Source: Lepidodermella squamata
Lineage: Eukaryota; Animalia; Gastrotricha
Length of the DNA stretch: 64,000 bases
Assembly (NCBI GenBank): GCA_047495785.1
Contig: JBLDXI010000015.1
Coordinates: 4,464,001 to 4,528,000 of the forward strand
Reading direction: 5' to 3'
The position numbers and the translations under genes were made by a program. Below, one piece after another: positions 1-64,000 of the stretch. The first letter of the stretch is position 1; every line of letters starts with the position of its first letter. The notes under the pieces were generated by a model that did no database searches, was not told where the DNA came from, and saw only the letters and a program-made list of their open reading frames with translations.

Positions 1-127
1 ATTATCAACTGGATCGCCCGACAACACATCGCCCTCTGCAGGAAGTGCGGTTTCAGGCTCAGCTAAATAAAGAAAAACAGTTGATCGATCTATTTCACGC
101 GATTTAGAGCTCACTTGGATCACTCAT
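1..127 (-). CDS. 5' end of an unidentified spliced gene running off the window start (MSDPTEPETALPAEGDVLSGDPVDN...)
   Basis: ATG at 127, GTGAG donor, TTTAG acceptor, and an open frame to the window edge. X-box-like motif about 100 nt upstream. Confidence 0.45.
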
Positions 128-228
128 TAAGTATTATAACAGAGAACAGGAAATTTCGCATCAATCCATAAAAACTGAAAAACTTTGGCTATGCACAACC
201 GCACAACATGGATTGCGTGGACCATAGC

Positions 229-242
229 GTTGCCATAGCACT
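229..242. promoter_or_regulatory. RFX X-box-like motif (GTTGCCATAGCACT)
   Basis: Close to the RFX consensus GTTNCCATRGNAAC and upstream of the partial gene at 1-127. Confidence 0.3.
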
Positions 243-1722
243 GCTTTTTTGTCTTGACTGCATTTACATTACTTTTATATGATTAACTTTTAATTACCAT
301 ATAAAAACATTTTGTATTAATTTAATATTGTATCACGTGACATCGCGAGCGGGATTTTTTTTTATTTTATCCTAAACGAGACCAAACGAGAACGCGGAGG
401 AGGCGATCCTGACTGAATCTAGTTCAACTTTGAAAAGTACATTAAAGAAGTGATATCTTTATTTTTGCTTAAATCAACGAAAAATCGGAATCTGAGCGCG
501 GCCATGTTAAAAACACAACTACCAACTTTGTCATCAGCATTATGAAACGCAGTAAGATCAGAAGTCCGGAGTCAGAGGACTGGCGAGAAAGTTGAAACGT
601 GAGTACTACGTTGCAATCGCTGCTTCAGCGACCAAGTGTAGGTGGTCGAAGGAGGATCATCTGAATGGCTATTAACTTCTCTTGCACAACAGTTTGGTTT
701 CCGCAAATTCTACAACGTAATCACCTGAGAAATCCATTCAAGGAACCTCTTAAACCTGAACCTCTTCTTGGATTCACTCTATACTGAAGGAATCGTCGCC
801 TCTCGAGTCGTTCTGATTTTACATAAAGTCGATCGAACTCTACTGGGACTAATATAAGATACAAATTGTTAAACTTAACAATGCCTCCTTGGTGGCACTG
901 TGATAAAACACGGCGTCTCTCACGGCAATGTTCTTTACAATGTTTTACGTATTTACAATTTACGCCAGTGAACTTTCTGGCTTAGTATCTGACCCTGAAT
1001 GCGCAGTGCATAATTTTATATGGCCATGACACTAGGATCTATGCAGCCTGAGAATCTATTGAAGGGGCCAAAGCCAAATTCTAGACACAAGTCACGTCGA
1101 ACTTCGTCGTCCAATTTGTGATGGGGCAACTTGATCTATTTATCACAGTAGAGCCATAATTTATTTGCTATTCTAGTTATTATAGCTTTCTTTGGCTACC
1201 CATTTGTAAAATCAAAGTGACCTCATCCTCGTGTCTGACGGTATTATCTTATCTCACTCTTTATTCTACTTATTTTTGTATTCTTATCTTATCTTGCGTG
1301 CTAAGTCGGTAATTCTGATTGTTACTCGGCCCTCATGAGCACGAGCCAAAGAACGGGCACGGGGCACGAAGGCGGGGAATAGCGCGACTCGCGTCATCCG
1401 TCAAATGAATTCTGCAAAGCTCACACTGCAAGCTACCGAATTGTGAAGGAGCAACTCGGATACATTGTTTTATTAGATTCGTAACATAAAGTTTTGTAAC
1501 CGGTTGCGTCACCTTGGCCGGCCGTCGGTTCGGGCCCCGTTTCCTCCGGCGTGATTGCTGGCCCTGGCGTCACGGGGCCCTTGTGAAACATCGCCCCTGA
1601 CTAGGGTGACTAGGGTTCTAATCTTCAACTGATTCTAAAGCGATACTTGGACTACGATGTATTTTTAGAGAGTTCAATATTAACTGAAAACGCTGAGTAT
1701 CCGCTCTTTAATCATTCGAAGA

Positions 1723-2438
1723 ATGGTGAGTGTGGTAGCTAATTTCCAGAAATCGTATATTTGAATATTCATGACAGGCTTCAAAATCTGGAGCCCAATC
1801 TATGTTTGATTTTACGGTCAAGGACATTGACGGAAACGATGTCTCGCTGGAAAAATACCGGTTAGTTTTCTGCACTTCGTGCAAATGATAGGTTTTTATT
1901 TACTATGTTTGAACAGCGGGAAAGTTTCACTTGTGGTCAATGTTGCGTCCCAATGAGGTTTCACAGCCAAGAATTATGCCCAGCTTCAAGAAATGTACGC
2001 CAAATATGACGGGAAGCTGGCGATTCTTGGCTTTCCTTGCAACCAATTCGGGAAACAAGTAATCTCATTGACTATAAAAATAAGGTCCTTTTTCAAAACT
2101 ATCGTCTTATCGTCTTAGGAACCTGGTTGTGACATCGACATTAAAGAATTTGTCAAGAAACGTGGAGTTACCTTCGACATGTTCGCCAAAGTTGATGTCA
2201 ATGGTGATACCGCCGACCCGCTCTATAAATTCTTAAAGAGTGCTCAAGGTGGCTGGTTCGGAGAGTATGTTTTTTTGAAATCGCAATGCACGCTGAATAT
2301 TAATATTATGTCAATAGTGCGATTAAATGGAATTTCACCAAGTTCCTGGTAAACAAGGAGGGAAAACCAGTTGAGCGCTATGCCCCGACAACGGCGCCGG
2401 TGGATATCCAGAAAGACATTGACAAGCTATTGGCTTGA
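1723..2438 (+). CDS. GPX4: Selenocysteine-containing glutathione peroxidase, GPx4/PHGPx type; 5 exons (1723-1725, 1778-1860, 1917-2058, 2119-2264, 2318-2438)
   Basis: Spliced translation [41 protein letters not shown](U)GFTAKNY...[13 protein letters not shown]...[10 protein letters not shown]. In-frame TGA at 1954-1956 lies at the catalytic position. Missed by the ORF track. Confidence 0.95.
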
Positions 2439-2481
2439 AATCATGACCGTTCGCTGCATCGATTACTGACGTTGGTTGGGT

Positions 2482-2560
2482 GTTGAAGCTTGTTATGACG
2501 GGTTGCTCAGAAACCTCTTACCCGGAGGTTGAGCGGCTCTGATGTTTTAGCCTCTTCAGC
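2482..2560 (+). promoter_or_regulatory. SECIS element (form II) in the GPx 3' UTR
   Basis: ATGA (2495-2498), helix GGGTTGCTCA/TGAGCGGCTC, AAA (2511-2513), mini-stem CCTC/GAGG, TGAT (2540-2543), and lower helix GTTGAAG/CTTCAGC. Confidence 0.9.
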
Positions 2561-2771
2561 CGATTTAATGAATGTTCTCGATGTTTGCTGAGCAGTTATG
2601 AGTTAATTATTAATTATGATTTTTTAGGTTTAGAGATTCATCTACTACAGTCTCTTCACGTGTAATTATGATGCGGTAATATGGCTAACACCCTGCGCAA
2701 CATAGTTTAATCCGGATTCATAGCTTTTGATCGAAATGAATAAATCAAAAATTTCCATTATGCTGCTTTAT

Positions 2772-3286
2772 TTAACTCAAATTGCGGAGCCAGAACTCAT
2801 CGAGAAATAAAATGCCGAGGAAATATGGGAATAAAGTTGAAAGGCTGAACGCTGAGCTGTCGTTGCACATCGGCGTGTTGCAATAGCAAGCTATCAAGCG
2901 ACCCACCTGAGTGCAACCGTTTGGATATGGGTGCGATTCACAAGATCTTTGTCAGCAAAACTGCAAGTTATTGCAAAAATACGAAAGAAATGCTCACCTT
3001 ACTGAACTATGAATCGTTTGAGAGTAAGCATACACAACTTTAGAACAGCTTGAGCAATTCTCAGCAGGCATAGTTGGAACAAACTGATCCAAAAGAACGA
3101 AAGCTTTATGCGGTAGAGAGTCGTCTCGCTTGTTGATAGCGACATGGCAGCTGATCCCAATGACTAAGTAATTATCAAGATATACTATCGCACTGAGCGA
3201 AGTAAGGTAAAATTCAAACCTCTGGGGACAATGCCGGCAGAGACTATCATTAGGGCCATTATGTGCCGCGTTGGCGATATGGGCAT
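2772..3286 (-). CDS. Ly6/uPAR (three-finger)-like, probably GPI-anchored protein; 3 exons
   Basis: Signal peptide MPISPTRHIMALMIVSAGIVPRVIG, then ISCH...CSSCSK...RSCE...GCTQ...ACYCNTPMCN and a hydrophobic C-terminal tail. CxCxxxxCN is typical of LU domains. Confidence 0.7.
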
Positions 3287-3916
3287 CAGTAACTTTACGA
3301 TGTCATTGCAGACAACAACAATCACACCTAGGTTGTTGATGAATGTCAATTGCAAATAGGCTGGTTATAGTCGTACAATTAAAGGTTGACTGGTTGTAAC
3401 GCAGGAAAGCGCAGAGCTGTGGTATTTCATCTCCCGGAATTATTGTATATTTTTAGTACAGCTCGGCACAGCCTAACAATGAAATGACAATGGCGGAAAA
3501 CGAAAATAAATTTCTATGTATTCTTTACGAGACATGGTAAACTTGACACGACTCGAAATATGTGATTCTTTGATGACACACGAGGTAAAGAGATGAAGTA
3601 AATACGCTTTGCAACTCTTGTTACATTTCATCTAAATATTAAGGCTTATGTTTCTGCTGCAGGCAACAATTTCAGTGCATTCAGGCGGTGAACATAAATG
3701 CAGAACGCGATGGTTTAAAAGCGGAAAAGTGCGCAAAAATGGAAGATTTCAGTTTCTCGCAAAGTCCATAATTGAAACCGGGTTTTTCTGATGTCTGAAA
3801 TTACGTGCACAAGCCTCATGACTTATCTCTGACTGTGATCGACATACCGAATAAAATATATTTATACTGTAAGGTAGTGAAAATTATTGGCAAGGTTATG
3901 TTCCGGTATAAAACGG

Positions 3917-4895
3917 TTAGCAAGAACAGTTATTTGCGAAATAGATTGCTAAAATGACCATCATTATTAGCATGACCACCAAGCTAGATGCGTAGAAAAT
4001 TATTTCCAAATTTGAAATGACGGGTTCTCCTGCAAAATAAAAAAATAAATAGACAAAGCTATCAACAAGTTTGGTTGTTACCTGGAATATTTGGCAAAGG
4101 CAATAATACCACCTTTCGCGTTACTTCATAGATTGGAGTCGAAGTCACCTCATGCAGCATAGCTGGTTTCGTAAAGTTTTAATATACATGAGCGCGAAAT
4201 TTATTAAATGTAAAATGCATACCAGGTATACATTGGGGTAAAATGTTCAGCCACTCGCCATTGTCCAGGCAAAAGTTGTCATCGTACCCCAGGATCTCGA
4301 AGCCAAGGTCGCATTGGAACATTATGTGAGTTCCCGGGTAAAATCGACTGTCGTTGGATCTACCGCTCTTAAAATTCGTCGCTGAGCGAGCTTGCCACAC
4401 TGGTTGCAATATAATCATCGCTGCATGTCGGGGCGTGTCAGGTATTTCGCAAGTAATCGCTTTGTCTACGTCAGTGGCTATTTATTTTATATTGATACGT
4501 CTTCAACCGGGTGATGTTATTTCCCAATTTAATTAATGAAAACCTTTGGAGCAATAACCAAGTGGCTTGTCAAGACTCCCTGATGCCAAGCATCTTGCCT
4601 CTGCTCTGCCAATTATTGAGAAACCGGGTAAACAAATTAAGTAAGCCGTCTTGTCAACTTTAAGAAGGCCGTCGTTCGAGATTCCATCAGGAATATTGAT
4701 CATCCCGTATTGGACGTCTGGCAACGGGCAGTTTCTTGAATTGACCATCTATTACGCCCGTTTCAAACATTCAAGCTATCACGAAGAGGATGTGAATTTC
4801 GAATATACCTTAAAATTATTGACAAAGAATCCTGCAAAAAGAATAACTCCCAAGTTGATTTTATAGCTGGCTGCTCTCGACAACGACAGACTCAT
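3917..4895 (-). CDS. Type I membrane protein with two Sushi/CCP domains (copy A)
   Basis: Signal exon at 4895, CCP1 (CPLP...CLPGFSIIG...CLASG...C), CCP2 (CEIP...FQCDLGFEILG...CLDNGEWLNILPQC), and TM exon IIFYASSLVVMLIMMVILAIYF ending NNCSC*. Confidence 0.75.
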
Positions 4896-5172
4896 AATAA
4901 ATAATAAACTGAACAGAACTTGCGTAAAGAAATGACTTCTCTTTACGCATGCGAAGCTATGCGAAAAGTTCCTATAGTGGCGTCCTCTTAGCCTTTATTG
5001 TTTAGATTTTCCATTGAGTCTTTTAACAGTGTTTCATCTTGAGGACTTATTGTTGTTAGATTCATTTTAAGCAAGATTTCAGCTCTGAATTTCGTTGCTT
5101 TATCTGTTATTCGGTGCAGCATTTCTGCGAGTTGGTGTCAACATAGAAGTCACCATATAGAAGTAGCCAGAT

Positions 5173-6412
5173 ATGCGCTTGACATTATTGACATTATTGA
5201 ATTTCGGAATTTGTTTGTTCGGAAATTGTGGCGCGGTAAATTACTCATTCATTGAATTTCACTAAATTTACAACGAGCAAAGTTTAAAAGTTGAATCGTG
5301 AGCACAACACTTGTGCCTCTGCAGAAGAAAATTCAATGTGCTTTCCTCAGCCCAAGAATACCTAAAATTAAATTCCGAATTAAGCCACAGTTTTACGTGC
5401 AGTAAAAATCGTCAACGTGGAAAGCTAAATTTAAATTATTATAGTCATTTAGCTCTCTGTTTGGGCCTTTGGCTGCTTTTCTTGTACCATTTTGTTCATT
5501 TATCATTTCATTTAAATGTTTTTTTTTGTTTTCCGATTTAAACCCTCTCTGACTTCTACAATGTGAATACAGAGTTGCGTTGCACCTGTCATCTCTCGTG
5601 GCTTGATACGCATTAGCTCCAACGAATCTCCAGTTGTTTCAGCCACACAAGAACTCGCAATAGGCACTGTAGTAAAACTTGAATGCGAAAAGAATTTCCG
5701 TCCAAAACGCTCCTTGCAAGCAATATGCTCTGATAACGGCGAACTGGTTCCTCCCCTTGGATCTTGCGTCCGTAAGTTATAACAACGATGATGAATGGTG
5801 GTGGCTTAATGTAGTTATATTCATGTAGCATTTACTTGTGAGCTTCGCAAGTCGTACATTAGAGATGGATTCTTGTCTTTCACCCAGAACTCTTCGACAC
5901 CCTCAATGTCAACCGATACCTCTCTGTTTTACGATGTAGCATCAAAAATCAAATTGCTATGTCAGCCTGGACGTCTTCTTTCACACGACGATCTAATTGC
6001 TTGTGGGGCTGATGGAACGTGGAGTGCAAGTTTACCTCAATGTATTAAAGGTAAAGAGGGCGAATTATATAAGCTTGATTCAAGTTCTTCTCTGTAAGTC
6101 AGTAAGCTCACCCTCAGCTGGAAAACCATCTACGCCTAGTACAAAGCTTTCAAGCCATCTCACCCATGGCAGCGACAGGGAAGAAATTTCCTATAATGAA
6201 TATGTGGTTCCATGGCATCAACTGAATCTAGATACGAAAGCAGGTGCGGCATCATTTTAATGAATTCTAAGATCATACTCTCAACTTTTACAGTGCCCCT
6301 GATGACCCAAAATGAGATCATTGCACTTGTCATTTTTGGCACACTACTGGTGGCTCTTGTCATTCTAACAGCTTTGGTCACCTTCAAGCGGTGCAGCTGC
6401 CTCAGCTGTTGA
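5173..6412 (+). CDS. Type I membrane protein with two Sushi/CCP domains (copy B)
   Basis: Signal exon MRLTLLTLLNFGICLFGNCGA|GT, CCP1 (CVAP...LECEKNF...CSDNG...GSC), CCP2 (CEL...LCQPG...CGADGTWSASLPQC), and TM IIALVIFGTLLVALVILTALVTF ending KRCSCLSC*. AATAAA follows directly. Confidence 0.75.
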
Positions 6413-7134
6413 TTTCAATAAAACAAATGTGGAGTTCTATCGGGTCATGCTGAAATATACCTAACTTAGATCGCAGGTTCACTGTTGAGTCTGATTATTA
6501 TCCAACTGCAGTGAAAGCACCAATCTCATGTAATCATCAGATAAGTATGGCATGTGTCATTAGCTTTTTTGCTGGGTTTATCAACGCGATTGTGAATCGC
6601 AATACTCGGAGCGCACGTTTACCCATAGACACAACAAGGGAAATTATGCGACAAATAATTGATCATGCGATAAATCAGCAACTCACAGGCAAACTTGTTT
6701 TTACCCTTTCTGCAAACGCATTGAATTTCAAAGACTCCATGGTTTATGAAGTTTATCACTCAATTGTTTTAATCACGAGTTTACGATTTCTCGGTCTCTC
6801 TCGCTGTAAGATGGCATTGAGGCGGTAATAGCTGGCAAAATTAATGTGTTCAAATTACGCGCCATCATTGCTATGGAAACAAAATAATTTTATACTTCTG
6901 ATAATATACAAAATGTTTATTTTATTTGTTTTCGAAATTAAACATTTTAATGTGTGAAACTATACGTGTTGATTTTTCTGAGTGGCGCGGGTAGTAAAGT
7001 TTTGGGAGTGTTACTTGGAAAAGTTGGTGCCCCGAGATTTGGGGCTATGCAGGTCGAAGGTCAGGCGTTTTATCAATAACCGTCTAATACATCTGTTGAA
7101 ACTAAAATTTTGCAAATGCTCTTCTAGCGAGACC

Positions 7135-7887
7135 ATGGACACAAGCGATGGTTTCTCACGAATTATTGGTCGAGCTCGAGATGAGTTGGAGCCATGGGGC
7201 TTTGAAGTGCACCCTTTTAAAGTGGAGTGGTACAATCAGCTGGTGGCTAATACCTTCCAGCTTAATGCTGCCGACGCTAAAACCGTCTTGCTTATCGTCA
7301 GTGCGCCGTCGATGTTTGAATCTCTATTTCTGCCTAGTTTAAAATCTCGACAGCCTGCTCACGATGGAGTGATTATTGACCCGATTGACGAATGCGTGAA
7401 GGCGAAGGTATCTGAAGCAGTGGAGTCTATCTCGTCAGAGGTGACACAGGTGTTATACGATTTTGAAATGTTCCATGGACGCAGGCCGAAAATTCTCATG
7501 CAAACTGCAGGTCATGTTTCAGGGGCAGCATATTACTACAGACCATCGGATATTAAGTCGCTTGAAGGAGTTAATCCTGATTGCAAAAGATGGTATGGCT
7601 GTTGCCTACATCCTCGTTATGGTGGTTGGTTTGCTTTCCGTGCTGCAATCGTTACTTCAATCGATTGGCCTGATAGCATTCCTCAGCCCGATCCGGTCGA
7701 TATCTTGTCAAATGATAGTAAGAAAATATTTAGCCTCCTTCATTCATTTAATACGAATTGGCGAGATAACAAATGGCGTAGTTGCTCAAATCCGGCCGAG
7801 AAATATTCAGAACTACAAAATACTTATTTTCTAACCTTGCCAGAGAATCGACTGAAACTTATCTCCGAGTGGCTAAAATCGATGTGA
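7135..7887 (+). CDS. MMACHC: Cobalamin processing protein CblC, intronless
   Basis: Motifs GFEVHPFKVEWYN, DPID, RRPKILMQTAGHVSGAAYYY and HPRYGGWFAFRA. Confidence 0.93.
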   Translation: MDTSDGFSRIIGRARDELEPWGFEVHPFKVEWYNQLVANTFQLNAADAKTVLLIVSAPSMFESLFLPSLKSRQPAHDGVIIDPIDECVKAKVSEAVESISSEVTQVLYDFEMFHGRRPKILMQTAGHVSGAAYYYRPSDIKSLEGVNPDCKRWYGCCLHPRYGGWFAFRAAIVTSIDWPDSIPQPDPVDILSNDSKKIFSLLHSFNTNWRDNKWRSCSNPAEKYSELQNTYFLTLPENRLKLISEWLKSM

Positions 7888-8044
7888 TGCCTCTATTTTC
7901 TTCTTTAGATTTACTAATTAGTTTATGGTTTATGTTTTCCTCTAGTAAATGTCAGTGATAGCTTACTTGTTCATTTTATTTATGTAGATTTTTCATTTTA
8001 TGAACCTTCGAGAGGACTTGAAGCTGTCATAAGAGAAGAATATT

Positions 8045-11000
8045 ATGATAGCGACGAACTCCGCTCGCAGTTCTGTTACCGAAGAAGTGGAGCAGAATGC
8101 TTGCGAGGCATCTCCACCGTGCGAAACTGGTGCAGTGCCACAGGCAGCTGGCGTTGTTAAGCAGCACAAAGTAATCAGTGCCCGACAAACAGCTGAGATT
8201 ATCGAGAAGGCGGACGAAACAGTTCTGGTGTTGGATTGCCGATCTTTTATCGAGTACAACGCCAGCCATATTAAAAAAGCTATAAATGTGTGTTGTTCGA
8301 AGCTGATGAAACGGAGGCTTCAACAAGATAAAGTACGTTCGCCACTTTTTGGCATCATCTCTCTGATTTAATGCTTTGACAGATGTCTGTTCGGGACTTG
8401 TTGCTGCAGAGTTGCAGAGTAGACTCGGATGGAATAATTACAGTTGTCGTATACGACCAATGCACCGAACAACCTGCAAAGCTACCTGCTGATAGTTTCC
8501 TCGTCATTTTGATGACTAAACTGCTCGCTACTTTCAATAATGTCTTCTTTTTGAGAGGTATTGTTTATTGCTGTCATTTTTAATTGTTACTATTGTTAAT
8601 TTCAATGTAGGAGGGTTTCTGCATTTTCAAAACCATCACTCAAACCTTATCGAATCCAACTCTCCTGCTTCGCCTCTTATGACTTCTGTCACCCAACCTG
8701 CGCAGTCCCACTCGCCTGATACGCCGCCGACGCGTGTGCTGTCTTTTCTTTACCTTGGCAGCCAAATTGATGCAATGAACAAAGAATTTATTGAGGTAAG
8801 TGTGGCCCTTATCTTATCTGTAACACCGTAAATTATGAAATTATGTTTTTTTTATATTTTCCAGTCTCGTCGTATCACGTATGTGCTCAACGTGTCGGCT
8901 CATTGCCCTCAGTGTCCCCACGTCCCTGAAGCCAACTTTCTTCGCATTCCTATAAATGATACGTACAACGAAAAAATCGTTCCTCATCTGGGCGAGGCGT
9001 TCAAATTTCTTGGTTAGTATCAGTGTGAAATATACCAGTGGCATTTTTGAAATGTGCTTCACTTTAGATAAGGTGCGAGAATCTGGTGGTTGTGTTCTTG
9101 TGCATTGTCTTGCTGGCATTTCACGCTCGCCTACAATGGCCATCGCTTACCTTATGCACAGCCTTCGTCTATCCTACGAAGAAGCGTATCAGTAAGTTTA
9201 ATACCATTCTACAATGACAAACTCGAGAGCCACGCTTAGATATTAACGGTTTTTATGTGGTTACCTTACCCTCCTTCGAGCGCGATGCCACTCCCTTGGC
9301 ATGGCTTAGTTCTTTTGGCAATGGGGCAACGTTATTATGCGCGACATCGTCATGAGCCAATGGCCGTTGAATTGCAATATTATTAATGCGGCAGTAGTAG
9401 GACATTAGGCTTAATAATAATAATAATAATAATACAATATCTAAGGTACCTATTGATAATCTCAACGGAGTCGTACACGCTGTTTTTTTATACATACACA
9501 CCACAACGTCATGCTATGTAAACAAGCACGCCCGCCGCGTTCTTTTATACCTCTCATGAGTTTCCGTGTAATCTTACCTGACAAGCTGCCGTTTGGTAGT
9601 AGTTATATTTGCTAACACCAGCCCAAGCCGATGGTTTTTTCTATGATTGCGACTGTGAATGCTTTGTGGGTCTGCACAATGGGATGGAAAAGTGCGGGAC
9701 TTGGCTGTGTGCCACCACCTATTCCAGGCACCGCGTTGACGGGCACGTGGTTACTGTTATTAGTCTGTTCTAAAAGACGCGATCTAAAAATAGCAGGTTA
9801 TCTCATTGATAAGGGCCAAGCCTTGATAAAAAAAGATTAAGTTGACCTCAATTAGTGTTGAAGATATTGGTATGATGGCAAGATCTAAAGTTTATTTTCA
9901 TGAAATGCAGATATGTTCGAGAACGGAGGCCTACTATCGCACCAAACTTCAACTTCCTCGGTCAACTTCTCGAATACGAAAAGTCGATGAATGAAAATCG
10001 TCACCGGCGCCACAAGCGGCAACAATCTTTACAGGGTAATGTGACCAGTGGCAGCTCGAACAAGCCAATGGTTTTCGTTCCTACATCGTTATCGGGGGAC
10101 GAGAGCGCTACCTCGAATTTCGTTCAGCAACTGCAGCAACAGCGAATCGTCCAAATTCTGCGCCCCCATTGCACAGCGTTGCCGAAGCGACCAAGCCTTA
10201 CTGGCCTTACAGAACTTGCTCAGGCTGCGTCGGCAACCGGCGCTGAGGCAAATAACAGGAGCAATGCGGCACCCAATAAAAGCAACCATTGGGCGTTTGC
10301 AATGCTCAGCGATCCGTCGGAACTGTCGGAAAAATTTCCGCGGTTAGATTCGCCCACATCAGCAATGGCGAGGTACATCAATGATCTTTTAATTATAAAT
10401 TGATGATTCAGTGTTACGTTGATCATGAGTCATTGCTATTATTTCATATGTGACTCTAATGAAGATGTTTTTTTACCCCTTCAGATTATCGTTCGATCGG
10501 TCAATCTCGGTCGAGGTGCGCTTACCAATAAATCAGCAAAATCCCAATGACGTCACATCTATGTCGATCGATATCGACTGTGGTGACTGTGCGACGCCAA
10601 AGAGCAGCCAATGCTCCGACTCGTCGTCCCTCGCAGCCTTATTGGCAAAAGCAGCCGTGGCTTCCGCATCAGCGGCGGCCAACCTGAGTTCGCTCCCCTT
10701 GCGCAGTTGCGTCGTTGACGGGCGGTTATCTGCAGCTCTGTCTTCGGCGCATCACAGGGCGTTGACTTGCGCGGCGGCCGGATGTGCCGGCGGGCTGTCT
10801 ATGCCGTCGTTCGACAGCCTCGTGGCTACACTATCCCACTCGAGTTCAGGCACCGCGTCGGACGTGGCCGCGGCCGCGGAAACGTTCGCTGCGTGGCGGA
10901 AAACGCGCTCGCTGGATAACATGGCTATGCTTGACCCTCTTATCGAGTCACCGGATCGGCCATCCGGTTGGTCTCCGACAACACCAACAGCCCCAGGTGC

Positions 11001-11199
11001 GAGCAACGCCAACGGTGTCGGCAACAGCAGCAACGGGCCGGCGTGGGTTGTGCGGGCCGCGAGTGCTTCCTTGGCTGAGCAGCCGAAAAACAATAGCGCG
11101 GGCAACGCGCTTATGTGCAACAGCGGCACGGTCAGCCCTGCCTCGTCTTCGCTATCCATCCATTCAGTCTGTTCAAGCACCACCGAAATAGCGGCCTAA
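8045..11199 (+). CDS. DUSP16: Dual-specificity MAP kinase phosphatase, DUSP8/DUSP16 type; multi-exon
   Basis: Rhodanese domain (DCRSFIEYNASHI, CSKLMKRRLQQ KIM), catalytic VLVHCLAGISRSPT, IAPNFNFLGQL, and a long Ser/Ala-rich tail. Confidence 0.9.
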
Positions 11200-14100
11200 A
11201 TATGATATAAAACCAAGCCCTTTGTCGCCAGCAAATTGACTGAAACTTTTCATTATAATCTTCTTCTCGTAAGGTTCTAAAGGCTCTTTTCTGTAATAAT
11301 CGAATATACAGTTATAGTTATATTAAGAGCTAAAAATTAACATTTCGCCTGTGTTGAATTGTAAATTATTTATTCTTCAAAATATATCGATTTTAATCAT
11401 TATTCGTGCCGTGCAGTTGCAGGGTTTCTCCAAATAGTTCATTGTCGCATCGTCTTGTGTTTCTGGTTACTCTTGGACGATAATGATAATGATAATAATA
11501 ATAATTTATTTGCCCAATTTAAGTGATATATACTTACACGCGCACTTTTTCTCGGGTCTTCTGACGCACTTCCACGCACGCATTGTTCGCGGCATCACCA
11601 CACTTATTTTCACCCACCAAAAGAAAGCAACAGTTGTAATCTCTCACGCAGCTTTTTTAGCTTAGCTCGACAATCGGTTTTCTTTATCTAATTATCGATG
11701 CTAATCTCGACTCTCGGGCTTATTTACAACCGCCACTGAGGTTGCTTTGCGAGTGGTTCTCTTCTTCATCATCTTCAATTGTCTATGAGTGGCAGAGGAA
11801 GCTCCTTGATGATATTTACCGATTATTCTTTGTTACAGCCTCGGAAAAATAAGTGTTATTTTCACGCTAATGAGAAAAATAACGTGTTATTACTATTGCT
11901 TATGTACAACAAGAAATAAAGCATCGGTGTTCTTGCAGTGAAGCTTGCCATTTATATGCCGTAACAGGTTTTGTTGTCACTTGGAGCATTCTGTCTCCGC
12001 CCAAATGTTATTGTACATTTCCTGTCACCTGCGCACAGAATTTTCTGCGATTCTTACTTCAAACAGCATGTGTTATCATCAAAATGATACGATGTTCATA
12101 TTTTTTGATAAACAAAAATGATTATTACGAGAATATTTGGGCTGGATATTTGGATGTTTTATTTACGAGGATGATGAACTCGCGAGTTGTCGGATTGACT
12201 CCAGAAAAATGTCCATTTTGATTAAAATCTATGATATATATGTATTACACCTTGCACTATTTTTTCACATTTGAAATGTAAACATAGATTAAAGCTCCTT
12301 TATTTATCTCCATTTATTATTATTGATATGTAAACCCACTTTTAGAAAAAACTAAAACCTTCCTTACAAAGCTGCTTAAATCTAAAAATTCAATTTTGGA
12401 AAGTGTGATGCTAAACTTTGGCTTGTGAAGTCACAGTTGAACGTTTACTCGATGGCCTTTTCATTTGACGGAGGTACAAATCTCACGAAGAGAAGTTGTC
12501 ATTTTCTTGACGGTCGCTATTACATATACATATATATTTATATACACTATAACTGCATATTTCATCCTTCATGTGTATACACAGATTAGAAATATACTTC
12601 GTTTCCTTATAGCATTATACACTTTCTCTGCCGCGTAGATGCTGCGTTATTTCTTCACACAAAATTCATCTTCGCTTCGCAATTACGAGTCCAGATAGTA
12701 TCACCAAAAATGGCAGAGCGTTGCCAATAAAACAATGCAATTGTTGCTTTCTTCTTCAGCCGAGACCACATTTGAAAGTTGAGATGAATTGTTACAGCCT
12801 GGTAGTTTGCTCTGAATCGCCTTATGAAGTTTCCAACTCCGATATTTTTCATCCACTGTAAATATCAACTTAATTGTTGCATTTATCTTGATAATTCGAA
12901 TCAAAACTAAGAGGTTAAGGTTTCACTGTATATAGCTAACTTCCGACTATTCTTAGCTTGGCTTACTTGTTGCCCTCCATATCGTTCACAACTTCGATTT
13001 ATTGTATACGATATATGACTATAACTTCGATTATTACTGTAAAATGCTGTATCCGCGCAGAGTGAATTGTTTGTTTATTGGCATTTTGGCGGAGAATAAT
13101 TGTAATAAGCATGTTTTTCTGCAAACCGCAATGGGTAGTTGAAATAAACACGGAGAGTCTTCTCGAACTTGTTTCTATTTTTTTGACAACGCGTGGGAGT
13201 TCAATGCAATTTTTCAACCGGCTGGGCGTAATTCGAAGCCCTAATTTTCGCCAGTAACCTTCGATTTTTATCCTTTAACATTCACTTTTTTCCAATATAT
13301 AGGTATTATTTATTAATGGGCTTTTCACCTGGATTTGTCAGTATAATAATTTTATTTTAGCAGAGAAAATTCGACGATTGTATTCATGTTATATGGATTA
13401 CCAGGTTCATCGACCTCCCTCTCTCTGTATTATTATTTCAGCGTTTTTTGCTTAATATGAATGCGTTGATAATATTAACATAGCGGTGTGTCCTTTTTAC
13501 TATTGCTGTACATCATGTTCTTTCGTTTGCCTTACATTATATTGAATTATTGCTACGCATTATGCGAACTAGTGCGCCGCGCTAAAGATGTAAAGGCAGT
13601 TTAATGATTTTCCCGTAGGCAGCGTGTTCTAAACATATTGATGCGAGCAAAAAATGAAGCGAACAAATGCTGCCCCTCCCGCTCGCGAATCGGCCTTGTA
13701 TTACCTAATAATTGTATGCCATTCAACGCCAAAGCGTTTCGAAGAAGAGAGCACTTGACCTGCAAACATAGAGCGCAAGCGGGCTGAATGAGCATTGAAC
13801 GCGCTGTTTTTCCTGTATATTTTCGAACAGTTCTCAATTTAAATGAGAGACCACTCGAGGAAAAGAAAATATTGAACTACCTGCCAAAAACTTGCGAAAA
13901 ATTGCATGAATGGAATAAAATTATGAATGCAAATTACGAGCAAGCGCAGTGAACATGGGACATGTTGCCAAGACACCAACCAATTCATAGGCGTTATGAG
14001 CGTTCTAATTCTTAATGAGATTTTGAATGTTATGAAAACGACCTTCTACGGTTGACTGAAATAGTGGTGGTCTAGGGACGGTTCATGAAACGATGGTGAT

Positions 14101-16408
14101 CGTAACTGTAGTAATAATAATAATAATTATGAGACGAATTCCCTTAGGAATGAGCAAGGCGTTGCAGATCAATAAAAACCTATGTAGACATTGATTTTTC
14201 GGCCAGCAATTAGTTACTCGGGACGTGATGTGGCGGCTCGACCGGTGGCCACGGCTGGCAGTCAGTATAACCCCATGCCGAGTTATTATTATTTGATTAC
14301 GACGTTGCGCAACCACTGAAGGAAAAGTAAATAATAATATTACAGTTCAGCGTTACTGCGCCTGTGAAGTCTCGCTTACTACTTCTCGTGTATAGCAGTA
14401 GTATTTCACATGGGGAGTTGTTGCTCCGAACTAGGGTGTCTGCTTACTACTAGGCGTGTTCTTCAAGGGTGCGCGTTCGCTCGCTGCTTGCTCACACACG
14501 CAGGACGATGGCGCTGATGCGATGAGGCGATCAATGCTGCTGCTGTTGCTGCCGCGGCTGCGTATTGCTTAGTCAGATTTACTGTTGTAATAATATTGCT
14601 ATTATTAAGGCAGCCGTTCAGATGCGGACTAGCGCGTGGCTCTAGTTTGTTTGGTTCACTCGCTGCTCTGGTTCTCGCCGCCTCAGTGCCACCTTAATAT
14701 TACTGGGGCGCGAACTCCTTGCACTTGGGCATCACGCGTCGCCTCCTGAACCCCGCTTGGTATAATAATATAAGTCTGATTATATACCGAAGAAGCCGCC
14801 GCTGCCTTTCCAGTCTATTATTATTATCATCATCCTCACTCGAACGATTTTCCGCGCCGCGTACCGACTCTCCGCGCCGTTTTGACCCTTCGCTCCCGAC
14901 CCACCCGCGCCCGCATGATGCTAATCGGCTTATTCGTTGTGTTGGCAAATCTCTCTCTGCGCGCCGGTTGTGTTATTCCAAGCCGTGGCAGTGATGAATT
15001 TTCATCGTTTTGGCGCCATTAATACATATTTTGCAGTAACGATATTGCGCCCATTCGCACGTCTTTTCGCCCGCGCGCGCACACACTAACACTAACTCGC
15101 ATACAGTCAACACGTTGAAACTGTTTCTACAACCCACCGCCATACGGTTTTGGCGTTCGCTCAAGTATTATCATTGCGGTTACGTTTTGTCGGTAGCGAA
15201 CAGTTTTGAATATATTTATTGCCGATTGTAGGTTTGAAGTTATGCGTGGTCAGCGCGAGCCGTGCACTGGCTACTGCTCGCTGCTGTGTGGCGTGTTTTA
15301 ATGCGGTGAAATAACAACACCGCGCCGGTATAACATTTCAGCAGCGTTACTGCTGCTACTACTTCCGTCATCGTTAAAGCACAAATAACAGATAGTTGTC
15401 TGTTCAGTCATCATTTATACATTACAGCCAGCTTAACGACTAACAGCGGTAATCATAATAATAATAGTAGGTAGTAGTAGTAGTAGTTGAAGAAACAGCA
15501 TTTCCATACCAACAAACGTTTTCATAACCCAAAATATTGTTATGAGCTTTCATTATTTATCCATATCCTGTATGAAAATACACACATACAAATATCATAA
15601 CAATGGTGGTGCTTGCGATCAGTGGTTTTTGCGGTTTTGGCGGGCCGGCGCAAAAACTAGTCATCGTTAGCAATGTTAACAAAACAATTTACGTCTACCT
15701 TGTTGGCGATTATTTATTTATTATATATTATCTTCGGGAACGAGCGTTTAGTATTGCGCTTCTCCTTCGCAGTGTATTAGCCGATTTTTAAGCTGCGGCG
15801 AGAACGTAAAAAGAGGATGAAGAACAAGAAGTCCGCGCTGTCTGTAATAGATCTTGATTATGCGAGGCGAGCGGGGATATTTTCTTACAATCGAATCTAA
15901 ATCCTTGAATATTACAAGCCATTTTTTCGTCATTATTCTTCGCTCATCATTGCATGTAGTGTATGTATCTCATGCGATTTTTTATATTTCATTATTATTG
16001 TTTTCCTTCGTTTTTAGTCCGTTAATAATACATCACGCATATACAACAAAATACTGCAACGGCTCTCGTTCCCTTTCTCGTCCGGCGCGTGAAACCGAGG
16101 GCCAAATTTATACCGCAAAATACAGACGCGAGAGCTATCTTTTATTAGCCGTTATTAGCAGTTGATATTAGAAAAACCAGCCCAGAAGCAGTCTGCTGCC
16201 ACTGTTTCCGCCTTCGCATCGACACGCACAGCTGCTGGCTTTCATTTTGTTATTTTTCCCGTAATTTGTTTTGGTAACAATCTTGCGTGTTGCCTCTACC
16301 GCCACTAGTACCACCACCAGACACGCAACAAGTTTTTCCCTATCCGTGTTAAGACCCATCATCATCATCATCGAAACGTATCGCTTTTCCAAACGGCAAT
16401 AAACCATC

Positions 16409-17599
16409 ATGGTTCATACGTTAATCATCAATCACGATTTGTCATCTTCGAACCCGAACATCGACTCCGGTAAGTCATTGCGCTACAGGTGGTTTTCTAG
16501 ACGATTCTCTTCATTTTTTTTGCGTAGGCAGTGGACGCAGGCCCTATCAATCCGGTTGTTTAGGGTGCCTGTCTCGGGTGCCATGTGTCTCGTTATCCTC
16601 GTGGATTCTGTTGTCTCTCGGATGCGGTCTTTACGTTGGAGGAACCGTCGTCGCCTTGAAATTTGTTCGGGAACTTTTTCACCCGGGTGGATCGCTCAAC
16701 AAAACATCACCTCTATTGTAATTCCTTAATTTTTTTCGCGAATTTTTCGATATAAATGATTTATTTATAGATTTTTCCCGTACTTCGAATATGCTGCAAT
16801 TGGAGTGGCGGGGCTCACTACGTTACTCGGGACCATGTTCCTAATAATTAATCACTTCTCGAGCGGTGAAACCAGCCGGCACACCCTGGTAACACCCGGC
16901 CGAAATGCGGGCGTTCGCTGCTGTGACGCGTTCTGCCTCATGCTTGCCTACGTGTTGCAACTCATCTGGACGCTGCTACTATGCATTCACGCGTTGCCGG
17001 TGTTAATTCTGTTAACGACCAGCTGGCTGCGCGATCCTACGCTACAACGCTGTATCGATCTGCGCCATTTCGGTATGCGAGCGAAGGCCGGTTCAATCAT
17101 CATGGTGACGAATCCTGGCATCGATTACAACAACACTGGAACGCATAATTCAACTGTTTCATACACGCTGAACGCCCCAGCTGCTACATCGGCTCACTTT
17201 TGCGGACGAGACTTGATCACCTACGAAGAAAGGGTACGTGTCCCTAGGTCTTGGTGATTTTTTAAATTAATTTTTAAATTTTTTTTAGAGTTTTACTTTG
17301 CTTACTGCATTTGGCTTGGCGTTAGTCGGAGCATTTCTAGTCATTATTGCGATGGTTTGTAATTAATTACACGATTCAAGCGCCACATTTTAATTATTAA
17401 TTAATCCTTACAGCTTAACTTCATCATCTGCCTAGCCGGAAACTTCAAACACGTGAAAGAAATCCGCCATTTGCCGTACACTCAGGACAGTTGCGGCGAC
17501 GATTACATGGACGGTCATAATGGCATGATGATTCCGACGAATGGCAACGGCATGGACCCGGGTACCTCGGCTAAAATGATGCTGAATACTTCGTTGTAG
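16409..17599 (+). CDS. Tetraspan M6/proteolipid (PLP/DM20 family) protein
   Basis: Spliced translation has GCLGCLSRVPCVSL, four hydrophobic segments, CIDLRHFG and a C-terminal ...NTSL*. Confidence 0.8.
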
Positions 17600-19057
17600 C
17601 GTCACTTGACCTCAGCATCGTTGTTTTCTTGTAATTTGAGTGTTGTCACTAGAAATCTTATTATTTGCTAAACATTTGTTGAAAAATCGTCTACTTTTAT
17701 CATTTGATAGCTTTGTTTTGTTTGTTGCGCGCTTGGAACGCCGAATCTCTCGAACGAAATCGATTTCTGACTACTAATGGTATTGAGGCGAATCAGTATG
17801 ATATGCAATTTCAGATCTAGCGTTTTATCATCTTTTACCTCTCGCAAATTCGATCGACTCTTAGAAAGTAGCCGAAATCGTTTTGGTGATTTTTTTGTAC
17901 TTCGAATTTTATGCCGAACAACGCATGTTTGAACATCTCTTGGCGCATCTGAATGAAATGATATTCTGTATATTTATGATTATATTATTGCAAAAAATGG
18001 GAGAAAATGGCGCTATGTTGTTTTACGAAGAAGAAATCGATTCATTTTCTCACGTTTTTCGGTACTCTCATTTTGTTTTATACAGTCGAGAGATGAATTA
18101 ATGCGGAAAGCACTTGAAATGCAGTTTTATCGATATCCGAAATATTTCATCGTTTGTTATAATTGGAGACGATAAATCAAAATGCAGCCAAATTGTAAAT
18201 ATATTCTGACAGATTTATGAAATATAAAAAGTTTTGGCGGTGTAGCTCCGTGCATTTTTGATATCCATCGCACTTGGTTCGCACTTGTCGCCTGGTTGGT
18301 ATTTTTCTAATGAATGAACTTTCTCTGGCTGAGAAATTTGCAAGCTGCTTTCCGGTGAATCATAATTATATGATTCATTTGCGTAGCCGCAGCTGAATAA
18401 CCATTTCATTCTTGTTTATTCGGAAACTCTTCCAAACAGCAACTCGCCCATATCAAGTGGGCACGGTGATGAGCCGATTGATGAAGATGTCGGCAGAATT
18501 TTAAGAGGTCCAGTCTAATGAGGGCGTAGTTTTACGTCATCTTCACAGATCCACATACGTACTGGGGCCATAACACGTCAATTCATTTCAAATTAACCAC
18601 ACCAGAAGAAAACGCACTACACGAGTTGGCAACAACCCAGAGCGCTCAAATGCTGACACGTATTTGAAATTGGTAAAAAGAAATTCTTAAAATAGAAAAA
18701 CTGGGCGAAAACGTGTTCACAATAACAGGTTAAGCTTATGAAGCGAAATGAAGCAGATGCATAAAAAATAGCGTCGTAACCAATCGAAACTGCGGAATAT
18801 TTTCTGGCACAGGGAGCACATAAGGACCACTTGAAAGGCGCTAATTTATAGGGAAATACGTGAAATTCCCCGTCCTTTGCATAGCTTCAGGCGAAGCCCT
18901 CAAGCCCTTTCGGAATTGGTCAATCATTTTTATTCTTTTCCTGGGCATGGAAAAATATAATTTATATCGAAAACAGGAAAAGAAGCGGATCGTGCCTCTC
19001 TTCAGTAGAGAGAAAATCACATGCACATCGAATCTGACAGAAATTAAACAGAATATC

Positions 19058-19283
19058 TTTTAGCTGAACCAAATTTGAATGCAGCGGAACCAAATCTGCA
19101 TGTTGCGGAACCTAATTTCAGAAAAGCAAAAGGTCGAATATTTCTGGGAAATTAAGGCAATGCAAGAAAATTAAGGGTTTATAATAAATTCTGCTGATCA
19201 ATCCTGACATCCTTGAAAGTTTCGAAAAGTGGTTTTAGGCCTATTGAAAATTCCAAAATTTGGTTCCGCTAAAAGTAAGACCC
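19058..19283. mobile_element. Degenerate MITE-like element
   Basis: Inverted repeat TTTTAGC(T/G)GAACCAAAT at about 19058 and about 19257-19274, internal GCGGAACC repeats, and a GAAATTAAACAG direct repeat on both sides. Confidence 0.4.
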
Positions 19284-19607
19284 GAAATTAAACAGCTCTC
19301 CGCAGGTCATTATAGATCCAAGGATTCGAGTTAACAGCAGCGGAAATCTTTCTCGGCATCATCAACATTCTGGTATGCATACAAGGAATAGATTTAGAAA
19401 AGTCAGTCATTCAGCCAGCCAGTCCTTTTTGCATCACCTCGCTGTTTCGAATTAAATTTCTTTGTTCACGCGCATATTTGTTCACACAGATGCACGGAGT
19501 GCGCGGATGAGAGCGCACTTCGTTGAAAATAGTAGCGTCGCAGAAATGACCTGCAGTAAGGCATTTAGCGATCTGAACTTCATTTTGTTTATCTATAATT
19601 TTAGCGA

Positions 19608-20574
19608 ATGGCTGATTCGGATCTGCAGTTGTTTATCGAAGTCATCAGTGTTTTTAATCGGATGGGCCCCCATACTCGCCGATTGGCAGTCGAAACAATT
19701 GCACGAGAGCGTCAGCTAGCTGTAGGAGAAGAACTCCCTGTTGTAGTCGTCGATGAACCACGCGCTCTAACTCAGACCAGTCAGCGGCCAACGTTCGAAG
19801 AAACTTCGATTCGTGCAGTTCGCTCGTCTAGTGATGAATATTCTGCTCAAGTTCTCAAGAGAATGAGGGCACCGTACACGCAATTTTCAAAAGATGAACT
19901 TGCTTTGCTGGAGAAAGTAATATATACTTGACTCACCTGTAATAGTTTAACCTGTGTCCCATACTCAAATAGTTGTTTCGTTCAACACATTACCCCACGA
20001 AACAGCAGGTCGAAGAATTGGCAAGAAAGTTGAACAGATCCGCGAAAAAGGTGAGCGCCTGGTGATTAGCACTCACGCTAGATAATTGAATTACATTTTA
20101 CGATCATATTGTTTGGTGATGCAATGGGATGACAAAAGCGTTTTGTATGCCTCAGATTTTTGGGTGGTTCATTCGTAAAAGGCAGATATTTCGGCTCAAG
20201 TCTAAACCTCCGGATTCGAATCCGGATTCGCCCGACCTTTCTGACTCGGCAGTGAAGATTCTGTGGAAGGTATCGTGACGTTACTAATGACTCTTAGTCT
20301 TGCAAGAACTAATGCACATTTCAGGCATTCGATACACTTCCTCGCCTAGGTGATCGCCGCGCTAAAACTCTCGCTGAGAAACTCAAACTGCCGAAATCTC
20401 AGGTAACTATACGATATCAATTTCTACTTAGATCTGCGGACTGTGATATCTTTATGGGAAACGACATCTTTATCGCCTCTCATTGCGTAAATTGAATTTT
20501 TATATTTTGTTCAACTGTAGATTCGAGCATGGTTTGCCAATAGAAACAATGAGATGGCGAAGAAACTTGGTTGA
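19608..20574 (+). CDS. Divergent double-homeodomain protein A; 5 coding exons
   Basis: HD1 RMRAPYTQFSKDELALLEK|LFRSTHYPTKQQVEELARKLNRSAKK|IFGWFIRKRQ. HD2 LSDSAVKILWK|AFDTLPRLGDRRAKTLAEKLKLPKSQ|IRAWFANRNNE. All introns are phase-0 GT-AG. Confidence 0.85.
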
Positions 20575-20618
20575 TGACGATCCAGCTGACAGCGGGGAAT
20601 TGTTGTTATTCCGCGGGC

Positions 20619-21160
20619 CAGAGGTGGAAACAGGTCGGAAAAACTCAACCCAACCCGATCGGCGACCCAACCGGCACCCAGGTCACCCACCGGCAACCCA
20701 AACCGGTAGAAAGCCGGTGTACCCACGCCGGTTTACCGGCTTTTTACCGGCTTTTTACCGGCTTTTTACCGGCTATTTACCGGCTATTTACCGGCTATTT
20801 ACCGGCTATTTACCGGTTTCAAGAGCACGTTTCCCAAACAAAAACAGCGTGAATCATGCAATCGCTCTCTTTATAATTCAAAATGCCTTTCAACCACTAT
20901 GAATCACCAAAATTCTAAAAATCAATTAGCGCAGGCCACTGATTGTTGATAAAAGCTTCCTTTCTACGCCTGTCACGAAGAATTTTTCGCGGAAGTCTCA
21001 CGACCGGTTCTATTCGCTAAATTTATGGCTTTCATGCCGAAAATTCCAATTTACCGGTCAACCGGCTGGAATTTAGTCAACCCATACCCAACCGGCGACC
21101 TGGCCCAACCGGCAACCGGGAGACTTACCGGCCGGTCAACCCGACCTGTTTCCACCTCTG
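20619..21160. mobile_element. hAT-superfamily MITE (542 bp)
   Basis: Perfect 20-bp TIRs CAGAGGTGGAAACAGGTCGG / CCGACCTGTTTCCACCTCTG, perfect 8-bp TSD CCGCGGGC (20611-20618, 21161-21168), and many ACCGG subterminal motifs. Confidence 0.92.
20732..20816. repeat. 11-bp tandem repeat (TTTACCGGCT[T/A]), about 8 copies, inside the MITE
   Basis: Directly visible in the sequence. Confidence 0.9.
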
Positions 21161-21297
21161 CCGCGGGCATATTGCATTTTTCCTTAACACTTGACACTTG
21201 ATCACAATTCAACCACGATCATTATCAATTATGATGACTTGATAATTTACATTTCGATGTAGTATTATTGATTTCACGTTTCACGCCTTTCGCTGGT

Positions 21298-22403
21298 ATG
21301 GCAGCGGCGAACGATGAAACCGCGCTGTTCGTTGAATTTTGTAAAAAATACCGGATGCTCCCCGAGCTAACTAAACGCCGAGTTCTCGAAGTCGTGGAAA
21401 GCATATGCTTTCTCTCTCCGTCCGTTTCATCCAATCAACCAGTCGATCCTGGTAGTGGAAATCAGATTTCTGCAACGGAAACGGCGCAGGAGGCACATGA
21501 GGGTGATGAGACAACAAGATTGGCAGTGGATGATTCGACAATCAGCGCAGATGAGGAAATTACTGGTGTCACTGACGTTAGAAAAGTTAACAGGTCTGAT
21601 GGGTCGCCAGAAAGAAAAGTTGTGGAACTTCCGCATCGCATCGTCACAGGAGATTTAAGCCGTCCTCCGATGCGGCAAAATGTCGGGATTGGTTCGCGCA
21701 TTTTTTCAGTGGCTGGTCTCGCCTTCGTGAAAGAGGTTTTTCCCTTCCAAGTTTTTTCAAGGAAAATGTGACATGTTTGTTTTTGCCTATAAGCAATTCA
21801 AAGTGAATCCTTATCCGACAAAGCAGCAGTTTATAGCAATGTCTCGAACTTTGGGATGCAAGGTTTTCCAGGTATCAATTATCAAGCCGTTGTTTTGCTT
21901 ATTAGTTTTCATGATTTTATCCTGCTGAACGATTCTTCTTGTCGAGTCACCTTACAGGCCTTGAATAAAATTTTCCTGTTTTGCAGCTGAAAACGTGGTT
22001 CGCATACCAGCGTCGGTTCGATGGCTTGGCGAAAAAAAGGTTTGAGCTCTCAGAGAAAATTGCAATGGAAGCTGCTGGTGTTTCTAGTCCTGAAGAGCTG
22101 GAAGAATTTCGTAGGCGCGGCTGTTTCAGCGAGAAGGAAGCTGAATTCTTAGAGCAGGTACCTAGCTTTCTGTACGAATAGCTTAATTGTATGGCAATGT
22201 TTTTTAAAAGGAATATCAGCGATGCCCCAAGCCATCGAAGTCTGAGGTGTCTGTAATTGCTAACAAATTGGGCTGCAGCGATCGGCGGGTTAGTGAAATC
22301 AATCATGTTTGCCGGTTTATCTCAATTCCTATTCTCCATTCAGGTGGATATATGGTTCATAAACAGATTAAAGGACGAAGAAGATGACCAACAGACCGTG
22401 TGA
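21298..22403 (+). CDS. Divergent double-homeodomain protein B; 5 coding exons
   Basis: HD1 SRIFSVAGLAFVKE|QFKVNPYPTKQQFIAMSRTLGCKVFQ|LKTWFAYQRR. HD2 RRGCFSEKEAEFLEQ|EYQRCPKPSKSEVSVIANKLGCSDRR|VDIWFINRLK. Same intron positions as gene A. Confidence 0.85.
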
Positions 22404-22741
22404 TGTATGGCGAGCGTGCGAGTAAAATCACGAATAAAACTGTTCCTCTTTCTTATCTTTTCTTTGGGAATAGTGGAAATCTTCTAAGCTCCAATATTCG
22501 GAAATTGATCGCTCCAATTTAAAAATCACAAGATGCGCGAACATTCATCGGGCGGATGAGCTCAAAAACTTACCTCAACACGCAATTTTCTCGAGTTGTT
22601 TACAGTAGAGCCAAACCGACGTATTGTTGTTGTTTTCGAACAAAATCTAGTTTATTTAGCTGCCGGCATGCTGGAGCAGTTCATACACTGAATGCATGAA
22701 AATAAGAGACTGCGAGGGCGCATTCCTTGAATTTGAACAAA

Positions 22742-24289
22742 ATGCCGTCACCGGATTTTTTCAGAAGCGATCTCTATCGATATGGGCACATGATAGCCCT
22801 TAGCGCTCTGGTTGTAACATGCACAGTTATTTACTTTGCAACAAATAATACGTCGATATCATCAGTTCTTTCAGCCGCTCTTCGCACTGTTAGTGACTTG
22901 CCGTTACCAGGCGAAGATGAACAACAGCCGGATCCGAATAGCCAATATTCCAGCTTTTTCGACAAACCTTATAAATTGCAAGAGGAGGCACCTGCTACGC
23001 TAATCGTCCGGCCGAACATTGCTATCTACGAGGAATCCTGCAATAAGCTGTTCGAAATAGTAAACTGTTCCAGTTACAGCTTCAGATCGGACCAAATTAA
23101 TAAAAAATCAGTTTCAATGAGTGCGAATGGCGCTTTGGATTTCAGTCATGTTGTTTTGATTGTACACTATGCGGATCGAAATATGTACGCCTCGGCTGAA
23201 AGCACCTACGCACTATATTACAGGTATTTTCGAATGAGGTATCTCAGTAATTTTTTAATGCTTTCTTCGACAGAGTTTTTGCTGATGTTTTATTCTGCGG
23301 CCCTGATGCAGAAGACTCTCAGTTTCGAAGCTTCATAAACAATGGATCACACGAATTCTATAGATCCGCAAAATTCATACCTTACGGAATTTATGACTCG
23401 AGATCTGATGGAAATCCGTATCTCTGTATTTCAGTGGCTTCGGAAATTTACCCATCAATCGCGAATGACTACAAGGGCATTCTCCTCCTGACGGACAGCG
23501 TGGCCATAAATTATTGGAATTTTCGCAACTTGTCACTCGAGCGAAATTGGCTTGTCGAAGTTTCTGAAGACGTTGCTTTCGACGTTGATACGGTGAGATC
23601 ATTACTCTTTTTGAAAACTTCATTAGCACTCGTTTTCAGGGTTACATCTGCAATGGTTCGAATTTGACCAATTTTATCGATTGCAACCCGAATCGACCGG
23701 CGAATCTAAGCGGAAACCTGGTCAAAGTTCAAGAATTTTACAAAAGGCTGCACCACTTGTTTTCAATCAGTTACCACAGATCGGATAATGTGGCATTAGC
23801 TGCTGAATTCCCACATCCCAATCGAAGATTAGACAACTGGCCCGAATACTGGCTTCAGGTTCATCGGGCTCTCTCAAATGCGACGGGAGGTAGGTAATAA
23901 TGCTTCGAGGCTCAGGGTCTATTGCGGGATTTTTTCTGTAAATAGGTGAACGTCGCTTGAGAGTTGGCGATTCCAAAGATCGGCGATCTATCATCTATAT
24001 TACTCAAAAGAGTCTCAAAGATTCCGTACCACTGCTCGAGCTTTTTGGAAGGTATAAGATTCCGTCGGAAATCGCTGTGCCAACCGTGGTCAGAAGTATA
24101 TCTAGAACAAATGGGGTTGAAATCTTGAACATTGCTACTCCGCAAGTTCGGAAGTACTTTGCGAGATCTATTCGAGTAAAATCAGCAGACTTCGCGAGAA
24201 ATCTCAATGGGACGAGTGACGCCAAGGAGGCAAGTTGCCTGTTCTGCCAAGCACTACAGATGGGATCATTTTATTCTCAAATGACTTGA
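22742..24289 (+). CDS. Type II membrane protein related to the STELLO/DUF288 C-terminal domain (putative glycosyltransferase-like)
   Basis: N-terminal TM, then VVLIVHY, VLFCGP, YKGILLLTDSVAINYWNF and IIYIT...F....IPSEIAVPTVV. These match motifs recalled for this family. Confidence 0.6.
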
Positions 24290-24534
24290 AACCTCTGAAG
24301 AGAATAACAAAATAATCATCCGTTTATTGCAAGAATATTCGCTCTGTTACAGAAATATTATTTAAATAGTAACCGGGAAATGTTTTAAATGACGCAGAGA
24401 AGTCGCTCTTAAATTTGAAAAAGCTATACAAAAACTAATAATGCAAGATATAACTATAATCATCAATAAATTTCGTTAAATAAAGGTCAGCGCATTGATA
24501 CGATTGGCTACACCACGATTTCTCGGTTTCAGGT

Positions 24535-26959
24535 TCATACCTTTATAGTTACTGCCATTGTTCTCAATTTTTGTTCTTTCTCTTTGACGATTTCGGCGCG
24601 GCGAGCTTTGAAAAATGGCTTGTAGGTCAATCCGACGAATCCAGCCGATAGCAAGAAGCATACAGCGCCGAAAACGTAAGCATACACTGGAGACAGCGTA
24701 TCCAACCAGGCTATAATAAATTCAAAGGTTAACCGTCGCATTCGATATATCACAGCTTACTGGGTAAAATGAATCCCAAAATCTGTACAAAACCCTGAAT
24801 GCACAGAAACCAGCCGAACGAAGCTCCGGCATTTTCGGCACCATACATGTCGCGAACGATAACCGAGCGCATTGTCACCAGGGGAGCGATGAAGAAACCG
24901 TAGACCAAAACAAAGGTGACAAACGAAGCATCGCCTAAAAACATGAGGTGCGGGAAAATGAGCAGAGCGATGGCAGACACAACGTGGCCAATGATGAAAA
25001 TCCAGTAACTGGTAAAAATAGCGTATTTGAGGCCTAGATCGCCTAATTTGCCGGTAACTAGACGGCCAACGGCGTTGAAAACACCCCACATAAGTACCAG
25101 GTTAAGCTGAACAACATAACTGACTCCCCACTCGGGGTTTTGTGATTGAGCCGTAACCAGCAACATTGGAACATAGTAACCTAAGGTGTGATAGATAAAA
25201 TACATACTTATAAAGTAGTGATAAATTAAAGGTAAACGATAATATGCCGATCAATCTATCAAACTAACCGACGATGGAAAAAACAGCGGCGCTCAATAAG
25301 CATAAGAATGAAGGCTGACAAACCAGCTTTGCGTTGAAATATCTGTAAAAAATAAAATAAAATAGATATACGTGATAAATGATAGCTGCGCCGTTATCTC
25401 ACTTTCTCAACACCTGAACGAATGTCAGGGGAACTTCGACGACCTGACTAGCTATCCACATCGCCGACTGGAATATGGATGAATGTTGATGGTGAGGCGA
25501 TGGATTTTTAACTGGCTCAGGTGCGTTTGGTCGAGGTTGTTCCTCTTCACTTTCGTCTTCAGAACTGTCCTCATGGATAACTTGGGTCACGCTAGTTTTA
25601 CCTGAAATAAATGTCACTTTGTCAACGAAAATCTGAAAGTAATTTCAAACTCAACTGTTAGCGCCAAGTTGTTGTTGGCGTCTTTGAGCAACTCGAATCA
25701 ACAGGTTTTCTCTTGTGATAATCGCATTGTCGAGCGAGTGGTTGGTATCTAATCTGCTTCGAATTTTGTCTTCGGATATTTTTTTCAAAATATGGCAAGG
25801 TGGGATGGGAACAGACTCTCGATCGTCTGGCGGCCGATGTTCGACTTCCTCTTCGTCGCTGCTCGCATCTTCGATAACTTGATTGTTCGGCTTTTCTGAT
25901 TCGATAGGCTCAGCTGCCTGCTCTGATATCTTGTTGATATGATGGCGATCTAGAGCCAAAAATTAGCGCATAACATAAAGGTATTATGGATATCTTACTT
26001 GGCTGTCGTTTCTTTTTCTTGGGTTTGAGGCTTTGCATAAAAGCCAATGCGCATATCACACCGTTCAGAGTGAGACCACCGAAAATCGCTAGGGAACCTC
26101 TCCAGCCGTATTCTTTGAAAACAGGAGGAATAATCAAGGAATAAAAAATAGCTCCCACCGGAGAGCCACAGGCAGTGATTCCTTGGGCCAACGCCCGCTG
26201 ATTTGGAGGGAAGTAGTCGGTAATAACAACGAAGGAAGGTCCGTAAAGCAAAGCCGATGCGATGCCTTGGAAAATTCCCAGCATGAAAAGATCGAAGTAG
26301 AATCCAGCTTGGAAGAAGTAATTGCCCCAGGCGAGTAGAAACGAAGTCGTCGAAATAAGGGATGCAAATATGATGACACGAGTTGGACCCAAAAATTCGG
26401 TCACGGCAATGCAAAGTGGGGCTGAGAAGTTTTCGAAAATAAATAAACAGTAAGGCTCGAACTTATTATTGTCATTATGCGTATGTCATTTTACTTTCCT
26501 CGATTTAGCAATAAAATAAAATGAATTTAGCTATGGTTTCAGCTTAAATCATTTTCATTATTTCTAGCCAATTACGACCTAATAATCGTGGAACCTTTAT
26601 CTGCTCAACGCACCATAATTATTTCGATCTGCGAATCTTCTTTTAGCTGTAAAATAAATTGTTCACAATCTATTTCCCTGGCATGCTCTTTGGAAGTTGC
26701 GTTGAATTCATGTTTATAGACAATTTCTCATTTGACCTCATCAATCAAGTAAAACTAAAATAATACCGAAAATTAGATAGAACGTTGGAACCAAACCGCC
26801 AATGATGGAGATTTTCCACGAGTCATATTCTGGATAGTCGTCTTCAATAAAAAGTCGAATGATTCCAAAAACGAAGCAATAGCCATCGACTACCAAGTTC
26901 AAGTAGAAGGTTGCTGCCAGTACAACCCAGCCGAAATGTAGGCCACCTTTGGCCGCCAT
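24535..26959 (-). CDS. Monocarboxylate transporter (SLC16/MCT family, MFS)
   Basis: GGLHFGWVVLAATF, ITDYFP..RALAQGI..CGS, YGWRGSLAIFGGLTLN, a large central loop, and GRLVTGKLGD. Confidence 0.88.
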
Positions 26960-27794
26960 TTCAGCATGAAATAACTGACGCTTATCGCAAATATTATCGG
27001 AAATGTGTCTTCTAGTCAAGAGTATTCAATAAATTTCAAATTCTCGGTTACAAAATGTTATATCAAGGTCATAAAAATTTCCATAAGATGCCTTCTTATT
27101 CTGAGAGTTCTAAGGCAAGGCTGTACGATTCGCTGTAAGGTTGAAAAGGTTAAAAAGATTTGCAAGAGTTGGTCGATCTGTTTGCACTAGTTCTGACCAG
27201 GCTGCAGGAAACCGGTGGGTACTGGCTTAACAGATTACTTCTGTACGGTATCGTGTAAGATAAGGCACAAAATGACGACAGCTGTACGGCCATTATGAAA
27301 ACATCAAGTTATCTTGTAGGGGTTACTCAAAAAGCGGCAGGATATATAATCGTGTTTTACCTACGTTTCTGGTCTCGTCTAAACAGCCGATAAGGGCCGC
27401 AGCCAGTTTTTGGGGGGCAATCGACAGTCATCTCGCCACCTATAATCCCTTTGAACTCATCTTTTGGCGAAAATGGATAAATATAGTTCAAAAATCAATT
27501 GTTTTCATAAGAAGACATGCGCCATCAACAAATATATTGCTTTTTATTGCCATTCTATCACCTCAAGATCTAGCGGCTATGCACTACTCTAATGCTAGGC
27601 CGAAGTAATACAAAAGACGTAGATCGAAATACGAGAGCCAGCGCCACATGTAGAGAAAATACGCCTTTTGCCAAACAAACCGATCACAAATTCAGTTAGT
27701 TATCAGTAGCTTCAGTTAGGAAGACAAAAAGGTTTATTTATAAGCTTTTAGCTTTGCGAAGTCAATTCAGCATTGTCTCTCAATTAATTTGATT

Positions 27795-28665
27795 TTAGGA
27801 ATATTTCATTTTGGCATTGTGGAAACGCTCGTTGATATTCTCCCAGTTGATGACGTTCCAAATTGCTTTGACATAGTCGGGGCGTGCGTTCTTGTATTGC
27901 AAATAATATGCGTGTTCCCAAACGTCGATGCCGAGCAGCGGCACGATGCCACCGGTGACAACTTGTAAGGGATCCTAAAAAGACAATATTCGAGTCTACC
28001 AAAATTATCACAATTTATATTTACTTGGTTAGCAGTAGTTGAAATGTCCAGAAGCCTGGTGCGTGGGTCATAACCGAGCCAGCCCCATCCCGAGCCTTGG
28101 ATGCCAACACACAGAGTCGTTAACTGATCCTTGAAGCTGTCAAAAGATCCATATTTCGACGTGATCGCATCGAGAATATCACCTGGTGTTAAAAGTTAGC
28201 ATTTATTAAAAAAGCGTGGCATTTTAGCAAAATACCTTTCGGGGTACCACCGCCTTTCGGTGAGAGATTTGTCCAGAAAATGCTATGATTCAAATGACCA
28301 CCGCCGTTAAATCGGATGACCTGTTGTAAATTGATAATGGCCGTGGTGTCGCCTATGATTAAACATAATTTGAATAAGATTGGTCGATAGTTAAAGGCCT
28401 ATGAGTTACCCTTGTCGATAGCTTCCTTCAACTTCGTTTCGGCTGCATTGTAATTATTAACGTATGCAGCATGGTGCTTCTGATGATGCAGTCGCATGAT
28501 ATCACCAGAAATTACAGGTTCGAGCTAAAATTATCCTTAATAATCGACAGGTTTGAATGCTAATCTAATAAAACTTACCGCATTGTACTCGTACGGAAGC
28601 TCTGGTAACGTATGAGCAAAGCGACGCCCAGCCGTAAAAGACCTTCTGATTAAGCCTTGCAGCAT
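27795..28665 (-). CDS. SOD2: Mitochondrial manganese superoxide dismutase; multi-exon
   Basis: Transit peptide [17 protein letters not shown], then [48 protein letters not shown] and [13 protein letters not shown]. Confidence 0.95.
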
Positions 28666-29526
28666 TGCTAGTTTTCTATGAATAATGGTGAATTCTTTAA
28701 TATTCGGCAGTTTAGCATGGCATGAGTGGGATGATAAGCACGAGGAACAATTAGCTGCGCTAAAAATTCAAATTATTTTAGATGAGCTTCTCAATTCGCA
28801 TCAGTCTACAGAAGAACTTTCTTGTATTGCTATTTCTTACACAAGCCTTTGACGCACTTAGGAAGGCTCGTCTCTTTATATTTCGTTGTATAGTGATGTG
28901 TGATGTAGTGTGATGTCACAGTGGAAATTTTTGCTGTGACTTGATTTTAGCGATCCAATCTTCATACCGCATAAGTAAACGTTTAGTGTTTGGCGCACGC
29001 AAACTCAAGAACCCCGTGATTTTCAGCGCTTAAATTGTCAACACATCGTCAAACTAACCACAAGCATCAATTGTTTCAACACATCTAATTTGATTGAAGT
29101 ATTAAGTATCATAATAATTGAAGGTTTACTGACAAGATACCACAATTAATTTCGATACGAACTTTCATTTCTCACGATCCGATGCAATATTGCGCAAAAA
29201 GACCAGCATTAATAACATTCAAGCTATAAGGTAACATGCTCAATGCATCTGATGTGTTTATTAAAGAGCCTTTATCGTAAACTTATTTATGAGAAGGCAA
29301 GACGCTACCTATGAAAAGGCTTTACACTCTCGTCTTGTACATAGCCTGCCGGAAAACCCACAGCCCGAGATGGAGTATATCCTTGGGTCCGGTTAGGAAC
29401 GCAGGAGGACCTAACTTATCGCCCGAGTTAATCCAAATCAGGTACACAACTTCAGAACAAAACCCTCCTTCTGCTCCCGGGGAACAGATTTCCGTCACGA
29501 CACAGCTGACTTTCAAGGCTGAGAGC

Positions 29527-29649
29527 GTCATGTGACTTGTCACGTGCTTAAAATGTTAAAATTCCATAAGATTGTGAAAAACAGTCATTTTTATTGAATT
29601 TAAAAAAAAATAATTAAAAATGTGAGAAACTTTATTCTAAAATGGCGGC
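29527..29649. promoter_or_regulatory. Candidate bidirectional promoter between SOD2 and ORC3 (two E-boxes and a YY1 motif)
   Basis: GTCATGTGAC (29527-29536), GTCACGTG (29539-29546) and AAAATGGCGGC (29639-29649). Confidence 0.45.
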
Positions 29650-29703
29650 AAGTTTCAAATCGTCAACGCATGCGAAAACAAAGTCGCGATTCTAGTTGTC
29701 GAG

Positions 29704-29810
29704 GGTCTAGTGGTTAGGATTCCGCGCTTTCTGCAGCGGCCCGGGTCATGGGTCGCGGATTCTTCCGCAGTTGCTGCGGTAGAGCCGAAGAATGAGGAGT
29801 CCTAATACCG
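29704..29810 (+). pseudogene. tRNA-Glu(TTC)-derived fragment / SINE-like remnant with a partial hammerhead-like motif
   Basis: GGTCTAGTGGTTAGGATTCCGCGCTTTC...GCGGCCCGGGT matches the tRNA-Glu D and anticodon arms. The B box and acceptor stem are missing. It is followed by TGAGGAGTCCTAATA. Confidence 0.6.
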
Positions 29811-30229
29811 TTCTGCCATAACTGGCAAACTGCATAAAATCCTCAGATAACGCTTGCTTAATCGCCACATCTTTCTATATGGACAGATGATCAGCAAAAG
29901 GTTAAGTATTCCTGACCATCTAGTCCAGATATTTTATCAGAAAGACAAGTTGGAATTCCAGCAGCTTTGGACCGTACTGTCTAGAAAATAGTTTCAAGTT
30001 CTTCAAAATCTCCGAAAGAACGAAATAGTGTTATAGTGTTATGTGCAAAGTGAACGGTAAAGATTGACGAAGTTTTATCTAAAGCATGATCTCCTGATCT
30101 CCTGAATGCCCTTTCTCCTATCCCCTGTTGTACTATTTATCATTCAACAATGCCTCTTGGTATATGGTACACGATTTTGGTATAAGCTGTGTTGTTTTCT
30201 TACTTCTAGAATTTGAATTAAGCTGAAGA

Positions 30230-33200
30230 ATGGTGGTTTTCGCCCAATCTAGATGCAAATGGGCGGCAAACGAAATTGAGAAAACCGGCTGCGCAGCCAT
30301 TGGCGTTACCAAGGGGAAAGGGCGCAAATCAATTGCTCCTGTTCTGATTTTGGATCCCATCGAGCACTTGCCCTCGGTGGATAAAGAAAAACTTTCACTT
30401 ATTGCCAGTTACAAGGAAGCCCTTGCTGATGTGGTTAAGGAAGCTCGCGATAATTACATTTCTAAGTTGTCATTACTTGTGACTCAAGCTGTCTACAACC
30501 CGTTTACAGTTGATTCATCCCTAAAAGCTGAGGCTATATGTAACCCATATTTGTCCGTATTTGCGGTGCGCATCCCACCTACACTTAGCGACGCGGCTTT
30601 GCTTTACTCGAGCATTTTAGAGGAGTTGGAGCTAGGTGACTCCAGTTCGTTGGTTGTTCGTCTCAAAACTCTGCATAGCGAGACTCTGCAGTTACTTTTT
30701 ACTGAAATCGCTAAGAAGATTACAAAGGTAAGACTAATAGCGACTAATTTCATAGACAATTCCATTATTCCCTGATTTCAGGATCATAATCTTCCTAACT
30801 GCTCATTCGACTTACTGATTAAGCTGCTGTCATCGGGTACAATTAAGTATAATAAGTTAATTCTGGTGTTCGAAAATGCTGAGCAAGTTCCCTTCGGTGT
30901 CCTATCAACAGCGATGCAACTATTCGGTCAGAGCTTCCCTGCCGACGGTGTAAGGCCTGTTTTTGTTTTCGGTGTTTCGTCTGCTGAATCATGGCACAAA
31001 ATGCATGTCTCGCTTCCTCTTCGATCACTTCGCAATACCAGTTTGTGCTTTCTATCGGCTGGTGTTAACGCCCATGTCCAGGATGAAAATGGTGAGAAGG
31101 ACGTCGACTTTGTTGAACATGTGCTTCAGGAAGTGATGTTATCGGAAAGATTCCCGCTGAAGATTGGACCATTGTGTGCTACCGAAGTTCTCACTTGGTT
31201 TCGAGATGGACGCCTGAGCATTGCAACTGTGGAAAAGCTGTTCCATTTCATTGCTCAGCATCAGCTCTACAGAATTATGGCAGAGGATGGCGAAAGTTTA
31301 ATAAGAGTTTTACCCGGCTCAAAGAACATGGACCTTGGAGCTCAGGCAGCTCGCCAGCGTACTGCTGATGTCAATGTGAAAAGCTGTTTATCTCGTCTCC
31401 AACCTTATTGGATTGATGTGAAAGCCGCTTGTTTAGTTCTGAAGCAAATCGAAGACACTGTTTTGGGCAGTACTTTCCAAACGAACCCGAATCGAACCAG
31501 TGTTCTGGAAATATATCGCATGACTCTTGAATGGAATATTGCTCAAACCCGTTGGTGCAGTCGGTTATTGATGGGCATTAATACGTTGTCGGAAGATGAT
31601 TTGGACAAGTTATTGGCTAAATTGATCAGCATTCTAAACGATGTGAAGGTTGGGACGAATACTCTGGAACTGCCTGAGGACAATCGGCCTAATTTCCTCC
31701 GTCTGCTTGACATTTGCATGGACCTGCGCCATCAATATGAAGTCCAAAAGAATGACAAGAACGATGCTGCAAAAGCCGCTAAAGTTTCGGCGCGGGCTTC
31801 GGTTTTCGCGACGCCACATGCCTCTAAGGAAAACCGGAAAACGATGATGGGACTATTCGGAACGCCTCAAACCAATTCAATGTCCTATTTCGAAATGCAG
31901 GTTAGGTTGATTTTTCCCGCATATTGTTTAATCTATATTAATCAATTAGGCACGTCTGAGGGCTGAAATCAAGGCGAATAAGGGGGATGACGATTCCTCA
32001 AAGCTCGCTTCTGTCTCAACTCCAGGTGGAAGCTTGAAATATGGAACTCGGCAATTTGCGAATCAGTTGCGTGATTGGCTTTCCGAATGGGTTCCCAACA
32101 AATCGAAAATTCTGAACCTGGACCAATCAGCTGTATTCTATTTCGACGATTTATTGCAACTGGCTGATAGCTTCAATCCTGATATGAACGAGCTACTGTC
32201 GTCTGGCTTGTCGGCTAAAAGTTTGCGCCAACATCTGACCCTAAAGGTGCCAGCCTTGTCGGACTTCGATGTCCACGTCCTGTTTTCTGTTTTCACTTCA
32301 TCGTCTACAACTGGAAACATTCCGACTACAGCTGGCCTCAATGTCTGGTATGCTGCGTTTTCTGAAGCTCGGAAACTACGACGCCGTAAAACAGACCCGC
32401 CGATCGATGACCGTGAAATGCAGGTATGAAGTCATTTTTGAATAAAAGCTTGAATAAGTCAAGTCGATGATACTAAATCGATACTAAATCGCCCTCCCTT
32501 TTTCATCATGACCCTGGGTTTCATTTCATTACAGTACAATCAGCTACTAATATGTAAAAAAATTCAATATTGGCTTCTCAAAGTGCTGATATTTGAAAAA
32601 TCACTGATTGATATCGGCTCGGCAGGCTGAAGTTTATCTCGCAAAATAACCTCTCGTACCGCAATATGGGTAATACAATTGATCTGATATCTGATAAGCT
32701 TGATAATAAAAAATTGAGACGCAAAACCAGAAAATGCTAAGTCTAATCTAGAAAAAGCCGGAGCTTAAAATTTTATGCAAGTGAGACGCACGCCAAGAAA
32801 AGGGCCCTTATTATTTCAGGCTGTCAAATAAAAAATGGGACTGCATACCGTAACGTGTGGTGATTGTGGACACGGTAACTTTGGACACTTTCGGCTTTGC
32901 AGGTGTTTAGCTTTTCAGGGTTGAACGTTCAAATCATGGGGGTTTTTGCTTAAAATTCTCCGTCTCTTCAGCTTTCGTTTGAAATAAAAATCAAGACGAT
33001 TGGAGCTGAAATCGGATTTCAGAAAAAGTTACAAGCAGTTAGACTTTGGGTGCCGTTTTGGGACCCCCATTCTATCTTTCTAATAATCGATCAGTTTTCA
33101 ATGAAAGTTGGCGTGAGTATTCTCCTATCTATACTATCCCTATAATCGAAGATAAAAGGCAATCCGTCGACGCGTTTTAGCAGGGCATTTACCTGAAAAA

Positions 33201-34028
33201 CAGGTGAAAATTGGGGTAATTTTGGACACTTTTGGACGGTTTAAGTATGCTGCTGCGCAGAAACGTATTTTTATTGAACTTCCGAGAAACAGATGATGCG
33301 CCATCTGTTCATAATTGGGTCGAAATCTGACCCAAGATTAAATGAAAAGACCATGAAAAACAGATAATTCACAATGAAATTCCAATGAAATTGCATATGC
33401 AAATGAGTGTCCAAAGCTACCCTCTAATTGTCCAAAGTTACCGGAACACATATTAATTAGCCAAAGGTCAGGTAAAATTCTCAAAATTTTTAAAATTTTC
33501 ATTAAATTCAAAAATCCCCGTCCCCACCTTTGGTAAAAATTTCGGAAATTTAGGAGCAAAGGCTGATTTTTAATGTTCGAAAAATACGTTTTGTCCAAAG
33601 TTACCACTCGTTACGGTAATAATAAACAATTGTCGCCAGTTGCTTTTTTTCAAAAAGAGCAAAAATTCAATATCGGCCCTTTTCTTGGCGCGCGTCTCAA
33701 ATTTAAAGTGTTCACTTGATACACCTAAATTAGCAGCAAACGGAGTTACAGTTAATCACATCGGATTATCTATAATCTATTATCTCCCTATTTATAGATT
33801 AGGATCATAAAACTGTGCTCAATAAATTGAGATAATTTGTAGGCAAATTCACCTTTTTATGGATACCTCATTATCAATTTTCCCTTGTTAACCTTTATTT
33901 GTTGTTACCAGGCTCGATTCGTCTCTGCGCTCGACGAACTGGAAGTGCGTGGCCTCCTTCGATACAACCCGCCCCGTCGAACCATCACCAAGCTGTTCGA
34001 ATGTGAAGAAGACGACGAACTATCGTGA
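30230..34028 (+). CDS. ORC3: Origin recognition complex subunit 3 (divergent)
   Basis: ILVFENAEQ, VFVFGVSS, FPLKIG, and the final exon ARFVSALDELEVRGLL (ORC3 winged helix). The last intron is about 1.5 kb. Confidence 0.8.
32782..33699. mobile_element. TIR element (host of the nested insertion) in the ORC3 last intron
   Basis: About 25-bp inverted termini TGAGACGC(A/G)CGCCAAGAAAAGGGCC. No clear TSD. Confidence 0.65.
32848..33616. mobile_element. Tc1/mariner-pogo-type non-autonomous element, nested
   Basis: TA TSD on both sides, imperfect TIRs CCGTAACG(T/A)GTGGT..T.TGGACA, and internal repeats of TTGGACAC/TGTCCAAAG. Confidence 0.75.
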
Positions 34029-36651
34029 ACAATTACTTGATTTTTCAATTTCCTCGTTTTAAGTTTCAGTCGCAATTTTGCATGACGCATTCCGGTGAAT
34101 CGTAAGAGTTATGTCTTAGCATGAACGTTGCGCATCTTTTTTGCAATAAAAGTGTGTTTTTTATGATGATATAATCGTATTTTTTGGAGATGACAACGCA
34201 GGGTTAATAGGGTCAACATTCAGTTTTTATGGGCAAAATTATAGGATGCAAGGTTTGAGAGAAAAAAATGAGAAAGGAGGGCGTTTACTTGCACGTTAGC
34301 CCGTGCCTGGGAATAGCCGGCCGGTCTATTATCAAGCCGGCTTGTGTCTCATGATTTTGCTGCTTTGTAATTATGGAGACTGAAATTTATGTCAAGGCAG
34401 GCGCATCGCGCGACAGCGTTGACCGGCATGGCGAGGCTGTAAATGTTAGGTTGGAGCATGCGGGCAATATCTAACCGGCCGGTGTTCGAGACAACAGAAG
34501 GCAGACCTAATAAACTTTTTACGGCCCTAGACGTTGACGGGCCTGTTGTAAAGCTGCGCGCTCGCAACTTCCGCGACCCTCTCCTGCTGACGTGCGTTAT
34601 TTATTGAACAAGGGCTGGTTTGGCATAAAAGTACTCGAACGTTCAGCGTAAATGGCAACGTTAACTTTGACGATAGTGATTTACCATTCGTTTCCGGGCA
34701 GTTTTATTGCGCTCTGCGTCCCTTGTCGGCGATCGGCCGCTACCACGGCACAGATGATGTAATTCACAGCCGAAAGGTACGAGGTAGTCGGCCGCCTTCT
34801 TTGACCTCATTACGTCGAGAGGGGCAAAACACTTGCTTTTACCTGGCAAGAACAACAACAACAGCAGCAGCAGCATTTAATTGTTTGTCTCAGAATTTTA
34901 GTTGAGCAGAAAAATGCGATCTCATTTCATACCAGCCTAATTACACACAAATTCTTGTCGTCTTGTTGATTTTTACTATTTTGCTTTTCCATCGCCCCTC
35001 AACACCCTCTGTATTGTATTAGCGTGGGTTGGAAAAAGCAGCAACTCAATTGCGTAGCTGTTTCATTGAGATTTATTTCGACACGCCTGTTGAGAGGACG
35101 TCTGAGCAAACACCAAACACTTGTGCACATGGGGCAGGCGCTTCCGGGCCTCTGACGAAAAAAGAGATGTCGAGTTGAAGACGAATTTTTATCTCGGTGG
35201 GGCGGCCTAGTTTTAGTGCGGAGCACGTAATAAAATAGCGGCGCCTTTGCCGGCGAGACCCCACAGGCTTTTATTAGCGCGACCTAGATAGCCTATTTTT
35301 CCGATTTGTTCTACTTCGATAATTAAAGCGTGAACTAGAGCGCATTCCTCAACCCTTCATGTTTACATCTCGCCGCCGCTTTGTTGTTCTATCTTTCTCG
35401 GGCTCTTCCTGTATTGAATTTCAATCGACATATTTTCCACCTCTGAACATTCTGAATTAAGCTGCTGCTGTTGTTGTAGCGTTTCGATTGTTATTCTTGT
35501 CAATAACTTCCATCAATTTTGCGGTATCAGCTGGCGGTTAGCTTGAAGAGTAGACATCTCATTATAGGGGGAAAGCCCCTGAAGTGGTAGGGGTGTTTGG
35601 GTGGAACGGGCGAAATTGACTCCGGTTACGCAATGGCACGATAGCGTTTGCTAGTTTAAAACTATAAACAAGCCAATTTCGTGTCGGTAGGGTTACTCGA
35701 GGACGCGGGGTGCTGCACCCGTCTAGCGATCCCGTCGTCAAGCACCCTGCTGCGCTTTTGAATTGGGGCGCACACACCCACCCATTAAGTAGTTTGTTCA
35801 ACTTTCAAGCACTCGACATTTCGCTTCATTTGCTCCAGTTGCCGCTGGCTAGCGCTAGCGAAGTCACGATGGCGACAGCAAAATGAGCGCCTGTCGTTTG
35901 GCAAGCACCGCATGCGGTCCGGGAGCCGCACGGGTGCGAGCGGGCGCACGCAAACGCCGATGCGTATCAGCTATACTGTAAACACGCCCGCCTTGCCATT
36001 CTCGCACTTGTTTGCCATCGGTGGCAACGTTTCGCCTCGAATTTTCATCGCTTCGCAAATATTCGCTATTGTGCGCGCTGCCTTTAATTCCGCCCATACC
36101 AGCGCCACACGCGCATGAGTCAATTTTCACCCTTTCAATCCGATCAACTCTTGTGTGTGTGTGTGTTTCCATTTACCGAAGAATTTATCACTATTTTTAC
36201 ACGTTTCATGTTCAGTATATAAATATCTCGTTGAGAGTGGTAGCGAGTGCAAACCCATTCTTATAATAGAATGGACTTTATTTTAGAACTATCAAGTTAT
36301 GACACCAAGGGCGAAATATTACGAGGTTTTATGTTTTATGCGTGGGCGGGCGTCTTCGCTTTGCAGTTTCTTGCTAGGCGCGCGCCGGCCAATGAGCGTC
36401 GTTCTTATAAGGCACGTGCCTTGGCCACGCCGCAGCGCTTACGCTCATTCCATTCACAACTTCTTTCATAAAAATATCATCGCTTTTTATAGCGACATCT
36501 GAACCGGGGCATTTTGATGCATCTTATTTTAGGTTTTTTCAGGCTTCCTTATCAAACAACTGCTGTTTACCTTTGTGAAATCAAGACTTATCTCTATATT
36601 TTGGTATTTTAGCAATTTAAATATTGATTACGTGCGTTTTCAACAAACAAC

Positions 36652-39001
36652 ATGGTCGATTTGTATTGTGCGGAGTCACTATCACTGACGTCGAAGCACG
36701 CCTACCCCGATCCGGTCATGTTCTCTCAATCAGCTGGCCTTGCGATGGAGGAGGACGATGAAGTCGCAGCACAGGCGGCACCCGATTGTCTTCAGTCACT
36801 ACACGCTATCGAACACGTGTGGACTCCTGACGCCAACTACTTCGATCAAGACCGACAACCTGATCTGAAGCCCTACATGCGAAAGATGGTAGTAGAATGG
36901 CTCTTGGAGGTTTGATTATTTATTTATTTTTTATTCCGGCTTTTTATTTTTCGTTTGATTTTTTCAGGTCTGCAAAGAAATGCACTGCGAAGACGAAGTT
37001 TTTCCCCTCACTGTCAATTTGCTCGACCGGTTTCTTGCAGTTCAACAAATCCCAAAGACGGAGTTTCAATTACTCGCGTCCGCGTGCCTTCTCGTCGCGT
37101 CGAAGCTCCGCGAAACCGCGTCGTTGCCCGCCGAGAGAATTTGCAAGTACACAGAATACAGCATATCAGTCGAACAGCTATATGTGAGTTTCTTTGATCT
37201 CTCTGTTAATTAGCCGGCGCCACTGTGTCTGCTACTCTGTTTCGCTCTAGACACAATCGAAATGTGCTTATTTCATTGTTTTCTTTTTTTTCAGGCGTAC
37301 GAAATGTTCGTGCTAGATCGTTTGAATTGGGATCTCGGCGTTGTTACGGCGCACGAGATTGCTGATCATCTCATGTACCGCCTTTTTTCCGACCCGACCG
37401 CGCCCATGTTTTATCGTATTCGGCGGCACAGTCGTGCGCTCCTCGATCTCGCGCAAGCAGGTGTGTTACGAATTTTATTTTCATCAAGTCAAAATTAGTA
37501 TATCGAAATAATTTTATTGCACCTGCTCGCCATGTGTTCTGCGAGGCGCGCTTCCCTGTCGCCGGTTGTCGCGCGCTCTCTTAGCTTAATGACCTTGCGC
37601 CTGTCATTATCTCATTTTTTCAAGCAAAATCTGCGTTAATAATATAACAGCTATAAAAACAAGCTTGGTGTCATGCGTCATCCAGGCATCGTTTTACCTC
37701 TCCAAGCAGCAGTAAAACTAGTGCTTTTATTATATTATGGCTTTGACGCAGCCTTAATATATATCTTGATAAGCGTGTCGAGCGATTAGGTATTAAGGCT
37801 GACGCGAGCTGAATTTTCAGCGGGTGACACGTGCAGCGTTTTTTCTCTCACTTTTTCTTTTCGCTGCGTTCAATGGTCGGCTAGACCAGCCGTGAAAGTG
37901 GGGTAAGGTGAGCATTAGCGACGCCCTCGTTGCGTGTCACCTAGCGGTGACGCTCCCGTGAACGCTAACCGTTCGCGTGGTTACGATGGCGTTGTATAAC
38001 GCTATAATAGAACGGCCCGCGCTAATCCGCGCCCCGTTCAAGGCCTGCTCGTTTCCTAGCAAAAATCAGCGCGGTTATTACAGCGGGTCCTTTGTTCAGC
38101 CACAGGTTAGCTTGTAACGTGCCGAATTTGTTACGACTGAAAGAAAATGTTATGCACGGTGTTATTACCTGTAATAATTATAATTTGTTTTTATTTTCCG
38201 TTTAGATTTCGAGTTCGCTTTCCTCATGCCGTCGCTATTGGCCGCGAGTGCCATCATGTCTTCGCTGTGTCACTTCAACTGTGCTGACCTCTTTCACCCA
38301 GAAAGCGATAACCGTGTCTATCAGCAAGTCGGAGAATTGGTCGGCGCATCAGCGGTGAGTGTGACCTTCCCGCCCTTTCGCATGCGCAATTGCTCGCGCG
38401 GTGCGGTTTTATGACTTCTTTCAATAAAATTGCACCGCGCGCTGCTGTAAAATTTTAAGGCGGAATTCCGCTCGTATTGCTTTTATTGCATCATTTGCTT
38501 TGGCGTGCGCGCACACTTCCGTCGGTGTAGAATACCAATGCCCGTGTGAATTTCGTCTGGCTTGAGTTGGCTATTGTGTGTTTGTCTACGGATTGGTAGC
38601 AATTATCGATAGCACGTAGTCGAGACTAATCCGACAAATCGCTAGTTGATTGCGCGTGCTATCTCAAGTGATTTGGGACTCGAAAAAGAAACAAATAAGA
38701 TAATGATGTTTGATTTTCGAATTTACAGGAATGTCTCGCCGAATGGTCGATGCTTCTGACTCGATTACGTAACGACTTCATCGCGCAACACCAGCAGTCG
38801 TCACCGGTGTTGTCTTCGCCGGACTCTGGTGTATCGAGCCCGCTCGAACAGTCGCTCAACTCGAGCGCCATCCAAGTACCGCAACAACAGCAGCAAAAGC
38901 AACAGCCATCGAGCTTGCCTACCACGCCTGTGCGGACTTCGAGCGGCGATGAGTCACATCCCCGGACGCCGACTGATATCGCTGACCTATTCGATCACTA
39001 A
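36652..39001 (+). CDS. CCND: G1/S cyclin D; 5 exons
   Basis: N-terminal LYCAE (LxCxE), cyclin box PYMRKMVVEWLLEVC...NLLDRFL...FQLLASACLLVASKLRE, and C-terminal PRTPTD phosphodegron. Confidence 0.93.
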
Positions 39002-40638
39002 GTCGATCGTTGTGATGCCTTGGTATACAGAGTCTATATCGAAGAAAATTCTCTATATTCGTATACACACTTGTGGCACTTGTTGATTGTTGTTGTTTGA
39101 TAAATTTGATTATATCACGAAGCGGCGACGACGACCAGTGTAAAAATTTGCCTTTTTATTTTCTTTCTTCAACGAAAAGATCTTATAATGTACATTTCTG
39201 TTCTTGGCTCAAAGCTAATTAATGCGAAAATTATTGTAAAAAAAAACAACCTGCCACCTGTAAATTTGAAAGGAACTTGCGAGTAATTCTTTATATTCTT
39301 ACGAGACTGTCGAATTTTACTGCCGGGTACGTTGAAGAGGAAATCTATTGTAAATATGAAAAAGCAATGCATGTGACAAATACTATTGACTCCAGATTTA
39401 TTTCGTTGAAAACGCGCTCAATATCAATATTATTTCAGTTGATTTTCGGTTTCTTTTCGTAACACCCTCAATCTTGCCAAAATGTGTGTCTACCACTTTC
39501 CGATTCATGTTTTCAGTTTCCATTTCTGTTTAATTTCTTTCTGTTCGTTCTGTTTCAAAGTTTTAGCCCACCCGTAATGTTAAAGATAGTTCGCGGGCAA
39601 AGCGCCCGCAGTCTTTCTTCGAATTTGATCCCAAAAAACACGTTGCTAATTATTTGGCGTAAATAATGTAAAAATCAGCCAGGCGCTTTCACCTTTCACC
39701 TTCTGCTGCTAATCTAATGGCAATTTGGCGTTTTCTTTGTCCATTGTCGTGTTTTAATATCGGTAAAACTCCCTGTTTGACTGTTTGGAATCTGCTTTCA
39801 ATACCTCGTTTCTGTCGAGATGTCATTATTACTGGTTATCTGAAGCTGATGAACCGTCCACATTCTGCTGTCCATACGTGGCTGTCGTATCTTATTTTAG
39901 AAAACTTGGAAAATCGTCTTATTACACTCTTGTGTTTTATCGTTTTATTTCAAGACAACTCGGTTGTCGCAAAGATTTCTTTTCTTTTTTGACTATCACT
40001 TGTAATATTCTGCTGATATGCATATCGATTATATAACCTATATACGTTCTGAAAATGCGGAAAAAGCTGCTGCTATGCGCGCGCGATTGTACATGACAAA
40101 GCTCTTTGGCAATACTAGATGTTAACAGCGAAACGGTGCCTCAGCCATGATGAAGACTGCAAAAATGAGTATATGTTTTGCCTGTGACTACTCTGCGCTC
40201 GGTCGATTCAGAAAATCTATTGCTCGAAGTCGAAAATGATGTTTTTTTCACCGTATGAATTATCGCACGTGCGATGCATTTGATCAATTGATTCTGTTCT
40301 TAAAAAGCTATGAAGATGAATGATATTCAAATAAAAGCGATCAGAAACTCGAATTATCATGCTCTTTTTTTACTACAAAATGACTATCAACGAGTAAAAG
40401 GTGGGGATGGGCGAAATTCCTGACATGGTGATCTATCAACCATGGAGGTCAAAATATATCAATTTAAAAAATGCGCTAAAATATAGACATTTTCTTACGC
40501 AATCATTTGATTGTTCTGGGGTATGATGAAGTGCATATTTACAAATTGGAATGAACGGCACATCGTCACTGTTTAAAAAAGCATACCGTAATAAATTGTG
40601 GTGACCTTTTGGCAAATCAAAAACCGAAGGTGGTAAGA

Positions 40639-41169
40639 TTAAGAACCCATGAGTAGGGTACCGTTGGATAGTCCAAGAAATGGCCAGTCTGGACGTTTAC
40701 AATACAAATCAATGCAACCTATTTCGGGACTTGGGACATGAAATACAGGTAGAGTTTTGATATCATATTTTCGAAATTGTTTATTTCTGGTAGAACTTCC
40801 GTGGCTGCTCAACCGAATCCGTCTCATATAATTTGAAATGATATGCCATTTCCCGGGAGCCGTCTTACAGGCTATCCTACGGTACCCCGCTCATTGGGTC
40901 TTTACCTTACCATCTTTGGTTTTTGATATGCCGAAGTCACCCCAATTTACAGTAGGTCTATTGTAGTCTGTTTCGATATACCGCTTCACTGTGATTCCAT
41001 ATCGATTATCGGTTACTTTTGCCTGGAATGACTGATTGCCATGGGATTTTATCTCAACGATCCCAGGCCATTCAACTGGGTCTAAGCAGCGAAATTCAAA
41101 ACAATCAAGCAAGACAAAACAAAAACCCGAAATAATACATAAATTCAGCTTTATTTGCAATAATCGCAT
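40639..41169 (-). CDS. Hypothetical 2-exon secreted orphan protein (about 160 aa)
   Basis: MRLLQIKLNLCIISGFCFVLLDC signal-like start and an in-frame join AAG|GTAAAG...TAAG|ACG to the ORF ending at 40639. No recognised domain. Confidence 0.35.
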
Positions 41170-41176
41170 AACGATA

Positions 41177-43853
41177 TCACTGGCCCACAACATAAGGAGG
41201 CAATTCAAAAACACGAACACTCCAATCTGAGCTTGACACAGCCAACAACAAATTACCGCCGTCGCCGATCGGTTTGAAACGCAGTCTTGATATCGATTTC
41301 GACGGGCACAACGAAGTAGGAAATCGATAATATTCACGGGCCGAAATTGAACCGCCAGAACAGTCTACGCTGTAAATAATTATTTCGCCAGATTCAAATC
41401 CAGCAACAAGTGTGTAGCGGCCAGGCTTTTCAGCCGGAACGAAAGCTAGAGCTGTCACTGAAGATGGTAGACCTGCCAACTGGGCTGCAAAAGTCGGCTG
41501 AGAATTTACACAAATTGCCACAGTTTCGAGGCTCCAGATTAGAATTTGCTGATCTCGCGAGCCTGTCGCGAACAGCTTATCATCACAAGACCAATCACAA
41601 GCCCAAATTATTCGAGCATGAGCCGACGTCGATTTCTCCAAACCAGCAATCCGTTTCATCTTATTCGCCGGATCTGTTGAGTCACTGTTGCGCTGAAACA
41701 AATGCCAAGTCCGGTCTCGAGAAACCGCAAGTAAGAATTCACCCGAATGACTGAACCTGAGCTGAGTGACGGTCAAAGTCGGACCCTCTAGGTGTTGAAC
41801 AGGCCGCCAATCGAAAGATTTCTCGGTACTTGCCGGCTTATTTTGAGGCGCCCAGGGTGACCACAGAATTATTTGAGCTGTATCAGCAGATGTTGCTTTA
41901 CAGGCAGATGCAATCAATCGATTAGAGCTGGCGCCTATGTTCGGCGAAACATCAACGGCGAAAACTTCAGATCCGTGGCCGTATAATTTCCGCATTTCAG
42001 GCCACAATGTGTGTTGGACCAAAATTTCAGGCGTCGGCGGTTGTTCGTCATTAACTACCGTGACCGCCGTAATTATTCGGTCGTTATTTGCCGCGCCGAA
42101 CTCGTCGCCACCCCGCTTTTTACCACCGCCGCCACCCTCACCATCGTCATCGCCGAAATCCTCCTCGGCATTTTCGTCATTCTCAGGCGATTCGTCGTCG
42201 CCATAACCTCGATTTGTAAGACCGAGTGGTGGGACAGTCGCGCCTAGAACTTTAGATTTCGACGAAGAATCGTCGCCGTCTTTCCCATCAAATTTACACA
42301 GGCGTGTGAAAAGCTGCCGGGCAAGTTGAGGCATGCTAAACACCCGCATAGCCTTTTCGTCCGCTGCTGATAGGAAACTAGTCGAATTCAACGCAGCTAT
42401 CGCATTGAAGCCGAAACCATGAACCTGCGGCCGGCCGAATTCGTACCAAATCGGTTTCAGGGCTGGTGATTTGTGCCAGGCTGAATGCAAACGGGTGGTT
42501 TGGTCGCCACCTACCGATAACAGGTACTGCCCGGATGTCGGTTCCCAGGTCAAATCAGCTACCTGACTCAGATGCCCGGATGGCATAGGAATGCTAACCC
42601 AAGCATCGCCAACTTTACGCCAAGCATGAATTGCCCCGGTAAAGCTATGCGCGACAACCATTCGACCGCCCTGGGCGAAACGGGCGCCGCAGTAACTCAT
42701 ACCAGCTGCCGAACCCGTTCCGCCAATTCTCGCGAAACGCGCCGATTCAGTCCAAATTCCCTCACTATTTCTATCACTCGGCTCCTGCCAAACAATGACA
42801 GATCGATCGATGGAGCATGTCAAAATGCTCATGAGCGAAGTTTTTCGATCAACGCAAATATCAACCGTATACACCCAATCTGTATGCCCCTTCAATATCG
42901 TCTCCAAGCGAATGTAGACATTCGTACCCGGCAACCAAGGGCATTCGAAGTTGAACGCCGACTTCTGAAGATCCGCCCTCAGATTGGCTGAAGCGTCATT
43001 GTCTTTAGCAGATTTCAGGATTTCACTATCGTTTTTTGCGGCGTAGATTTTCCACAAACGAACAGTCGAATCTTGACTGGCACTGCAAAGATAGGTCAAT
43101 TCATCCGATGACCGCAGCGATGCTAGACTTGTCAGCCAATCAGTGTGGCCTAGAAGTTGAATGGCTGGTTGAAATTTAACGCAGTCAAGAGGCGATATCA
43201 ACAGGCGAACACTGCCGTCATCACAGCCAACGCTCAGTAGATAGGATTTGCAGAAGGACAACTTCGTTAAATTGACTTCAAGAGGCAAACTGCGACCGGA
43301 GCATCGAATGTCTTGGAATGTGGAATTGTCCAGGGTACACTCCCCACCAGCACTAATACTGGCGAGTGAAATTCGAACCAAGCCATCAGCCGAACATGAC
43401 GCTACTAAGAATTTGCTACCATCATCACCGAATTTGGTTGCATGGATAGAAGTGACGGATTCAGCATGAACTATAAACAAATGGAAATTAATTTAAATGG
43501 ATCCCCGAGCCTTCAATGAACTAACGTTTCTTATGGGTCAAATGCTTTTTTGATCTTGTATATAGGCACAAATTTCCATCGGCTGTTCCAAACAGGAAAA
43601 CGTCGGTCGAAAACCAGAACACCGACGAAACTTCAGATTGAGGGTTTCTTAGAGATGGCGTGTCAATTATGCAGAAGGCATCAACATTTTCCTTTGCGTA
43701 GCTCAATGATTGGCCAATTACTGAGACGAAATTGGACGAGGCGTATGCTACAAAAGCGCCGTCGTTTGTGTCATCTTCAGGGGCAGCTGATAGAGCATGA
43801 CTGGATCGGCTGCAGCCAGCACTACAATACAGGAGGCCAATCTCTGAAGCCAT
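41177..43853 (-). CDS. ELP2: Elongator complex protein 2 (WD40); 2 exons
   Basis: EFGRPQVHG, SAADEKAMRVF, TLWPEMRKLYGHGSE, IASACKAT, LTVTQLRFS, LLAVSRDR and AHARIIW. Confidence 0.95.
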
Positions 43854-44305
43854 ACGGGTTAACAATCTATGTCCAAAACAAATCCCGATGTTTAGCTATT
43901 TTTATAGCTTTATTTTTTCAAACACTGATCTGGTGATATAACAGTATTAATACAATATAATTTCAAGGTATGCAATAATAAGCGAACGATAAGAAAGCGA
44001 TGTCTGTCAATTGCATGTACTACCGAAGCCATAAGCAGCTATTATTACCTTTGCACCGAGCAGTTCAAGGCCGTAATTTCCAAAGGCACAGAAAGACACA
44101 GAACAATGTTAAACAGTCGAAGCAAAATATAACAGGCGGGTTCATTTTTCAGAAAGGTAGCGCACGTCCTCGACAAAAGCTTGGCGTTGTATAAAGTATT
44201 GCATCTTTAGCAGTAAGTATAAGTTTCGTTGCGATAAATAAAAGAGATCTCACAACACTCGTATTTCCGTAGTTTATACCCGAATTGGAGAGCAAATAAA
44301 TCCGG

Positions 44306-45418
44306 TCAAACTTCGACGATTTGCTTGCCGATATTACTGCCGTTCATCATAGACACGAAGGCCATGCCCGCTGATTTGAGCCCAGAAGATCGGGTGATCG
44401 GAAGCAACAGATCCCCACTTGCCACCCATTGCCGCAATTGATCCATGGCTTGCGGCCATTCGGAAATAATATCGAAAGCGGCAAAATTGTGGCGATTAAC
44501 CTAACAAATAGTTTAAATGTCTCCAAATTCAATCAAGGAGGGCAATCTTCTTACCTTGTTTTTACGTAAATGCTGGCCGATATCACTCGGGGTCTCCTCG
44601 TCGTCCGCATCCGTACCGTCACTTTGTTCTTGGTAGGTTGAAATACTGCCGACCGAGACGACATGCGAATTCTTTCGCATCAAGCGTTTCACAACATTGC
44701 TGATATGACCACCGACTAAATCGATGAAAATATCAACGCCTTTCGGGCACACAGCCGGCAAGTCATGGCTGGCGAATGTTTCGCTTTTGTAGCAAATAGC
44801 AGCGGCCAAGTTCAGATTTTTGACCAGATAGTCGCACTTTTCATGCGTGCTTGTCAATCCAATGACACGATCACAGCCCAGCAGAGACAGGACTTGAGCA
44901 GCCACGAAACCAACTGAGCCACATGCCGTAGACACAACGGCAGTTTGAGAACCTGCTGGCAAGACACAGTCCGCCCTAATTATGGCAAGATAGCCGGTCA
45001 ACGCCGAAATTCCATATGAGTATAGGTCGAGTTCAATCGAAGGTTCTTGAATCAATATGAGCTGTTTTTTGTTGATTACCTGGCGACGCTGCCATGCCCA
45101 CCCACGAAGACTCGCTACGATATCCCCTGTTTTGAAACCAGACACACTTTTACCAACAGCAGCGACCCTGCCGACACCTGAAAGGCCTTGACAAGGCACG
45201 TTCAACGGCCACTCTTTCATGTAATCGACGGGAATCTCGTGTTCATCCATTCGAAATCGCAAAACAGTGTCCAGGGAGAAGTTGAGCGTTTCCACGAGGA
45301 CTTCATCATCGCTGGGGGACGGCTCCGCTATAGACCGCACTTCGAAGCAGTCGGCCGATACTCTTTTTCGATTGCCAGGTCGTTTTCGCAGGAAAACGCC
45401 AAAGTTGGCATCAGCCAT
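44306..45418 (-). CDS. PTGR2: Prostaglandin reductase 2-like MDR oxidoreductase; 2 exons
   Basis: EVLVETLNFSLD..LRFRM, CPKGVDIFIDLVGG, GSISTY, and the second exon AFVSMMNGSNIGKQIVEV*. Confidence 0.85.
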
Positions 45419-45528
45419 AATTTCTGCTCTTAAATTACTATTATAGTAATGACAAGAAAATTGTTCATTAAATGAATTAACTGAAGCCAAGAAACGTAAA
45501 GAGAAAGCGCACATAAGGAAGCAATAAG

Positions 45529-46776
45529 TTAATGCGAATCTTCATCGAAGTTGATTCTCACTAGAAATTTCAGGCCGGAATTTTCGTTATAAATTCGCAA
45601 AAATAACGGCTGGACTTGTTCCTCGCGAGGCGTCGCCGAGTCAACGCCAGCAATCAAGGTGACTCGAACTGAACATTTTTCAGCAGTTGCATCTCGGTTA
45701 TCAGATAAATCGTCTTCTGAAGGCTGTTCCAGAACGATGACTTCCGGATTATCAGCGTCTGAACTTGGAACAATCAGCTCGAACGGGGCGGAAGGTTCCA
45801 GGCGTAGTCGCATAGGCTGGCCCGATGTAACCGCCTGAGTGGCTGAAGTTGAAACGACTGACATAGCGAAAGACGGGTGGTAAAACAGCAAATTTGCAGC
45901 AGGTGGCCAGGCTGACATGTTATCGACCTTAACTGTGGGCAGCACTGATGCCGCGCCCAGTGACATTCTAAACCACGGTCGGCTATGCTGGCCGTGACGC
46001 AGTTCCGGGAAACAGATCACGTGATCGCATTTCGAGCACCGCAAACCACGCCGAACAGCCAATTGTCGTGGCAACGGCTTGTTATATCGTGGTTGAGGTG
46101 GATTCGTAATGAAATCGTCGGTAAGAGCCGTTGGCACACCAGTTGGAATGACCGGAAAACGCTCTAGTGTTACGTTGACATTTAGGCTGGATACTTGTCG
46201 AGCGTTGAGACGGAACTGGGTTGACGACTTTCGGCCGGTTTTCCTTTTGTTCTTACCCAAGGCAATAGCGCAAGCTTTTTCGACCAGACCAAGCTCTCGG
46301 TACGCTTCGAGCAACGTATGCGAAAAGACAATGTCCGCATCCTGAGCTGGAGAATCCGCATCCCCCGCATTGAAAAAATGCGATGCCTGAGGCAGCAGGG
46401 TAGAATCTGGAATTCCGGCGTCGCGAGAAGACCATTGGCACACTGAACAGTGGAGATAAAAAGTCCTCGGAGCTTGCGAGCTTGAAGCAGTCGACGCTGT
46501 GCTAGCAGCTGAGGTAACAGCTACGGCCGGTTGGTTTGCTTTGACCGCAAGTTGGTTACGACAGCACGGGCAGAGAACGCATTTTGAGCAAATGCACCCA
46601 TGGGCCCTAGCATCAGACGGTGGAAGGGGCTCGATGCACGACGGACAGTAAAAAGTTTCCGCTTCGTGGCTCAGGCACCGCAAACAGCGCAGGTCGGTAC
46701 AGTGAGAACAGAAATAAAGCCTCGACAACGGCGATGTTGACCCACATGAGCACAGATATTCTACGGCAGTGGACAT
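45529..46776 (-). CDS. DCTN4: Dynactin subunit 4 (p62), intronless
   Basis: VEYLCSCG..SPLSRLYFCSHC..LRC..C..HE..TFYCPSCIE, CPCC, YLHCSVCQWSSRD and LRCSKCDH. Confidence 0.9.
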   Translation of the reverse strand: MSTAVEYLCSCGSTSPLSRLYFCSHCTDLRCLRCLSHEAETFYCPSCIEPLPPSDARAHGCICSKCVLCPCCRNQLAVKANQPAVAVTSAASTASTASSSQAPRTFYLHCSVCQWSSRDAGIPDSTLLPQASHFFNAGDADSPAQDADIVFSHTLLEAYRELGLVEKACAIALGKNKRKTGRKSSTQFRLNARQVSSLNVNVTLERFPVIPTGVPTALTDDFITNPPQPRYNKPLPRQLAVRRGLRCSKCDHVICFPELRHGQHSRPWFRMSLGAASVLPTVKVDNMSAWPPAANLLFYHPSFAMSVVSTSATQAVTSGQPMRLRLEPSAPFELIVPSSDADNPEVIVLEQPSEDDLSDNRDATAEKCSVRVTLIAGVDSATPREEQVQPLFLRIYNENSGLKFLVRINFDEDSH

Positions 46777-46891
46777 TATTTAATGAAAACTAGGAAAACA
46801 AAACGAAAGTGTTTTCACCGACACCAATATATTTTTTCACCATGGAATGAAAGAAATGCAGGTCGTAAGATCACCATTTCACTGAAATAAA

Positions 46892-48211
46892 TTACTCTAA
46901 TTTCGGAGTCGTCGGTAAACATAAATTGCAAAATTCGCCCTTCTTCCAGAAGCTTGTGTCCTTCCAACCAACGTAGCCCTTTGAAGTGACGAGTTTCAGC
47001 TCGTCAGCGTAGCTGTTTTTCGGTGGCGCCGAGTGGTGAGGGTCCAAAATAAGGTAGCGAACAGCTCCAGTCGCTCTATTGAGAAAAACCCCTGCAATCG
47101 TATGAGCGAGAACGCCTCCACCAATCATCACAGGTGCACCATTGTTTCGGAAATGCTGAATCATTTCGGAAGCAAGCGAATCCATGTCATCACCGGATGA
47201 AACATTCCGAATGCGATACTTGATACCGAGGTAATTTTCTAGAATGTACCCAACCTCGATAGAACCGATCCATTTTGTGCTGCCGATAAAATCCTTCCCT
47301 TTATCGCCGATTTCAACGAGTATTGACTGAATTGTGCGGTGGTCCGGCTCGGGTTTGTCGGTATAGCCTTGCATCCTGAACCAAGAGCAAACTGTTTGCA
47401 GGGACCTATACGCACAGCCCCAGCCTGAATCATTGAAGCCGTCTTCGTTATACCGAAAATAGCGATAAAATCCGGGCGTGATAGCCATTTCAACGGTTGC
47501 AGATTTGCCAGGTACAACAGGTGCATTCAGATCAATAGGTTCAGGAGTCGCAAGAGCCACGTGAGGATTAATCAAGTGCGCCCCGGCAGTTTCTATCCAA
47601 ATATCTGCCAAAACATCGCCGTATATCAAATCGTTTTTCAGGCCTGTCTCTTTGCGAACAATAGCCAAGCATTGCTCTGAATTAGCCTCACTTGGGAGCA
47701 GCATGGTGATCACTTTTGAAGATGTGGCATAATGTTTTGGCTGCAAAGGTACGTCAGGCTGAACCGACAGTTTTTCCACATATTCCTCTATTTGTTTCCG
47801 AATCGCTTCCAGGCACAATTTCTTGAATTTGACTGAAATTGAGGCATCAGATTGAAATTCTGCTTCGCTATCAACTGACAACATTTCGGCGGGTATTAAA
47901 CAATCAATTCTGATAGCATCAAGGGAGTAGTTTGCCACGTCAGGCATTTTTTCCGCCTTCAACGCCAAGCTTCCAATTGAAAGATGCGAATCGGGTAAGG
48001 AACGACTAACAAAAATGCTCACAGGTATCAATGTCATCAGAACACTAGTCGTTTTTTCGGCATAGACAGGCTCAAAGGAGCAACGAGCATCCGTCAATAT
48101 TTCATCCAGTAATTTGAAATCAGCTTTTATGTTCAGCTCAGTGTTGTCCTTCTTGGAGAACAGTATGTCATGGGTAAGGGAGATCCGGAAAAAAGTAGGT
48201 GTTTCCTTCAT
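46892..48211 (-). CDS. UFSP2: UFM1-specific protease 2, intronless
   Basis: DSGWGCAYRSLQTVCSW, WIGSIEV, PVMIGGGVLAHTIAGV and LILDPH. Confidence 0.95.
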   Translation of the reverse strand: MKETPTFFRISLTHDILFSKKDNTELNIKADFKLLDEILTDARCSFEPVYAEKTTSVLMTLIPVSIFVSRSLPDSHLSIGSLALKAEKMPDVANYSLDAIRIDCLIPAEMLSVDSEAEFQSDASISVKFKKLCLEAIRKQIEEYVEKLSVQPDVPLQPKHYATSSKVITMLLPSEANSEQCLAIVRKETGLKNDLIYGDVLADIWIETAGAHLINPHVALATPEPIDLNAPVVPGKSATVEMAITPGFYRYFRYNEDGFNDSGWGCAYRSLQTVCSWFRMQGYTDKPEPDHRTIQSILVEIGDKGKDFIGSTKWIGSIEVGYILENYLGIKYRIRNVSSGDDMDSLASEMIQHFRNNGAPVMIGGGVLAHTIAGVFLNRATGAVRYLILDPHHSAPPKNSYADELKLVTSKGYVGWKDTSFWKKGEFCNLCLPTTPKLE

Positions 48212-48381
48212 AATTTAACAATTCTATGTAAAAGCAGATAACAAGTTGGTATAGGTTGTAGCATTGGAAAACCCTAAAAAATGTATGGCAGATCCGCAAA
48301 AAAGATCATCATCAAAAGTTGTCTTTCGCAACACGCGCAAATGAGCTGCAATGAATGAGCTTACGGATTGGAGTGGAGAAC

Positions 48382-49017
48382 TCATTCAATTTTAGCCCAA
48401 ATACGATCGAATTCTTTAGAGTAAATTTGAGCAACTGCGAGGTTTTTTTCCAGGAGGATAAGGTTCTCGAAATTGCCAGTGACGGCGGTTTGGGTCCAAT
48501 TGAAAGAGCCAGTCATCACAGATTCTCCATCAAGAATGGCGAATTTATGATGCATCAAGTTAGCTGTCCCGAAGTTTATTCGCACAGGTATTCCGAGGTC
48601 TCGCAATCGAGGAATAACCGAATCGCTCAAGTCAGCATTGTCTTTGTCAACGATGATTCGAATCGCTACTTTTCGAATGGTGTGAAGCTCCTCGATAAGT
48701 TGACCAAGTGTTGGAGATGTAAATATAAATATCGCAATATCCAAAGTTTTCCTGGGCGCTGACAAAAATCGAATAACGCTGCCGAAAGACGATACATCAT
48801 GAGACATGCGACACTCTCGTTTGGTGCATGAATTGAAAACAGAGAAGTGTCTCAGACAGGCCATTGATGAGTCAGGGAAGAACAAAACGCGGACATTATC
48901 TTTTGATTTAGATGTCGAGGGAGAAGTAAGCCATCTGCGACAGCCGACATATACTATTCCAGCGCCAAGTAGAGCACCGAAACACGATGCAGCGCACACG
49001 CGGAGGAAAGAAGCCAT
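48382..49017 (-). CDS. PLD6: MitoPLD / Zucchini endonuclease, intronless
   Basis: N-terminal TM anchor, VLFFPD, CCCH zinc site, and a single HKD motif MHHKFAILDG...TGSFNWT..A...NFEN. Confidence 0.93.
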   Translation of the reverse strand: MASFLRVCAASCFGALLGAGIVYVGCRRWLTSPSTSKSKDNVRVLFFPDSSMACLRHFSVFNSCTKRECRMSHDVSSFGSVIRFLSAPRKTLDIAIFIFTSPTLGQLIEELHTIRKVAIRIIVDKDNADLSDSVIPRLRDLGIPVRINFGTANLMHHKFAILDGESVMTGSFNWTQTAVTGNFENLILLEKNLAVAQIYSKEFDRIWAKIE

Positions 49018-49825
49018 TGAGAATCCTGATAAAATCGACGATAATAATCATAGACACTTATTAATAAAATAAAAATACCCAAACGTACAGCTTACAGCTT
49101 ATATCACTGTGTAAAACCAGGGCTACACGATGCCGAAGACAAACTGCAAGTAACCGCCGAATAAAAAAGCAAACTAAGGACATCGAAATACACTAGTTAA
49201 ATCTTGTCAAATAGAAATCCGATCGTGGCCACGATGGTACAGACGACTCTCAACTCTCATGAGTTGGGTCATAGGCAATAAACAAGCCAAATTGCTGATA
49301 GATTTTTACTTTTCATTAATTCTGATTACGAAAAAATCGGGAAAAGTGTATGACACCTCAGACTTCCTTATGAACATCAATACATCAGCTTCAGCTTAAG
49401 CATCAACTAGATTCGAAAAGATTCAGCCGAAAGATTTAGGAAATCAGATATACCATATCCATCCATATAACATACCCATCAGAAATCAGAAACAGGATTA
49501 CCAGGAAATGAGTCTCAGTTTTCAGTCGGCAGAGTCATGAGCCGTGAATCTATCTAAATCAACATCCAATCGAACCAAAAAACAACTGGGATCCTTACCC
49601 TGAGGGCAAGCAACGTCTGGGTGGAAGGCGGAAACCGGCAGACACAGACGTCTGGGGTCTGGGTGGAAGACGCCTTGACCGGGAAAAGTGAGAAGTGAAC
49701 GGTGATGAAGGCGCGCGCAATTTTGAGAGGTAAATTTTTGACATGTTATACATTGAATTCTTCCCTGTCGATATCATATATGCAGTTTCACATTATGTTG
49801 TATTATATTATGGAGATGTAGGGAT

Positions 49826-49840
49826 GTCACGTGATCACGT
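49826..49840. promoter_or_regulatory. Tandem E-box GTCACGTGATCACGT in the divergent promoter between the PLD6 and TOM20 clusters
   Basis: Motif lies between two oppositely oriented candidate non-coding first exons with GTAAGG (about 49596, minus) and GTAAAC (about 49890, plus) donors. Confidence 0.5.
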
Positions 49841-50267
49841 TTTTTTTATGTTTTTCGAAAATCTCCTACTGCTACGAGACCACAAGTAGGTAAACCTTGA
49901 TCGCTGACGGATTGTGCTTCACTGTAGCGCTGCTTACTGCTTAATGCTGGGTTTACTGTTTATACGGAGGAAGTTTGCTTTATTCGCTTATCAATTCTCA
50001 ATTTGCATATTTTCTCTGATTTTACTGCTCACTGCACTTTACATCTTCATTTAACCAACGGGCGCGTGTCTTGTATTTCTTCTTCTTGGGCTATCGCGAT
50101 CATAGCAAACCGCAAACCATCAGCAAACTAGCTAATGGTTTGGGCAAAGTGCTGTGTTTAGTGTGCCTATTTTCTTAACTGGCCAATCAGTATGGTCAGC
50201 GACCAGTCGCCAATCTCAACATTTCTTCATGAGTTTGATTCTTATACTTATTTTCTGCCACTTAGGG

Positions 50268-50753
50268 ATGATGTCGAAGTCCGGCTTAATTGCTACAGCT
50301 GCTGGCGTTGGCGTATCTTTGTTTGTTGGTTACTGTGTCTACTTCGATTACAAAAGACGTTCAGCTCCGGACTTCAAGGCACGACTTTTAGCTAAGCGAA
50401 AGAAGGAGAAGAACTCCTCTCAAGAAATCGAATTTCCCAATCTCTCTGATCAGCAAGCTATGCAGGAGTTTTTCTTTACGCAGCTTAGACTGGGAGAGGA
50501 CTTGCTCAATCAAGGAAACGTCAAGGAGGGCGTCACTCATCTTAGCCTTGCAATCATGCTCACTGGTCAAACCCGTGAGCTTTTGCAGATGATGGAAACC
50601 ACATTGCCACCCGAAACGTTCAAGCGTTTACTCGCTGAATTACCAAAGGCTCGGGAACGTGTTCGAGCCGCTTTTATGGCACAGACCGGTGGTAAGGGTA
50701 TGCCCTTCAGCGCTGCGGGTATGGGAGGAAACGTTTTAGAAGAACTGGAGTGA
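50268..50753 (+). CDS. TOMM20: Mitochondrial import receptor TOM20, intronless CDS
   Basis: FVGYCVYFDYKRRSAPDFK, FFFTQLRLGEDLL and TLPP. Confidence 0.95.
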   Translation: MMSKSGLIATAAGVGVSLFVGYCVYFDYKRRSAPDFKARLLAKRKKEKNSSQEIEFPNLSDQQAMQEFFFTQLRLGEDLLNQGNVKEGVTHLSLAIMLTGQTRELLQMMETTLPPETFKRLLAELPKARERVRAAFMAQTGGKGMPFSAAGMGGNVLEELE

Positions 50754-50945
50754 TCAAATCTGATGATTTGCACTATAATCGGAGCAGAATATTGTTACAT
50801 CGTGTGCACCAAGTCAAATCCAGTGTGATTGCTTCATATTTCTAAATATAGTGCCTTTTACAAATTTCGAATTCAATCCTGAGGTACCGAAAACGTTTAA
50901 TTTCCTATTTTTTAGGTCATATTACAAGGTCGCAAATAATTAAAG

Positions 50946-52721
50946 ATGATCAGCTCACATTTTACCGGCTACAAGGTAAGCATATAAATAGGCTGAAGCT
51001 CTATTTATGGCATGATTTAATTACTAGGCGCCTGTTCGCACTCAGCTGGAACATAATTCGAATCTCGATATTGATAACCTGGTTATGGATTATCGTATGA
51101 CTGGCATCGTGTGCACCATAGGCCCGGCTTGCGCCAAAGTGGAAACTTTGATGGAGATGGTAGCTGCTGGCATGAATATTGCTCGACTGAATTTTTCTCA
51201 CGGTACTCACGAGTATCATGCGGAGAGCATTCGTTTGATTCGCGAGGCTAATTCCAAGCTGGTATTTCCCCACCGTCCTGCAGCTATTGCGCTGGATACA
51301 AAAGGCCCTGAAATCCGTACCGGAATTTTCAACGGCGACTTCAAGATCGAAGTTACACTGAAGAAGGGCGATATCATTACCGTGACTATTGATGATCAGT
51401 ATAAGGAAAAGCAAACTGAAAGCCTCGTTTGGATAGATTACAAAAATATTCTCAAGGTTATCGAAGTTGGCAAGCGCATTTTTATTGACGACGGGCTGCT
51501 CTCTCTCCTCGTTTTGGAGATTGGAAAAGATTCCTTGAAGTGCGAAGTCGAGAACGGCGGTGTTCTTGGCAGCAAGAAAGGCGTCAATTTACCAGGAACC
51601 CCAGTGGACTTGCCCCCAGTGTCTGAACAGGATAAGAAAGATTTACTATTTGGTGTCCAACAAGGCGTTGATATGATCTTTGCCTCGTTTATTCGCAATG
51701 GGGATGCCGTTCGCGAATTGAGAAAAATTATGGGCGAAGCTGGCAAGAAGATCCTTATTATTTCGAAGGTTGAAAATCACGAAGGTGTGAAGCGATTCGA
51801 TGAGATTCTGGAAGCATCTGACGGCGTTATGGTTGCTCGAGGCGATTTGGGTATCGAAATTCCGTCTGAGAAAGTGTTCCTTGCACAGAAGATGATGATT
51901 GCCAAGTGCAACACAGCTGGAAAGCCTGTTATTTGTGCCACCCAGATGTTGGAATCGATGACCTACAAGCCTCGGCCAACTCGCGCGGAAGCTGGCGATG
52001 TAGCCAATGCTGTTTTGGATGGCGCTGACTGCGTCATGCTTTCTGGAGAAACAGCAAAGGGCAAGTACCCCCTGGAATGCGTTCGAATGATGGCCTTGAT
52101 CAGTCGTGAAGCAGAGTTTGTTCATACACCGAGATCGCTTATTTTTGTTAATATTAGTTCATTTTAGAGCTTCATTGTTCTACACAAAGATGTTCGAGGA
52201 GTTGCGCACTGCTGCGTTGGCTGCAAATATGGATCACATGGCCGCCGCTGCTATTTCAGCAGTCGAAGCTTCTTTCAACGTCAATGCCAAAGCCATCATC
52301 GTACTGACGAAGACAGGAAAGTATGAAACCTAGTCTCTCATGGATTCCACGGAATTCTAAGTTATTTATTTACCAAGGTCGGCTGCTTACATCGCCCAAT
52401 TCCGTCCGAAATGCGTTACGATTGCCGTGACCCGTGATGCACAAGTCGCTCGCCAGCTTCACTTGTACAGAGGTGTCATGCCTGTGGTTTACCCGAAACC
52501 TGAGTACAGCCCCGATGTGTGGACTGAGGATGTAAGTTCTGTCAGGATAATCTTACTTTTTTGTATGATTGAATTGTTAGGTTGAATCACGCGTCAACCA
52601 TGCTATCGACGTCGGTATTGAAAACGGATTCGTCCAGCGTGGCCAATACGTCATCATCACGACTGGTTGGAAGGCCGGTACTGGCTTCACGAATACCGTC
52701 CGCATCCACAAGGTTGAATAA
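50946..52721 (+). CDS. PYK: Pyruvate kinase copy 1; 5 coding exons
   Basis: [58 protein letters not shown] and [12 protein letters not shown]. Confidence 0.96.
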
Positions 52722-53637
52722 GCATACTGCCCTCTCTTTGGAGATTCAAGAAAACTGTAAATTTGTGTTCTTCGATAATTATCGGACATCCGACGAACGA
52801 TTACGTAGAAACATTTCGTAGTAACGATTAAACCCTTGAAAACGTTCAAATAGCAATTGGTCTCGCGTGAATTTTTCCATACAGCATCCTTCTTCTCTCA
52901 CTGCAGTTCGATCATTTCCTAAATGGAATGATGCGCTTCCATAGCTCGAACGAAAGCTTCATTTCGCTTAGAGACATTTTATCTCATATATAATCGCAAG
53001 CGAAATTCTCCTTGTTATCATTTGTGAATAAAATTGTTATCTTTTGTTAAAGCTGTGATCAGAATCACCCGCAAATTTTCAATTATTGTTATCGATTTGA
53101 TCGCAGTATGTTTGATGTGTGCCTCCTTGTCCTTGTGATCTAGTGTATTTTTCCTTGAACCGGATAGATCATGCGCTCGTTTATCTTTTCGAGCCCAGAG
53201 AGTTATGTATAAAACCTATTAATGTCGATATGAATTGAACATATTTTCTTACATGTAAAGATAGAAAATTGAACGGGCAATCGCAGCCTACTTTGAACGA
53301 GAAAATGGCACAGCCTGCTACACCTGAATGCACTCTTCATAGAAATATCTTCTACGTTGGTTTAGCTTTAAAATTATACGCTATTCCTAACTTGAGTAAA
53401 GCAGATACTTGTGCCGAAAATATGGTTTTTTTGCCCGAGATAATGTCATCGTGAGCTGAAATCGATGAATTAACGAGCGCCTTATTGATCGCATTCATAA
53501 AATCTCTCATTCGCTCATTTTAGATTTTTGTATGTTTTTTATTTGATACATTATCACCACAGTCCTTTTGACATACATCAGGTATTTTTTTGATGGCGTA
53601 AAGTGTATGTTTGCTAATCCTTATTTTTTTAATAGAA

Positions 53638-55228
53638 ATGACTGAACTTGCTCATAAAGTTCGGCTGGACATTGACTCTCCAGCAGCTGCCTATCGCAAA
53701 ACGGGCATCGTGTGTACTATCGGCCCGGCATGTGCGAACCAGGAAACTTTACTGGAAATGATCAGGGCAGGCATGAACATTGCCCGCCTCAATTTTTCAC
53801 ACGGTTCTCATGAATATCATGCCAATTCAATCGCCCTGATACGCCAAGTCAATGCCAACTTACCAGCCCCGCTGCGTTCGGTTGCCATCGCTCTCGATAC
53901 CAAGGGTCCTGAAATCCGTACCGGAATTTTCCAAGGCGATTTTAAAAACGAAATCACTCTGGAAAAAGGTGCGATCGTCACTTTAACTATCAATGATAAG
54001 TACAAAGACCAGCAAACTCAGTCGATTATTTGGGTTGATTACAAACGTATCATCAACGTCATGGATGTCGGCAAGAAAATCTACATCGACGACGGTCTTA
54101 TTGCCCTTGTGGTTATTGAAATCGGCTTTGACAGCTTGAAATGTGAGGTGGATAACGGCGGTGTACTTGGTAGCAAAAAGGGAGTCAACTTGCCCGGAAC
54201 GCCTGTTGATTTACCACCTGTCTCCGAGCAGGACAAGAAAGACCTGATGTTCGGCGTCGAACAGGGGGTTGATATGATTTTTGCTTCATTCATACGAAAC
54301 GCCGACGGCATTCGTGAAATTCGAAAAATTCTCGGCGAAAAGGGAAAAGAGATAATGATCATCTCAAAAATCGAGAATCACGAGGGAGTAAAGAAATTTG
54401 ATGAAATTCTACGTGTCTCTGATGGTATCATGGTCGCTCGTGGTGACTTGGGTATCGAAATTGCGTCGGAGAAGGTCTTTTTGGCCCAAAAAATGATGAT
54501 CGCCAAGTGCAACACTGCCGGTAAACCCGTGATCTGCGCTACTCAAATGCTAGAATCGATGACTTACAAACCACGCCCGACTCGCGCTGAAGCCAGCGAT
54601 GTTGCTAACGCTGTTCTGGACGGTGCCGATTGTGTAATGCTGTCTGGCGAAACCGCGAAAGGCAAATACCCGGTCGAATGCGTCAATATGATGGCATCAA
54701 TTTCCCGTGAGGCCGAATCATCGATTTCACTGAAGCATATTTTCGAAGAGCTTCGTAACGTTGCAATGCGCACTGACATGGACCGCGTTGCTGCTGCCGC
54801 GATCTCGGCTGTCGAGGCTTCGTTTAACGTCGATGCTCAGGCCATCATCGTGTTAACTGCCACCGGTGCTTCGGCCGCCTACATAGCCCAGTTCCGCCCA
54901 AGATGCATCACTATGGCTGTTACTCGCGATTTACAATGCGCTCGTCAAATGCACTTGTTCCGAGGTGTCATGCCAATCTTCTATCCGACTGATTGGACCG
55001 AAGAGTCCGGAATTCCTTGGGCTGAAGATGTTGAGAGCCGTGTTAACTGCGCCCTCGATTTCGGCAAGGGCTGCGGTTTCATCTCACCTGGTAATAAAAT
55101 ACTTATTTAATTTGGTAGTTTATATTTTTCAAACATGCGTATTTTAAGGTGGATACGTTATCATCACGACTGGCTGGAAGGAGGGCGCTGGACATACTAA
55201 CACTATCCGCATCCACGAAGTCAAATAA
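53638..55228 (+). CDS. PYK: Pyruvate kinase copy 2; 2 coding exons
   Basis: Same catalytic motifs as copy 1, with a single intron near the C-terminus (about 55091-55149). Confidence 0.96.
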
Positions 55229-56135
55229 ACATCGACATTTTAACAAATCCATCGAATCTTTTGTTGGAATCAAACTTGATTGAAATGCAGAAAGCACAAC
55301 TCTGCCACTTATTTTCTAACTGATCAACGAATATTTACACTACCTTCATACCCACTAGTTTTTTTTACTCATACGACTCGTCACTTGCTATGTCCTCCGG
55401 TGTTTTAAACCTTGCTTTTGCTGTAAACGCATGTCATGATAGTCATTGTGTACTTCCTTGAAGTGTCACTGCGATCGAACGCAACTTGATTTTTAGTCGT
55501 TTTTGTGATTTTGCGTTTCGCCTGTGTTGCCTTAGGCTGAATTTGGATAATTGTTTCACCAAAGGTTTTACCTCAAACACGCGTGTTTACCAAAATGGTG
55601 TATTCTTGATTTGTCGAAGACGTAATGAAAAAATTATGTTGAAAGCTTTACTTGAGCTCTGAAATGACTGCTATATAACGCTTATCTCAGTAGATGAGTA
55701 CGTCATACACCTTAAACCTCTTTGTATGTCGAGCGCATTTGACAAAATAATGAGGATAAAAAACCTTACGAGATAAATATTTTTTCATAGCTGTATTTTT
55801 GTTGATTATTTCTTGAAACGTATGATGAATTGTGCCGTTTTTCCACCTAAATTATTTGGAATGAGATACGAATCAATATGTAATAAGGAGAAATGATAAC
55901 AATACCAAGTTGTTGAGTAAAGTGTTGTCTGAATTACCGAATCAGGTGATGTTTTGTTGTTTTTGCCACCCCCACCTGTTTAACACAAGGCCTTATCTTA
56001 ACGAGTACTGCTGTGTTTATTGTAGGCCCAAGCACTGTGCTTACAACTTATCATGTCCTCGCTATTAAGCTGAAAGCTATTTGCCGTCGGTGCCTTTTAT
56101 TTGCTCAAATAACCACATAATCTGATCAAAGTCCA

Positions 56136-59100
56136 ATGGCAGGTTCAACAGAACGTTTGCTTGAACTGGTTAGAAATTTGTCCGCCTCGAGAACAGCCAG
56201 CGACAGAAAGGTTGGGTTTTATTTTCAACATCAGCATCTTTGACGCGTCATTTGATTTTATTTGAAGCGATCAATCGAATCGATAGAAGATTTGCTCAAC
56301 AAAGAGGATGTTTGTGCAGTGCTTGATAGATCGAGCAATTCGAACGATCATTGTTGGAAAAGTTTATTCCAGGTTGGAAAATCACAGCTTGGGGTTTTTA
56401 CGCAATTTAAGCTCGTTATTTGTCTAGGCCATTGTTATTTTCTCGAAAGCAGAGTTAGAAGCTGCAGCAAGTGGGATTTCCAAAAAAGTCACTTCGGGCA
56501 GAGGAGCTTCAGCCGCCGATCGAACCAAAGAACACATTGGCATTTTGAAGCTGGTTCTAGAGAAAATGGAATCAAGTAAGAAGAATGATTCTCAGTTGAG
56601 TGTGATCATAGGAAAATCTGTTAATAAATTAGGGTTTCATTTGCCATGCTATGTCTCGCAAATGCTATCGGAGATGTTGCTGATGATGTTGGAACGTCCT
56701 CATCTTTTCCCACCCGATTGTGTATGCAGCCATATTCGTTTGTTTGAGCGATTTGTGATAAACGCGGGGCGCAGACTGGTTGATCTCAACGAAACGACAT
56801 TCTGCGATATCTTCCGCTTATCTTGCGCGCACTGCTCTCATTTCGACCCTAGAAAAACACCTCACGTGGTGCCGGCGGTCAGAGCTGCCCTAGTCGGGAC
56901 CGCTACTTCAATGCTGAAATTTTCAGCCGAGGATTTATTTTCCGCGCGACCCTCTGTTGTTTCAAACCTCTATCGAAAATACTTTTTGGAACTTGAGGAC
57001 TCCAGTGGCTCGGAACTTCCTGTAATTCAGAAATTGGCGTTGGCTTTCCCCGATGCATGTCGCTCCTTGCGAGATCATCCTCGGCAGTTGAAGGCTCTCG
57101 TCACCGAAATCCTACCAAAGCTGATAAGCTACTTTACTACAAGCTGTGCCAAAACTACTAGTGATCCAAGTTTCGCGATCGCTTGCCAATACATTGTGGC
57201 TTATTTGCCTGGCTTTCTCGACGAAAGCGTTCCTGAGGCGTTGATTGTCAAGCTTTGGGAGGCGACCGAGAAACTATTGGAAGACCAGATAGCACAATCT
57301 CGTTTCGCTGTGACGAATTCGGCGCGCCGGCCTGGTTTCGCCCATGGCTTGAAAACTAATCGCGGCAACATGACCCAAGCCTTGTGTGATCTTTACGTTT
57401 CTCTCGCTCATTTTCGAACTGTAAAGCATTCTGGACCCGAAACTATCGTTCCACCGCCATCGACCGAGATGATGGCGGTTTCGAACATATGGCTCCGCAT
57501 TGCCATTAAATGGCTCGAGCTTTATCCGGATGACATCTCAGCCGAAATATTACAGTATTGGTGCAACTGGGCTGCCTCTATTTTATCAAAGCCATCGAAA
57601 TTGGGTAATTTTTTTTAAAATTGTTCTTGATTTTTTAATTAAAATGTTTTATTAATAGCCTTGCATGGCGATGTTCTTTCTCTGGTGTTGGCCTACCTCG
57701 AATCAAATAGTGGAAATGGATCTTTGCCTATTGAAGTCTACAGTCAACTTTGGTCAGCTACTCAAAAAGCTTTCTCACCTTCGTGCGCTGATTCCGTCTT
57801 TCGAATTTTGCGTCATTTGACGCCTATCGTCTTTGCTAACAGAAAGGAGACCAAACCGGTGCTGTTTATACCTGTGCCTCAGCTTATGGCTTGCGCAGCT
57901 CAATCGATTCCGTTTCTTTTGTACTTTTTCACGTATGACCCACCTCAAACAAGCGGGGCGGTTGTTCACGCAGATCTGTTGGCCTACCTCAACGAAATGG
58001 GATCTGATATTCTGTCGGTGAACAATTGCGATCTCGTTTCGTTTTCCCAATTGTTGCTTTACCTATTTACGGAAGAAGTTGTTGTGCAATTTTACGACGA
58101 GGAGCCTCATTCTCATTGTTGTCTGCAGTCCTTTTTCACCGCTAACGATACTTCCTTTCTTCTACCACACTTTTTCATTGAAAACATGTACGACGCCTGT
58201 GAATTGCTATCGCTGGCTAATATTCAAATGCCTGCTTCGAAATCAAATCAATGGCTCAATTCAGCTACTTTATCTTCGCCGAAAATGCATTGCTGCCCCA
58301 AGCAAATCAACGTGATCTACGCTAAGCTGAGCGAAAATATCGAAACTAATCTGGATATGCGGCTATCGAGCTCGAATCCAGAAGAACTTTTTCTCAAACT
58401 TAGTATACTGTCTCACATCGCGTTATCTGGACCCTTGGCCAAGCTCGGGCTTGTCGATTATGCGAAGTCTTTGGCGTCAGACCTGGCCGCAGTTCTCAGC
58501 AGCAATACCATTGAAAATGCTACGATTCTTTCAAAATCGATTTTATCGTACCTGGTCACTGCTAAACGGGCAAAATCACCCGAAGATCGTCAAGCTTTGA
58601 TCGGCCCATTCTTACAGGTCGACGTTGTCTTGTCGCTGCATCAGCGGATAAGCGATGCGCTGAAACACTTTGCTAGTCTTTCCGGCCGTGGCTCATCCAG
58701 TCAAATGATGGCAGATTTGACGATAATAGAGGACTCAATGATGATGCAAGATGAGTCCTCTAATAGTGTCGATCAGGGCCGAGAACAATCTTCAAACGTT
58801 TTGTCTTTCTTGAAATGTGTGAAAACCATTAAAGAGCTTTCAGTGGACCAAATTCGAGTTCTAACCGAATTGAATTTGTTGATTGTTTTAATGAACCTCA
58901 GTGCCGAAATGAGCGGTCTTGGCTACACCGACAAATTGACGGCTCTTATTAAAAAACTAAAGCCATTATGCAAAGTTCGCTCTCGCAACGTTTTCTTTCA
59001 CTGTATGGTGCTGATTTGTCGGGAACTCGATGTCTCTTCACCTGAAGTCTATTCATGCATTACTGCTTTAATCGCCGAATCTCTCGCTGTTTTCTATCAC

Positions 59101-62100
59101 GATCAACACTACGTAACCATTCATATTTCATTTGCCCGGACGTTACTGCTTCGAAATGTTGACAAAATGGGATGTCGGTATGACGATTTTAAAAATATCG
59201 TCGGGCCACTGGAGATTTTGCGGCGCAAAAACATGTTGACCTCGGCTGTTCCAAAGCTGCACCTCTTCAATTTGCTCTGCGAATTCGCCAATCGCGCTGA
59301 ACCTGATTCAATATTTCTACCTGCGAATGAAGCTGATCAATCTGAAACGATGGCTTTAAGAGATGCCATGCTCGGTTATTTGTCGGATTCTTCCTTGACA
59401 GTTCGGATCGCTGCGGCGAATTCGATTGAGCCCATTATTCGATCTTCGAGTCAAGAATCTGAGTTCTCCACCGTGGTCAGTGAGACCTTCTTTCAATCCA
59501 TGCAACTTACAATTATTGACCCTTCGCAAGACGAAATTGACGAGGAGTGTGAGAATCGAAAGGCTTCATACATTTTGGCCATTGCGCGCATAATCTCGCT
59601 TCAGTTTGACAGTGAAGAACTCTCTCGCTGTAAAGTTGAATGTATCTCCCAGCTTTTCCGCAATTCTTTCGCATTCGACCCCGTGAGTGTTGGCAATGCG
59701 ATTATTCTAGCGACTAAGTGGTCTCGAACAGCTGATCATGTCTTCGGTTTTGTCGAGCCGGTCGCAGCCGCTTTGGCGGAGCAATTCTTAAGCGGCAGTA
59801 TCGATGACCCCATCACTCTTCAAAATCTCATTCAAATTTTCTATCCGACGGAACTAATCGGATCTGGGCTGCTGGAAGCGTTTTTATTAGCTGTACTAAG
59901 ACAAGATCCCAGAAGTGATGTGATCGAACAGTGCAATGCCATCAAAGATCTTGTAGAGACTGAAGGTTTTCTCGAGCTGAAAAATCGAGTTAAATCCGTG
60001 TTAGCTATACTTGCCAACAAACTTCCTCCAAACAACGAAATGTTCTGTAAGGAGACTGAAAATGAATCGATGGAAGTTGTCGTCAGAACCCTTTTGACGA
60101 GTCAAACATTTTTATCCGATGAGAAATTGCTGGTGAAGATGCTCGATTTCATGATAAATGGAACAGCTAGTTCTACTACGTTGTATCAAGTTTTCGATCA
60201 AAGTAAAACTGCATTGCCAAGCCTTATCGCTGCATTTGATAGACGACTCTGCTCCACGAATGAAAGCAACAACTCCTACTCCATCGATACACTTCGTATG
60301 TATTCGAAGATTTGCCAAGCATATTTTCATGGAGCGCCGAATAGCCCTGAAAAAACCGAGTTCATGCAATGCCATGTATTCAAAACTTTGTCTGGGGCTC
60401 TGGATTCTTTGATTTCTCAATCCCATGAATTACGTTGCGGAACGGAAACGGCTTTGAAAATGTTGATCGATGACCTGGCACTACCGATTTTGAGAAACCT
60501 CGACAAAGCGACGTCTCATGCTGTATTTGAGTACACTCCTTCATTTGCTTTAGCTGGGCTGATCTTACTTGAAAAGTCTCTTCAGAAATCCAAGCCACTC
60601 AGTTTACTCGTAAAAGTGAGTTTGTTTTTACGTTTTTTGCCTGTATAAACACAGCGCGCATGATAAATAAATACCTTACACAACAACACTGTCACGTTCT
60701 AAAGCTTGGCGAAATCGAGTATTTATGCTTATGTGTATTTATTACAGATACGTGAGCTGGTATCAGCGCTGGCGAGATGCCATGAAGGAATAAAATCGGC
60801 TTTCACCGATTGCTTTCTCACTTTGGATCCGGGCTTCGATTGGTTCGATAATTCTGCTCAAAATCTATCAGCTGAGGAGAAATGTCGGGCTATCCGGAAA
60901 GTTTGCCGATCTTTGCTACGGCATCCACACGGATCGCCTGTTCCAGTGGAAAAAGTCCTCAATATCTGGGCTTCTCTGGCCGATCGCGCTGCAGACAAAA
61001 AGCTGGCTTCTCTAGTCCTGAAACTTGCTTTGAAAAATCCTGAAGGCCACCGCAATCTTCAGATCAGCTGCGTCAATTTACTTGTTCCCACGCCTGATGA
61101 TTTGATCAATTCATCTCACAGATGCTTGCATCGCGGCCCGGTCTCGTTAACTTTGCGTGATAGCAAAGACACTGAAGACTTGGAGGAGCTATTCTGTCAA
61201 TCAAGGATTATTTTGTCTCAAATCAAGCATTTGCTAATTCATTCTGATCATAAAACCCTATGGCGTGAATTGGTGGAACATTCTAGTAACGTCATTGCGA
61301 CCATCCCTCAACAAATTTTCGACCAGCTGCCGGCAGAAATCGCCAGGTTCTTCTCGTTTTTCCCGCCTGCGGCTACCACTAAAGCTGCCCTATCGAGAAA
61401 TTCATCTCAGTCCGAGCCACTGGGTGACGAAAATGACACGAGCGCTTGGCAATGTCCTGAAGAAGCTGATCAAACTCATTTCGCCGAGTGCGTTTGTAAG
61501 CTAGCCGCGTTTCTAATTAAGAGATTACCCCAGTCTGCATCTCTTTCAATGATTTTACTGAGAAATTCAAGCTTTTCATCACTTGTTGCTCAACACGCCT
61601 CCTTGGCGTACCTTCTTTTGCCTCGCATCGTTTCCATGCTTTTGAGACACTCGAAAAATCTCGTTAATGGAACTCTGGAGTTTCTGTCAAATGGTTTTAC
61701 CCGACTACTTCAAGACGCTTTGTACAAAAAGAATCGCCTAGTGCTTCAAATGATTCTGGATCTCGTTTATTATCTACGTAAAGAAGCCGTTGAATACTTC
61801 CGGCGACCGAGAAACACATCAGCTGCACGAGCGAATGTTGGCGGTGGGCGATTTTGTCCCAGCGATTCGACGAATATAATCGGCACTAACCGCCCGTTTT
61901 CGAACAGCCTCGGTATCAGTTGGTGGCATCTTGCTCAAGCCGCTGATATTTGCGGTCTGTCAGCAGCCGCCCTGCTCTACGGCCAGATGCATTTCGAGAC
62001 GAATATTCAAATTTTACCGAACGATAAAAACGTCAAGGTTGAAGCGGTTAGCAATGTCACCCTGACTTCGACAACCCATTCGCAGCTAATTGCAGAGTCT

Positions 62101-64000
62101 AACAAGCTGTATGTTCTCGCTAGAAATGCTGCTAATCTAGACTCAAAAATCGGAGGCGGAACCGATATTGTCGCAGGTTGTGTCGCCGTTTCTGATTGGT
62201 TTCAGCGTGATTTGCGTTTTCTTTACTACTCAATAACCGGGCAGTGGAGTAAAGCCTTGAGCATTTCCGAGCCGAATCAAGCCGGAAAAATTGCTGACGT
62301 CAGACTGAGCTCAGGCGACATTGTTGACGAAATCTGTTCAGCCGATTCAAACCAGGACTATAAGTATGAAATAATGTGGAAACTCGCTGATTGGAAACGG
62401 CTGCCAAAAGCTGTTTCAAAGTTGGAATCTCTCGATCTCAAACCCGATGCGGCTTTGTACTGCGCTCTTTCGACAATCAGTGAAAACGTTGAAAATCCGC
62501 TTCGAATTTCTGGGGCCGAGGATTTAGCTAAATTTTTTATCGCATCTTCTAACAATAAAGTTTTATCCGTTCTTTGCGATGGTCTGGATCGTTGCGAATT
62601 CGACCAGTCGCTGGCATCGAAACTGGCAGTTTTAAGCCGGTTAAATTCAGTTGTTGATAAATGGCCTGATTTTGGAAACACTGGTGCTGTTTTCTCCGCA
62701 ACAACGCGGCAATGTGAAGATGTCGATTTTCTGATGGCTGCTGTTTCGGTCATTCGCACGAAGATGGAAACTGCCCCGACTGCTGCGGTTAGTGAAGCTG
62801 CTCAAGCTGTTGCTTCTTTGTGCAGCCAACTTGTCTGCGATGGGAAGCCCATGCTTGCCGCTAAGATTTTACGCCGGCATCTACCTCAGGCTCTAACAAG
62901 CAGCCTCGAATTCAGCCGTCTTACGCGTCTCACCGACGCCCAGGCAGCCTGGGCCATCGGCGAAACAAGACAGGCTATCAATATGCTCGGCGGTCTGTTG
63001 AATGAAATACGAAACGCGAAGCCATCGAACCCGTTTTTGCAGTCGAATGCTTCAAAGTTGTTTGCTAAGTGGAATATGGATGCGAATCTCGCTATGTCTG
63101 GTCAACAAGACGCTATCGATACTTTGCGGTCGTTACTAGCATCTAGCGCTACCTCTCAAATGTCGAAATCTGACTTTGTTGAAATGTACATGGCCATGGC
63201 GTGCTATTGCGAGGTTAGTTTTTCTTTGATCGAAATTAATTTAATTCAATTTAAAATTTCACAGCATCGATATCGCCAACTTGACGGATATACGAAGTCT
63301 CAATCCTTCGCGAGCAAAGTTTGCCTGACTGAGCAGGCGCTGACTGAAGTTGGCGAAATAAAGGAAAACATGAATAAGCAAACCGCTCAACCTCAAGCTA
63401 GTCGATATGTCCACTGGCTGGAGCAATTTTCGAAGCTAGACGGTCTCGAGCGCAGTTTTGTATTCAACCAACGGGATCATTTCCTCATTGAAGCTCTGAG
63501 CTGCTTCCTCCAAGTAATGCGGTTTTCAACGACGATCGACGACATTGTCGCTTATCGCGTTGTTGGCCTATGGATGAGCAACGATGATAAGAACGAAGTC
63601 ATCGACCTTGTATCAAAGCGATTGACTCTTGTGCCAACGGCGAAATTTGTGCCTTTGTTTTATCAAATAGCGGCGCGTTACTGCGCCTTGCCGGTTCATA
63701 CAAAACCTGCGTCAAAGCAGTGTTTGCACGATTTGATAGTCAGGACTACGTTGGAACATCCGTACCACACTCTGCCGGTTTTACTTCAACTTTCTTCGAA
63801 TGCGGATAGTGCGAACGAGGCGCAGTCGGCTCAAACGGCTAGAGGAGCCAAGCGACCTAGGTTAGGCCAACCACAAACTCCCCTATCGATTTCGCCGCCA
63901 CCTGGTGATAATATGGCTGTTAGGCTGTTAAGTGAACTGAAGCTGAATAACCCGAAAATGGCTGGTTTAATCGACGCTTACACCCGTTTACGCGACGCCT
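56136..64000 (+). CDS. ATM: Serine-protein kinase ATM (partial; kinase domain beyond the window)
   Basis: TAN-like N-terminus (LSASRTASDRK...W..LF), a long HEAT region, and FAT-end motifs VPTAKFVPLFYQIAAR and HPYHTLPVLLQL. Confidence 0.85.

Follow-up and report, generated by a model that had tools for sequence, protein, structure and literature searches.

Mammalian DUX proteins have two clearly PRD-like homeodomains (HDs), both with Asn51, and a C-terminal activation domain. The double-homeobox genes of nematodes have an origin independent of DUX (PMC4448998). In C. elegans, orphan multi-homeodomain genes are known (ceh-79, ceh-82, ceh-84/ceh-85, ceh-88 and duxl-1), together with the HOCHOB genes ceh-91 to ceh-93, and the orphan multi-homeodomain genes have no orthologues in related species (PMC4448998). 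For the gastrotrich Lepidodermella squamata, the published genome paper covered Hox genes only (PMC11660948). Here we analyse two double-homeodomain genes, G1 and G2, found in a window of 64,000 nucleotides of the L. squamata genome (GenBank assembly GCA_047495785.1, contig JBLDXI010000015.1, positions 4,464,001 to 4,528,000 of the forward strand). Judging from the genomic sequence, they probably encode small nuclear transcription-factor-like proteins that belong to a wave of lineage-restricted multi-homeobox genes expanded in this genome.

Gene models of the tandem pair

The recomputed models give two neighbouring genes of five exons each, in agreement with the initial annotation, which had described two adjacent double-homeodomain genes whose domains are split by phase-0 introns at shared positions (Table 1). 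The four introns predicted in each gene are all bounded by GT..AG and all in phase 0 (eight of eight in both respects), measure 53–118 nt and, in seven of the eight cases, contain in-frame stops. The GC content is 0.47–0.48 in the exons versus 0.32–0.41 in the introns (0.47 and 0.33–0.41, respectively, for G1). The shared positions hold for all four HDs, which are interrupted between HD residues 18 and 19 and between residues 44 and 45. Both genes are single copy in the 121-Mb genome, and the two paralogues are only about 20–28% identical. At the local nucleotide composition, the chance of a stop-free frame is 4e-6 for the 210 codons of G1 and 1e-7 for the 274 codons of G2; since the frames are open despite an identity of 28% at most, selection has presumably kept them so. 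G1 and G2 are therefore probably intact and old tandem paralogues, with predicted splicing and presumed expression.

Table 1. Coordinates of the predicted features, numbered from the first nucleotide of the window
Feature	Position	Strand	Remarks
G1 gene	19608-20574	+	5 exons, 210 aa, two HDs about 4 residues apart; predicted splicing
G1 exons	19608-19916, 19973-20050, 20156-20269, 20325-20402, 20521-20574	+	
G1 N-terminal motif, residues 1-38	19608-19721	+	predicted helix-turn-helix hairpin
G1 HD1	19863-19916 (HD 1-18), 19973-20050 (HD 19-44), 20156-20203 (HD 45-60)	+	
G1 HD2	20216-20269, 20325-20402, 20521-20568	+	most divergent of the four HDs
MITE-like non-autonomous transposon, between G1 and G2	about 20616-21162	none	TIRs and internal tandem repeat
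G2 gene	21298-22403	+	5 exons, 274 aa, two HDs with a linker of about 23 aa; predicted splicing
G2 exons	21298-21735, 21794-21871, 21987-22157, 22211-22288, 22344-22403	+	
G2 N-terminal motif, residues 1-40	21298-21417	+	predicted helices
G2 HD1	21682-21735, 21794-21871, 21987-22034	+	
G2 HD2	22104-22157, 22211-22288, 22344-22391	+	
AATAAA, candidate poly(A) signal	22433-22438	+	30 nt past the G2 stop codon; read off the sequence

Homeodomain identity and integrity

The Pfam homeodomain profile PF00046 (57 positions, curated cut-off of 22.9 bits) was scored exon by exon. Three of the four 26-aa middle exons matched it at the correct profile positions, with scores of 21.1, 16.5 and 13.0 bits, all below the cut-off: those of G1 HD1 (21.1 bits, E = 2.8e-4, profile positions 18–38), G2 HD2 (E = 0.0075, positions 18–42) and G2 HD1 (E = 0.097). 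The middle exon of G1 HD2, taken alone, matched nothing in Pfam. Other weak Pfam matches (Ntox4, DUF4368, DUF413 and HTH_OrfB_IS605) each scored under their own cut-offs and were discarded as chance or generic helix-turn-helix similarity.

Profiles were also built from the pieces. The profile of the four middle exons picks out genuine HDs when run against the 121-Mb genome and, in the PDB, finds Oct-3/4, Ubx, Engrailed, NANOG and Exd; HDs make up most of its best 28 matches, the top one being a designed repeat protein, and the HDs of ZFHX3 are among the weak matches. The profile of the helix-3 pieces has 16 PDB matches, all of which are HDs, and that of the helix-1 pieces has two, both HDs. 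The HD matches of these three profiles, which include the pieces of G1 HD2, fall at the corresponding HD positions. Moreover, the core residues L/V16, F/Y20, L38, W48 and F49 are present in all four domains. Altogether, these comparisons show that the predicted pieces of all four domains are homologous to homeodomains.

The MITE-like element located between the genes has 25-nt TIRs (20614–20638 and 21141–21165) that are 92% complementary, encloses an 11-nt tandem repeat (nine units, 20710–20838) and has 50 matches across the genome, with 71–96% identity. It lies 40 nt downstream of the G1 stop codon and may thus disturb the 3′ end of G1. A transposon in or beside the 3′ end of G1 and the strong divergence of G1 HD2, with its lack of a Pfam match, would fit one or both of the predicted genes being decaying duplicates, or exon-model artefacts, that yield no functional protein. 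We consider this very unlikely, given that the five-exon frames are open (chance of 4e-6 and 1e-7) despite saturating divergence, that canonical splice sites lie at homologous positions and that the core HD residues are found in four domains out of four.

DNA-contact residues

Position 51 is almost exclusively occupied by Asn in extant HDs, and Asn51 specifies the adenine at base 3 (PMC3460184). As reported in the initial annotation, Asn51 is lost in the HD1 of both proteins, which read W48 F49 I50 R51 K52 R53 in G1 (WFIRKR) and W48 F49 A50 Y51 Q52 R53 in G2 (WFAYQR), but kept in both HD2s, which read W48 F49 A50 N51 R52 N53 in G1 (WFANR) and W48 F49 I50 N51 R52 L53 in G2 (WFINR). The two proteins thus share a complementary pattern, with Asn51 lost and Arg53 kept in HD1, Asn51 kept and Arg53 lost in HD2. 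Asn51 and Arg53 occur together in none of the four domains, a feature that bears on canonical function and not on the fold. In G1 HD2, the N-terminal arm is acidic instead of basic (SNPDSPD); G2 HD2 has R3 and R5, and an acidic tail. The earlier proposal that HD1 may have an altered or lost specificity stands insofar as the adenine-reading Asn51 is absent, but HD2 is degenerate too, Arg53 being lost in both proteins.

Because no domain combines Asn51 with Arg53 and the arm of G1 HD2 is acidic, sequence-specific DNA binding of the predicted proteins may have been lost altogether. The HD fold would then be retained and the proteins would be small HOPX-like cofactors or competitors acting via their HD surfaces and the N-terminal hairpin, with which the acidic tail of G2 would also agree. 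We regard this alternative as rather unlikely: despite an identity of about 20–28%, each HD2 still has Asn51 and Arg52 and each HD1 still has Arg53, R3 and R5 are found in G2 HD2, and Arg51 is conserved across several HDs of the arrays described below. That residues which touch DNA have been conserved in this way suggests that the proteins still contact it.

For transcription-factor-like proteins, the reading that we favour, we propose a layout consisting of an N-terminal helical hairpin, a disordered spacer and two divergent HDs, HD2 being located at the very C-terminus. Asn51 in the WFxNR motif of HD2 would contact adenine in the major groove, with a weaker backbone anchoring owing to the loss of Arg53, and Arg51 or Tyr51 of HD1, together with Arg53, would provide backbone or non-canonical contacts, or else a protein interface. 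Each domain being half-competent, HD1 and HD2 would act jointly on one composite site, and the hairpin could serve for dimerisation or partner binding.

The N-terminal motif

The N-termini of G1 and G2 can be aligned without gaps, with 7 identities over 30 residues (BLASTP E = 0.11). In a shuffle test performed on whole exons, the score of this alignment was reached by 208 of 2000 shuffles, and by 2 of 2000 when the test was restricted to the first 36–38 residues, a restriction picked after the match was seen. Single-sequence AF2 modelling predicts helices at residues 2–18 and 21–39 of the G1 motif (pLDDT 70–83); for the G2 motif, a low-confidence model (pLDDT 36) has helices at residues 3–17 and 26–38. 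A helical hairpin is predicted for both motifs. A profile of the two motifs, searched against the 121 Mb of the genome itself, matched the N-termini of G1 and G2 only. The shared N-terminal motif put forward in the initial annotation is hence present in both proteins, but the similarity is weak.

Searching outside the genome, we found no credible relative of G1 exon 1 among 1.84 billion representatives with HMMER, in databases nearly devoid of gastrotrich data. The single match (E = 4.7e-4) was rejected as due to chance: it corresponds to a tandemly repeated 24-residue motif of a 1152-aa protein, aligned with the disordered spacer. A word search with the G2 exon-1 ORF in a length window of 92–292 aa (the G2 protein has 274 aa) returned nothing, scans of metagenome contigs with exon 1 of G2 and exon 1 of G1 gave no relatives, the best score obtained for the G2 motif in the ESM Atlas (0.78) was noise, and exon 1 of either gene found only itself in its own genome. 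As a control, a housekeeping protein from the same window had one database match only, with 62% identity; since even this best control match is so distant, the negative database results carry no information on expression. In summary, the non-HD parts of the predicted proteins have no detectable relatives in the searched databases, which hold no close gastrotrich data.

Kinship of the four domains

Aligned with each other, the HD1s of G1 and G2 score 58, with 17 identities over 60 residues, and the HD2s score 28, which is no better than the cross-pairs. Over the middle exon, the best partner of G2 HD1 is G1 HD1 (9 of 26 identities). The domain duplication followed by gene duplication that had been deduced earlier is therefore supported by orthology between the HD1s, but orthology between the HD2s is undetected, so that this history draws mainly on the shared architecture and the Asn51/Arg53 pattern. 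The HD of an ancestral gene would already have been split by phase-0 introns at 18/19 and 44/45; an internal duplication of this HD would have occurred next, and then a tandem duplication of the whole gene.

The two-HD architecture raises the question of whether G1 and G2 are divergent members of an established class, i.e. ZHX/ZFHX (ZF), Compass, SPILE-B (spiralian TALE) or PRD-like DUX. The weak PDB matches to ZFHX3 HDs could be read in this way. So could the fact that, within the genome itself, PRD-like HDs come closest to the middle segment of G1 HD1 (10 of 26 identities), and that the HD2 middle segments are nearest to POU-type HDs. However, the PRD-like kinship is confined to this segment of G1 HD1, the other segments being nearest to POU-type or array HDs. 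The nearest class therefore varies from domain to domain, and we abandoned class assignment via the nearest middle segment in view of this conflict between the PRD-like, POU-like and array types. No exon matched the C2H2 zinc-finger or CMP families at E-values of up to 10, nor was a POU-specific domain or any further Pfam domain identified in the exons; no affinity to the ZF class is seen. The three-residue TALE loop between helices 1 and 2 is absent, the 26-aa exon covering HD residues 19–44 with the standard F20–P26 spacing, and Homeobox_KN matches are weaker than those of PF00046. Neither do G1 and G2 have the two PRD-like, Asn51-bearing HDs of DUX, given that Asn51 is missing from the HD1s and that PRD-like kinship appears in one segment. 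No affinity to TALE or DUX is seen in these comparisons either. Finally, the usual intron position of the PRD class is 46/47, and the introns of G1 and G2 lie at 18/19 and 44/45. Membership in any of these classes is extremely improbable.

Multi-homeodomain arrays in the same genome

The 121-Mb genome contains large multi-HD arrays (contig C54), whose proteins carry many HDs each. A GWFxRKR helix, hence Arg51, is found in five of the C54 array HDs, and in every one of these an AG acceptor coincides precisely with the HD 18/19 boundary. G1 HD1 combines both traits, its helix (IFGWFIRKR) resembling that of one array HD (VAGWFQRKR), while G2 HD1 has Tyr51 and the HD2s Asn51. Because GWFxRKR recurs in five array HDs, Arg51, as deduced from these predicted domains, is not a one-off decay. 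A profile–profile comparison between the middle segments of the pair and those of the arrays gave 93% (E = 3.4e-7). Features common to the arrays and to G1 and G2 are exons reaching from the end of one HD into the beginning of the following one, the phase-0 intron at 18/19, and a C-terminal HD that is closer to the canonical form. The arrays differ by the absence of a 44/45 intron and of the N-terminal motif, and by their many HDs per protein; furthermore, PRD-like and POU HDs resemble the middle segments of G1 and G2 as closely as the array HDs do, or more so. Note that a Hox-like gene also has the 18/19 intron; this position is not exclusive to the arrays and the pair, which weakens its value as proof of their kinship. 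The middle-exon profile also gave candidate paralogues on contigs C7 and C23; the two C7 loci were rejected, being other divergent HD genes devoid of the 18/19 intron. On the strength of the predicted genes, the pair probably did not arise in isolation, given the multi-HD arrays of its own genome, in which GWFxRKR helices and 18/19 introns recur.

Since the phase-0 introns recur at HD 18/19 and 44/45, every internal exon would be an in-frame, interchangeable HD module. Taken together with the arrays, this might mean that exons are exchangeable modules, that exon skipping produces hybrid HDs, that multi-HD genes arise by exon duplication and that the Arg51 HDs form a new, selectively maintained subtype with a non-TAAT specificity. 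We deem this joint reading unlikely; were it true, a product made of exons 1, 2 and 5 would contain a single hybrid HD, with the front of HD1 and the Asn51-bearing helix of HD2, and the same design could explain how the many multi-HD genes of the gastrotrich originated by exon duplication.

Comparison with known systems

The pair alone adds little. Together with the larger arrays, it shows a gastrotrich burst of multi-homeobox gene birth, as in C. elegans. In addition, with its clean modular exons and with Asn51 and Arg53 lost in a complementary way, the pair is a small, tractable case for studying how DNA binding is shared out between tandem HDs and how intron phase aids domain multiplication.

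The C. elegans orphans resemble G1 and G2 in having highly divergent HDs, at least two per protein, ceh-84/ceh-85 are diverged tandem duplicates as G1 and G2 are, and the first HD of the HOCHOB proteins lacks the canonical recognition-helix residues, much like HD1 of the pair (PMC4448998). They belong to another phylum, however, and sequence kinship with G1 and G2 is not shown; in addition, the pair is set apart by an N-terminal hairpin of its own and by the strict repetition of its phase-0 introns (18/19 and 44/45). Mammalian DUX shares with the pair two closely spaced HDs in a small, lineage-restricted protein of independent origin. Unlike DUX, G1 and G2 have an HD1 without Asn51, an HD2 without Arg53 and conflicting class signals, and the protein ends with HD2. 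The SPILE clade B genes are, like the pair, novel spiralian homeobox genes with two HDs per protein (PMC8524836). SPILE proteins are of the TALE class, with a three-residue loop extension and a PADRE domain (PMC8524836), whereas the HDs of G1 and G2 follow the standard 60-residue spacing, without such a loop. We conclude that G1 and G2 are probably a further instance of multi-homeobox genes that evolve fast and are restricted to single lineages, a kind of gene known from nematodes, molluscs and mammals.

Anatomy of the two genes and their surroundings

The gene models of the tandem pair (G1 and G2, each encoding two homeodomains, HD1 and HD2) were read from the sequence and then recomputed by script. 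The rebuilt models agree with the anatomy proposed in the initial annotation: all eight predicted introns are GT..AG, of phase 0 and 53–118 nt long, with in-frame stops in seven of them, and the four homeodomains are all split at the same two places, homeodomain positions 18/19 and 44/45. The internal exons of G1/G2 measure 78, 114/171 and 78 nt, each a multiple of three, and GC content is 0.47–0.48 in exons versus 0.32–0.41 in introns. Note that 3 nt upstream of the G1 ATG there is a good 3' splice acceptor, ttttag (window 19599–19610), which may belong to an intron in the 5' UTR or be used for trans-splicing; an in-frame TAG overlaps the acceptor.

The genes flanking the pair are unrelated to homeobox genes. 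Between G1 and G2 lies a MITE-like transposon, which starts 40 nt 3' of the G1 stop, contains nine 11-nt tandem units (TTTACCGGCTW) and is possibly flanked by a 3-bp GCG target duplication; it has 50 matches in the genome (71–96% identity), comprising whole copies and fragments, and subtracting it leaves a G1–G2 gap of about 170 nt. Separately, a pattern search found the 20-mer GGCTGGTTTTGAAGCAAACG identical at 22 genome sites (e.g. C1:2149679-2149698 and C15:4046096-4046115), which points to an uncharacterised dispersed repeat.

Coordinates of the pair, its neighbours (window positions) and the multi-homeodomain arrays (other contigs of the assembly)
Feature	Position	Strand	Description
Myelin-PLP/M6-like exon	16805-17257	+	Upstream neighbour
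G1	19608-19916, 19973-20050, 20156-20269, 20325-20402, 20521-20574	+	210 aa
MITE-like transposon	20616-21162		25-nt terminal inverted repeats GGCCAGAGGTGGAAACAGG...
G2	21298-21735, 21794-21871, 21987-22157, 22211-22288, 22344-22403	+	274 aa
203-aa ORF	22727-23338	+	Begins 324 nt after G2; matches no Pfam family
MFS transporter	24750-26404	-	Downstream neighbour, opposite strand
Multi-homeodomain arrays	C54 ~0.41, 0.52, 0.60-0.64, 0.94, 2.00, 2.15-2.19 Mb; C3 2.355-2.381 Mb; C23 1.35-1.40 Mb

Evidence that the four domains are homeodomains

Each exon of the spliced models served as a separate query. PF00046 matches three of the four 26-residue middle exons at profile positions 18–38/42 (E = 2.8e-4, 7.5e-3 and 0.097 for single exons); the highest single-exon score, 21.1 bits, lies below the 22.9-bit cut-off. 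A profile built from the four middle exons alone retrieved itself and known homeodomain sites from the 121-Mb genome and, in the PDB, the homeodomains of Oct-3/4, Ubx, Engrailed, NANOG, Exd/Pbx and HD-ZIP at the correct positions. Profiles of the flanking pieces behaved likewise, all 16 PDB matches for helix 3 and both matches for helix 1 being homeodomains, and L/V16, F/Y20, L38, W48 and F49 are kept in all four domains. Homology to homeodomains is thus regarded as established at the level of the fold, as judged from these exon-by-exon sequence searches.

The N-terminal motif and the search for relatives

The N-terminal motif that the initial annotation attributed to both genes is probably real and common to them, on modest evidence. 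Seven identities fall in an ungapped 30-residue alignment of the two N-termini (BLASTP E = 0.11). With whole exons shuffled, this score was reached in 208 of 2000 trials and is unremarkable; with the first 36–38 residues only, a restriction picked after the fact, it is rare, being reached in 2 of 2000. Single-sequence AlphaFold2 predicts for G1 two helices (residues 2–18 and 21–39) separated by a G/P turn, with a pLDDT of 70–83, and for G2 the same layout (3–17 and 26–38) at very low confidence.

A search of the assembly (121.2 Mb of eukaryotic DNA in 151 contigs, the window lying at C15:4464001-4528000) with the motif profile returned G1 and G2 only, exon-1 queries against the same genome gave self matches only, and a word search for relatives found none. 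The motif had no match in the ESM Atlas, and two metagenome scans yielded no relatives of either gene. The sole match among 1.84 billion representatives was rejected as a chance match driven by a repeat. When another protein of the window was used as a control query, there was a single database match, at 62% identity, indicating that the databases are without close gastrotrich data. The blank searches support the absence of known relatives but can neither show lineage restriction nor bear on expression.

DNA-contact residues and possible function

In extant homeodomains, position 51 is almost exclusively Asn, which sets adenine at base 3 (PMC3460184). Residue alignment bears out the pattern noted initially: Asn51 is gone from both HD1s, where positions 48–53 read WFIRKR in G1 (Arg51) and WFAYQR in G2 (Tyr51), and retained in both HD2s (WFANRN and WFINRL). 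Arg53, absent from the initial annotation, is present in both HD1s and absent from both HD2s. G1 HD2 has an acidic arm (SNPDSPD) and G2 HD2 keeps R3 and R5; none of the four domains has the full canonical residue set. The main rival reading is that the products are cofactors without specific DNA binding. We favour small proteins resembling transcription factors, whose two half-competent homeodomains would cooperate at one composite site, HD2 contacting bases through Asn51 and HD1 contributing backbone anchoring through Arg53 together with a non-canonical residue 51, while the predicted N-terminal hairpin may bind a partner.

Multi-homeodomain arrays elsewhere in the genome

Scanning the assembly with PF00046 gave 420 candidates and revealed, on contigs C54, C3 and C23, dense ORF arrays with several divergent homeodomains per ORF, whose exons span the end of one homeodomain into the next. 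Many array homeodomains combine an Arg51 helix (GWFxRKR) with a phase-0 intron at 18/19; several members on C54 were read individually. Genome-wide, GWFxRKR occurs in G1 HD1 and at five C54 sites: at one, helix 1 ends in ...KILEK followed directly by the gt of a 53-nt phase-0 intron at 18/19, then EF...GWFQRKR, and at the four others an AG acceptor directly precedes position 19. Arg51 is therefore read as a recurring variant in this genome, not a one-off decay. The G1 helix (IFGWFIRKR) shares six of nine residues with the array helix (VAGWFQRKR), and the middle-segment profiles of pair and arrays match with 93% probability; pair and arrays probably stem from one radiation, of which the pair would be an outlying branch. 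Three points call for caution on this kinship: the array homeodomains lack the 44/45 intron; the phase-0 18/19 intron, also found in a Hox-like gene, is not exclusive to arrays and pair; and in their middle segments G1 HD1 comes closest to PRD-like and both HD2s to POU-type homeodomains. The domains cannot be assigned to a class.

A canonical Hox-like homeodomain (C9:3742100-3742800, minus strand) is preceded by ttttccag exactly at 18/19, an intron position unusual for the ANTP class. Two NK-type homeodomains on different contigs (C48:325712-325882 and C10:2088968-2089138) have identical protein sequences, so that the two are copies from a very recent duplication or else haplotigs left uncollapsed; the scores at C14:162426 and C14:179393 are likewise identical.

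History of the pair and comparison with known families

The initial proposal of domain duplication followed by gene duplication stands as the most parsimonious reading of an inferred history, with one qualification. The HD1s are reciprocal best matches (score 58, 17/60 identities), but the HD2s are not best partners (score 28), so that the order rests on shared architecture, namely five exons alike, the N-terminal motif, a C-terminal HD2 and a common N51/R53 pattern. Change between the paralogues has reached saturation, yet each five-exon frame is still open, the chance of this from local composition being 4e-6 (G1) and 1e-7 (G2); we therefore infer from the sequences that selection has kept them open.

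Double-homeobox genes have their mammalian case in DUX, to which the pair does not belong. Orphan, divergent multi-homeodomain genes, including tandem duplicates, are already documented in C. elegans (PMC4448998), as are TALE genes with two homeodomains in molluscs (PMC8524836); G1 and G2 differ from TALE genes in having no loop extension, and from the ZF class in having no zinc fingers. The pair appears unreported so far, since the L. squamata genome paper is confined to Hox genes (PMC11660948). Multi-homeobox genes are a kind already known from C. elegans, molluscs and mammals, to which this pair adds a member.

Follow-up and report, generated by a model that had tools for sequence, protein, structure and literature searches.

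Leader trans-splicing and operons are patchily distributed over the animal phyla, and whether they had one origin or many is unsettled. In tunicates (Ciona and Oikopleura), operons use a single leader and have almost no intercistronic region, while flatworms such as Schistosoma, Echinococcus and Macrostomum combine leader trans-splicing with some polycistronic units. Flatworms are placed in current phylogenies as the sister group of gastrotrichs, within Rouphozoa (PMC6468455). No paper was found in the literature that ties gastrotrichs or Lepidodermella to spliced leaders, trans-splicing or operons, and the genome paper mentions none of the three; the five-gene cluster described here probably represents a known mechanism in a phylum for which no report was found.

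The cluster lies in a stretch of 64,000 nucleotides of Lepidodermella squamata (GCA_047495785.1 JBLDXI010000015.1:4464001-4528000), hereafter the window, from the first letter of which all positions are counted. It is composed of five functionally unrelated housekeeping genes, PLD6, UFSP2, DCTN4, PTGR2 and ELP2, that follow each other in this order on the minus strand; read from the sequence, the gaps between each stop and the next ATG measure exactly 170, 115, 110 and 452 nt. The first CDS, PLD6 (48382-49017, 211 aa), is MitoPLD/Zucchini-like, with a PLDc_2 domain (Pfam, 1.1e-25) and a match to mitochondrial cardiolipin hydrolase in a search of solved structures (PDB, E 5.9e-28). The next two are intronless and correspond to UFSP2 (46892-48211, 439 aa; Pfam Peptidase_C78, 1.1e-55, and named UFSP2 homologues) and to DCTN4, or dynactin p62 (45529-46776, 415 aa; Pfam Dynactin_p62, 8.7e-28); exact-protein look-ups returned no record for either. 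The spliced products of the last two genes were searched exon by exon. PTGR2 (44306-45418; Pfam ADH_N_2 and ADH_zinc_N) matches prostaglandin reductase 2 (PDB, E 1.3e-37) and has two exons, 45418-44555 and 44500-44306, separated by an intron (44554-44501) that is confirmed by a joint in an RNA contig. ELP2 (41177-43853) matches Elongator complex protein 2 (PDB, E 1.9e-96), carries a WD40 domain (Pfam) and is modelled with exons 43853-43526 and 43470-41177 around a predicted intron (43525-43471); an AATAAA occurs immediately 3' of its stop (41155-41150). An Rfam scan of the 64-kb window gave no match.

A pyrimidine-rich YAG resembling a splice acceptor occurs 5 to 19 nt upstream of the ATG of every gene in the cluster. 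In spacer 1 (48212-48381), located before UFSP2, this is TTTACATAG, with its AG at 48225-48224 and a predicted exon start at 48223, and in spacer 2 (46777-46891), before DCTN4, it is TTTTGTTTTCCTAG, with an exon start at 46789. Spacer 3 (45419-45528) offers two candidates before PTGR2, a CAG 5 nt from the ATG (exon start 45423) and a better TAG at 19 nt (exon start 45437). The ELP2 acceptor, TTTTGGACATAG, with its AG at 43868-43867 and exon start at 43866, would leave a 5'UTR of 13 nt (acceptor and 5'UTR together, 43854-43868). Overall, 5/5 cluster ATGs have such a YAG within 25 nt upstream, compared with 23.5% of all 2167 ATGs present in the window (binomial P 7e-4), and all four downstream genes have its TAG version against a background of 10.7% (P 1.3e-4); since the criterion was fixed post hoc, with the sites already known, and the background was drawn from the 64-kb window alone, these P values are indicative only. 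Poly(A) hexamers preceding the acceptors include an AATAAA for ELP2 (43909-43914, 43 nt upstream of the acceptor) and variants for PTGR2 and DCTN4 (AATGAA, at 45469-45464 in spacer 3, and AATATA), while spacer 1, before UFSP2, displays no recognisable hexamer. A preliminary description of this DNA had listed the five co-oriented genes and their gaps, which sequence, Pfam and solved-structure searches bear out, together with exon starts at 48223, 46789, 45423 and 43866 and an AATAAA ca. 40 nt before the ELP2 acceptor, all of which are present; the CAG that it proposed for PTGR2 exists, but the TAG at 19 nt is the better candidate.

A relative carrying the same five genes in identical order and orientation was found in four ENA metagenome assemblies (ERZ27332993, ERZ23486787, ERZ23486764 and ERZ27333047), with gaps of 59, 106, 151 and ca. 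650 nt, the last of which includes a scaffold gap. The genes on the opposite side of PLD6, TOM20 followed by PK and PK, are likewise kept. Protein identity between the window and the relative ranges from 54 to 63% (PLD6, 54% with a protein of 210 aa; DCTN4, 62%; ELP2 exons, 54-61%) and reaches 77% for PK; one intron of PTGR2 differs in position between the two species. Alignment of the spacers did not exceed that of shuffled controls and revealed no conserved block. Order, orientation and tiny spacers have therefore been kept while the spacer sequence diverged beyond alignment, which supports the operon reading. This conservation is not specific to tight same-strand pairs, since all seven adjacencies testable in the relative are conserved, the divergent one included, so that the 5/5 collinearity of the cluster comes with no baseline of lower conservation for non-operon neighbours. 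Neither in a rotifer nor in another metagenomic eukaryote is UFSP2 flanked by these genes, which also counts in favour of an operon.

The 5' part of PLD6 is documented by one RNA contig in which 49079 and 49025 are joined and the shorter flank measures 33 nt or more (joint 49024>49078, CT..AC on the plus strand). It defines a non-coding first exon that extends at least over 49079-49111, with a 5' end below ca. 49200, and a cis-spliced 5'UTR intron of 53 nt (49026-49078, GT..AG), the acceptor of which is located 8 nt upstream of the ATG. This is the only acceptor of the cluster for which a splice partner was seen, and because that partner is in cis, 5'UTR introns placed right before ATGs do occur here. 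The sites before the downstream genes might then simply be regular cis acceptors belonging to short introns in the 5'UTRs, with tiny exons hidden in the spacers or in the 3' ends of upstream genes, in a locus that uses no leader. Donor-like GT sites do exist in every spacer of the window, such as the GTAAGC at 48364-48359 in spacer 1, which the preliminary description had pointed out as a possible source of cis-splicing. This GTAAGC is present but unlikely to matter: it is not conserved in the relative, in which a TAG lies 16 nt upstream of the UFSP2 ATG and the PLD6 stop is only 43 nt away from that acceptor, a distance too short for a promoter, an exon and an intron given that introns here measure 53-55 nt. 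Furthermore, no joint of this kind was found among the RNA contigs, which do not cover these sites. Taken together, a purely cis-spliced locus appears quite improbable.

Further upstream, PLD6 is separated from TOM20 (50268-50753, plus strand; Pfam MAS20, 2.3e-29; a TAG 2 nt before the ATG), the first gene of the divergent run TOM20, PK1 and PK2, in which PK1 and PK2 are 920 nt apart. The divergent intergenic region (49200-50265) contains GTCACGTGATCACG (49826-49839), ATTTGCAT (50002-50009) and a CCAAT box (ca. 50183); TCACGTGA recurs in the divergent region of the relative (ca. 1205-1212 of its contig), a recurrence that alone is not above chance. The cluster had initially been extended to 49740 and its head placed at 49740-49830. 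The first of these positions is wrong, PLD6 being complete from its ATG at 49017, and the second finds no support, with an RNA contig depth of 0 across 49200-49799.

The RNA data consist of 27 assembled contigs that derive from one run and from a strain that differs somewhat (95-99% identity). Contigs are absent from 48138-48211, 46585-46946, 45305-45399 and 43800-43957, some depth is recorded within 45400-45553, and none of the 27 reaches an acceptor. Downstream CDS are devoid of contigs over their 5'-most 74-192 nt, whereas contigs do cover the start of PLD6, whose 5'UTR is longer; such a difference fits mRNA ends located very near the downstream ATGs. No leader or loose end shows up in these 27 contigs, all of which stop short of the acceptors, and none of them bridges two genes. 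The single polycistronic unit put forward in the preliminary description gains from the order and tiny gaps kept in the relative, and from the leader-like RNA family presented below, but not from any bridging contig.

The lack of a bridging contig among the 27 is also what would be seen if, in a compact genome, each gene had its own small promoter, placed either within the spacer or at the end of the preceding gene, and if the shared order were ordinary microsynteny. This alternative further accommodates the fact that every testable adjacency is kept, including the divergent PLD6/TOM20 and the PK1-PK2 pair, and that contig depth differs over the five genes, although contig depth cannot rank genes. 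Room for such promoters is scarce, however. The 3'UTR of the upstream gene and the 5' end of the downstream one have to fit together into 170, 115 and 110 nt, and the 452-nt gap contains at least 348 nt of transcribed PTGR2 3'UTR (43958-44305, from an RNA contig spanning 43958-44356), so that at most 92 nt remain before the ELP2 acceptor. Across the two species, gaps of 59-170 nt would need to accommodate a 3'UTR, a poly(A) signal and an acceptor as it is, and there is no conserved spacer block that could serve as a promoter. Moreover, eight collinear genes at 54-63% identity, in the midst of diverged non-coding DNA, exceed what we would expect of an unconstrained order. Separate promoters are thus unlikely. 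Trans-splicing itself needs no operon, as acceptors may take a leader even when genes have separate promoters.

In silico analyses further revealed a small gene family, distinct from the U1, U2 and U5 loci, that is dispersed over the genome in ca. 45 or more copies, with 0 matches in controls. Its members share a conserved upstream block including a U2-type PSE-like CA[A/G]AATGC ca. 35 nt before the predicted start. The predicted RNA begins with a 5' part of 30-35 nt that ends in ...GGGGCCACAAG, directly followed by GTCTGAG, and continues with a hairpin and an Sm site, AAAATTTTGG. The 3' part of the candidate leader reads ...TTTTGACACCGAATTCGGGGCCACAAG, and minor variants at this end are present in the genome. 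At the sequence level, this small multi-copy gene has the anatomy of a spliced-leader RNA (leader, GT donor and Sm site) and is a candidate for the putative donor, and its occurrence in the same genome supports the operon reading. A scan of the metagenomes for the candidate leader gave no match, and no leader-bearing retrocopies were found.

Two other sequences were considered as sources of a leader and rejected. Rfam SL1 (RF00198) gave 11 weak matches in the Lepidodermella genome, all in one place that corresponds to a 27-nt satellite and not to genes. The other is a small RNA-like gene located in the rDNA spacer (853-966 of the rDNA sequence), where a PSE-like CAGAATGC and AAAAATTTTG occur together with a hairpin and T10, and in which PSE spacing would leave only ca. 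13 nt before the only GT. Its fold is no better than that of shuffles (z 0.1), a metagenome scan for it gave no match, and it is left as an unexplained small RNA.

These data indicate that PLD6, UFSP2, DCTN4, PTGR2 and ELP2 probably form one transcription unit, that is, an animal operon: in the window as in the relative, the spacers between these same-strand genes leave too little room for a promoter. We also lean towards the more specific view that a true leader-resolved operon, served by the family ending in ...GGGGCCACAAG, has remained intact across two gastrotrich lineages whose proteins are ca. 55-60% identical. The promoter of this operon would lie in the region that it shares head-to-head with TOM20, and the precursor would be cut at the poly(A) site of each upstream gene. 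A short capped leader, provided by a separate multi-copy small RNA, would then be trans-spliced onto the YAG located 5-19 nt before each downstream ATG, with five monocistronic mRNAs as the outcome. If this is true, Gastrotricha would be a further animal phylum with operons, which raises the question whether it shares its system with flatworms by common descent; because gastrotrichs adjoin the trans-splicing flatworms, the locus helps in asking whether such a system was inherited or arose anew, and its conservation in two gastrotrichs makes it a concrete and easily testable case. Consequences for genome annotation would concern 5' ends, merged or split gene models and the assignment of promoters.

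When compared to the SL2 operons of C. elegans, the cluster is alike in having unrelated housekeeping genes on one strand with spacers of ca. 100-170 nt, an acceptor just before the downstream ATGs, a gene order kept between species and a leader RNA gene that includes a donor and an Sm site, this gene being here a candidate recognised from its sequence. It differs in that there is no sign of a specialised downstream leader, minor 3'-end variants apart, that the poly(A) signal seems to lie closer to the acceptor (ca. 40 nt), and that the acceptors are mostly TAG and not TTTCAG. With tunicate operons it shares an apparently very short distance between upstream 3' end formation and acceptor, as illustrated by the 43 nt found before ELP2, and compact intron-poor genes with introns of ca. 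50 nt, but it belongs to another phylum, its candidate leader is unrelated and its spacers (110-170 nt) exceed those typical of Oikopleura. Finally, while known flatworm leaders end in AUG, the candidate leader found here ends in ...CACAAG.

Reading of the minus strand over 41000-50200, together with the ORF list, gave models for five genes, all on that strand: PLD6 (CDS 49017..48382), UFSP2 (48211..46892), DCTN4 (46776..45529), PTGR2 (45418..44555 and 44500..44306) and ELP2 (43853..43526 and 43470..41177). The families of all five are supported by Pfam. Spliced proteins were queried one exon at a time rather than as joined models; searches of solved structures returned Elongator complex protein 2 for ELP2 (E 1.9e-96), prostaglandin reductase 2 for PTGR2 (E 1.3e-37) and mitochondrial cardiolipin hydrolase, i.e. 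PLD6, for PLD6 (E 5.9e-28), and the protein search found UFSP2 matches bearing that name in many animals. In the word-based protein search, the top non-gastrotrich matches of PTGR2 were bacterial oxidoreductases (34%), whereas the PDB points to PTGR2. The window proteins match animal proteins and the GC content of the window is ca. 43%; the assembly searched (G000) comprises 121.2 Mb in 151 contigs, and that published for Lepidodermella squamata 122 Mb in 157 contigs with 43% GC (PMC11660948).

The chief new result on this cluster is its conservation in a distant relative represented in ENA metagenome assemblies. The top UFSP2 match, 55% identical and far ahead of every other, lies on a metagenome contig carrying PLD6 > UFSP2 > DCTN4 in one direction and TOM20 > PK in the other, and the contig holding the top PTGR2 match (63% identical) has the order UFSP2 > DCTN4 > PTGR2 > ELP2. 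These two contigs overlap with identical sequence, and on additional metagenome contigs PLD6 > UFSP2 diverges from TOM20 > PKa > PKb; eight genes thus share the order and orientation found in the window. The proteins share 54-63% identity (77% for PK); the spacers and the divergent region align no better than shuffled sequence. The single PTGR2 intron is placed differently in each species (44501-44554 in the window, L017:3012-3079 in the relative's locus), indicating intron turnover since the split. The relative's gaps measure 59, 106, 151 and ca. 650 nt, the last containing a scaffold gap, so that, as in the window, three gaps are tight and the fourth is long. In a rotifer and one further metagenomic eukaryote UFSP2 sits among different genes, and the cluster is thus not an ancient cross-phylum synteny. 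All seven testable adjacencies are conserved, the divergent pair included, in a set that provides no comparison with non-operon-like neighbours.

Downstream, a multi-exon, cyclin-like plus-strand gene (36652-39001), with cyclin-box-like peptides in its ORF translations, converges on ELP2, so the cluster ends there. Upstream, PLD6 meets TOM20 head to head over ca. 1 kb, a region holding GTCACGTGATCACG, an octamer and a CCAAT box; TCACGTGA also occurs in the relative's divergent region, an occurrence not significant on its own. TOM20 (50268-50753), PK1 (50946-52715) and PK2 (53638-55222), all on the plus strand, form a second, divergent run that the relative shares, its gaps being ca. 192 and ca. 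920 nt in the window against 137 and 207 nt in the relative; a TAG stands 2 nt before the ATG of both TOM20 and PK2.

The stop-to-ATG gaps (170, 115, 110 and 452 nt) and acceptor exon starts (48223, 46789, 45423 and 43866) of the preliminary description proved exact on re-reading, and the AATAAA that it placed upstream of the ELP2 acceptor was found at 43914-43909. PTGR2 has a second, better acceptor, a TAG with exon start at 45437. All five cluster ATGs have a pyrimidine-rich YAG in the 25 nt before them, against 23.5% of window ATGs (P 7e-4), and all four downstream genes have a TAG version, against 10.7% (P 1.3e-4), both P values deriving from an acceptor criterion chosen post hoc with the sites already known. 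Similar acceptors precede other gene starts of the window (7135, 30230, 53638, and TOM20 at 50268). The UFSP2 (48223-48212) and ELP2 (43866-43854) 5'UTRs both open with ATTGTTAA directly after the acceptor (AG/AATTGTTAAATT and AG/ATTGTTAACCCGT), which may be chance or signal.

RNA evidence comes from one 2015 run (X1), seen as assembled contigs, which contains 60% of the region's sampled words and is RNA-derived because its contigs carry GT..AG joints. One joint bears out the PTGR2 intron (44554-44501), and another shows the PLD6 5'UTR to be interrupted by a 53-nt intron (49078-49026); the partner of the PLD6 acceptor, which lies 8 nt before the ATG, is therefore a cis exon with its end at 49079. 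This speaks for ordinary 5'UTR introns of the PLD6 kind at the downstream acceptors as well, a reading that nevertheless appears quite improbable. For UFSP2, the donor-like GTAAGC earlier noted in the spacer as a possible cis-splicing site is indeed present (48364-48359); in the relative only 43 nt separate the PLD6 stop from the UFSP2 TAG acceptor, too little for a promoter, an exon and a 53-55-nt intron, so the GTAAGC site is unlikely to matter.

X1 depth is zero across 49200-49799, leaving unsupported both the 5' limit at 49740 and the transcription start proposed at 49740-49830; PLD6 is complete from 49017 (211 aa, against 210 aa in the relative). A single contig covers 43958-44356, hence the PTGR2 3'UTR takes up 348 nt or more of the 452-nt gap, with at most 92 nt left before the ELP2 acceptor and the AATAAA 43 nt from it. 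From bin depths and listed pieces, 48138-48199, 46585-46946, 45305-45399 and 43800-43957 are without contigs, so all four downstream acceptors lie outside contig coverage; among these contigs, which stop short of the acceptors, none bridges two cluster genes and no loose ends are listed. The X1 contigs lack the first 74-192 nt of every downstream CDS and cover the PLD6 start with its longer 5'UTR, a pattern weakly consistent with mRNA ends near the downstream ATGs. Separate promoters within a compact genome are a rather unlikely explanation of the cluster, though less so than 5'UTR introns; the best explanation, and a probable one, is that the genes form an operon resolved by leader trans-splicing.

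A candidate donor for such a leader emerged from a genome search with CAGAAYGC, found ca. 35 nt before the start of U2 genes, combined with an Sm site. The search led to a family of ca. 45 or more dispersed copies (for example C4:13107-13420, C28:1016217-1016531, C15:1771394 and C15:3942586, on G000 contigs), many in convergent pairs and all distinct from the U1, U2 and U5 loci; reversed-pattern controls gave 0 matches. The copies share a conserved upstream (promoter) block ...GGGGCAAAATGCCTGACGGCAAAGTGTAGGCCATGACCTGGCGG, a 30-35-nt 5' part ...TTCTTTTGACACCGAATTCGGGGCCACAAG followed by GTCTGAGCAG (junction ...GGGGCCACAAG/GTCTGAG), a hairpin GTCAT-TGAAA-ATGAC, an Sm site AAAATTTTGG and a tail in which TCAGACC complements GGTCTGA of the donor; minor copies differ in the final bases of the 5' part. 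Judged by its sequence, this family has the anatomy of an SL RNA. Two metagenome scans gave no match to the candidate leaders, and a search for leader-bearing retrocopies was empty.

Rfam SL1 matches in G000 were rejected as leader genes; these false weak matches stem from a 27-nt satellite (AAATTTCTCTTGAAGCGACAGGAATTTC-like; C29:3415873-3419907). A small RNA-like gene in the spacer of each 8.46-kb rDNA unit (L016:835-977, contig C5) did not fit as leader donor; it is divergent from the linked 5S gene, and its elements include the PSE-like CAGAATGC, AAAAATTTTG, a GC hairpin and T10. The 5S gene is preceded by a 28-nt motif (CCACATGCACRTGGTCATTGG...), which repeats ca. 525 nt further on and has ca. 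1000 copies genome-wide. The snRNA genes occur in very many copies, some of them in arrays (at least 47 U2, 42 U1 and 48 U5 matches; U2 and U5 loci include C15:3264183-3290274 and C25:47161-107259), some U2 genes having ATGCAAAT ca. 70 nt and a PSE ca. 35-45 nt upstream.

The L. squamata genome paper mentions neither spliced leaders nor trans-splicing nor operons (PMC11660948). A literature full-text search likewise found no paper tying gastrotrichs or Lepidodermella to any of the three. The arrangement favoured here has its counterpart elsewhere, leader trans-splicing with operons being an established mechanism in nematodes, tunicates and flatworms.
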